A DNA stretch of 51,793 nucleotides, taken from positions 1 to 51,793 of the forward strand of contig JYFJ02002745.1 of the NCBI GenBank assembly GCA_000934665.2, given 5' to 3'. Within the stretch, counting starts at the first letter, position 1, and each line of letters starts with the position of its first letter. Below are positions 1-51,793 of the stretch, in pieces. The position numbers and the translations under genes were made by a program. The stretch comes from Catajapyx aquilonaris. Its lineage: Eukaryota. The notes beneath the pieces are model-generated. The model ran no database searches, was not told where the DNA came from, and saw only the letters and a list, made by a program, of their open reading frames with translations.

Positions 1-749
1 CTCAGTGTTGGGCTCAAAGTGGGACAGAGTCGCAATGCTCGGAGGGGGAAACACCGTCGGTCGTCCGTCGTCGGATCCACTGACACACTTTCGCACTACG
101 CCACAAAGGGTATTTGGGCTGTTTCGTTTGGATGCGCGGGGTTTTTTTTTTCAAGCGTGGACCAGAGGGTGTTGAGGGTCAGGAGGTCAAGGTCAGCTGT
201 GGGGGGGTTGACAGTTGTAATGCAGAAATGCTGGTTGGATCACGTGATCAGGGGCTGTCGATATTTGCGGGAGATGTAATCATCGATCTTGCACTTTAAA
301 GCACACTATATGGATTGTGCCAACAGACCTCGGGGGGAGGGGGGGGGGATGATGATGATGATGATGTTAAAATATCCCATCATCAATGACGGTGGTACAC
401 TACTGTTCCGCGTGGCTTACCAAGAGGAAGGTTTAAAATATCTCTGACTCACAATGTATTCACCGTTTCAGTAGTGCAATCCACTCGGCGTGATGCACCT
501 GTTTGGCTGAGCCTGTCTGGGAAGGAGATGGGGTGGCGGTGAAGGGAACCTGGCCTGAAGGATGCGACCCAGAGTGTCTCACCTTCAGCCTGCCTTCAGA
601 GCCCATCATTATCAGCAGCACAAGAGACGCAGGAGAACTGGTAATTGTGTTTGTCGGAGTGTCTGTGGTTGGTGGCGGTTAGGTGGCGTCGGTAGTGCGG
701 GTTGTGGCGGAATTTTGAGCCGCAGAACTTGTCACCACCTTCGTCCCAA

Positions 750-3700
750 ATGCTCGTTTGGTGGGGGCAGGGAGAAGAGTGGCGCCATCAACAAAGTCGG
801 ACCAACAACTTGCTGGTGCCAATGGTGTCGTTCAGTGTGGACCCGCAGATGTGCGGGATGCTCTTTTCCATCTGCCAGCGACACGAGAGACCGTCTACTT
901 TCATGCCCCTGGCGTCCGACCCCTTCCAGACCTGTGATGCACCACCACCAAGCTTGCTGGCCTTAGCATCCAGTGTTGGGTGCAACCTGTGTGGTCTTTC
1001 AACTGTTGCTGCATGGGCACCTGTGCTTGAATCAGGTATGTCTTTAATTTTGGCAGAGTACTACATAACTGAATGTTTCAAAATCACTCTGCTTAAGCAG
1101 GTGACATCAATTATTGAAGTGTCATGATTGTATAAGGAGTAGTATTCTGAAGTACAGTAGTAATAATTATTTACTGATTTTACAGTGAAGGTTACTGGCG
1201 TCCTTGTCTTGGTTGGTGTGGGCAGTTTCGCCTGCTATCGCCTGTACCACTATGTCAGGCCCCGACTTCGGACACCTGCAAACGAATCTTCACATTCCCG
1301 GGACTCCTCCCCGCCACCACCACCACGATTGCCCCCAAAGAGGACGTGGTCGTGGACCCAAAGGGCACAGAGAGTTATCTCGTTCTTCATGGATGAGGGT
1401 CACCTCATCCAAGATGTGGATGAGGTTGAAGATGACGATGTTGATATGATTCAGGTCAGTGATTAAATGCATTGAACTGTAAATTAGTTGTAAGATGCTC
1501 ATAATTATCCTAGTCTGAGGCAAGTCACTTACATAGTGGCATGAAATTGCTTTCAAAGATATTGTAGTCAATTTTATACAAATATAAACTTACTTCCAAC
1601 ACTGCTGCAGCTTTTCCTGCAATGGAACATGATTCGTGCGCAATTTCTAGAAATTGGGGTCAGACAAGTTGAAGCTCTTGTTTCTAACAGCCTCCAGTAT
1701 TGATCTTGCAGAGAAGTATGTGAAAGCTTAGATGGTATCGTGGAAGTCAATGGGAGGAAATGTAAATGTGGGTAGCTGCAGTTATGCGAGCTGGCAGCAA
1801 GCCCCAGACTTAAAATCTGTCTCCATCTTGTTGTTTCCCACTTTGTCATTTCTAAATAAAGTCTCCTAGGTTAGTGAGAATGGGTAAGGGGGATTAACCC
1901 CCAAGTAGTGCAGGCTATTTTCAAAGAGTGTGCTTGAGGAAGGTGTAGTGATGCCAAAGTTATCGTTACTTTCTCATGCAGGACAACTTCCGCACTCTTA
2001 ATTATGATGATGTTGATCTTTAACCCCTGATGTATGGCATTTAATAATTTATTAACATTAAGTTCATGTTTTGCCCATTTTGACATCATTCAAATCCATG
2101 CATAGTGAAGCCGGAGAATTATTAAGTTGCAAGTGTTTTACAATATAATTACGATCAACTTTTAGAGTGGAAATATATCCCCTAGTGAAATGGGTCATTT
2201 TGTCAGTTTCTGCTGCATCCAGGTGAAGGGTTGTAAAAAATGAAGTGTAGAAATGACATTTCCAAGCCTTTTAATTTCATACAATTAGGAAAATCAGCGA
2301 AACATTTTAAAATAAAAGTATGTAATTTTTTTGTGTGTGGCTCTTAAAATCCCTCCCATTCCCATGCGACTATCTGTCACTCTGGTGTCAATTCCCACCC
2401 ATCCATACTAACAGGACATACTAATGGACAACCCCTAGAGGTGATAATATTCAATAACTGTTTCCATCTTTTCAGGGGAGGTACTTTGGACCTAAAACTG
2501 TTGATGATGACTGCTACAGTTGCTGCTCATCATTCCTGGTGAGCAATTCCAATAGCCTTGATAGCCGAAGCTACTCTGCTGATGCGAGTGCCTCAAACAC
2601 TAATGGTGAAGGGGTAAGACGCTGTTATGCTGTTTATTATACTGTACTGCAGGGGGGGGGGGGGGGGTGTCAGTATTTGGAAACGAGTAGGACCTGTCTA
2701 GAGCTTTCCCAACCTCATTACTTCCTAAGGAGAGATACCTGCATTGCAATATTGTGTGTGAAGGATGAAGTGGGAAACGTTGAAGGCTACAAATGTGTCT
2801 GTGGCATATGTCTAGTACTGTAATTTGTAAGCAGCTGATGTCAGCCATTTCCATGATGGGTGTGACAGTGCAAAAGATAAGCAGAGGTCCCAAAAAAACA
2901 TGCACATTCGTAGCAGATAACTGTCCGTATTTCATCCGTCATCCACGTTTGCGATGGGTATCTGTTCCTCATCATGTCTTGTGGTGTAATAAGGCAGGGC
3001 ACTCCAGCCAGGGCCTGCTCATTTCTGACTACTGCTGTGCATGGGCACAACATGCACATTCAAGGCCAACCATCACTCTTCATAATACTTGTTATAAGGA
3101 TGCCTCTCCCAGTAGGCATACATTTTTTTTTCCCCCTTCTCAGTCAATCAAGTTATAAAAATATACCTGAAACTTGTTTTTGGACTTTATTTCTACTGAA
3201 GTGGGTAATATGCGACGCTTAAGATTGGGCATGAACTACCATTGCCATCAAATTTGAAAAAAGAAAAAAAAACCTTTACCATTAAATTTTTTTCATAGGC
3301 CAATTCAAAACTGGAAAATTGATAATTTGTCAATTTCACACCCTGACTTCTACAACTCTAAAAGAGAGAAGTAAACGTTGAATTTCACTTTTGATTCTGA
3401 TATTATTTCCTATGATTTCTGCTTTAAAAATTTGCATGCAGAGGCTAAATCAATCTTGGAGCACATCTTTTCTGCATGAGCATCCTTTCTTCTTCTTTGA
3501 CCAACCTGTAGTTTGTGGAGGTATGGTGAATATAGAAAAAAAGACACGTATTACACATCACAGCATAAGTGAGGTGCATTTCCACAGTTGGAGAGTTGAT
3601 CTTTTAAAATTCAGAAAGTCTGTAAAAACATGCAGTCATGAAACATAGTAACTTAGACTGTACTTAAGGTGAGTTGAGTTCCATTCGTGTGTACAATAAA

Positions 3701-6700
3701 AAATGAGCCTGTTGAGTGATTGCCAGCTGGATGTTCAACCAGCCTCGCGCTAGGTTTCTGATGTCAAGAACATGTCTCTCTTCCCTAGGAATGCACCTCG
3801 GATGATGCTGCAAGTCTTGCTTCAGGCAGCACCTTTCCCACCCTTCTCCCCGTCTGGCAAGGCACAGTGGCATGCGAGCCACCTCCCCAACACCCTTCCA
3901 ACCACCCACAACAGCCATCTACCTGCCACCGCTACAACTCTACCCCCAACACACCCCCTTCGCAGCTGTGCCAACACAAGCAGAAGATGGTGTCCTCAGA
4001 GCCTGTGATGGAACCCTCCTACAAGCCCTCTCGCCGGAGTGGTCTGAGGGACATACCTGTGGAAGGCAGGGAGGTCAAGCGGCAGCCTCCTGAAGGTGCA
4101 GAAATGAATCTCCTCAAGAGGAGTATGACCTTGCCCATTGACAGAGACCTCGTCAATCTGTATTCGCGGTAAGCTCACTCTTGCTGGATTCTTGATCTGT
4201 TGTGCCAGTCCAGGCCTGTGATACCTTCATCAGCATGCTGTCCACCACATGTACTGATTTGTTGTTGTTGTTTTTTTGCAAAAGTTGCATATATTCTAAA
4301 TGCAAAGCGTATGTTGCAGAAGTAAGTTATGTGCCCACAATGATATAACACCAAAATGCTAGCAATTGAATGTAACACACAAATGGGGTTTTAAAACCAT
4401 TTATTATTTTCAGGCGTGGTTCAGGTTGCTGTGGTCCCCGCAGTCTGGAAAGTATAGGTTCTGACTCAGGTCCATCGGAAATGTTCTTGTCAGACACTAA
4501 TCTGAAGCGCTTCCTACGTGAGAACTCCCTAGACAGCCTCTGCTCAGATGTGAGTTGGGACCTATCAATCCAGGATGAGCTGGGAGAGACCACATTGGCC
4601 TACCTTGAGAGACTGCAGTCTGAGATTGACCGACTGAAGAACAACTGTTACAAAATGGAGGATGATGTCGAGTCCCTGAAATTTTGTGAGGAGGAGGAAG
4701 ATGAGTCAGAGGAGGTCAAGGAGGAGCCAGATCAAGTAGGTGAGATCAAAGAGCCCAAAAAGAAGAAGAAGAAGAAGAAGTCTGTACATCCAGCACTGTC
4801 CAAGAGCACAATAGTGGGAATGTACAAGCTGTCTGCTATCAGTACCAGCTTGTCTGAGTCTGACCTAGAGAATGCCACTGGGCTAGAATGGGATTCTCCA
4901 TTGCATGGTGCTGCATCTCAGGCATCAGCAGCCTGCATGGATACACCGCAGAGCCTGGAATGGGATGATGAAGGGCTCTCGGACTTCCCACCAGAGGAAG
5001 ATCTTCCAAACCCAATGTCTCATGCTGATGTTGGGAAAAGTTCAACTCCCGCCAGCACTGTATTTCAAGGGTGGTGCTCAGAAGAATCAGGATTCATGGA
5101 GGCAATGGAGATATCGTGTACAACAGTAGAGTCACCAACTAGCCTCTCGATATCATCCAGTGAGGCATCGTCATACCCAAGCCCTTGCTCAGTTCCAGAA
5201 ACACCAGACAACAACAATGCACCTCATCTGTATAGTGTCAGCCCAAAGTACAGCATAATTGCCTATTCTGAAAGTGAGTGGCGTGGTAACACACCAAAAG
5301 CACACACAATGCTGCAAGGCTACTGTGAGATCCCCACACGCTTTGGCTTACGCCACCTGCGCCAGATACGTGGTGATAACTACTGTGCACTTCGCGCTGT
5401 GTTATTCCAGATGTTGGCCCTTCCGTCGGCACCCTTGCTCCCGAGTGGTAGTGCCACCTATGAGAAGTTACATGATGCCTTGAAGTCTGGATGCCACTGG
5501 CTTTACAACTGGACATTTGCTAAGCGATTGCCTTATACAGGAGCAAGGGTGTGGGAAGGGATTGAGGCGTGCCTCTCTGAGTGGGACAAGGCGTTGTCAA
5601 CCATGGGGCATGCAGATGGTAAGACAAGCAAGGAGGAGAAGGTGGCTGCATTGTTGAACTTTGGGGAAGAGAGAGACTGCATGTTGATGGAAGCAGTGAA
5701 GTTGCACATGCTGGCAGTGAGCTTGGAAATGCACAATGCCAACATGGGTGGACAGGATACGCCTCTGTTTGCAGTACTGCTGTTTGCAAGGAGAACATCT
5801 GAGACACCCAAGGATTTCATGGGGAATCATCTCAACGACGTTGGTAGTGGAGGGGGACTGGAGCAGGTGGGTGGTGTTCATGTATTCTTATGTCATTGGT
5901 CAAATATGTAAGAGTTGTGAGGGGTGTGGTGGAGAAATGTGATAACCATAATTTTTGTCATTTTTTGACCTAAACACCTGCAACTACGTAAAAGACATGA
6001 CAAACAGTTAGGTACACTCACAAGTTAACGCATCATGCACGAGATGGCCATATGAGCTAGATCAAAATGTGAATTCCCTATGATTTGTTAAGAGAATGCA
6101 AACTTCAATTTGCTCTCCTGAAAAATTACACTTTTGTGGGTTATCACCTTTTTTTACCACAACCCTCAGTTGATGTAGGTAATGTAAACTCACAGTATTA
6201 CTCATACATGTGGATCATTCTTGCCAATTTTAACAAATGGGAGCCTCTTAGAATAACACACAAGACTTTTAAAAATTGCCTTTCATGACATATTTTGAAG
6301 TCACATAATCCAAACCTTGTTCCTGATTCATGCAGGAACATGTTGACCTGCATGAATCAGGCACTTTATCCTAATATCATATGCCGTGGACAACTCAGTT
6401 TCAGGAATGAGGGCAATAAGCGGGATGCACGTGCCATAAGACAAGTCACTTAAACATAGGCACTAGTTTTTATCAACGTATTGGGTGTAATAATAATTAT
6501 CCAAGTAACAGCACCATGAGTGGAGCTGTCCTTTCATTCACACTTCCTGTCGTTTTCCATGCTTGTCAAACTCCAGGATTTGAACAAAGTGAGTCCTCAT
6601 TGCAGGATTTTTGGGCTTGCTATGCGACATGTTTCACGGTATCTTTCCCCTGCATCTTTTGCTACCATGCAATGTGAATATTCAAATGCCAGTGGTTGTG

Positions 6701-7299
6701 TTAATGTTGGGGGGGGGAAAAGAAAATGTACTTTTTCATTATGTTAGGAATCAATTCTGTCCTATAGGAGAGCACGAAATATTATGTAGAATCAAAATAT
6801 TATGCTATACCAAACCTAGAGACTGGTTGCAGCTGTTGTTTAATTTATTTAAAGATCATAAGGATGGCTCGTTATCAGTGACAGAGCAACGCTGCACTGT
6901 CGTGTCCTACTACAACGTCCACCAGCATTTGATCACATTCTGACCAGTCATCCTAAACTTTTTGCTCGGTGTAGTTCCTGTAGGACATCTAGGCAATAAC
7001 CACAGGCACTTGAGAAACCTACTTTTCATTGTCATGTATGTTTGAAATCCTGCTGATGTGAAATAGCCACACCTTGGATGTCCCCAAGTTATCAACACAA
7101 ACTCACATTGCCCTCTTGTCCACAGGTTGAGATGTACCTCCTGGGCCACACACTGTCGACTAACATCCTGGTGGTACGTCCCTCTGTCCATGGGCAGCCG
7201 GATTACCTCACCTACTACCCGGAGTGGAATGTAGAAGAGTGGCCCACTGTGGTGCTGGTAGCTGAAGATGACAGGCATTACAATGTTCTTGTGCCCTGA
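750..7299 (+). CDS. OTULIN: OTULIN/FAM105-family OTU deubiquitinase with long N-terminal extension (~899 aa). Exons 750-1035, 1186-1454, 2476-2613, 3789-4168, 4414-5866, 7126-7299
   Basis: C-terminal domain has RQIRGDNYCALRAVLFQ (catalytic Cys loop), GGLEQ|VEMYLLGHTL across the last intron, and AEDDRHYNV (His/Asn). All six exons have GT-AG ends with matching phases and total 2700 nt. The upstream four exons are less certain than the last two. Confidence 0.85.
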
Positions 7300-7863
7300 G
7301 TTGGCCAGGCAGGCCAATGTACAAAATCATGGAGAAAATAGAAAAAAGGGGTGGGAGAGGGCAGAGGATTGATAATAAAAAGACTTCCACTGCCACGCCT
7401 TTGAGGTCGAGATAGGCCACTGTCGATAGCAATAGTTCGGATCTGGTTGTGGGGGTGTGTGTGGGGTAGGATCAATCAGGTATTGAATGTCATACAGAGA
7501 GTCAGATCACCATTATTTTTTGGCTTCAAGATATTTTCATGTACCCCTCCCCTCATTTCCACCGTTCTGCCCTTTACTTCAGGCGATTTGAAAAGTATGG
7601 TTCCTAGAGTGAGTATTTTATTTTTCTCCCTGTTGATTACTATGCAACAGCTGAGAGCAAGAAAGTCACAAGCTACGTACACATGTGATGGCAGCAATAC
7701 AATACGCTTGTAGCCTCTGACATCAGCACAGAGCTAAAACAAGATCGATTAGGTAAGTTGTCCTCGGTTTCATCTTTATTTTCATTTCGCTACTGTTTAT
7801 GTACCAAACCATAAGTGTACTTTCGTGCATAATAAAAGTGCTATAAGATGTTATCCGTGTGGT

Positions 7864-8678
7864 TTATTGGGTTCCTGGGAATGGATCCAAGCGATTCTTC
7901 CTCAACAGGAACTGGATCTTGCGCGACATGTCTTCATTATAAATGGCCTTGCACTTCTCATAGTTGATTCGTCTTCGAAACTGAAATGATGGCACCATGT
8001 TATGTTGTAAATTCTCTTAATGTGTAGTGATTGTAAGATGTAAGCTGCTCATTGAAATCTATTGAAGGCAACATGAAGGGTCGCCCCGAATAATGTTGCA
8101 AGTGATTATTGTAACCCATGTCACTTACAACATTATTCGGGGAGACCCTTCACTATATAGAGAGTGAAGTGCACAAGGCGTATTCATATGATTCAGTTGA
8201 ACCACAAAATCACAACCCGAATAACTCCACTCATGTCAGTATCCTCATTGTTCCACCATTTATTTGGTGACAAAAAAAGGACTTGCATTTCTGGGGTTAG
8301 GGGATATAAAAGAGGACTTTGTCATTTCTCACAACTAATTGCACCCCAGCTGTGCTTTTCAGTTCGCTAGAACAGCTTCTTGTGATTAAAGATCACTTAC
8401 GAAACTAAGTGGCTGTGCGAATACTCTGTTATTCAGAGTGATGTGAACGAAAAATATGAATCTTACCAGAAAAGGCTTCTCGTAATAACGGGTCCTCCGA
8501 TACTGATCCAGAAACCCTTCCTGGCCCATGATCCTGCAAGATGTCAGTGTATGAGTAACCTGTGATAAAAGCGTTGCTCAAGTTATTACCTGTTGATGCC
8601 CCTCATGGCCTCTTCAACATTGCCATTGCGAACCAACACTGTCCTAGCAATGAAGGTTGCATGCCTGAGTGCACCCAT
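7864..8678 (-). CDS. MRPS21: 28S mitochondrial ribosomal protein S21 (90 aa). Exons 8678-8590, 8533-8467, 7980-7864
   Basis: Spliced translation [90 protein letters not shown] matches the MRPS21 pattern (FIARTV..GNVE, RYYEKP, RKI.FL.RKNR.DP). Canonical splice sites. Too fragmented for the ORF track. Confidence 0.95.
8074..8152. repeat. Near-perfect inverted repeat (32-bp arms, 15-nt loop) in an MRPS21 intron
   Basis: TGAAGGGTCGCCCCGAATAATGTTGCAAGTGA (8074-8105) versus TCACTTACAACATTATTCGGGGAGACCCTTCA (8121-8152), 2 differences. Confidence 0.85.
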
Positions 8679-9104
8679 GTTCAGTACCTCTTTGTACTGC
8701 AACTTCTGAAATAAATGCCATCATAAGTACATGGCACGAATAGCAGATACGAGTCAACAAGATCTGTCGGACATGCTCTTTTCCTGTGGTCTGTGCATGT
8801 CGGATCAAACCGTACTGTACATGTCCCTAAACTTCGAATGAAACCATGAGAAAACTAATCATGTATATCGTGCAGTGTGCACGAATCTCGGCACGAATGG
8901 TGTGTTCCTGTCCTATTTTCAACCTAAAAATACTCTCCGACTCTACCGTCTGTTACTATTGTCCGAAATTTGATGACCTTTGTGCCTACAATCAGAAGGC
9001 AAATGGACAACACCTGCAAGTGCAATTTTGATTACCTGCGTTAAGTATGACCCAGTATGACCACAAAATAAATAAATAATCCTTCTCGATTCCGTTCACA
9101 CCGC

Positions 9105-9116
9105 CGCCATGTTGGA
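9105..9116 (-). promoter_or_regulatory. YY1/Pho-type motif near the presumed MRPS21 transcription start
   Basis: CGCCATGTTGGA (core GCCATnTT) just upstream of a minus-strand 5'UTR donor near 9034. The identical 12-mer occurs upstream of GANP. Confidence 0.5.
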
Positions 9117-10218
9117 TCAGTGCTACCAACTGCTACTCCACAAACCGCAGAATTAGGTACAATAATTATAATTTAACATTATTTGATCGCACATTACACT
9201 AATTTCAGTAGTACTGCTTCATAATAAGTCCTTGCATATTAATTAGACAAGTACATGTTGGCCACCCTCCCGGCGGCATGATTGACGCCTGCAGCTGCTG
9301 CTGTTGTACAATTTTTTTCTCTCTCTCTCTCCACAAATTGGTCTTGTGTCAGATGGTGTGGGAGGGACTGCTGCAACCACGGCTGCAACGCTGATGAGGT
9401 GCAGTATAATATTCATATCTCCTGCATGTGGACACGGGCCAGCAGCAAGGCGGAAACAGCTGCATTATACTCTGAGAAGCCGCGATTCAAGCCGCACACT
9501 CGCAGGTGTTTCTATGTAGGTCAACCGATCATCAAATTAGCCGATGATACAGTTGCTGTACCTGAAGCAATGGAAGGACAACCGCTCAAAATATTTATCA
9601 TCTCCATATTCTTCCCAAATGAAGCCCCCTTATCATGTGTACTGTACCGGTGAGCACCCGATTTCATTTGATAAGATACCACAAATGTGCCAGATGGCAT
9701 CATATTTTCTTAAAATATCACCACGTTAAAAGACTTCTGAAGGTCAGTCCTGATGTCTTTTGCCCGCATTATACGCAGAGTAAACCGAATTTTGTTGGTG
9801 CCGTTGCCCTCTCTTGGCAATCGATAGTCCTTGCTCTTGTGGGAGGTGTGTGTGGGGGAGAACCACGGGTTCCCGTCAACGAGCATTACCCCATCCAGAA
9901 AAAGGTTTTTTGGCAAAGAGGGAGGAAGACACTGGGATCCACGCCAGACAAACACCAACTCCTTATAACACACTCTCAATGACATATACACTCAAAGTTC
10001 GCTGAGCCCCCATATCCCCCATCCCTCCCAATCCCATGCTCCAAAACCAGAAGGTAGAAGCACCAGCCAGAAGCCAGACCCACAGTGTCACTCACGTCTA
10101 AATCTGTCATTTTGTCTGCCATTTTAAGGTGAGTTTTTTTTGCGACATGATGTACCGCACGTGCTTTTGTCACCGCTTTTTGTGCTGTATTGTACCGGTT
10201 CCCCACGTGCCGCTGTAT

Positions 10219-10308
10219 CGACCAGTACCAGGCACGGTTTTTGTTTGTGGTATACCAAGTAATACCACCCTGTATAGCACAAACAAAAACCGTGCCTGGT
10301 ACTGGTCG
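10219..10308. repeat. Inverted repeat with 37-bp arms (possible MITE remnant)
   Basis: CGACCAGTACCAGGCACGGTTTTTGTTTGTGGTATAC (10219-10255) and GTATAGCACAAACAAAAACCGTGCCTGGTACTGGTCG (10272-10308), one mismatch. Confidence 0.8.
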
Positions 10309-10612
10309 GTACTGGGTATAAGGGTCGGTACCTGTTATTTCCGAATAACTACAGTGTATGGGTAGGTCGAGCAGTATACTGCACGGTATTGATTTGTGGC
10401 GGAAAGTAGGGGAAATGCGGATCAATCGCATACCAGACAAGGAAGTAGTAAGCCTGAGCACGGTTTTTGCGCCTGGTCGGCAGCAACCAGCCTAGCGGTC
10501 ACCTAGTTTCAGGATACGCTATTTTCTGAAGGGAAAAAAAACTGCACTGGGGTTACAGTAAGTGGTTTCAACTATTGCCGCAGGATAGAGTGCATTGTTC
10601 ATACCGCGATAT

Positions 10613-10809
10613 TTTATTTTAATTTAATTTATTTATACCCCATTGGGGGAATCGGCGCTCAATTAGGGGGGTGGAGTACCACCATTGGATGGGGCCAAGG
10701 ATAGGGAAGGAAGTGGCCTATTATACGGAAACAACCCCGGAATTATCCTGGGAGGACCATTGAAAACCTTGCCGACCCCGGGATTCGAACCCAGGACCTC
10801 CCAACTTGG
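10613..10809 (-). mobile_element. 5'-truncated tRNA-type SINE with 16-bp target-site duplication
   Basis: Direct repeat GTTCATACCGCGATAT at 10597-10612 and 10810-10825. Pol III B-box GGTTCGAATCC on the minus strand (10782-10792). A-rich tail at ~10613-10636. Confidence 0.8.
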
Positions 10810-11019
10810 GTTCATACCGCGATATGAAGGTCACTTAATTACCCTAATGCTGTATGACCCCAATGTTAATGATCTACACCGGAAGAGGAGCGGCTGGGGT
10901 GCGGCCTTAGTCTAAGTTGGGCCTGTTTTTTTCGTCCACTCTTTTTTCGTCTTACTTTTTTTTATATATGGTTTCTGTTAATTTCAGGAGGAACCGACCC
11001 TCCTGAGGACACAAACGAG

Positions 11020-11934
11020 ATGGCTTCCTCCAGACGCGGCCGTCCCCCTCCGGAAGAGTCAGGATGGATCCCCGGATTAGGGGACAACCGACCCCAGCCT
11101 CGTCTTCTAGGCAAATCCATGTTCGGCTATGTACCGGACGCATATTCTAACAAAGGACCAGTCCTTCCGTCCGAAAGGAATTCGGCCGAATCCAGCCGAG
11201 CCACGTCCAGGGTGAGTTTCTTTGTTAAAGTTGGACAACAGATGTCGCCAGTATGTACTGTCCATCTACTGTCCAATTTGTGTACCTGATACGACCTCAT
11301 TTCGGGCATTACGGCAGTGCGTGACCTCAGCCCAATAATGGTCCGGGTGTCATTAACCCTGTACGACACGCATGAAAAGGGATGCAAATGTGAAAGGGGT
11401 CAAGTGGAAATGACCCCCCGAGAGAAAGGGGGCCGAATAAATGAAGGGGGGGGGGGGTGGCAGTTGTGTGTTCATCCCCCCCTTGTTGTGTTTCCTTTCA
11501 CGCTCAACCCCGTTTATTGTTGCGAATCACAACTGTGCGGAATTCGTGCCAAATTATTAATTGGGAAGGTAATGCGTACATAACGGGGTACGGAAAATGC
11601 TCTGAACCTGAAACCCCGTATTTTTACCAACAATTGTTTCTGGGAGTTGCCTTATAAAAATGTAGTGGTACGCCATATTATGATAACAATCTGATTGCTT
11701 TATAATACAGGATACGTCTGCGGTTTCAAGTCCAACCGCATCGGTGAAACGGGCCGTTGACAAGATGACGGAAGAAATGCTGCAGGTACGGCTCGGTTAT
11801 TCTCTCGGTAAATTAAATTTTGCATAAACTCGGTTCTGTTCCAGGTGACTCTGTCTAGTGCCAACGGTATCGTGACAGAGGAAATCCGGGTGCAAACCCT
11901 GGGACAAGATGAGGCCATACCTTTTACAGACAAG
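11020..11934 (+). CDS. CRMP: Candidate alternative long N-terminus of the CRMP/dihydropyrimidinase gene. Exons 11020-11211, 11711-11785, 11845-11934, spliced to 14389
   Basis: Three stop-free, phase-0 exons with canonical sites (AGG|gtgagt, tacag|GAT, CAG|gtacgg, ttccag|GTG, AAG|gtaagt). They encode MASSRRG...SMFGYVPDAYSNK...DTSAVSSP..., resembling recalled motifs of vertebrate long CRMP isoforms. Confidence 0.65.
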
Positions 11935-12654
11935 GTAAGTTATAATTTCCCATAATATTTCACCTATACTACTGTATCGATGGGGTACATCCGCAGAAAA
12001 ACTGGCCAAATTTAATAAAATGGTGACTCAGCATCGATGGGTTATGTCGCAGTGTGTCATTGCGCAATTACTCATGGTTTAATCCAATCTGGACAGGGGG
12101 GTGTATGACTCGTACATTTTTCCGGAGCCGAAATTAATATTTTCCGCTCATTAATCAGCAGCTCAAGGTTGCTCCTGGTAGCTAATTGGTGCTGCCAATT
12201 TTACAATCATGTACTTCCCACGGTAACCTAATTATCTTTGTAGTCGATAATCATTGTTGCGAAATCCTTTGATTTACAACATATTATTATAGCAAAGTGG
12301 GTCGCAATTTTTATGGGCAAAATACGGTACAGTCTGTGCCAAAAGGAATTGGCGATTATTCATTCCGGCAGTACCACACATGCGAACTGGACTCGTGTGG
12401 GTTCGGCACGGTTCGGGTTTTGGATCGATGTGAATGTAGGAGGCTCAACCCCCAGCCATTTTCTAGTCAGAGGCAGGAAGGGCGGACCTTTGAAAAAGAA
12501 GAGCAGGGGTGGTGGTGAGGTGGTTCAAAAGAGGGTGGGAGGGGGTACCCCAGAAAGGAAAAAAAAAAAAAGTGGCCTTCCCGCCTTGTTTGTTAGCCAG
12601 TTTTGAGGTGGACGCTCCCGTGGTCGGTTGGTTGTCAGTGTTGGTCAAAATAAG

Positions 12655-18998
<6,344 letters not shown>

Positions 18999-20560
18999 TT
19001 GTTTCAACCTATTACTAATACGACCTGTTTGGCCTGCAGAACCACTTACAACGTCTGATGACAGAACTATAAAAAAAAAAGGAAGGAAGGAAGATTTTTG
19101 ACAATGCTTTTTACTACAGTCATGTAGACGTAGTATGTGTCGATCATATGTGATGCCTGTGTTGCTGTTGTTTTTACAAGCAGATCGACTTTTGTCACCA
19201 CATTTGTACAATGGTTTTACTGGATGTAATAATGTAACCCACCCCAACCACCACCCATTTGGATGTCTTTGCAAGCTTCGTGATTGTAGTTGACGATGTT
19301 TTATTGTTGAAGTGGTATAGCCGTGTTTGTGATAAGTGTAATGCCTCCTGTTACGATAATTTCGTAAGGCAGAGATGAGTTGCAGGTTACAATCAGAATG
19401 GTGTTGACCTCTAAAGCAAGAGATTTTAAAAAAATGGAGGGTTATCCAAGCAAAGGAGGCCTCCCTACTACTGTTTCCACTTTTCGATCACATTTATAAG
19501 ATACAATTTACACTTCTCAGCCGTGAGAGAAAAAGCAAGCGGCTTTTCTAGTACAGTTTCTACTTCGTTTGTTAATTTTTAATAACGAGCAGCTTTCTGG
19601 GTGAGTGGTAAGCACTCGCTGAGTAATGAAAATCTGAATCTTCCACGTAGGTCTGTTTTGGTTGCAAAAGTAGGGATTAGCCAAGGTGCCTCAATGTGCT
19701 GAGTTTTTAAATGTAGGAACGCATTGCGCTCTGACAGGGGAAAAAAAATGACAACCAAAGGATATGTAAGTGTGTGGTGACCAGGTGATTAATGAGACAT
19801 GTTGAGCTTCTTCTGAATCAAAGGAATAAATTAATCTGCATTACCACGTGTCTAGTTGAATTTCCTGGATATTTCAGTAATTCAAGATCTCCACATATTG
19901 GTATGGAAATGGGGCACAGTTGGGCAACATCATACCACAGGACGAGTGTTCCGCTATCCGGAATCTACATCGAAATGTGTTGCAGCTTCTTACGGATGCT
20001 TTCAGTCACAATCCTGAAGGGAAGCACAAAGATCCACTTTCGTATCGTTGTGGGTCACATGTGGGCATGGTGTTAGAATCTGAACAGATAAACTCAGAAC
20101 AGCCTTTAATGGCAAGCTAGTATAATACATAGCATCCTGTAATTATACCTAGCATGGTAGATTATTGCAAGAATACAAGTTGAGGCCTGAGAGTTTAAAA
20201 AAAAACTATATTCGTTTCTTCTTTTTGCATAACATTTCATTGGTGTTCACTATGCATGACTTCGAAAACGTGGCCTACACCACTACTTGATCACCCTTGT
20301 CTTTCTTATAAAGCATTATTTAGGGTGTTGCAAAAAATACACCTTTCCTCTCAGATTTAGATTTATTGTCATATTACGAGACATAATAATTACCATCATT
20401 ATTTAGACGTTGTCATAATGGTACATTAAGATCACAAATTACGTCTGTTTCCAAATTGCACCAACTGAAATTACTGATCCAATAGCTCCTAATGGATCGT
20501 TACGAGCCATCGAATCGTCAATTTCGTTGGTGCAACCGGGAATGTGTGTAAGCTCACATA

Positions 20561-20715
20561 CAGATGTCCCAAGTATCAGGGTCATTTTTAGTTCCTGCTA
20601 ATATCTCCTGAAGTAGTTATTTTCAAGGATTGGGGCACAATAAGCTACAAAAAACAATGACAGCTTTGTTCAAAGTTTCCTGTAACTAAAGTGACCTACA
20701 CACTTGGAAACCCTG
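20561..20715. mobile_element. Degenerate Tc1/mariner-like MITE
   Basis: TA-flanked imperfect terminal inverted repeats: CAGATGTCCCAAGTATCAGGGTCATTTTTAGTT versus reverse complement CAGGGTTTCCAAGTGTGTAGGTCACTTTAGTT. Confidence 0.4.
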
Positions 20716-21458
20716 TATATGTCATCCCACAACAAGCAAAATTTACCCCATAAATTATGGCAATTATGGTGGGTAATATAATGCTGAGAGGAAGTGGGCA
20801 CCTTTTGCAACTCCTTGTACAGATAAGTATAGGTGGGAGGAAAGCACACAATTTTGGTACTGCTTGCCTACCTCTATGGTGACAAGTGTGACACTATGGC
20901 AAACCCAACAATTCTGACTGATATATCACACTACAGCACTGATCATGACCATCACTTCTGCGGCTTTTGCCATGAGGGGACAGAAGGCTTTCCTTGCTGT
21001 CCACACTAGCCACCTGAATTATGGCAGTTCATGGAATTCCTTCCCCTTATGGCAGAAATAGACACCCCAAATGTTTACAATCAGTGCTGCAAAAACATTG
21101 CATAGAGGGGGACAGAAACGGACAGCAGCTGCAAAGGCATGCTGGAACCACCTGATGTGCTGCGATTTTTCATACAAAATTTTGGAATTCTTCATTAATT
21201 TTATTATTTGTCGTCTGTAATAGGCTCAGAAAAAAATTGCAATTTTGTCACGCCTGCATGCCACAAACTTTCACATAAATAAATATTGAATAAGATCATG
21301 CTGTGCCCAATGACGTGGGCATTCTGTTCCGGAAAAAGCAGCACCACACTGGCAAGACACTAGATGACAAATTAAATTCCCTTCAAATTAGAGTCTCAGG
21401 CAACAACTTGTGCTGTGGGTCACTCGGGTACAGAGACTCTATTTCAGTCTTGGCAGTT

Positions 21459-22808
21459 TCATGCACTCTCCTCTTTAGCCACTTCCTCTTCAGCCCCTTC
21501 CTTTGTCTCTGATTGCCGCACGGCACTGAATTTGAGACTGAGGTACATTCCAAGGCAGGAGATAAGTGCACACACAGCAAACATAGTCTGGTTCCCACTC
21601 ACTGAACCTTGCCCACTGTGCAGCCACAATAGGCCGCCACAGGTCAGTGTGTTCATGGGTACTCGGAACCAGTTCATTATGTTCGCCCTCAGTTCCTCTG
21701 GTATCACCTGGCTTCGTACGTAACCAATGGCTGGAAAGTACATTCCAACTGCAACCTCCAGTGCCAGGAAGGAAGCTAGGGACAGGTACGGAGCTGGACT
21801 GTCAGCCTTAGTTGACACAATGCACGTACACATGCATGTTAGGAGAATGAACATGGATAGTGAGAGGATCTGCTCAGGTCGGAAGTGGCGAGCAATCATT
21901 ATGGAATACAAGGAAGATCCAACCATTATGGCTACCATGAAGCATGAAAAGACGATGCCAAGCGGTGGGTGTATAGTCGAGTCAAGAATAGGTGTCCACA
22001 GGAACACAAATATGTACATTGCTGACTCGAATATGGACTGGATGAGGCCAAGCAAGAATATCTCTTCACTCCACACGATCCGACGCAACCCCTGGCCACA
22101 GCTGCGTCCAAACTCAACCTTGCGGTCTCCATGGTTCTCACCCCACTGTCGCCAGACCAGTACGCCACATGCCACCAGACATGGTACTGCCAGCAAAAAC
22201 GGTGCCACTGGTCCAAAAGACATCCACTCGGCAGCTGCATTGGCAGAAACACCTGCCCCAATGGCTAATACACCATTCCAGAAAGTTGCTTTTGAGAAAG
22301 TGACGGAGATCCACTCAGGTGGGAAGTCATTCCCATGCACATGTTCGTACACATACCATGCCTCAAAAGTTGAAAAGAGCATAGATGTCGACACCCCACC
22401 AAACACACGCCCAATCATCAGCACACCAAAATCACTGCTCAGCTTGGTGAGACAGCACACCGAATACGTTATGCTGAATGCAATGCACATGCGCTTTCGT
22501 CCAAACTTGTCTGCCAGAGGGCCAGTTGCAGTGCCAAATAACACACCTGCCGCAAATCCAACCACATAGAGCACAGCAATTTGCGTCTCGGCAAATCCAT
22601 AATGTGAGTAGAGCTTGTAGACGTATGGTCCTTGGAGCCAGTCAGAGAAAAGGGCCAGGAAGTAGACGGAGAAGAAGCGTCGCTGGAAGGCCAGGAACTG
22701 CGGGTTGTTACCGGACGACACGGCAGGCTTGGTGCGGGAAGCCACATACTGGATGCCCACCGATGCTAAGGCAAGCACGGCGAACAGAATGTATATCATT
22801 CCGTCCAT
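21459..22808 (-). CDS. MFSD5: Molybdate-anion transporter, MFS family (449 aa, uninterrupted coding exon)
   Basis: Motifs NPQFLAFQRRFFSVYFLALFSDWLQGPYVYKLY, STFEAWYVYEH, FESAMYIFVFLWTP and RANIMNWFRVP(M)N, with many hydrophobic helices. First in-frame ATG (MDGMIY) follows a splice acceptor at ~22832. A short upstream coding exon is not excluded. Confidence 0.93.
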   Translation of the reverse strand: MDGMIYILFAVLALASVGIQYVASRTKPAVSSGNNPQFLAFQRRFFSVYFLALFSDWLQGPYVYKLYSHYGFAETQIAVLYVVGFAAGVLFGTATGPLADKFGRKRMCIAFSITYSVCCLTKLSSDFGVLMIGRVFGGVSTSMLFSTFEAWYVYEHVHGNDFPPEWISVTFSKATFWNGVLAIGAGVSANAAAEWMSFGPVAPFLLAVPCLVACGVLVWRQWGENHGDRKVEFGRSCGQGLRRIVWSEEIFLLGLIQSIFESAMYIFVFLWTPILDSTIHPPLGIVFSCFMVAIMVGSSLYSIMIARHFRPEQILSLSMFILLTCMCTCIVSTKADSPAPYLSLASFLALEVAVGMYFPAIGYVRSQVIPEELRANIMNWFRVPMNTLTCGGLLWLHSGQGSVSGNQTMFAVCALISCLGMYLSLKFSAVRQSETKEGAEEEVAKEESA

Positions 22809-23459
22809 ACCCAATGCTTGTTCCCATTCACCTGTAACGAGAATCAGAGGTGAACGAACATGTACAGTAACTCCTGTGAATGCACCGGCTTTATCTGGCC
22901 GAAGAAGAGCCACAACAGTTTGTTATTCATTGTTGACAACAATTGAACCCGGCCTAAGTCACAACTTGTGCCGAACCATACGCCATGTTCTACCTGCGCT
23001 AACGACTGCAACAGTCGAATTATCTAGCAGCAACACCATTTTCTAAACAGAAGTCCAACGACACCTTCTGCCAACGTCACAATTTCTGCGCAACTCTTTT
23101 TCCGGTCGACTTGCACATTGCCACATTCACTAGGCAACGGCCCACAATATCTGTCAACTTATCTTCCTCTCCGTAATCTTTTGCATAATCTTAACCTGTA
23201 CGCTATTGCAAACAACGAGACAGGTGCACTTACAGCAGGGTAACCCAGGTGTGATTCATGAATATGTAATGATGACAGCAGGCCACGTTCTTCTGCGTAC
23301 CTGAAGTAATCTGCATAAAACAGGATCCATTACAGATGGGCGATACTATCGATCCGCCTCCTCGTATGTACTACTCGGCATCATCCACCACCAAATTTAC
23401 ACGGCGCACAAGAGGCGCGCAAACATTGAATAATTGGCTTGTTGAAATCCCGCCCCCAT

Positions 23460-24110
23460 GGGCTAGAGAACCAATCGGCTGGCCGGAATACAACAGCTGT
23501 TTAATAGCATTGTTATGATGTTTCTGCCTAATTTTTGTTGTGTGTTTTTTTCCCTTCCCTGGTATAGCCCATAAAGGAGCTGAAGCAACTGAGGCCACAC
23601 ACTGATTAAACAGGTGGGCAGAAGAGCGGGGCTTGGATGACCCTGCCCGGAGGCTGCCACCTCCTGATTTACATACGATGCAATTAGTCAAATCTAAAAA
23701 CAACAACAGGAAGTGCACAATGCAGTAGGAAGTGTCCGGTGTACATGTAGGCGTGGGATGATGCAATATTAGCCGGCGGAGATAGAGACAAGTGGACGTG
23801 CCTGGAGTGCTCGATTGTATTCATTGACGTCAAAGAGAAACCAACGAAGAGAAGACTGTAAAAAAGAGGCCGGCGCGGCGGGTCGGCCAATTGAAACAGA
23901 GAAAGGCGAATTTTCCGGGAAATCCTGGTGAGTCACGAGCAGGTACACAAAAAAACAGCCTTCGAAGGCCCTCGTCAGGCCTTCGTCATGACGTAAGGAT
24001 CAGCCAATCGGAGACTGGGAAACGTCGCCTTATGGAGGGCAGTTCCAGCATGTTCCAGCTAGACCACTGATTGTTGCATTATACCCCCGTACGGACGCCA
24101 TTATTGGTCT
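23460..24110. promoter_or_regulatory. Divergent MFSD5/Mitf promoter region with CRE and CCAAT boxes
   Basis: Palindromic TGACGTCA at 23825-23832, CGTCATGACG/TGACGTAA at 23984-23996, and CCAAT at ~23471, ~23886 and ~24004. CpG-rich and lies between head-to-head genes. Confidence 0.5.
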
Positions 24111-24420
24111 AGTACCCCACATTCAAGCGGAGTGGTGTGCCTGTACAAATATGGAGTCCGATTGTGCTGCAGGTTGGTTGACGACCACTTTCTGTACCGG
24201 CCCCGATTAGGAGTGCGGTGTCCCGCCGTCAGATGCCGCCGCTTCGTCCCAGTGTCGTCACTCTTGTCGGTGTCGTCTCGTCGGCAGCATCCCAGGGCAT
24301 CCCCAAATAGGTTGACAACACCGCCGAACAATTGTTCCGCCGCCCCCGGGGGCATAGCGAGTGAGGCAAGCCTTGGGTGGCCCAGCTGCCGTGTGTTGTG
24401 TGCTGTCGTACCAGCGAAGG

Positions 24421-25182
24421 ATGCAGCAGCCTCCGTCGCAGCAAGTGGAGTCGGGCGTCGACCTCCAGTTCGACGTCGACGTGGCGCAATACCTGGCCAG
24501 CGACGAAGGGATGATGGAGATCATGGCCGAGCTGGCCATGCCGGGCGACGGGGTGATGGCCATGGACGACGGAGAGGTCGGGATCACCACCGTCGTGCCA
24601 TGCGAGCTCAAGTCCAAGCCCGTCTCACAGAGGTAACGTGATGTGTTTCGGTGTTTGGCACGGCCTGTCTGTCTGCATGTAAACAACTCGTCGTATTTTC
24701 GTGAGTCGGTGTGATGTCGACACCAGCAGACACACGTGTGTCCTTCAAATAAATGGCCGGATGAAGGGTTGAATTCCCGGTCATAATTTGGGACGCATGC
24801 AGCACATTACGTAACGCAGTGTTTGACACCAGCCTGCTTGGCATCTGGTGACACATCCCAGCCACCTGCACCACCCTCTGTTCCCGTATTGTCCGCGCTG
24901 TGTCGGGTTACCTCAAATGCGGTACAGTCTGGCGAATGATACCTGATCAGCGGGTTTTATGTTACCAGGCTGCACTAGTGGGATGTTGCCTGCCTGAACA
25001 CTGGAGGGGAATATTACACCACCGCACCATCTGCATAATTTCAGTTCCAAGGTTCACTTTAAATGTGGAATTGTGATATCTGTTCTGAGGTCAGCCTGAG
25101 TGTGTATGCATCCATGTGTGCAAGTGTTGACTACCCACAACTCAGCATATAGGTGGACAGAGTGCAGACATGTAATGCTGAC

Positions 25183-25239
<57 letters not shown>

Positions 25240-28200
25240 GATGCGAATTATCGCACTTATGCGTTAGGTTACGCACTTCCAGTATAAAACTTTCCCCAGA
25301 TTCACTCCTTCATAGAAAGGATTGACGTATTTGGCATTGCAATAAAAACCACAAGCTCAAGTGCAAGAGGGAGTGGCATTATCCGTCAGGATTTGAGGGT
25401 TGCGTATTTTTAAAGTGTGGTTATGAGGTATTGCGGTATGCCCTTTCAAGACATAAGTGCACTTTATCGGTTTTTCCAAAAAAAGGGTCATGCTATTATT
25501 CCACAAAATGTTCATTGGCTACATGTGGGCTGTTGTATAAACACTGTTTATTGGTATGATTGTATTTTATCTTAATTTAAATTGGTGTAATGGCCATGGA
25601 ACAAACCTAAGGGGAATTTCCTAGAATGAAAATAGGTCTGACAGCATTCCAGAGGATTGTAATAAACACCGCTCAGCCCAAGCCCTGCCAAGGGATACGC
25701 CTTAACAATCCATGACCTCGGTTAATCCCCGCCGTTGGCCCTCCCTACCCCCACCCACCCACATCGATTTTTGGCACAAGGTCAAGGCCCTCGAACTGCG
25801 GGGAATTTCGGGTTCTTGCTCCTGTAAAGTCCCGCCACACATGCCAATCTATGTGGTTAATTGTGTGGTCATATATGTGTTTAATGCTCTTTTTGGCAGT
25901 AATCCCAGTGTATATAGTAACTCTGTTTACAGTTTTTCATGGCGATAATATTAATTTAAAGGGTGCATATTATATAGGAAAAACATGTGCTGTACTAGTA
26001 GCCCCCCCATGTATGCCTCACGGCTGGTCACCTTCAGGTGAGATTATTGTTGTGTGGTACATATCAACCGATAAAAATGGCTGAAAGCTCGATAGCATTA
26101 TCGCTATCTGACGATAAATGATGTCACTATTAATTTCATATGTTCCGGGGTTATGCTATCATATGACCCAGCCAAATTCGTGCGAATTTGGCCCACTTGG
26201 TGTGTATGGCCCCGGGGTCGAAACAACCAGACGATAACCCTCGAAAAATCTTGTAGCAACAATGCAGACCTCATTATGAGAAAGTGGTGGTATTTATATA
26301 AGAATATTGACGCACTTGCCATTTTTTTTTGCGGGATTGCACCAGATGGGTACTATATAGACACCTTATCCAGTATGACTATAATCAAAGGTTGAGCTTT
26401 GGTAAAAATGTCGAAGGGTATTGTCGATCACGGTGTCGCCCACGATAAGGTTACAAGTGCGTAGGAAGTTCAACGAGACCAGTTGCACAACAGTCGAGAA
26501 TTGACAAAAGTGACCTCTGCAAAACGGTTTTGCTATTGAGACCTTGGCCGTTCAGCGTCTTTGGCCGAGTTTGTTGAGTCGGAAATAAACTGCCTGTGGG
26601 AGTCGGTCCAAGTGGCGAAAAATGGTGACCAACACCTAGGACGCAATTACGGGGACGAAAACCTCCTAACATTGTTTGGAGGGAAATTACTCCATGCGGC
26701 TGCCACTTTGTATCCGTCGGCACGTGTTCCAGACGTGAACATTGAAAATTAGCAATATGAAAAAAATGGCACGTTATGTTCCAGTTGTGAAGTCAATGCA
26801 CTTGGCTTTGTGCGCATGTCGTTGCGACGCCATGTGGCACACGTGGTTCGATAGTGAGGACCCTTGTATCAGGAAATGTGTTCGATAGACACGAATATCC
26901 GTTGTAAACTCATCTCTATTGCGTTTTGGGCCAAGAATTATTTACCGAACTGGAGCACATACGTAACAGGTCCCATCCATACAAAAATATATACGTGTGC
27001 AAAGCTCATTTGTTGGACGGATTGCCTCCGCGGCGTACGTGTGTGTGTGACACTAGTGCATTGTTGCTGAAAACCCTAGTTGGCAAGCCCATTTCCGAGA
27101 GTCTAAATATAACGTGACAAGTAATTCAATGTCACACTAGTGACGCTCAAAGTTGAGTGAAAGAATTCGAGAAATTTTGACCCTAGAATTGGGTAGACAT
27201 GCAGGGATTTTGGGGCCCGTATTTTACCCAAATGACGTCAAGTGTGCGCAAAACCTAGGGTATTTTTGAGTTCGCGGGCGGAGTGCTGTTGCTGCCATAT
27301 TGCCATAGGAACATGGAGGGGCTTAGAGGCGGACAGGTAATCCGCAGCTGCACGGAATCATCTGGATTAAGGTCGTGCTACAGCTCAGTAGTGTCCCGGT
27401 CGTGCGGACCGGTCCTACCGTCGATGGCCAACAGTTTGCAAGAGCAGGTTAGCGAGTTCCAGGAGATCATTGACAAGATCACTAAGATGAACAGCCACGA
27501 GGAGACATCTTCTGGGTGCTCCAGTATGGCCTCGGACAGATCGGACCAACGGGTACCCTCGGCTCCGGTCAGGACCGGGATTGATCAGGATTTGGAGATG
27601 ATACTGGATATGGATCCGTCCATTATCGACGGAGCGGCGGTTAGTCGTGGGAGGTTGATGGAGAGGTTGCGAAACATGACCTGTCCTAGCCAGGAGAAGA
27701 TGCAGGTGGACCATAAGGAGGATGGACATCCCGCTGGGCATGGACTGCCGCCAAGGATTGGAGGGTATGGCCTGCTTTGCCGTCCCAATGAGAAACACCA
27801 AATGTCCAAAACTAGTAAGGGTGAAAGTCGCATGCATGCCCTGCACTAATCTTCCCCCCCTGACTCAGTAGGGATTAGAGCAGGTCATGCATGCGAATTT
27901 CCCCCTTATAGTTTTGAAGTTAGGGTGTTTCTCATTGGGACGGCATAGCTGCTGCGAACCACTTTTGGGGGACCTCGACCGTGACCTCACACAATTGTGT
28001 GAGGGCACGGTCGAGGTCGTTGTGGGTGGTAAGAGCAATTTGGCAGTACTGTGAGGTGAATCAACCGCATTCCTGATGACCCCGTGGGAAGTATACCTTC
28101 CATAAGCTGGGTGCATGTCTCTGGTATAGTGGAGACAACATTTCAGTGACTCACAAGTGATGTCAAGGCTCCCATCACCAGTTAATGAAATAATTCCACC

Positions 28201-31200
28201 CAACTCCGCCCCTTCCAATTGAGGCGTCTGGGGCATGTTATATATCAGTGTTGACTAAACCAGATAATTGAGCCCTCAAAGTGTGGACAGCCATGGGAAA
28301 CAATCCGGCATGATCTGTCCTGCCCAACATCGGAAATTTTCCGCTTATCTGAGGGGCGCATCGTTCGTCGGGGCGCCGATAAGGAGGGGGTCCTGATGTC
28401 ACTGGGTTCAACGACCATTTACAGAATACACACAAAAGGGACCAAAAGGATTTTAGGGAGTGACTATACTTCTGGACAGATAAGACAGGGCCGAATTTTC
28501 GATGAGGTCAGTCGGTTCTGGGCTGTTGAGACGGATAGGATGGCTGCGGGTTACTTGGACATGGATGGGTATTGGCGAGAGTATGGGTGGTACGGAGGCA
28601 GGGGGTACCAGCCGGTACCGGATTGGGACCGGTTTGAGCCCGAATTTAGGTTTGTGGCAACGAACTTGTACTATAGGGTGTGTACTTACGCACATGTTGC
28701 ATGCTGACAGTTGATTAGTTTTGACCCCAAACATGACGTACAAAAAAAGAAACGCCTGTCAATGGCATTGCTTATAAATGGACCAGACTTGTAAATATTG
28801 ACAACTGATTATGGGGGTTGGCCTTTTAACAAAATAATGTACCACTTGTCAAAATTCTTTTCAAAAATGTGGCGTATACAGAGTTGACAGAAAATCTTGG
28901 TAGGCATGCGAAGAATTCCACGTCAAGGATGCGGATAAGGATTGAAAAGAGGTGGTGGAAATGCAAAGGGCAAGAGTCGACCTGATAAAATAATCCTGAC
29001 TGTCGCCAGCCAACAGGAAGTTCCTAACCAACACTTTATCTTGGCGGGGGATGTACCGACCATGAACTGGGGGAATTTTGGCCTAAGATTAGAGTAAAAT
29101 AATTCTACCCTTGGAAATTATTTTATCGGGAAAGGGGGGTTGTTCATTGGGAGGGGCGTCATCAATAGTGATTGAATTGGAGTGCAATTTAGAGTGTGCT
29201 GCATTTTGTATAAATGTCAGTGAACCTTGGCAGTGTATTTAGGGCCTGATGGTGAAGGTGGTGGATGGTCATTGACTTGGATCGATGGTGAAAGGTCAAT
29301 TTTTGGTTGTCTCTGAAGATGCACTAAGTATTAATTTTGGACTGCGCTCTTAAAATAACCATAAGGATATTTATATTGGCCTAGAAAACAACAGTCGGAT
29401 GACGACAAAGTTCAGCCGGACCTTCATTGATGATGTGTGGAGTAATTACGCAATTGCGTTGATTATTAATAATGATGGATTTCAAAGCGATATTACAAAT
29501 GATTAGTCATGAACATTCTGTCAGTTGTTTTTTTAACTAAAGGGAATGCATATAAAAGCACTCTGCTCAATCTACTACTTGTTTGATGAAAGAACAGTTG
29601 CTTCATCACTTTTCGCAGAAAGATAAGGCAGAGATTATCTGAATGGCCTTGATTGTCTTGGAAGTGGGTTGATGTATGCGTAAATTGCAGAGTTTCTAAT
29701 TATCTAATTTTTTTGCAGCCCACCTACCATAAAGTCAGCCAGTGTGACTACTCGCACCAATTTCAAACAGCAACTGCAGAAGGCCAAGTTGCAGGAAGAG
29801 GAGCGACTGGAAGCAAAGAGGCAGACATCGCAGCACCCCCAGCAGAGGATTGTGAGGGAGAATCCTGAGGCCCAGCAACAACAACAGCAGCAGCAACAAA
29901 ATATACAGCAGCTGCAGCAGATTCAGCACACAGATTCACTTCCTATTCCACATCAATTGAGGACTGTTGAGGTTCCACGAAATGTGCTGCAGGTATAATG
30001 GCATTGTCATTATTGGTACAGTATATGCATGGTGCAATCGGAATAATTGATTGGGTATAGTGCCTGTCATGCATGGTTATTTTTATGGACAAGGTCAAGT
30101 GTTACAAATCCGTCTTATTTGAAATTATATAAAAGGTGTTCCACTTGAAACATCCGGAGTGACTACAGATTTTTGTGGCTCTTAGGTGCTTATTTTAAGG
30201 AGATACTTTTAATGGTTTTCAAAAGCTGCTAACATTGAGCTGAACTGAATATCCGAGCAAATAAATATTGTACTTTTCGTGACCACTGAAAGTAACTGTG
30301 CAAAAGTAACTGCTTAAAATTAAGAAGCTTAGAGCAAAAAATAATAATAACTTACTACTGATATTTATGTTGGAATGTCCTTTATTTGGCATGTGAAGCT
30401 GATTGCGTAATACTATTGACAACTGCCTTTGTGCTGTTGAAAATGCTGCTTTCACTATAGAATATGGGCATGTGTCGTTTTTCTGGGATACTTTCTTATA
30501 CATGCAATCTTATTAATCACTGCAATGCTGATGGATCTTTGTTTGTGGGAGGAAATGGAAGAACCCTGATAAAACTCACCCAAGTATGGAGAGAACCCAT
30601 CGAAATTTTGCTGCATGAGAAAACCCTCCAGTCAAGCTGAAGATATCATGCAGGACCTTAGAAGTGGATTGCTTTTGTGCTAACCACTACACCAGTGTGC
30701 CACCTTGCTTTTATTGGCATCTGCCTAGAGGTTGCTCAAGTAACTGTTCAAGCTCAGTAAGATGTCTCCATGAGCAGCATTATTATTTGACCACACGGTT
30801 TTCATACAACGTCTCCGAAGTCTTCACAAAATTGCTGACATTTTTGTGTATGTGAAGTTGAAGATATAAGTACTAATCCAACCCGATAAAAAATTCTGAA
30901 TTGACTCATTCAAATCCTAGTGGGTGAAATGTAATGTAATGAAATTTGGAGAAACTTTTTTTACAAACCTGCTGGGACTATTATGTCAGCAAGATGTAAC
31001 ACTGGGTAAATTTTATGGAGTTCACCAAGTTTGCTTCTCTCAGTTTAAGAGTAGTTGAGTAGTAGTCTTATATAATTGCTCTGCATGCTGTGATTATAAT
31101 TCAGGTATTGTTTTATTGGATGCTGATGTCATTTAGAAAGATATGCATGTGAAATATGAGAATTGCCTATTTTCCAATGAAAAGTCGAATAGGCATCTGC

Positions 31201-32047
31201 TGCATGTTAATAACACTTCTAATGTAAATAGACACAGCTTATGCTGTTTGCGATACAACTTTTCATTGAATTGACTTAAACAGTTATTAAATTCTGGTAC
31301 ACACGGCATGAATTTATGGCACATTAATGACAAGATCTCCAACAGGCCGCATTAGTCACTGCTAATGAGATTTGTGGCTGTGAATGCAAGTGCATCGCAC
31401 TTTTATATCTACAATTTTTTTTGCCTAACCGTAACTGTACAGTACCATTACTTAAATGTGCCTTTGAACTTATAAATTGAGTGAATATGTGCTGGCTAAG
31501 TGGAGAAAATTTTATGAACTACTAATAATACTTTGTGGCATGTTTGAATCTCTTTATTCTAAAAGGGTGCACAACATTTTTTTCTGTGCTTCAAGTGTGA
31601 AAGATGAGATAGCATCATAGTGTGTGGTTTTTACGTCTTGTTTGTTGCAATGACTTTGAGTTAAGGGTGAACAGTTATGCTATCATTGAACTTGCTGTGA
31701 AAAGTAATATTTATATTTAGTGCAGAGTACATTGCATAAGGTAATGGTGCATTATTATGTTTGTAGGTTAGGAAAATTATGCATTCTCTAAAATTTGTCC
31801 TGCGTGCTGCAATTCAGTTCACGTACAGTTTTGACAATCAGAAAAAGTCAAATAATAGAGAATCATGTATGTGAAATATAAGGTAATTGGAATTTTCTCT
31901 ACTGCAGAAAAGTGGTCATCTTATCTGCGTTATTCATTGGACCCACTTTCTCCATTGAGCAGTGTACTGCAGTCTACTAAATTGATTTTCAATGGGAAAG
32001 ATATGTGCAATTTTGTAGGTTAACATGCCATTACCACAATTTCAGGT

Positions 32048-32093
<46 letters not shown>

Positions 32094-35000
32094 CTTTTGA
32101 TGGCACAACAGCAGCAATGGCTATACTGCACTAAGAGCAGGATTTGGAAAGGCAAAAATGATTAAAGAATTGCAAAAAGTCCTTACTATGTGCTCCTTAA
32201 ATTTAACCGACATCATCATTTAAATTTGAGAACTCCTAATCCTAAAATGCACTTTACTGTGAACCTTCCTGAAGAGGAGTGGTCAACTTCTACTATTGTA
32301 ACTGTCCAGGCACATAACCTGAACACTGAACTAGGAAGTACTTGAAGTAAACCTTTCTTCTGGTCCGTTGCAGGTGCAAACCCGCCTGGAGAACCCTACC
32401 AAATACCACGTTCAGCAGACCCAAAACCGGCAGGTCCGGCAGTACCTGAGTGAGTCTTTCCAAGGCACTAGATCTCTCCTGCGATCCCAGCAGGACCTGA
32501 GTGCCCAGCAGCAGCTACAACTACAGCAGCAACAGTCACAGTCTGTCACGCTTGCTCATAGCAATAGTAATGCTCTTGCCCAGCACCAGAGCACCAGTGC
32601 TCCTGGGATTGTGAACTTACCTGCAGATAACTGCAGCACTGCAACCAGCCCAGATGTGGGGATCATGTCGCCTGGGGTGTGCAGTTCTTTGGCTCCATCT
32701 GATGTAAGTGTGGCCAACACTTTATTATTACAATATGGTTTGATTTTAAGTTACTGAAATGCAAGTTGGTTACCACAAATTACATCATGCTCTCTATTGT
32801 TCTCAACGCAATAAGCGAATGGCTGGAAGGGTCAGAAGAATTTTGTCAATATCAATAATGATTTCCGGCCAACATGAGTCCAAGGGGGTAGTCACTTCTC
32901 AAATAAGCGTACACAGGCTCTCTTGAGCTGTGGCTCTCCGCGGCTCTCTGAGGCTCTCCCCCGGCTCACCAGCAGGCTCACCCACTGTCTTATGGGCTCA
33001 CCGATGCCTCGGAGAGCCGCAGCGAGCTTCGGAGAGCCAACTACGTGACAACCCGTACGGTTGATGATATGATGTCAATCTGACGTAGTTTTTGCTCGGC
33101 TCTCCGCCGCCCTCTGCGGCTCTCCTCGGCTCTCCTCGGCTCAACAGTGAGGGTGTACACCGGCTCTCCGAAGTGACTACCCCCTTGCATGGGTCAGTCA
33201 AGTTTTGAATGAATTTTGCCACATAGAGTTTTCATTTTCATGAATGCTTAGCAAATGATACATAATCTAAACACGAGATGGAAACTTTTCCATGCTTGTA
33301 CACTCACATTGCCTGATCATACTGGTGGTAAATTCAAGGCCACAACTTGGGCTGCCAAGTCTGGGGCATGTTGTGAATCACAAAGGGAAGCAAATTACCT
33401 TGCCTCTTAGCACAAAGAAGGCCTTTCATTGTTATGAAGGATTCAGAAGGGATACTCGAACCTTTCAGATCACTCCACTTATCTACATATAGCAAGAGCA
33501 AACACAGCCAGCACTTTCCAATTATTTTCTCCTAGATCAGTTTATCACCAAATCTTAGCCCCCTCCTCACCAGCCACCCTTTTTGTTAATGGGATTTTGT
33601 GAGGGTATTAGGTTTGGAGTGACTCACTTAATACCTATCCTGGGGGAGAAGATTACTTGTGACGGGAAGGACATGGAAATTTCGAAAATCCGAGTGTTGA
33701 CCTAACACACACATCCCGTCAAGATAAAACGGGAATAGTCTGGAATTTATCTCAAAAGTCTGGAAGACTCCGACCTCTTTTAATGGGGGCGGTCTGTGGT
33801 GGGAAATAGCTTTCTCATTTAGTTGGAATTGAAAACACTTGCATGTACATTATATTGCCCAATAGGTGTCATATTCAATCTGAACTATTTTTTTGTCCCA
33901 GAAGAACGCCCGCCCTCAAAGGGCTTGAACCATGCGTGCCATAGATAAACAGTCTAAAGTTGTGCAATTGGGGTGTGACGTAACAGAGGGCGTCATGGCC
34001 GTGTCTAGAAATATTTGTCCTGTGAGGGATAACAAAACAATGCTTTTTTTTGAGTCGGATAAAAATGCATGATAAGGTCCAAAATGTACAGGAGGTGCTG
34101 TACCTTTCCAGGTGTAGTATGCTGTGTAGTCAGCCAAGGACACAATTTTTTTGATTCCCATCTGGATTTCCCTGTATTTAACCAAGGCCAAGGCTGCATG
34201 AAATTGAGATTTGTCATGTAAACTTTAAAAAAAAATAATTATATGGTTAGTATTTACCTTTCAATTCGATTGTATTCAGCGCCCTTTTTCCTAGTAATAA
34301 TTTAATAGATTCCGAGCACATTACCGGGTGGTACATAACGCCGATAGTGACTACCGCTCCTGAGAATTCAACCTTGACCTAACTCAGCCGGTCAAAGTTC
34401 GCATAAAATGTGAGTCGCTCAAAAACTATTTTAACGACATACTGCAGTACCAGTCAGTTGTGCAGTAGCAATGGTGCTTTCCTGGTCCGTAAGTAGCCCT
34501 ACTTATGCACCCACATTTAACACAGGTATCGTCAATTTACACCGCACATGGCCTTCGACTGGTATGGCCCCACGTGGACCGCACCCCCTGTTAATTCCTG
34601 GCGCGACCTGCACCATGAACTTCCGGCCTCGGGGGGGGGGGGGGGGGGGGGGGGGNGGGGGGGGGGGGGGGGAGGGGGTCGGAATCCTGACCAGCATGTT
34701 CCCATGCGTAAAAGGACAGCGTTAAAGTACAAGGAAAAATACGACAATAGGAGGAAGTGTTGTCCGGCCACTTTATTACGGATCGACGAGCGTGACATAT
34801 GCGCACGTAATTGAGGCAAACGGTTTAAGTATAGGGGGTACCTGCTAAATAAACGAGCAGGTTTCGTGCTAGATATCATGCTTTTTCCTGGAATCAGCGT
34901 CGCACAATTTCTGCCAGTGAAAAAAATTATAAATATTGCAAATTGTTGGGAAAATTGTGCAGGTGCGTGTACATCGAGATTTAATCCCATTAGATAATGC

Positions 35001-38000
35001 GTGTTGACCTTGGCGATGGTCCAGACGGGATGTACTTACTACAGATCCGATTTTATATATTACAAAAAAAAATCGCATTACACGTGCGGCTGTAAATGTC
35101 GACGTACCGGGTGTAAAAAACTGTTCCGGTGAAATTGAATCGCCCCTTGTTGATCCCGGTCATATCGTAAGACTAAAATAGGAGAACAGGGATCTATTCA
35201 GACGTCAGGTTGTTGGAAAGAGGATCCGTAGTTATGATGACAGGAAACGTGGGAGGATTCGTGTGCGTGCAGTTGATTTCCACGTAACGTATTACCAAGA
35301 GTGGTATTACCCGTTTGGGGGGTGGTGTACTATCTGCTGCAATCAGAGCGTCTATCGCTCGACCCCGTTGTCTTTTCGACAAGGACGACTACGAAATGGT
35401 TCTTATTGAGATTTTTCAAGCCTGGTGTACCACAGCATCTAAATGTAGATGCGTTTTTGGTGTTCCATGCTGGGTTTGATATAAAAATTTCCGGTTCTCA
35501 TGGCTGCCCTGCACGAACACGGAATCTAACTGGTAGAAAAATAGCCTTGGATGGACATAGATTCAGCGATGGTCATAGTGTACCGGAAACATAATGTTGC
35601 TGTGACCCAAAATGAGGACATTCCCCGTCAAAACCTGCGGAAACAGCATCCGTCCTAATAAATATTATTTATTATTAGTAATAATAAGGCCGTGACATTG
35701 CGAGTGATTTCTGAGTGTGTTATGAAGGGAATCCGATGGACAAACATTTGTTATCGGGTAGCACTAGCCAAGTAACATTCCCCGTCATTTTGATCGAGAT
35801 AAGTGGTTTATGGGAGCCGTCGAGCCTCATTGGTGGTTCCAAAAGTCCACTATCCCAGGACGTCCTCTGGTTGGTGGGACCTCCGTCAGTGCTGTGTGGG
35901 TGCTACAACGGGACAGTCGCTGTCGGGGGTGCTCCGTGGGTATGGCAGTGTTGTGTACACGTGCACTGAAGGGGGGCGGTACCGAGTACGGAGGGGCGGA
36001 TCGTTATGCAATTTTCCAGAGGATGTGGTGGGACTGATAGTGTGTACACTATACAGGAAAGGAAAAAAAAGTGGGGTGTGCGTAAATAGTTCCAGTTGAA
36101 AATTTTAAAAAACCGATTTCCGTATTTTGTAGGATAGCATTTTTTTTAAAAAAAATTGTTAAGCTCATCCGGCGGTACGTAATCCCTATGTGATAAGGCT
36201 GCAAATGGTGCGGGAATACACGCACACACAAAAAAAGGTGTTTCTTTAGATATTATCGGGTGTTAAATCAGGTCAACCCCACGTCCCCCTTGGCCTTTCC
36301 ACCCACACTATATTTCAGGCAATCGATCCGGGGGAACAGAATCCGGAATACGGGGTGGTACTACCAGACAGCTGGTGGGTGCCAAGTAGTGTAGGGGGAG
36401 GACAGAGGGTGAAAAGGTCGTGGCTAAAATATGACTTTTATCAGGTTAAGGCTCTGACTAAGTTGTGTGATGCGGTGACCCTAAGCGATGCGTTGTGATG
36501 GTTGGAGAAATGCCAGTGTACAGTGTGACCAAGAAGCTGGTGCAGGTCAACCGTATCGGAGTGTCTCCAGCGAGGAAGAGGCATAAGGTAAACGGTGGTG
36601 ATTGGGGACGGGTTAATGAGAAGTGTGGTTTTGTCAGGTAGCCCAAGGACAGGGTAAGTGGCCTGAGGCAGGATGTTTGCTGTCGAGAAAACACAATGAG
36701 GCAGAGATTTTCTCATTGAGAAAGGTAATGAATTCATATTGGCAAGGGGTCACAGCTGCCCGGATAATTAGCTGATTTCGCAACGGGTACATCTGAAAAG
36801 CAGATTAATGTGGGATCATGGACTTTCACATTATGTAACAGCGCGGCTGGGCTTGTTGGGGAGTCGGTGTAACCAACGTGCATTTCACACCTGGCCTGCA
36901 CATTATTTAGCTAATTGGCATGAGCTTGTAGATTTTCACTCCTAATTGTCATGTCCTACAGGCAGAGGATCTCATCTACAACATCTTGGATCTTGAAGCT
37001 GACCAAGCCAAGAGCAGTGATGCGTTTGGCATCTCGGAGGTCCAGGTAAATACGGAATGATCCATGTTCACGTGTGCGTGGGAGTAACGTATGACTTTCT
37101 CAAGGTGGGATCAAACGGAGCACTTGAGCAATTCTTGACCAACGGTGGGAAGTCAAGTGCCTCCTGCCCCTCGGATGTTGCACGGGCAAACTCCTACTCC
37201 GAAGAAGAGATGCGCGCCTTGGTGAAGGACCGTCAGAAGAAGGATAATCACAACCAAAGTGAGTTCCTAGGTTTTTGTGCTGTTTGTTCAACAAGGAAAT
37301 GAATCAGGAGCTTCATGTGACAGTAATAAACTACAATCTGACCAGTTGAAATGTAGCTTATGCGTAAGCACAGCTAGCACCGGGAAAATAGTTTACGTAA
37401 TGTTTTGAGTTCAGGTATGACGAGTATTACTTCCATTTTTGCATCCAAATATATGCAACTTTGTCCGAGATCAGTCTACCATATTATAACATCAAAAGAG
37501 TTAAAAGTAGTGACTGCAGAACTTCCTGCCTTAGTCGATAGTTTTCAGATAATTTACGTACATTTGGTTTCATGCGCAATAGGTTTTTAAATGTTGACCC
37601 TATCACTTTTCTGTATGGTGTGGTTCCAAGTGATGGCACATACATAATAATATTTGACCTGCTGGCTATTCTATGGCATGAACGCATACGTCTCGCTGTA
37701 TCTCAGAGATAACATTGTCAATGGGAACCCAGCAGATGACGATTGACAACGAGGAGAGGAAAAAAAACTTGAATGAGCCAGTTTAGCTGAGCTTCATGCT
37801 CAGGATATCAGACATGGTTTTTCCCACCTGGCGATTATATATCCAATTGTGTGGTAATGAGGTTTGTCAATTTGTTTCAACAGTTGAGCGGAGGCGGAGG
37901 TACCACATTAATGATCGCATCAAGGATCTCAGTGACCTCCTGCCCAAGAATAACGATGCGTAAGTACTAGTTCTGACTGATCTGGATTTTCCCCAGGAAA

Positions 38001-39232
38001 GATGGGTCTAACTTTCGATTGTTGGCAGGTACTCGGACATATTCCGGGATATCCGCCCCAACAAGGGTGCCATACTGAAGGCTTCCGTGGACTACATTCG
38101 CCATCTGAAAAATGACACGGACAAAAAGCGGGTCCTGGAAGTGAAAGTCAGACAACTGGAGAATGAGAAGAGGCAGTGTCTGCTCAGGATACAGGTGAAT
38201 GGCAGCTTATCATATTTGTAGGCCATTGTGTCTGATGTATTGTTCTGACCTTCTGATTTATTGCTTTAGGAGCTGGAAAACCAGGCCCAGAGGCACGGCC
38301 TTCCCCTCAGCAGCTGCACCTGGCAACCCAGCAGTGCTTCCACTATCATCAACTACATCAAGAATGAGTCGCTTTCCAATAGTTTCATTAAGCAGGTAGG
38401 AATCACCAGTTTTGTCCTTTACTGCGGTAGATGCTAGAATACTTTAGAGAGGCAAGTGTAATATGGGGGGGTTTTGTGTGGACCCCCTGCAACAAATGTG
38501 ACCTTGAAGTAGTTTCATCTATGTTCATGATGGAAGCAGCAGTTGCCGGACTATCATTCAACATCAGGTATCCCACTTGCTACACCATTTTGGATGGGAA
38601 ATTTTGCATGAACATTACCCTGTGCATTTGTCTCTATTTAATGGTTGACACCAACCCAAGTTTAAGCACTTGAGTTGGAATGCACTACATTGTCACAATT
38701 GTTTGTAGTGCATTTGAGTGACAAATACAGGAACACTGGAGGACAACAATGTCCTACATATGCTGAGGAGGAATTTAATAAAACACGAAGCTTTAGCGAA
38801 TGAAAATTCATTAAATCAAGTTCGAGTTACAGTTACAGTGAATGTTCCTGTGCAGTAATGTAGTCAGCAGGATAGATAACAAATAGATACAGGAGCCATC
38901 CAACTTACCTGATTACTGCACAGGTGTAACCAATTGAGGCAATGCACTTGGTCATAAAGGTAAATTGAAGGCATTGGGATGCATTGCAACAGCTTTTCCC
39001 CCCCTCATATGTGCAAATCTATCATGTCTAAACATTGCTGTCTCCTTTCCTTTTTATGGTGACCCTTGAAAAGGAGGTGCCGGATGTAGTAACGGAGGCT
39101 GCAACCATGAGTGCTGCCCAGCTGGACGACCTGATGGAAGATGACGGTCATCCAGTTACCGGGGATCCCATGCTCTCATCCCCTACTGGCACCAACGCCG
39201 ATGATGACATGCTGCACGATATGCTGTCGTAA
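24421..39232 (+). CDS. Mitf: MiT/TFE family bHLH-Zip transcription factor (526 aa with exon 1a). Exons 24421-24632, 29719-29992, 32374-32703, 36962-37045, 37105-37258, 37884-37959, 38029-38194, 38270-38395, 39074-39232
   Basis: Motifs ESGVDL...ELKSKP (MITF-A-like start), RTNFKQQL (Rag-binding helix), VQTRLENPTKYHV, SSASCP (14-3-3 site), KDRQKKDNHNQIERRRR, NKGAILKASVDYIR, ELENQAQRHGLP and DDLMEDD..GDPMLSS. Phases are consistent and the total is 1581 nt. Confidence 0.95.
25184..25239 (+). repeat. (AAT)n microsatellite
   Basis: About 18 perfect units. Confidence 0.95.
27313..27764 (+). CDS. Mitf: Mitf alternative first coding exon 1b (start 27313 or 27424)
   Basis: Long stop-free frame (MANSLQEQVSEFQEIIDKITKM...GIDQDLEMILDMDPSIID...GLPPRIG) ending GG|gtatgg in phase 2, matching the common exon at 29719. 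CRE TGACGTCA at 27233-27240 lies just upstream. Confidence 0.7.
27774..27949. repeat. Long imperfect inverted repeat (~78-bp arms) immediately after the Mitf exon 1b donor
   Basis: GCTTTGCCGTCCCAATGAGAAACACC...GCATGCATGCCCTGCACTAATC pairs with GATTAGAGCAGGTCATGCATGC...GGTGTTTCTCATTGGGACGGCATAGC. Confidence 0.9.
28540..28649 (+). CDS. Mitf: Mitf candidate alternative first coding exon 1c
   Basis: Good Kozak context (aggATGG), MAAGYLDMDGYWREYGWYGGRGYQPVPDWDRFEPEF, ending AG|gtttgt in phase 2 like exons 1a and 1b. Confidence 0.5.
32051..32092 (+). repeat. (TGAT)n microsatellite
   Basis: About 10 units. Confidence 0.95.
32881..33187. mobile_element. MITE (PIF/Harbinger-like ends) in a Mitf intron
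   Basis: Perfect 18-bp terminal inverted repeat CAAGGGGGTAGTCACTTC / GAAGTGACTACCCCCTTG, with internal reiterated GGCTCTC motifs. Target-site duplication unclear. Confidence 0.75.
36498..36587 (+). CDS. Mitf: Candidate internal first coding exon for a short Mitf isoform
   Basis: Acceptor ttttatcag at 36444, ATGs at 36498 and 36510, (MVGE)MPVYSVTKKLVQVNRIGVSPARKRHK, donor AAG|gtaaac in phase 0 matching the exon at 36962. Confidence 0.5.
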
Positions 39233-40009
39233 GAGAAGAGCGGACAATAAGTGGTCCATTTCTGGACGTGAAGCGCTGGTGTTGCAGTATTAACCCTCGG
39301 CGAAGTGGGGACTGTGCCTTAACTGTTGCATCGGTTCATTTCTTACCCAGGTCAATTAATCGCAAAGTGTAGCCCACATTGGGGAAATTTATGTGATCCT
39401 TTTACCCATCCCTGACATACATGTGTATTGTCTCTGGTGTTTTATCTGTCGTTCCTCCTACTATTGTAACCCATTTCCTTTTAACCAAGATGAACATTAT
39501 ATTCCCCACAGGTACCTATCATTAAATTATTGCCATAATAATGGTACATATATGTGGGACTGGCATAATTGGCGATTGAAGCATGGGTTTAACTGCGATT
39601 AGTGTCATGTGGAGTGAATCCAGGACTATGACAATGTTACTTTTGTTTTACGAAGTAAGTATAATATTTTCATAACCCAAATTTCAGCAGATAATTTTAA
39701 TGAAATATTTTTGTTGGACTGGCAATGAAGTGCTGGAAAAACATGTACAAAACAAATAGGTGGGCTAAATCATAATTTTGGAAGATGCATGTTCCTTATT
39801 TTAGCCCTTATTGTCATCACTATTGACATTTTATTCAAGGAGGTGCTATTGACAACATTTAGTGGGAAAGGGTCCTTTGTGCCAAGAGCATCCTTCTAAG
39901 TATTGTTAAGCGACAAAAAAAAAAAAAAAGTTGTACATATGTGTAAATACAAGTCTCTGTTACCAATCCAAGCCTTCTCTTACTTTATTGGGAGAGATCC
40001 ACCTTGTAT

Positions 40010-43000
40010 CTACCGCTTCGGTTGGGGACCGCTGCTTAAAATTTGCTGCAGCCTCTTCTCAAATGCATCCATGTCAGCACGGTCTTGCTGAATGCTATCA
40101 CGAAGCTCCTGGATTCCATCCTCAATCAATTCGTCTGGCTGCCACTTGCGCTTCATTGGCAACGTTGGTGGCTTCTTGCTGGGAGATGGCACTTTTGCAC
40201 ATGGAGCAGCAGATGTTGAAGCCTGTTCACCTTCTGTAGAAATGTTAACGATCTTGCCTTTTTCAATGATGTCTTTAAGCCAATGCTCGGTCTGACATAG
40301 CTCCTCCTTGACTTTGGATGCCTCGTTGCGAAACAAATCATATTCAGGAAGGATCTTTACCAAAGTAGACTGAACTGGTGGTGGCGTTATTGGTTTAGGT
40401 GAGATCATTTCTGGACTCGGATTTTCAGGAATGATCACTTCACGTGGCCACCTGACCTGGAAACCTTCGGTTGCATCAACTGGGCATGCCACCATTTCGT
40501 CTGGAAGAGTTGCCAGTTGATAGTACATGCATGCCTGTATCAAGTGCAGCCAGGGCATGGCATGGAAGTCACAGGGTTTCTCTGTGAGGCTAGCCACCTT
40601 TGAAAGAAGCAGGGCCGTGCTGGCCGATTCACGTTTTAGTCCCCGGCAGTATTGCAAGATGTCCATGGAGTCCTGATACAGTGGGAGTTGCAGGGACACA
40701 ATGGATTTGGTCAGGTGATGGAGGTAATCAAGGCTGTTCCAGTTTCCAGGAGGATCCAACATTTTGTTGCCACGCAGAAGCTCTGGAGCTGGCCACGAGA
40801 GCTCCAGAAGGGATGGGTCAGCCCAGATTCTGGCCAGGTGGACAACAGCTGAGTTGTACACACTGATAAGACTATTTGGATGCTGAAACAACAAGGAACA
40901 TTACAGATTCATTACTTACATGTCAAGAGTGCAACTTTCAACTCCTATCCAAGTACTTACTCTCCTCTGCTGTCTATATTGCCATTGCATGGAAAAATCC
41001 TGGAAGAATGGTTCCAGTACCATGCTGGTCAGGTTATCCTCAGCCCAGTCCTTCAGTGGCAGCACACGCACATTTGGAGGTGATGGCCTGAACCTCGCCA
41101 GCCATTGCAGCAGTGATTTCAACTGAAAAGTGCACAAGTTGACACTTTCATTACTTCGGTCGAATTTTCGTCCCACTGCTACTTACTGCTAACTTGGCAG
41201 TACCATTGCCAACACTGGAACTGCTAAGGTAGCAGCAACTAGCGGTGGGACGAATATTCCACCCTTAGAAACAAAATTCTGACATCTTTTATGCAACTGT
41301 CCCTCATTCATAATTCAGATTTAGCTTGTTGAGACCTTATTAAGACGGACAACGGACAAAGCACTATAGAATCTTTATTTATTTTGGAACTCACCGCCAA
41401 ACTGGCTGCAGGCTCTTGGAACTTCAGCTCCACCTCTTCCACTTGTGACACTAGCTCAGCCATGGAATCATGAAGGGAAAATACACATCCACCAAGAGTC
41501 ATTACTGCAACTGGAATTGATGGTATTGATGGTAGCACGTGCAGGACATCCTCCATCAGGTCCATTCTCCCATCATTTATGAACACAATCCCATGTGCAC
41601 CCTGTACATCATGCTTGATTGGGCTCTTGGTACAGCTCCGAATGCATACCCACAACTTTCCATCGTGGTAAACTGACACCTCTCGGTCCTCTCCAGAATG
41701 CAACTTCGCCTGTTTGACACAAGATAAATTTAAGATAGAATAGGCAACATTTATTGAGAGGAAGGAAAAACTGATAACCCACCTGCACCCAACGATGGTA
41801 CTTGCTTCCAACCACTACCAACACTTTCCATTCAAGCCGCTGCCTTCGATAACAGTCTGGACCAAATTCATTTGCCACTGTGGCTATAATGTCCAATGGT
41901 TTCTTCTCCATGGCACTAGACAGTTTGGCCATGCACAAAGCAGCTTTACCCAATAACTGGACTTTCTCTCGCTGTGAGGCAACCTCCTCCAAATTGGTTG
42001 CAGGAATGTCTGATCCATCGTGCAGTGGGGTGAAGAAGCTGGCAAGGTACACCGACTCCTCCCTGCCCTTCCTCTTAGCCTTCAGCCTTCGGCGCCATTG
42101 GATGAACAGCTTCCGCATCTTAAACTGATGTGCTTGCCGATTCAGTCTTGAAACATTCTCTTCATGCTCCCCAATTGCTTCCTGAAGTGTTTCACTGGCC
42201 ACTTCCTTTAACTCGGATGCAATGGTCTCAAAGAGTATGGTCCGAGCTGCAGATAAAGCCACCCTTTCTTGTGCCACGACTAAGGCAGCAACACCCGCCG
42301 CCATTTCAGCTGTGACATCTTTCAGTAATGACTCGTGAATCTGCATGAAAGGAACAACGACACAACATGAGAATAAGGTTTGCCAGCTAGTGGCTAACTT
42401 ATGCGAATTGTACCGACTGTGAGTATAGTATTAAACAGTCAATCCTGCACTTACTTCAACACACACTTTTGCAATGGTGATTTCCTTCTCCCTCTTCTTC
42501 CTTTTTTCTTCTTCTAAGGCCAACCACTTCTGTACTTCCTCAGCCTTGGCCTCCGCCATTGCATCTTCGCAAACCTCCCTGCACATCTGATTGCTCACTT
42601 CTGTTATTATCTCCTGTAGCACCTGGTATCCTTCCCGTTCAACCATTACTGCCATGCACAAACGTTTGGACTCCCTGTCTGTATACTCATAGCTTATCTC
42701 CTCCACTATGGCCTGACAGCAACGATCCCTACAGGCTTCCTCCTCCATCTGGCGACGCTGATGCTCCAGTGGATCAGGTTGTAGAGGGACAGGCAGAGGT
42801 GGAGGATGCTCTGGTGCAATGTCTGGTTGTGCAAGGGAAGGATGAAGGGGGAAAGGAGGTATTTGAGGTGGTGTTGACGAACCTCGAGGTGAACTATCAC
42901 TGGGCACTGATGACGTCAAGAAGCCATGCTCATTGAAGCTGTTGTGAGGTACATGGGTGAGGTACGGGTTTGGAGGCAAGGGACTTCCATTTATCACCTG

Positions 43001-46000
43001 AAAAAGAAAGTGGCCCTTTCATCCAGAGACAAGACTTCACATTAAGGCTAGAGAAGAAACATTTCAGGTACACGATGTGACATGCAACTAGATTGTGTGA
43101 CGGTGAGTTTTCAAGTGAACATAAACCATACCTCTCCAATGGAACAAGTCCGCTTGCTTTCAATGAGCTTGCTGGCCCTAAATATAGTTGGAGCAGACTC
43201 AGGACTGTGGAAGCTTCTTTTGTCAAGTATCAGTGATTGACTGGCATCATCTGTCACCAGACCATGCTGGGCACAAAAGTGGGAGGCTTCCATGGGGCCT
43301 TCAAATCCCAGCAATTCAATCAGTTCAGCCATGGGGAAATTTATGCTCTTTCCTGGTGGGCAATAGGCACGCAGGATAATGCGTAGGGCATGAGTTCGCA
43401 CCTGAAGTAATAAAGCATGGGAATAATTTGAAATGTTGTGGTACACTCATCACTCGTTTTATATACTAAAGCAATAATGAAATGAAATATTTTTATACAG
43501 TATATCTGTCAGCAGAACTTTACAAATAATGTCACAATGCAGTTCATATCAAATTTAAAAATGAAACTGTGGGCCTCTCTGATATTTACCACATACCTGA
43601 ACAAAGTATCTTTGCAGAATGCAGGCCTCTAGGTAGGTTGCTTTCCGCACCAAATTGAAAAACTGAACATAATTGTGCGAGTCCAGAGCCAGCAGGCAGC
43701 TCACTGCAAACCTGACACAAGATGCACTGTGCACCTCCTCACGCAGCTGTGTAACTTGCCTCAGGCTGTCCCCTTCATTCAGGTTGAGCAACACATCATA
43801 CGCTCGAAATTCTGCCTCACTATGGCAATGAATCCCTTTCTCATCCAGATCACTGTATAGCTCCTTCAGGGTTTGCAGGCACTTGGTGAGATTCTCATTG
43901 TTTATCTTCTGGTCAAATACTGACATGTCCTCCTCACAGAGCCGTTCTGCACAGTGGATGTGGAACCGGGCACACTTTTCTACCAACGCCACTGACTCCG
44001 GACTGCAGAGTTGCTGCTGGGTCACATCTTTGCGTATCCCCCTGGTGCGATCCCACACAAAGTGGTACCAGTCACCTAGATTTTCATCCAATGCTTCACT
44101 GCGGTCCATCACTGAGTTGACGAAGTAGTCCATGGTCATGGTAAGAACAGGAGTAGGGCGAAGTTCATGTGGGAGTGGCTCTTCCTGATCAGCAGAACTT
44201 CGAGAATACTGCTTGATAGCAGCTCGATGGTCAATGATATATTCCTTTCTGTCTCCTGTTTCATAGGATGCCAGCTGGCGCTGTTCTTGCCGCATGTAAC
44301 GCTCCTTCTCTGGGCACATGTCTGGACATGTACCCACATTCTGCTTGTCCAAGGACAGGTCAGAACGCTTGGACTGGAGGCCTGTGGAAACAAATGACAT
44401 TAATCCCATGATCTGACAGTGAGAGTAAATTACTGGCAAAAATCAATATGTCCAGAAGGAGTTTTCAATTCAAATTTTTTGCCGAGTTCAACAAGTTATT
44501 ACAAATAATTTTTGAAGGGCATCCTGAAAAGGCATACTGCTTCACATGAATTCAGCATTCCTAATCTTTCTTAAGCATGAAGTATCAGACTTCCCCATTA
44601 CAATCTTCAAAATTATAAGTAGATTGCTTGACAAAAACATTTCTAATTCCTTATTATGTGGATAGCAGAATTACATTGCAAGCATATTGACAAATAATAA
44701 AATAAAAGCCAGTCAGCCACAGTTACCCATTATGTCAAATCATGTTAATGGACTTCACTAAATCACTATTTATCCCAAGTATTACCTAGCCTCAGAAGAC
44801 GATCTCTTGCGTCCAAAACTTTGAATCTCTCTCCAGCAGTGAATGCTGCTTGCTTGACAATAGACTTGAGCTCTGGCACCATTGTTGCGCCAGAGAGCGG
44901 GACATCTTCCTTCTCTGCCTTCCCCTTTGATGCTGACTTATGGCTTCGTGATGGTGACATTGCCTTTCTGAAACATTAACCATATGTTGCATTTTGTCTC
45001 AGAAGGATCAAGTAAGTGACTTTCAATTCTCTGTTATGACCTGGAAGATACTTGATATTCAGGCCACTGCAGCCGAACCAGAGGCCTTGAAATACACTTG
45101 CAGAATATGATTTCAAAAACTCTGGCTTTTACATGATACAGGCCATTGGTAGTTCTGGTCCTGTACAGAGCAATAGTAAATAAACGCATGTTTGCCCTTA
45201 CTTTGTTTCTGGCTCAACTAATCCACCCCCCATGGCATTAAGTTCTTCAGTGATGTCTGGGTCCTCATGCAGTTTCTTCTTTCGCCACATCTGCTTCTGG
45301 ATCTGCCTTGTCTCGTCCAACTGGCGCATTTTATCTTCCATCTTCTTCAGCCTGTCCTGTTTCGCAGTTTCGGCTGAGCTAGTTTTTAATGACTTTGGAG
45401 ATGCTGACTTTGGAGACAATGAGCTGTAAAAGATTTTCATAGTGGAGCCCTTGAAGAAACCACCTACACCATGTTTTTTGGCAGCAGCAGCAGCATCCTG
45501 AAAATATATTTAAATGACTTGTATAAAGGTGTATCATAATTTTGGGACAAGGCAAGATGACTTGTGAAAGGTCAAGTAGCAGGTTGGGGATATAGGTAGA
45601 GGGGAGCAAATTTTGACACAGCAAATAGGATAAGTTAACAAAATCCTGACTAATTTCCCCAACTGTGCAATGCAGAGCACCCATCTACACTATATCCAAA
45701 TGTTTGTCAGGTCTTGAACTTGGATCTACCCCTTGACACCCGCGAAAGTGTCTGCTCTCTCAAAAGGAGCATTGTTATCACCATGACCAGAAAGCCAGCG
45801 ACCTTCTGCAATTTGACAAATTCCCTGCCCTGACACCCACCTTTAGCAAGAAATTTAACGGACAGATTATTGCAAAATTGGTTGGCAAAATGAACACAAT
45901 CATCACAAAAATTTGCAGATATTCTACCTGCCTAAAATTGGGATATAATAGGATAAAAATGCCGCGACATGACCCATAAATTCAAGGTTCTCAACCACCA

Positions 46001-47256
46001 TGCCATAAATTAGATACAACTTACATGATTATCATAGTGAACATTAGCAACTCTCTTCTTGTTGTTCAAGCTGATGCGAACCACCTTTCCAAATTGGCTG
46101 AAATGGATTTCCAGCTTTTTCTTTCCAATTCCCTCTGGAACGTCCTGGCAGCAGATTGACTTGATCTGCTCCAACTGTCCTGTAGGAATAACTTTCTTTT
46201 GCTTTCCTGTTGGCACGTCCACAGAGCTACTTCCACTTGACATTCGCCGCCTGGCAACGCTGCTCTTCTTTAGCATTGATACAGCACGACCAAACACACC
46301 TCCAGTTTTTGCAACTGTTTTCTTGGGATGCAGCGAAAACGTCTTGGTATCATCTTTGCTTTCCCTGCTAGGTGGCTTAGTCGCACCTTTGGTCTCCATT
46401 GCCACATCTTGGGATACACTTACGGCTCCCTCATCTACAATTAAATATTTACTGTCATTTTTTTTGGAGCATAAAATAAAATAAGTAAAAGTTCTTATCA
46501 ACTACGGTAAGAAGTAATGTCCATGTTATTTTTAATGTTTAACATTGAAAGCTTGCTAAGATATCAAACACTTAAAACAGGCTGACACAAAATGTGTAAG
46601 CTACTTTCTGAATATAGCTAAAAATTAATTACTAATAGTAATTATAAAATAATCAAGGACAGACCCTCACCTGGCATATTATCAGTAGGTCGTGTTTGCT
46701 TCAACCTTGGATCCCTTGGATTCGGTGGAGGTGTAAAAGCCCCTGACACTGATTTTGTGAGTGGGAAGGTTGGCTGTGAAGCTGACCTCATCCCAAACAC
46801 TTGCCGTGAGGTTGACATACCAAATATAGATGATGCTGACCCACCAGATGATTCAGTCACTTGTGGTGTTTTAAACTGAAACGCTTGAGTGGTTGTCCCT
46901 TGTCCAAAGGTATATCCTGGTCCTGATTTCGTACCAAACCCCATTTTCCCACGACCCTTTCCAACAACAAACGGTGTGACACCAAATGCAGGTGAGGAAT
47001 ATTGTCCTCCAAAGATCCCAAATGCTGACTTTGATGGTTGGCCCGTAATGTTTTGGAAAGTTCCTTTCTGAGTGGCTTCTTGGGCAGAAACATGGCCAAA
47101 GAGGACAGCAGGTGGTTCTGGTTGAGACACTGAACTGAACATGGGCCTGTGAGTCAATGCGTGAGGGTCTGATGGGGGTACATTGGGTGGTGTATACTCG
47201 GGAGGTGGTTTTGTCTCTGGTCTGGGTCCAAGTGGGTTCGTTTGTTCTCCGAACAT
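40010..47256 (-). CDS. MCM3AP: GANP/MCM3AP (Sac3/xmas-2) TREX-2 mRNA export scaffold (~1659 aa). Exons 47256-46671, 46434-46025, 45497-45202, 44967-44786, 44381-43597, 43401-43132, 42997-42455, 42340-41783, 41709-41395, 41122-40961, 40882-40010
   Basis: FG-rich nucleoporin-like N-terminus, RRM (HFSQFGKVVRI), Sac3 domain GTCPDMCPEKERY...YSRSSADQEEPLPHELRP...WDRTRGIRKDVTQQ...EAEFRAY, and CID-like helical region (KLFIQWRRRL). Exon phases are consistent and the total is 4980 nt. Confidence 0.93.
41162..41259. repeat. Imperfect hairpin (~44-bp stem, 10-nt loop) in a GANP intron
   Basis: GAATTTTCGTCCCACTGCTACTTACTGCTAACTTGGCAGTACCA / TGGAACTGCTAAGGTAGCAGCAACTAGCGGTGGGACGAATATTC. Confidence 0.8.
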
Positions 47257-47581
47257 GGCTGAATAGATTCAGGCACCTGAAAAATATTTAAAAAAAGCAT
47301 AAAATATAGCACTTCAAACCAAATATGCAAGATTTGCCATTCACATGTTTAAATATTCACCACCAGATTTACTACTAATACAATTGGTGTCATGAGATAC
47401 ATGCGGTATAAGTGGAAAAAAAATATCTGATGGACCTATTTTGCTATTGTACTAGCACAGTCACAAAAAAAAACCTTAAATGAATACTAGTAAAATACAG
47501 TACAGCATAGATTATCCAAATACCAATCAACCGAAACATCAGTTAACCTAAAGCGTTCAAGTCGGTAAATTCAAATTTGCA

Positions 47582-47593
47582 CGCCATGTTGGA
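47582..47593 (-). promoter_or_regulatory. YY1/Pho-type motif near the presumed GANP transcription start
   Basis: CGCCATGTTGGA, the same 12-mer and orientation as upstream of MRPS21. Confidence 0.5.
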
Positions 47594-47624
47594 CTTCTTT
47601 TCCTAAACTGTAGGCCTACTTTAA

Positions 47625-48412
47625 CCCTTTGCTGCCTACGGCCATCATATGATGTCCAGAGATTTGCCCTGCCAACTTGGGTCATTTTTCAACGCAAAAA
47701 ATTTCAACCTCACCGATTTTCTTGAAATTCGGTGCATTGGTAGCCCACACCAAGGGATGAAAAACGCACCTATAGTTACCTGACAAAAATGACCTCGTGA
47801 CCCAATTTTGAGGGGGCAGAGGTCAAATCATAAAATTTCGACCTCGCCGATTATCTTCAAATTCGGTGCATTAGTAGCCCACAACAAGGGATGACAAACC
47901 CACCTATAGTGACCTGATGAAAGTGACCCTGTGACCCAATTTTGAGTGGGGCAGAGGTCAAATCATAAAATTCCGACCTCGCCGATTATCTTCAAATTCG
48001 GTGCATTAGTAGCCCACAACAAGGGATGACAAACCCACCTATAGTTCCCTGCTCGACATGACCCTGTGACCCATATTGGAGGGGACCTATGTCAATGCGC
48101 CGAATTTCAAGAAAATTTGTGACTGGCACTTGCAAAGTCTCCCTTGTGATTCACTAAGGCGGATAGTACGTGTACGCAAAAAATGCAAGTGTGTATAACC
48201 TTGGTATAACCCCCGAATTTCAAGAAAATCGGTGAGGTTGGAATTTGACCTCTGCCCTCATCAGAATTGGGTCATGAGGTCATTTTGATCAGGTAACTAT
48301 AGGTGCGTTTTTCATCCCTTGGGGTGGGCTACCAATGCACCGAATTTCAAGAAAATCGGCGAGGTCATAAAATTTCCGGCAAAGGGGGAAAAAAAACTCC
48401 GTCATCAAAGGG
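47625..48412. mobile_element. Non-autonomous piggyBac-like element with internal ~135-bp repeats
   Basis: TTAA|CCCTTTG...CAAAGGG|TTAA ends. Three tandem ~134-135-bp units start at 47698, 47832 and 47967, with an inverted unit at ~48215-48366. No transposase ORF. Confidence 0.85.
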
Positions 48413-48531
48413 TTAATGTATGTAGTGTACTGTATACTACTTTATGTAAGGTACGTATTTTTAAGACGTGTGATACATAATATACAGGTTTGTGTTTAAT
48501 ATCACTATTTCTTTCTTTCATATTGCTCCTA

Positions 48532-48899
48532 CGGGGGAGGCACGGTGGCCGAGATGGTAACGTCTCGGCTTGCTATGCGAAAGGTCCCGGGTTCAAATCC
48601 CCACCCGGGAACAAACCTTTCGCTTGCGTCAATGGGTCGTGACCCGCGCCTAAGGAGGCGTCTTGGCAACCTGACCTCCTGGGGGACTGCACCTGGCCCA
48701 CCGCTGGACAATGCACCTGCACAAGTGTCCCTTCCCCAAACCCCCCAACCCTTACCCCATTTCCTAGTAATCCTTGCACCGGAGTTTGAAGATAAAAACC
48801 ATTAGAAAACTGTATGGTGGTCTGCCACCCCCCTATAACGGCCTAGGGTTGTATCACGGGGTAAATAAAATAAAAATAAATAAATAAATAAAATAAAAA
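48532..48899 (+). mobile_element. Full-length tRNA-derived SINE with 12-bp target-site duplication
   Basis: TSD ATATTGCTCCTA at 48520-48531 and 48900-48911. A-box TGGCCGAGATGG (48546), B-box GGTTCAAATCC (48590), and an (AAAT)n-type tail at 48863-48899. Confidence 0.9.
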
Positions 48900-49418
48900 A
48901 TATTGCTCCTAGAACACTGGTAGTACAATTTTTGTCGTAAAATGATCGGTTATCCGAAAAATCAGTTATCCAAACACCCCCAATGCGAGGCGCACCTTAA
49001 GGGCGTGGAATAAATTGCCGTACACTGTAGGTGAGACAGCATACACTACATACTGAAACAATTTTAATGTGGACGTTGTATGGACCCACTGAATTCCATG
49101 GTACTCTCACACGCTCAACAGTCCAAAACACAATAAACACAAGCCGTTTGAGACAACAGCCTCTGACACACCAACACCTGCTCCTTCTCGCTCCTTCCCC
49201 AACATCCGCCCGCCCCTGTCTCTCAACCAGTTGTACCTGCAATCCACCTGTCCCTCCTCCGAAGCAGCCCTACTTTCCCAACGCTTCCTCTGTTCGGAGC
49301 GGAACATCCGTCGCCCTCTCTACGCCGCCATCTTGCCTTCTCCAGTCGATGCTGGCCTGCTGCCATCTGCTGGCACGGATGTGCACCACACACCACACGC
49401 ACGTGCGTTGTTTCTTTA

Positions 49419-49776
49419 GGGCCGTTTACACTAGGAAACTTGTCAAATAACTAGTTGTACAACTAGTTGCAATAAAATCCCCCACGTGACCAGCTTCTCG
49501 ACCCTCCCACCAACCCAACCTTGAACTTTCAAGATGGATTCCGTCGGATTCCCTATTCCCCCTCCCAGGTTGAACAACTAGTATGCTCCCTAGAGCTAAA
49601 CTTTATGGCTCCACCCACGACTTATGGCTCCACCCACAACCAGAAAGTTGGTTGGATGACAAGTTGGAGCTTTTTCAGGTCAGGGCAAAACTTCCTATCT
49701 GTCCCATGTATTTTCAGGTTGGACAAAACTAGTTGCGCAACTAGTTATTTGACAAGTTTCCTAGTGTAAACGGCCC
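49419..49776. mobile_element. MITE (PIF/Harbinger/Tourist-like)
   Basis: 39-bp perfect terminal inverted repeat GGGCCGTTTACACTAGGAAACTTGTCAAATAACTAGTTG / CAACTAGTTATTTGACAAGTTTCCTAGTGTAAACGGCCC, flanked by TTA and TTT. Confidence 0.85.
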
Positions 49777-51793
49777 TTTTGTAACTTCCAGCGGGGAACG
49801 TGCACCATTGCAAAACAATGCTCGTATGGTTAAATAAATTATAATATTTTACGGAGGTAGGGTGATGAGGCAACCACGTGCCATTGGTCGACGCAGGGCA
49901 CTGGGGAAATCCCCCATGCAGGATGCAGGGACACCAACGTTGGCGGGGGAGGGACCTTCGCTCTCTTCGGAAGGCGTATTTCCAGCCGTTTTGTGGGCTT
50001 GGGAGTCGTGGGAGTATTTTTCCATGGATCGTTACTAGTGCAGGTAAATCCAAATGCGGTTTAAAAGCTGGTCTGAGGCTGCAGTGGGTGTCCGCCTCTC
50101 TCCGTCACGTTGATCCCCTGCCGGGGCTTTCCATTTTTAGTTCCTGACCAGATAAAGGAAATACAAAAGCGCGTGAACCAGGAAAAGACGAGCTCGCTGT
50201 AATTCCACGGGTGGGTGCCACTGGAAGACGACGCCTGCTGTTCTGCCCGGAATTCCAGGGAGAAGGCGACATTCAATTATTGCGTACCTGTAACAATAGC
50301 AGCTAGCTAAAGGAATAAGGTAATTAATTATCACTTCCTGATTCCTGAAGTTACCTGCTGTGTAATGCAACATACGTGTATGAATCATGCCGGCGCCTGC
50401 TTGTGTGTGTGACGTAATTGGCATGTAATTGCTCTGACCGAAACTTGTATATGTGAGTGCCTGATGGGAAACTTGGATAGCATGTATTTCGTCGTTATTG
50501 GTAAATTGATTGCTTACAAAAATATTATAACTCCTTTTGAAACACTATTGTGTTAATTGCAAGGTTAATTTAATTTTGTGGTACTAATAATATGTTCTTA
50601 GTAAGGACTGTGTCATATACATGAGCCAGGAATTAGTGATAATCAACACCCAGTTTGCACCTGACTGCCCAAAAAATTTATGTTTGGAATCTAACACTTG
50701 TGGGTGTAAATTATGGGTACAAAGGTTCTCCTTCCATGACACTTTTGTAAATTTGTGCAGTGAGTCATATCTGTTATCTGTGATGGGTAATTGCTGATGG
50801 TTCCATTTCCTCCCTAATAAGATAGGGGAAATCTGTGGATAATACAGAACCCCAGGCCATATGATATCACAATGGCTTTACACATACGTAGCCTACTTAA
50901 CCATTATAAGTTTAAATTACAAGTTTTCATTCAGGCATCAACAAAAAGAGTAGTAAAAATAAGAGTTATACAAGGGCAATTCCGCGCATCATGCACCAAC
51001 AATAGCTCACCATTTTTAGGGCTTGTGACGCCACTGCTGTGGCTGTATATTTGCCCTAATCGAAAAACTGTTACCACCATCATATGCAGCACAGGAATAT
51101 GCATAAGAAAGATCCCATGGAGACTGCAGTCATTGGCCACCCACATCTGTGAAAATACCAGAACTTTAATACACCAACCATTGCATTGCAGGACACACTT
51201 TTCTGGGGTGTCATGCACAGGCGCAAAACTCTGCAAATTGTGAGAGCACTGCTTTTGAAGCTAAAGTTGTAAAGTACATCATAGGGAAGATGACAGTGGG
51301 ACGAATACAATGATGCCAAAGGTTTATGCCAGAGGTCATTATTAGGTCATATTAGGTCATTATCTAATATCTAATCTAATACAGTACATATTTCAAGACC
51401 TATATCTGTCTGTCTGTCACCTAAACAGATCCATACGGAGGCCTCCACATATGCCCCAGGGGTATCACCAGGAGTAGTGTTTTACCGGGAATAACATAGG
51501 CACATTGGAATTCACCTCCGAGGTCATCCTTGGCCACAGGAGGCGAAAAGGACTTTGGAACACTCTTCTAATAATGAGCAATTGGCTGTAAACAACACCT
51601 GTCTTGGGTTACCCGGCCAACCACTGAATGCCCAAGTCCATGAATCGCCCCCTCCCCACTGCCCCCACCCCCCACTCCTGTTCCATGCACCCACCCCAGG
51701 GATTACTTAGCTTAGGGATATGAAACTTCAAGCTTCAGCGCAAGTCGCTTGATGTCGCTACTGGCGCGATTCGCTACGAGCGCCTCTAGTGGC

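Follow-up and report, generated by a model that had tools for sequence, protein, structure and literature searches.

An OTULIN-type gene of Catajapyx aquilonaris encodes a protein in which a short LEWD peptide, located between a predicted membrane anchor and the OTU domain, is conserved more strictly among arthropods than the catalytic cysteine. The gene lies on contig JYFJ02002745.1, positions 1 to 51,793 of which are referred to here as the window. It is best explained as encoding a membrane-anchored OTULIN-type cysteine deubiquitinase whose catalytic domain is carried on a putatively cytosolic linker of about 510 residues. Recruitment of kinesin-1 through the TPR domain of kinesin light chain (KLC) is our best reading of the LEWD motifs, and one that we hold with moderate confidence.

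Results

Gene structure and the OTULIN domain

The gene comprises six exons and encodes a protein of 875 residues (Table 1). Its splice junctions are confirmed by spliced transcript contigs from run X1, a run of unrecorded kind. These span from 1035 to 1186 (exons 1 and 2), 2613 to 3789 (exons 3 and 4), 4168 to 4414 (exons 4 and 5) and 5866 to 7126 (exons 5 and 6), and a contig that ends loosely at 2471 has there the sequence of the 3' end of exon 2. Exon 5 is present in the mature mRNA, as a spliced X1 contig matches 4822-5259 with no differences. We assigned the start codon to 822, with an in-frame ATG at 750 as the alternative; exon 1 contributes a segment of 71 residues before the anchor, which contains a second, weaker hydrophobic stretch.

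Table 1. Positions in the window of the exons of the OTULIN-type gene and of the elements they encode.
Feature	Position	Strand	Remarks
Exon 1	822..1035	+	Timema orthologue by tblastn (813-1052, E 2.8e-11); donor AATCAG/gtatgt
Exon 2	1186..1454	+	membrane segment VTGVLVLVGVGSFACYRLY at 1191-1247 (residues 74-92), followed by basic residues
Exon 3 (GRYFGP...)	2476..2613	+	tblastn 2461-2520; GT-AG sites
Exon 4, linker rich in proline and serine	3789..4168	+	open frame
Exon 5	4414..5866	+	holds the LEWD pair, the bulk of the linker and the OTU domain up to four fifths of its length
Serine-acid island RENSLDSLCSDVSWDLS, conserved	4517..4567	+	alignment
Conserved heptad helix TLAYLERLQSEIDRLKNNCYKMEDDVESLKF	4592..4684	+	AlphaFold2 helix 55-91 of the exon translation, pLDDT ~89-94
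W-acidic motif 1, LEWDSP	4883..4900	+	residues 491-496; L-E-W-D core 4883-4894
W-acidic motif 2, LEWD	4955..4966	+	residues 515-518; conserved footprint ~4931-4996
Third conserved island WCSEESGFMEAME	5072..5110	+	alignment
OTULIN / Peptidase_C101 domain, first part	5234..5866	+	Pfam PF16218; catalytic Cys codon 5384-5386 (GDNYC)
Exon 6	7126..7299	+	end of the OTU domain including DDRHYN; stop codon 7297-7299; C-terminus ...VLVP

The sequence-only reading had placed an OTU domain downstream of the motifs, and this assignment is borne out. The PF16218 profile, for which the curated cut-off is 27 bits, scores 178 bits over residues 275-485 of the exon translation (E 3e-52); exon 5 covers profile positions 2-209 of 265, and tblastn locates the rest in exon 6. 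The triad is complete, with Cys at 5384-5386 (GDNYC) and with His (7276-7278) and Asn (7282-7284) inside DDRHYN (7267-7284). AlphaFold2 models the OTU domain at a pLDDT of 88-98, and matches in the PDB are stronger to OTULIN (1.3e-34) than to FAM105A (4.6e-21). The window protein would presumably be specific for Met1 chains. In the phylogeny the arthropod genes fall outside the clade that joins vertebrate OTULIN and OTULINL (support 99/89); one row of this tree, P0241, which was tagged as vertebrate by guess and is placed among the pancrustaceans on a long branch, is to be disregarded. A PUB-interacting motif was considered and rejected, as D[LM]Y[RTG], our own rendering of that motif as a regular expression, has no match in the 875-residue model. 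A C-terminal PDZ-binding motif is likewise absent from the protein, which ends in ...HYNVLVP.

Anchor, linker and conserved islands

The anchor in exon 2 reaches a Kyte-Doolittle mean of 1.72 over its best 19 residues, and the segment is kept in the orthologues. The charge flanking it is 0 on the N-terminal side versus +4 on the C-terminal side, which, by the positive-inside rule, places the linker in the cytosol; the cytosolic topology is thus a prediction from flank charge. The linker has 514 residues and falls on the disordered side of a charge-hydropathy estimate. AlphaFold2, run with an alignment of 56 rows, models the helix and the OTU domain with confidence and leaves both motifs in stretches of pLDDT below 50. 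The helix quoted in the sequence-only reading, LAYLERLQSEIDRLKNNCYKMEDDVESL (4595-4678), lies upstream of the motifs, shows hydrophobic residues in 3-4 spacing, is conserved as LxxLQxEIDxLK...MDEE, and may dimerise. An N-terminal membrane anchor, an acidic linker holding the LEWD pair, and a coiled-coil helix upstream of it had all been proposed from the letters alone. The hydrophobic segment in exon 2 upholds the first, the LEWD pair does lie in an acidic linker, one with predicted disorder, and the heptad pattern and the AlphaFold2 model uphold the third as far as the helix is concerned.

Further islands of conservation interrupt the linker. Four Ser columns of the serine-acid island (residues 372, 375, 378 and 381) are kept in 34-35 of the 36 aligned arthropod sequences. 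The equivalent of the third island reads [ML][ED]WD in several insect genera; the window and the decapods are without W there. At this third island an FFAT-like pattern, written as an ad hoc regular expression, fits GFMEAME in the window and GYMEGxE in decapods, and in many insects the site has Trp where a small residue is expected. When the linker alone was used as query, all 21 matches carried PF16218 and no other protein family with the linker region was found. A search of the ESM Atlas with residues 140-240 gave no usable match among the named clusters once those with PF16218 were set aside.

Two LEWD motifs in the window

Translated in frame +1, exon 5 gives ...ENATGLEWDSPLHGAASQASAACMDTPQSLEWDDEGLSDFPPEED... 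around the motifs, with GLEWDSP at 4880-4900 and SLEWDDE at 4952-4972, both in exon 5. The leucines of the two motifs are 72 nt apart; the 24-residue spacing given in the sequence-only reading is therefore correct, and its span of 4883-4969 begins at the L of motif 1 and ends with the second D of LEWDD in motif 2. Both copies match exactly the L/M-D/E-W-D/E consensus for KLC, with acids beside W and L or M at W-2, that is set out in two sources (PMC5450233; bioRxiv 10.1101/2020.06.17.157255). The excess of acidic over basic residues within 10 positions on either side of the motif is 6 in the window, 4-10 in hexapods and crustaceans, and 1-2 in chelicerates.

A chance origin of the pair is ruled out by shuffling. 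Among 200,000 shuffles of the 514-residue linker scored for [LM][DE]W[DE], 3,756 contained at least one match and 27 at least two; the expectation from composition is about 0.02 per linker. Duplication of a DNA segment inside the gene was also rejected as the source of the two motifs, because the only codons that the copies have in common are those that LEWD itself forces. A reading as LIR (Atg8-binding) motifs fails as well, because the W is not followed by L, I or V at +3.

Conservation among relatives

The strict pattern [LM][DE]W[DE] occurs upstream of the OTU domain in all 33 named genera of arthropods, which comprise 17 hexapods, 12 crustaceans, 3 chelicerates and 1 millipede. It was absent from the 21 relatives scanned among cnidarians, hemichordates, tunicates and vertebrates, a sample that includes 15 vertebrate sequences, none of them named OTULINL. 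Over the whole protein, the alignment of 36 arthropod sequences has 12 invariant columns. Four of these are the L, E, W and D of motif 2 (36/36 each); the catalytic Cys is kept in 34 sequences and the His in 31. On average, the most frequent residue of a column accounts for a fraction of 0.34 in the linker, compared with 0.60 across the OTU domain. The expectation that LEWD would be conserved in invertebrate orthologues against a divergent linker is strongly confirmed by these counts. Its conservation marks LEWD as a selected docking motif on which purifying selection has been very strong: it is present in every named arthropod genus of the sample and makes up a third of the invariant columns. 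The consensus with flanks is [DE][DE]x[ML][PA]S-LEWD-[EN][ED][DC]L.[QE]Y.E. Molluscs have LSWD or IDWD, so that the strict consensus is found in 0 and a relaxed one in all 13 of the 13 sequences; no such motif was seen in a cephalopod-type representative (P0221), a Haliotis isoform (P0297) or a nemertean (P0267).

Motif 1 is less constant: its W is kept in 25, its D in 30, and its S and P in 26 each of the 36 sequences. A W[DE]S[PA] copy lies upstream of motif 2 in 22 sequences, motif 1 is missing in 14, and the spacing between the motifs ranges from 24 to 89 residues. What is conserved is therefore not a fixed pair. For the window protein, the architecture that the sequence-only reading had put forward, anchor, helix, LEWD pair and OTULIN domain, stands.

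Two further readings of LEWD were weighed. In the first, the motifs might fold back on their own OTU domain as a regulatory, e.g., autoinhibitory, element. They precede the catalytic domain within one chain, and regulatory elements in that position are common among deubiquitinases. However, the distance between motif and OTU domain is long and variable, and the motif survives the loss of catalytic residues: in Ixodes, Chamberlinius (millipede), Centruroides (scorpion) and Bacillus (stick insect) Cys and/or His are lost and SLEWD is kept, which argues against a role confined to catalytic control. The low pLDDT of the motifs in AlphaFold2 (below 50, compared to 88-98 for the OTU domain) points the same way, but this argument is weak because the last 58 residues are missing from the model. 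We regard this reading as very improbable.

The second reading takes LEWD as a site of the initiator-caspase type ([LIV]-E-x-D followed by a small residue), at which cleavage would free the OTU domain from the anchor in immune or death signalling. Both motifs match [LIV]ExD, and in motif 1 the next residue is Ser. The residue after motif 2 is E, N or D in 31 of the 36 sequences, however, and these are poor residues directly after a caspase cut. Precedents exist in a caspase-3 site in the N-terminal part of human OTULIN (PMC7862380) and in insect IMD, which DREDD cleaves at LEKD/A; but the middle positions of the IMD site vary among insect orders (LEKDA, LETDA, LKSDA, LTTDA; PMC6626034), whereas the Trp at the second of these positions, for which a caspase has no need, is present here in 36 of 36 sequences. 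The LSWD and IDWD of molluscs also speak against such a site. Cleavage by a caspase is accordingly a reading to which we assign only a very small probability.

Candidate readers of the motif

Motif 2 (QSLEWDDEGL) has LEWDD in common with the SKIP peptide that was crystallised, TNLEWDDSAI (PMC6214655). LEWD is the KLC-binding sequence in nesprins, Nup358 and UNC-83 of C. elegans (PMC12581424), and its use by UNC-83 means that an invertebrate reader exists. According to work cited in bioRxiv 10.1101/2020.06.17.157255 and PMC6214655, paired or multiple W-acidic motifs on membrane proteins suffice for kinesin-1 transport and boost it. SKIP and KinTag have been assayed by kinesin-1-dependent dispersion after fusion to a lysosomal membrane protein (bioRxiv 10.1101/2020.06.17.157255), and the KLC2 mutations N287L and R251D block the binding of W-acidic peptides (PMC5450233). 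In the SKIP complex, the W lies between TPR2 and TPR3 and the L occupies the adjacent hydrophobic site. The KLC TPR domain would be the most likely reader of the LEWD peptides in the linker, and kinesin-1 would then be brought to the membrane that bears the anchor and probably be activated there. The KLC reading is also favoured by the conservation of the motif among arthropods, its survival where catalytic residues are lost, its acidic flanks, and the predicted disorder and cytosolic position of the linker. By analogy with vertebrate OTULINL, this membrane may be that of the ER or the nuclear envelope. Two motifs per chain, perhaps together with pairing through the heptad helix, could provide avidity for both light chains of one motor. 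In the window itself, Pfam was run on the 20 longest open reading frames from a list of 82 with at least 95 residues; this detected other genes but neither a TPR protein nor a KLC gene.

The E at -1 and the D at +1 are invariant in all 36 sequences, though the KLC consensus allows D or E at each, and the conserved footprint, with M at -5, L at +5 and Y at +8, exceeds the ten residues of the SKIP peptide. These features point either to additional contacts or to another reader with stricter demands. The KLC reading is also weakened by the barely acidic flanks in chelicerates, by the LSWD or IDWD of molluscs, by the three lophotrochozoan-type sequences named above in which no such motif was seen, and by the variable spacing and frequent absence of motif 1. 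An alternative explanation is therefore that LEWD is a genuine docking motif for a partner other than KLC, such as a different TPR or beta-propeller protein, a component of the linear-ubiquitin machinery of arthropods, or a subunit of a coat or adaptor with affinity for tryptophan in an acidic context. Other readers of tryptophan-acidic peptides exist, e.g., COPI subunits; however, none is known to have a specific preference for L-E-W-D. Vertebrate OTULIN binds the PUB domain of HOIP through a linear motif at the equivalent relative position (PMC7862380), and Drosophila LUBEL is without a PUB domain (PMC5090701), so that arthropods would need another docking mode. Against a partner other than KLC, the core of four residues coincides exactly with the sequence most often found to bind KLC (PMC12581424), the protein has no PUB-interacting motif of the D[LM]Y[RTG] type, and all 21 matches to the linker are proteins with PF16218. 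We consider such a partner a real but rather unlikely possibility, and retain KLC as the preferred reader.

Discussion

Research on OTULIN has dealt almost wholly with the vertebrate protein, as a LUBAC-bound eraser of linear ubiquitin. The arthropod proteins were overlooked because Drosophila is without OTULIN (PMC5090701). Our literature searches found no paper joining OTULIN to kinesin light chain, and no description of an OTULIN from insects, crustaceans or other invertebrates or of the present architecture; as far as these searches reached, the claim that no described OTULIN has it holds. We now see a membrane-anchored OTULIN in hemimetabolous insects, crustaceans, myriapods and chelicerates, in which a linear motif outranks the catalytic Cys in conservation.

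Tentatively, and with more doubt than confidence, we propose that an old and undescribed class of membrane-anchored OTULINs exists in protostomes, in which the LEWD peptide for kinesin-1 docking, and not the active site, is the most constrained part. Its members would primarily be motor adaptors on organelle membranes that carry linear-chain deubiquitinase activity, which some lineages have dispensed with, and vertebrate OTULIN (soluble and LUBAC-bound) and OTULINL (membrane-bound and inactive) would represent two halves of the ancestral design. If this is true, the protostome class would couple the editing of Met1-ubiquitin to microtubule-based positioning of organelles. If KLC is bound, the protein would be, as far as our searches show, the first member of a deubiquitinase family with a built-in kinesin-1 adaptor, and the persistence of pseudo-enzymes in the OTULIN family would be explained. 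The role of OTULINL is an open question (PMC7862380), and KLC binding would supply a testable idea for this membrane-bound vertebrate paralogue. The motif itself is readily testable in insects amenable to RNAi.

Comparison with known systems

The motifs resemble those of SKIP/PLEKHM2, calsyntenin-1, nesprin-2 and -4, Nup358 and UNC-83 in their L-E-W-D core, with L at W-2 and acids flanking W. As in other W-acidic cargo proteins, they occur more than once per chain and lie in an acidic region with predicted disorder, on the putatively cytosolic side of a protein attached to a membrane. Unlike these, the window protein is a member of a deubiquitinase family with an N-terminal anchor and a candidate for KLC binding; its conserved footprint, at about 19 residues, extends beyond the known contact peptide, and the E and D adjacent to W are constant.

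With vertebrate OTULIN (FAM105B, gumby), a Met1-specific OTU deubiquitinase, the window protein shares the Peptidase_C101 domain with GDNYC and DDRHYN, and the residues aligned to what we take to be W96 and D336 of the human protein are conserved. This human numbering comes in part from PMC7862380. Unlike vertebrate OTULIN, the window protein is without PUB-interacting and PDZ-binding motifs, and has an anchor and the 514-residue linker with LEWD. None of the 15 vertebrate sequences scanned, among which none is named OTULINL, contains a W-acidic motif.

OTULINL (FAM105A) is a pseudo-deubiquitinase of the ER and nuclear envelope that has an N-terminal membrane-localisation segment and Asp, His and His at the catalytic positions (PMC7862380). 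The window protein is similar to it in having an N-terminal membrane segment followed by a domain with the OTULIN fold, and the loss of catalytic residues in several arthropod lineages is a further parallel. It differs from OTULINL in the weaker match to it (4.6e-21) than to OTULIN (1.3e-34), and in that it keeps the Cys, His and Asn of the triad.

Gene structure and transcripts

The two motifs (4883-4969) lie inside a single long + strand open frame (4376-5911), whose translation from 4412 gives P0001, a piece of 485 residues that reads ENATGLEWDSPLHGAASQASAACMDTPQSLEWDDEGLSDFPPEED around both motifs. The sequence-only reading had placed GLEWDSP and SLEWDDE 24 residues apart, and their coordinates agree with this spacing. 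The remaining exons were found by tblastn with eight orthologues as queries, followed by inspection of splice sites. The resulting six-exon model has GT-AG at every intron, a frame that is open end to end and a product of 875 residues; an in-frame ATG at 750 offers an alternative start. Contigs were taken from the sole public run with this DNA (coded X1, of unrecorded kind). They omit four introns at the exact junctions of the model (1035/1186, 2613/3789, 4168/4414 and 5866/7126), each of them GT..AG after the cut shifts, and a loose contig end at 2471 matches the final bases of exon 2. Because the contigs skip introns at the model junctions, they represent spliced transcripts, and since one of them spans 4822-5259 with zero differences, the exon with both motifs belongs to the mature message.

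Features of the OTULIN-type gene and other genes in the window
Feature	Position	Strand	Remarks
Exon 1	822-1035	+	
Exon 2	1186-1454	+	
Exon 3	2476-2613	+	
Exon 4	3789-4168	+	
Exon 5	4414-5866	+	
Exon 6	7126-7299	+	
Serine-acid island RENSLDSLCSDVSWDLS	4517-4567		four Ser columns kept in 34-35/36 rows
LEWD motif 1	4883-4894	+	exon 5 frame
LEWD motif 2	4955-4966	+	exon 5 frame
Conserved island WCSEESGFMEAME	5072-5110		WSSEESG[FY]M[ED] common to scorpion through insects
Amidohydrolase pieces	14414-17365	+	Pfam
MFS_5 transporter	21459-22922	-	single exon, 487 residues; Pfam 3.5e-93
Exon with MITF/TFEB N-terminal region	32335-32757	+	Pfam 2.9e-12
GANP/MCM3AP gene	40010-47268	-	Pfam SAC3_GANP 5.5e-93, MCM3AP_GANP, RRM

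Protein architecture

The claimed membrane anchor corresponds to residues 74-92 (VTGVLVLVGVGSFACYRLY), the most hydrophobic 19-residue stretch of the protein (Kyte-Doolittle mean 1.72). The net charge is +4 in the 15 residues after this segment versus 0 in the 15 before; the positive-inside rule would therefore place the long part C-terminal to it in the cytosol. Residues 45-63 form another hydrophobic stretch, less pronounced than the first, which makes a hairpin anchor possible. The N-terminal segment before the anchor (813-1052; MVSFSVDPQMCGMLFS...), which includes this second stretch, is conserved with Timema (E 2.8e-11).

The linker, the 514 residues after the anchor, has Ser, Glu, Pro and Asp in abundance, which bears out the description of an acidic linker around the motifs, and a charge-hydropathy plot puts it on the disordered side. 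AlphaFold2, run on P0001 with an alignment of 56 rows, returned a single confident helix (P0001 residues 55-91, block pLDDT 89-94) and a confident OTU domain (pLDDT 88-98); nearly all else is below 50, including residues 155-159, 161-176, 180-182 and 185-191 around both motifs. The helix (LAYLERLQSEIDRLKNN...) lies upstream of the motifs, as the sequence-only reading had it, and its hydrophobic residues recur at a regular spacing of 3-4 over about four heptads. After the helix, an (AAG)n repeat at 4751-4786 encodes eight consecutive lysines (EPKKKKKKKKSV), which have no counterpart at this place in the orthologues; most insects have NRNLPGMSS-type sequence nearby.

Downstream of the motifs, the predicted OTULIN-like domain was recovered as a Pfam match to Peptidase_C101 (3e-52, 178 bits against a cut-off of 27), the family to which the protein belongs by sequence. 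Among solved structures, the top matches are OTULIN chains, human ones included (1.3e-34 to 2.9e-31), with FAM105A/OTULINL behind (4.6e-21). Exon 5 encodes the catalytic Cys (GDNYC), and exon 6 the His and Asn (DDRHYN). The protein contains no PUB-interacting-type motif and, terminating in ...VLVP, no C-terminal PDZ ligand.

Distribution and conservation of the motifs

Relatives were gathered by word-indexed searches and an exhaustive HMMER search, with P0001 or an orthologue as query, and were assigned to groups by source names. We considered the best 120 of 279 matches from one search, all 76 matches among longer proteins, and the best 150 of 310 matches from a search of 1.84 billion representatives (E up to 0.001). 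Among the matches listed, the closest relatives are 35-51% identical and come from insects (cockroaches, termite, damselflies, mayflies, crickets, katydid, locusts, stick insects, bugs and thrips), crustaceans (decapods, mantis shrimp, barnacles and isopod), a millipede, a tick, a horseshoe crab and a scorpion. Hemimetabolous orders feature prominently, whereas no holometabolous insect is among the named matches listed. This suggests that the gene was lost in Holometabola, in agreement with the absence of an OTULIN orthologue from Drosophila stated in the excerpted text of PMC5090701.

We scanned one sequence per named genus, over all but the last 250 residues. The strict pattern [LM][DE]W[DE] is present in every arthropod genus scanned, that is in hexapods (17/17), crustaceans (12/12), the millipede (1/1) and chelicerates (3/3), and these counts do not change under a relaxed pattern that admits LSWD or IDWD. 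Molluscs have the relaxed form (13/13) and never the strict one (0/13); neither form occurs in cnidarians (0/2), the hemichordate (0/1), tunicates (0/3) or vertebrates (0/15). Not counted were additional isoforms and congeneric species, unnamed Logan or JGI proteins, and the Timema gene models P0003, P0004 and P0005, which skip the motif 2 region; Timema P0013, P0127 and P0130 do have motif 2. All arthropod-type unnamed proteins (P0132, P0137, P0151, P0173, P0197, P0212 and P0294) carry LEWD, and a W-acidic peptide is absent from three lophotrochozoan representatives, the cephalopod-type cluster P0221, the Haliotis isoform P0297 and the nemertean P0267. A search with the linker only (residues 300-700 of the termite orthologue) gave 21 matches, all 21 with PF16218, and thus neither an OTU-less form nor another family. 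The composition of the linker predicts about 0.02 strict motifs; in 200,000 shuffles, at least one motif arose in 3,756 and at least two in 27.

An alignment of 36 arthropod rows, the full spliced window protein among them, has just 12 invariant columns over the whole protein, four of which are L515, E516, W517 and D518 of motif 2. The motif is conserved above the enzyme's own active site, whose Cys is kept in 34/36 rows and His in 31/36. The mean top-residue fraction is 0.34 in the linker versus 0.60 in the OTU domain; motif 2 stands invariant within a divergent linker. Its conserved footprint is wider: [DE][DE]x[ML][PA]S-LEWD-[EN][ED][DC]-L-x-[QE]-Y-x-E. The pairing proposed from the sequence held in part: motif 2 is invariant, but motif 1 (xEWDSP) is less constant (W 25/36, D 30/36, S 26/36, P 26/36), and a W[DE]S[PA] copy occurs in only 22/36 rows, at 24 to 89 residues before motif 2. 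Because these four residues stay unchanged in all four arthropod subphyla, although the segment around them evolves rapidly and is predicted to be disordered, LEWD is very probably a selected docking motif. An alternative explanation is that LEWD is a caspase site, with whose [LIV]ExD form it is compatible, and human OTULIN has a caspase-3 site, according to the excerpts of PMC7862380. However, the insect IMD caspase site varies from order to order in its middle residues (LEKDA, LETDA, LKSDA, LTTDA; PMC6626034), whereas the Trp is invariant here, and the residue after motif 2 is mostly Glu or Asn; we regard a caspase site as highly improbable.

SLEWD is retained in Ixodes (P0295; Cys to Gly, His gone), the millipede Chamberlinius (P0289; Cys to Ser, His to Gln), the scorpion Centruroides (P0162; His to Gly) and the stick insect Bacillus rossius (P0201; His to Cys). 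Since the catalytic Cys and/or His is replaced, these four are probably pseudo-deubiquitinases, as is vertebrate OTULINL; weak ubiquitin esterase activity of human OTULINL was reported in a 2026 preprint. Retention in inactive forms is hard to reconcile with motifs that dock intramolecularly on their own OTU domain, and the AlphaFold2 model lends such docking no support, which makes it very unlikely.

Further conserved islands comprise a serine-acid patch, the helix and RAxFxGLYSLT; the serine-acid island may be a phospho-regulated element. Several insect genera have a third copy, [ML][ED]WD, within the island WSSEESG[FYC]M[ED]WD, which the window protein and decapods possess without the Trp; these latter versions match a FFAT-like (VAP-binding) pattern under a regular expression of our own. 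Many orthologues have an acidic leucine-rich island after motif 2 (LPDHSSLELDLEEEL in decapods, DTLEMDLEAEL in cockroach and mayfly) that the alignment does not make evident in the window protein.

Kinesin light chain as a candidate reader

Among the W-acidic motifs that the TPR domain of kinesin light chain (KLC) recognizes, LEWD is the most common form. In the accessible portions of the sources, the consensus is L/M-D/E-W-D/E (bioRxiv 10.1101/2020.06.17.157255), with a central Trp between Asp or Glu and L or M frequent at W-2 (PMC5450233); the crystallized SKIP peptide is TNLEWDDSAI (PMC6214655), and the KLC-binding sequence of nesprins, Nup358 and C. elegans UNC-83 is LEWD (PMC12581424). 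The same portions describe W-acidic motifs as frequently paired, kinesin-1 as offering two light chains, and multiple copies on a membrane protein as sufficient for transport and enhancing it (bioRxiv 10.1101/2020.06.17.157255, PMC6214655). The anchored protein would display two such peptides, more if the helix pairs; these would bind the light chains and displace their autoinhibitory LFP-acidic segment, and active kinesin-1 would be recruited to the membrane bearing the deubiquitinase. We give this full mechanism about an even chance. The ER and nuclear envelope would be the first candidate organelles, because the vertebrate paralogue OTULINL is located there (excerpts of the review PMC7862380).

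Four observations count against KLC: E(-1) and D(+1) are without variation, though KLC takes either acid at both; the conserved footprint exceeds the known KLC contact in length; chelicerate flanks are barely acidic; and the mollusc LSWD and IDWD fall outside the strict consensus. All four are compatible with extra contacts and, to the same degree, with a different, more demanding reader; we consider another reader conceivable but rather doubtful.

Relationship to described OTULINs

We built a maximum-likelihood tree from the C-terminal 290-300 residues of 48 proteins (midpoint rooting only, several long branches, one mislabelled protein, P0241), in which the window protein lies within a pancrustacean group (support 89/94), with no firm position inside it. 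Vertebrate OTULIN and a frog OTULINL form one vertebrate clade (99/89), which places the arthropod gene, in this midpoint-rooted tree, before the OTULIN/OTULINL duplication. Our literature search returned no paper tying OTULIN to kinesin light chain (three mention both terms, none of them relevant by title and abstract opening) and none on OTULINs of insects, crustaceans or other invertebrates, in keeping with the earlier remark that the architecture is not known from any described OTULIN; the excerpts of the review PMC7862380 mention OTULIN genes only in vertebrates and "a few non-chordates". The motor-docking motif is of a known type; what appears to be new is its carrier and the architecture of that carrier, which has its membrane anchor in common with OTULINL and its active site in common with OTULIN.

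What the first reader, a model, noticed from the sequence alone, without database searches (positions are those of the whole stretch)
11020..11934. Hidden three-exon long N-terminus of CRMP resembling vertebrate long CRMP isoforms
Seen: upstream of the ordinary first exon are three stop-free, phase-0 exons encoding 119 aa: MASSRRGRPPPEESGWIPGLGDNRPQPRLLGKSMFGYVPDAYSNKGPVLPSERNSAESSRATSR|DTSAVSSPTASVKRAVDKMTEEMLQ|VTLSSANGIVTEEIRVQTLGQDEAIPFTDK. They can join [11 protein letters not shown] at 14389. Recalled knowledge: long isoforms of vertebrate CRMP1/CRMP4 begin MADRRRAW or MASGRRGW, contain GGMFxxVEGAYENK and SAVSSP, have a similar length and splice at about the same point. Three collinear motif matches suggest the long/short alternative-promoter design predates the vertebrate-protostome split. 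The ORF track shows only the first exon.
Basis: partly seen in the sequence, partly recalled or inferred. Interest (0 to 1): 0.85.

Follow-up and report, generated by a model that had tools for sequence, protein, structure and literature searches.

The report
Long N-terminal isoform exons of CRMP
Three small exons upstream of the usual first exon of an arthropod CRMP/dihydropyrimidinase gene encode a long N-terminal extension that many crustaceans and non-holometabolous insects also have, and whose conserved core probably matches the long CRMP isoforms of vertebrates.

Summary
Exons 11020-11211, 11711-11785 and 11845-11934 are stop-free and phase 0. They have canonical splice sites and can join the common CRMP exon at 14389.

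The exons are conserved, not chance.
- Exon 1 finds 31 true relatives among 1.84 billion proteins, with E down to 1e-15.
- A profile of the relatives finds 31 long proteins. All 31 are CRMP/dihydropyrimidinase isoforms of 644-800 aa, and the 29 named ones come from 17 pancrustacean genera.
- In 32 of 32 examined, the motif sits N-terminal to the amidohydrolase core.

The isoform is therefore already in automated RefSeq models elsewhere. Here it is a new member of that kind.

No RNA run was listed for this organism, so its own junctions remain unconfirmed.

Vertebrate homology could be tested only with two peptides printed in papers, CRMP2A 21-33 and an LCRMP-1 peptide.
- Both land best on the conserved block, exactly adjacent to each other.
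- The joint score is 26.1 bits, reached by 0 of 100,000 shuffles.
- Five control peptides score -11.2 to +5.8 bits.

I judge deep homology of a roughly 27-residue core probable, at about 0.65. The SAVSSP match carries little information.

The parts
11020..11211 (+). Long-isoform coding exon L1 (64 aa). It carries the conserved block WIPGLGDNRPQPRLLGKSMFGYVPDAYSNKGPVLPSER. A possible acceptor TTTCAG|G at 10986/10987 suggests an untranslated exon further upstream (unverified).
   Evidence: sequence, splice sites, first ATG; conservation, E to 1e-15 and 2e-20.
11711..11785 (+). Long-isoform exon L2 (25 aa, DTSAVSSP...EEMLQ), a Ser-rich linker that is lineage-restricted.
   Evidence: matches only Periplaneta P0179 and Ephemera P0127 (E about 0.07); homologous exon with the same phase and equivalent boundaries about 2.8 kb after exon 1 in loci L002-L006.
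11845..11934 (+). Long-isoform exon L3 (30 aa, ...IVTEEIRVQTLGQDEAIPFTDK), ending in phase 0.
   Evidence: 16 of 35 ortholog N-termini match; top of 2735 ORFs, E 0.032.
12655..12708 (+). Ordinary (short-isoform) first coding exon [18 protein letters not shown], phase-0 donor. The long form skips it.
   Evidence: No in-frame internal acceptor seen (by eye).
14389..14483 (+). First common exon ([17 protein letters not shown]...EEGKI-), shared acceptor for both first-exon choices. The next exon starts at 14572.
14572..18995 (+). Rest of the CRMP/dihydropyrimidinase body (approximate exon blocks from tblastn). It includes a mutually exclusive exon pair 15851-16090 / 16290-16547 and two alternative C-terminal exons, 17974-18027 and 18924-18995.
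   Evidence: tblastn with P0002 and P0016; ortholog P0002 vs PDB: human DPYS 722 bits, CRMP2 662 bits.

Best explanation
The window holds a pancrustacean (probably hexapod) CRMP/dihydropyrimidinase gene with two alternative 5' ends.

The distal start lies around 10990-11020. It gives three small phase-0 exons (119 aa) that skip the proximal first exon (12655-12708) and splice to the common exon at 14389. The product is a long isoform.

The extension is mostly polar and probably disordered: 76% of residues are A, G, P, S, E, K, Q, R, D, T or N. It carries one strongly conserved linear block of about 40 residues (W-I-P-G-L-G-x-N-[KR]-P-x-P-R-x-L-G-x-S-[FM]-F-G-Y-V-P-D-A-[FY]-S-x-K-x-P-x-x-P-S-E-[RK]) and a second weaker one (VTEE...EA.P) just before the junction.

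Shown:
- the exons, their phases and splice signals;
- conservation of the block;
- its exclusive association with CRMP/DHP cores in other species, including intron-less transcript-like contigs.

Inferred:
- that this organism splices them the same way from its own promoter;
- that the block is a protein-binding motif that changes the localisation or regulation of the CRMP tetramer. This is by analogy with vertebrate L-CRMPs and with UNC-33L, whose isoform-specific N-terminus binds UNC-119;
- that the core of the block (window residues 19-45) is homologous to residues of about 22-48 of vertebrate long CRMPs. My odds for this last step are about 0.65.

The Cdk5/Pin1 serine of CRMP2A (S27) is not conserved; it aligns with Arg24 of the window protein. 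The two prolines and the arginine after it are conserved.
For: -: exons, phases and canonical sites.
- 31 true hits to exon 1.
- named carriers are Ischnura XP_046407336.1 and Schistocerca isoform X1, both joined to the core. Ephemera, Timema, Gryllus bimaculatus, Petrolisthes and Daphnia sinensis carry it as fragments.
- 31 of 31 profile hits carry amidohydrolase Pfam domains. 29 are named, from 17 pancrustacean genera.
- in 32 of 32 proteins the block precedes the core. Most join ...(A/L)(E/L)P(W/I)xx|SAQNRLLIK, as the window would.
- P0202 (664 aa on a 3630-nt contig) and P0204 (692 aa on a 2478-nt contig) can only be spliced transcripts.
- exons 2 and 3 are matched in order.
- an independent genome (L002-L006) has the same exon 1 / exon 2 layout and phases.
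- the two paper-printed vertebrate peptides place adjacently on the block. They score 16.4 and 9.7 bits, 26.1 bits jointly, reached by 0 of 100,000 shuffled pairs and 0 of 100,000 random 27-mers. Controls score -11.2 to +5.8 bits, outside the core.
- Papers, passages read: PMC7325199 (L-CRMP1, 2 and 4 have extensions of about 100 aa that are 35-54% identical); PMC10086033 (exon 1a/1b); PMC7159925 (the UNC-33L N-terminus binds UNC-119).
Against: - There are no RNA data for this organism, so its junctions and promoter are inferred.
- Exon 2 alone is not significant (rank 7, E 30).
- Several annotations model the extension as a separate small protein (Gryllus bimaculatus, Ephemera, Timema, Petrolisthes, Daphnia sinensis).
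- phmmer with exon 1 found no vertebrate, chelicerate or lophotrochozoan protein at E<=1e-3. The profile search found none at E<=10 among its word-sharing candidates.
- With the pancrustacean-only profile, the LCRMP-1 peptide scores 4.6 bits, no higher than a Tau control at 5.4 bits, although its own shuffles reach it in only 406 of 100,000.
- The joint test assumes the two peptides are adjacent in one vertebrate protein. They come from two paralogues. Their adjacency is recalled, and is only consistent with the tryptic K|Y cut.
- The exon number differs (three here, one in vertebrates).
- S27 is not conserved.
Confidence: 0.8

Rival explanations
1. The long isoform is real in pancrustaceans, but its N-terminus arose independently of the vertebrate L-CRMP extension. 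The 27-residue resemblance would then be convergence of a short linear motif, or chance.
For: - No vertebrate or other non-arthropod named protein was reached by sequence search.
- Only two short peptides could be compared.
- The single-peptide score of LCRMP-1 is modest with the pancrustacean-only profile.
- Exon structure differs.
- The S27 site is absent.
Against: - The joint collinear placement scores 26.1 bits, reached by 0 of 100,000 in two nulls.
- Scores rise when more divergent family members are added.
- The block starts at residue 19 here and at residue 22 in CRMP2A (numbering from PMC13288452, Table S1).
- It sits in the same gene family, in the same alternative 5' exon position, joined at the same point of the core.
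Confidence: 0.25
2. The three exons form a separate small gene, or a transcript that retains the intron after exon L3 and ends ...FTDKVSYNFP*. They are not joined to CRMP in this organism.
For: - Five public annotations list the extension as a stand-alone hypothetical protein.
- Read-through after 11934 meets a stop after 6 codons.
- No RNA data exist here.
Against: - All 31 long proteins found with the profile are CRMP/DHP fusions.
- Two transcript-like contigs join both parts.
- The phase-0 donor at 11934 fits the phase-0 acceptor at 14389.
- The stand-alone models are short or partial predictions.
Confidence: 0.05
3. The exons are chance open frames with chance splice-like signals.
For: None beyond the weak stand-alone statistics of exon 2.
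Against: - Exon 1 reaches E 1e-15 in 1.84e9 proteins.
- Exon 3 is the top ORF of 2735.
- Order and phases are conserved in another genome.
Confidence: 0.01

Closest known systems
Predicted long 'dihydropyrimidinase / collapsin response mediator protein' isoforms of Pancrustacea in RefSeq/GenBank, e.g. Periplaneta americana isoform X5 (P0179), Ischnura elegans X6 (XP_046407336.1), Penaeus, Homarus, Scylla, Eriocheir, Macrobrachium, Daphnia pulicaria X4
   Same: - Same N-terminal block (50-71% identity to exon 1).
- Same VTEE...EA.P tail.
- Same direct join to SAQNRLL(I/L)K.
- Periplaneta also has the exon-2 segment ETSAVSSP.
   Different: - The linker length and sequence vary.
- Crustaceans lack the exon-2 segment.
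- Daphnia pulicaria X4 passes through the ...PVRKVPIHLQ coding part before SAQNRLL.
- These are automated models. I found no paper describing them.
Vertebrate long CRMP isoforms (LCRMP-1/CRMP1A, CRMP2A, CRMP4b/TUC-4b)
   Same: - An alternative 5' exon gives an N-terminal extension of about 100 aa on an otherwise identical protein (PMC7325199, PMC10086033).
- A core of about 27 residues matches the arthropod block collinearly.
- The block starts about 20 residues from the N-terminus in both.
   Different: - Vertebrates use one exon (1a), this window three.
- The Cdk5/Pin1/FKBP12 serine S27 of CRMP2A aligns with Arg or Lys in arthropods.
- The rest of the extension shows no tested similarity.
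- Only two printed peptides were compared, not whole sequences.
C. elegans UNC-33L
   Same: A protostome CRMP with long, medium and short isoforms that differ at the N-terminus. The long-specific N-terminus has its own binding function, UNC-119 to ankyrin (PMC7159925, passages read).

Membership tests
CRMP / dihydropyrimidinase (cyclic amidohydrolase) gene | Amidohydrolase core collinear with known CRMP/DHP proteins | tested here: met
   window exons 14383-18995 align to residues 7-580 of Zootermopsis P0002. Amidohydro_1 and Amidohydro_3 in orthologs P0133 and P0148. P0002 vs human DPYS 722 bits, CRMP2 662 bits.
CRMP / dihydropyrimidinase (cyclic amidohydrolase) gene | HxH metal-binding motif (enzyme-type core) | tested here: met
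   the window encodes [15 protein letters not shown]. Activity itself was not tested.
Pancrustacean long CRMP isoform | N-terminal block WIPGLG...FFGYVPDAF...PSE[RK] | tested here: met
   Nearly invariant columns I17 P18 G19 L20 G21 R28 F35 G36 Y37 D40 P50 E52 are all present in the window.
Pancrustacean long CRMP isoform | Extension joined directly to the SAQNRLL exon, skipping the [13 protein letters not shown] exon | not testable with these tools
   Orthologs do so and the phases fit. No RNA run was listed for this organism.
Pancrustacean long CRMP isoform | Second conserved segment (VTEE...EA.P) just before the junction | tested here: met
   16 of 35 orthologs. E 0.032, rank 1 of 2735 ORFs.
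Vertebrate L-CRMP N-terminal extension | Extension of about 100 aa from an alternative first exon upstream of the short-form first exon | tested here: inconclusive
   The extension is 119 aa and lies upstream of the short-form exon, but it is split into three exons. Vertebrates use a single exon 1a (PMC10086033).
Vertebrate L-CRMP N-terminal extension | Conserved core sequence (CRMP2A 22-33 plus the LCRMP-1 tryptic peptide) | tested here: met
   16.4 bits (shuffles reach it 58 of 50,000; random k-mers 1 of 50,000) and 9.7 bits (18 of 50,000; 72 of 50,000). The placements are adjacent. Joint score 26.1 bits, 0 of 100,000. Controls. Limited to two printed peptides.
Vertebrate L-CRMP N-terminal extension | Cdk5 site Ser27-Pro28 (CRMP2A) | tested here: not met
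   S27 aligns with Arg24 of the window protein (consensus Lys). Pro28, Pro30 and Arg31 align with Pro25, Pro27 and Arg28.
Vertebrate L-CRMP N-terminal extension | Whole-extension profile-profile similarity | not testable with these tools
   No vertebrate long-isoform sequence could be obtained as a stored protein. The PDB holds none (0 hits; all chains 586 aa or shorter).

The most novel reading that the evidence does not exclude
The N-terminal extension of long CRMP isoforms contains an ancient bilaterian module. It is a block of about 27-40 residues ([LI]G-x3-P-x-P-R-x5-[MF]F-x2-V-x2-A[FY]-x2-K) that was already encoded by a distal alternative first exon of the single ancestral CRMP/DHP gene before protostomes and deuterostomes split.

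It would have gone unnoticed because no Drosophila or other holometabolan protein appears among its named carriers. In that case the vertebrate Cdk5/Pin1 switch (S27) is a later addition to an older binding motif.
Probability: 0.6. Interest if true: 0.6.

Novelty: new member of a known kind. Interest (0 to 1): 0.5.

Why it matters
Long CRMP isoforms have distinct roles in vertebrates. CRMP2A is controlled by Cdk5, Pin1 and FKBP12, CRMP4b acts with RhoA, and LCRMP-1 acts in filopodia and spermiation (PMC7325199, PMC10086033, bioRxiv 10.1101/2025.01.13.632804). No domain or motif has been defined in their N-termini.

A block conserved from crustaceans and insects to vertebrates would define the functional core of that extension. 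It would separate ancient residues (P-x-P-R, MF, V, A-Y/F, K) from vertebrate additions (S27). It would also make the long isoform testable in tractable arthropods such as crickets, Daphnia and decapods.

For this window, the practical result is a corrected gene model with a second promoter and a long isoform.

Tried and rejected
- a word-indexed search with exon 1 among longer proteins found nothing. The exhaustive search then succeeded.
- no RNA holder was listed for window 10990-11934, so read laying could not be used.
- no whole genome is held for this window.
- no earlier findings.
- the ESM Atlas gave no usable hit.
- no PDB chain matches the block profile at E<=10.
- there is no Pfam family for the extension.
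- the bacterial-type promoter scan is irrelevant here and found nothing.
- the AlphaFold2 model of P0178 with a 23-sequence alignment had mean pLDDT 41, and even the known core was poorly modelled. Nothing is drawn from it.
- Balastik et al. 2015 (PMC4662601) is not held.
- no Rfam family in the window.
- Literature searches and passages of PMC7325199, PMC10153444 and PMC8131560 gave no description of an arthropod long CRMP isoform or of its homology to vertebrate L-CRMPs. Subscription journals are not covered, and bioRxiv supplements are closed.
- L016 was rejected as a false positive. I read it as a bacterial regulator-like ORF that carries only FGY[VI]P[DN]A.
- An in-frame acceptor inside the ordinary first exon (the Daphnia-like route) was looked for by eye and not found.

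Full report
**1. Observation.**
Searches confirm three stop-free, phase-0 exons.
- 11020-11211: 64 codons, donor AGG|GTGAGT. Its ATG is the first in frame after the stop at 10870.
- 11711-11785: 25 codons, ATACAG|G ... CAG|GTACGG.
- 11845-11934: 30 codons, TTCCAG|G ... AAG|GTAAGT.

The acceptor TTACAG|AGC at 14389 opens [11 protein letters not shown] in phase 0. The introns are 499, 59 and 2454 nt.

The ordinary first exon lies between these exons and 14389. Its CDS is 12655-12708, [18 protein letters not shown], with donor CAG|GTCAGT. It is the counterpart of insect [24 protein letters not shown].

The CRMP body runs from 14389 to about 18995. Its first exons are 14389-14483 and 14572-14756. 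In one search I first used 14569 by mistake; 14572 is the start that gives ...EEGKIKQVGRN.

**2. The exons are conserved coding sequence.**
- A word-indexed search with exon 1 found nothing.
- The exhaustive phmmer search found 34 proteins at E<=1e-3, 10 of them at E<=1e-10.
- Reading the 34, 31 share one block, W-I-P-G-L-G-x-N-K/R-P-x-P-R-x-L-G-x-S-F-F-G-Y-V-P-D-A-F-S-x-K-T-P-x-x-P-S-E-R/K. The other three are repeat proteins that I set aside.
- In alignment A1 (26 sequences), F35 is invariant. I17, P18, G19, L20, G21, R28, G36, Y37, D40, P50 and E52 are at least 90% conserved.

**3. What the block belongs to.**
- Look-ups name Ischnura elegans 'dihydropyrimidinase isoform X6' (XP_046407336.1) and Schistocerca 'dihydropyrimidinase-like isoform X1'. 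In both the block is fused to the amidohydrolase core.
- Short stand-alone 'hypothetical proteins' carry it in Ephemera danica, Timema, Gryllus bimaculatus, Petrolisthes and Daphnia sinensis.
- The A1 profile, searched among longer proteins, gave 31 proteins at E<=10 out of 8000 scored candidates. All 31 carry Amidohydro Pfam domains.
- 29 of them are named. They come from 17 genera: Gryllus, Anabrus, Periplaneta, Schistocerca, Penaeus, Homarus, Scylla, Portunus, Eriocheir, Panulirus, Palaemon, Macrobrachium, Procambarus, Oratosquilla, Daphnia, Artemia and Amphibalanus.
- In 32 of 32 sequences inspected the block is N-terminal to the core. In most, the extension ends ...AEPW/ALPI.. and joins SAQNRLLIK directly.
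- P0202 (664 aa on a 3630-nt contig) and P0204 (692 aa on a 2478-nt contig) leave no room for introns. They are therefore transcripts joining both parts.
- No holometabolous insect, chelicerate or non-arthropod appears among the named hits. The searches cannot prove absence.

**4. Exons 2 and 3.**
- In tblastn of 35 ortholog N-termini against the window, exon 1 was hit by 35 of 35.
- Exon 3 was hit by 16 of 35 (E 0.046-0.78), always within 11836-11931.
- Exon 2 was hit by 2 of 35: Periplaneta RETSAVSSPVTSSSR and Ephemera QEASLVSSP...EEMLKV.
- A profile of 24 non-redundant ortholog tails (of 34) that excludes the exon-1 block ranks the exon-3 ORF first of 2735 six-frame ORFs (E 0.032). The ordinary first-exon ORF comes second, through the Daphnia sequence. 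The exon-2 ORF is seventh (E 30).
- Metagenome loci L002-L006 are 66-67% identical in exon 1 and 89% identical to Periplaneta. They hold a homologous exon 2 about 2.8 kb downstream. Both boundaries are in phase 0 and at the equivalent alignment positions...GCA|GTAAGT; TGTAG|GAA......AAG|GTGAGA.
- The three-exon layout is therefore conserved in at least one other genome.

**5. Vertebrate comparison.**
No vertebrate long isoform could be brought in as a stored sequence.

Two papers print pieces of it.
- PMC8303486 (passages) gives the LCRMP-1 proteotypic peptide YGGMFAAVEGAYENK for human Q14194-2 and mouse.
- PMC13288452 (supplement, Table S1) gives CRMP2A 21-33 as CNLGSGSPKPRQK, with pS27.

I scored these against a position-specific matrix of the block.

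| Profile | Peptide | Best placement | Score | Shuffles reaching it | Random window-ORF k-mers reaching it |
|---|---|---|---|---|---|
| 46 non-redundant pancrustacean-type sequences | CRMP2A 22-33 | on GLGENKPKPRVL | 13.3 bits | 379 of 100,000 | 10 of 100,000 |
| same | LCRMP-1 peptide | on GTSFFGYVPDAFSEK | 4.6 bits | 406 of 100,000 | 1191 of 100,000 |
| 54 sequences, adding eight divergent metagenome ones | CRMP2A 22-33 | same position | 16.4 bits | 58 of 50,000 | 1 of 50,000 |
| same | LCRMP-1 peptide | same position | 9.7 bits | 18 of 50,000 | 72 of 50,000 |

- In both profiles the two best placements are exactly adjacent: column 5 plus 12 residues gives column 17.
- The best joint adjacent score is 26.1 bits. 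It is reached by 0 of 100,000 shuffled pairs (mean -19.9, sd 5.5) and by 0 of 100,000 contiguous 27-mers of window ORFs.
- Five unrelated peptides printed in the same papers score -11.2 to +5.8 bits, all in the low-information tail.
- In the window itself the match is L, G, P, P, R (5 of 12) and M, F, V, A, Y, N, K (7 of 15).
- The block begins at residue 19 here and at residue 22 in CRMP2A.

Caveats:
- The two peptides come from two paralogues.
- Their adjacency in one protein is my recollection. It is only consistent with the tryptic K|Y cut.
- The LCRMP-1 peptide alone is weak against the narrower profile.
- I knew beforehand where I expected them to fall.

**6.
- SAVSSP lies in the lineage-restricted, Ser-rich exon 2. 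A look-alike (SSAVSSPYRSGSR) occurs at an unrelated spot about 3 kb upstream in L001-L006. I give it no weight.
- An N-terminal M-[AS]-S...RR start recurs in 16 of 36 non-redundant family N-termini and in L009. It is a real, if loose, family feature.

**7. Mechanism.**
Shown:
- Two alternative 5' ends share the acceptor at 14389.
- The distal one adds 119 residues, 76% of them polar or small.
- The extension holds one strongly conserved and one weakly conserved segment.

Inferred:
- The distal end has its own promoter. There is a T-rich tract and a possible acceptor TTTCAG|G at 10986/10987, so an upstream non-coding exon is possible.
- The extension is disordered and the block is a docking motif.

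Precedents, from passages read:
- L-CRMP N-termini confer distal axonal localisation, RhoA interaction and migration effects (PMC7325199).
- CRMP2A S27 switches between FKBP12 and Pin1 (bioRxiv 10.1101/2025.01.13.632804).

S27 aligns with Arg24 here (consensus Lys), so that phospho-switch is not part of the shared core. The P-x-P-R next to it is. The AlphaFold attempt was uninformative (mean pLDDT 41).

**8. Verdict.**
The exons are genuine long-isoform exons, at about 0.9. The isoform is not new as a kind, because automated RefSeq models show it in many pancrustaceans. I found no paper on it.

Homology of its core with vertebrate L-CRMPs is probable, at about 0.65, but it rests on two short printed peptides. 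The idea that a long/short design exists in protostomes is already implied by UNC-33 L/M/S. What would be new is sequence homology of the long-specific part.

Noticed in passing
window 15851-16090 and 16290-16547 (+): Two adjacent exons both align to the same residues (about 246-325) of insect CRMP (56% and 48% identity to P0002). This looks like a mutually exclusive exon pair. From memory, the Drosophila CRMP gene uses such a pair to make enzyme-type and CRMP-type isoforms.
   Followed up: partly
window 17974-18027 and 18924-18995 (+): Two alternative C-terminal coding pieces, both ending ...PPGG.SSG.W. They match the C-termini of Orchesella P0016 and Zootermopsis P0002 respectively.
   Followed up: no
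L007-L011, L013-L015 (metagenome loci): A divergent lineage in which the block is split by a phase-1 intron inside the Arg codon (...PRPR|ELGCTMFGYIPDAF...). Within 1-2.4 kb follows a CRMP-like core exon that lacks the HxH motif (GGVDPSVHF in L008). The organism is unknown.
   Followed up: partly
L012:1725-2042: An ORF MAENSQ...FFGGVGSPQPKPRTKSYGMFGYVPDAFSEKT... carries a Ser-Pro and an MF, as in the printed vertebrate peptides. The contig ends before any core exon. It is a possible intermediate form from an unknown organism.
   Followed up: no
P0200 (Daphnia pulicaria isoform X4): The long N-terminus is joined through ...TPVRKVPIHLQ, the coding part of the ordinary first exon, before SAQNRLL. 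The other 31 sequences inspected do not do this.
   Followed up: no
P0148, P0154 (Schistocerca 'dihydropyrimidinase-like' isoform X1 and a fragment): A paralogue-like form with a truncated block (WIPGLGENRPQPRKLDMSFFGYVPDDGSVDIF) and a divergent core start (SEDRILIRNG).
   Followed up: no
window 4376-5908 (+); 40013-47268 (-); 38012-38218 (+): Neighbouring genes: a Peptidase_C101 ORF upstream (E 2e-53), and a SAC3/GANP-MCM3AP gene with an RRM on the minus strand downstream (E 5.5e-93). A bHLH-zipper-like ORF at about 38.0-38.2 kb had no Pfam hit at E<=0.01.
   Followed up: partly
window 10700-10830 and 48500-48800: Translations such as PGFEPRTSQLG and MRKVPGSNPHPG suggest tRNA-derived SINE-like repeats. 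One of them lies about 200 nt upstream of exon L1. Rfam gave no hit.
   Followed up: no
window 11441-11480; 13302; 34656: A G-run followed by a C-run inside intron 1, and single N bases at 13302 and 34656.
   Followed up: no
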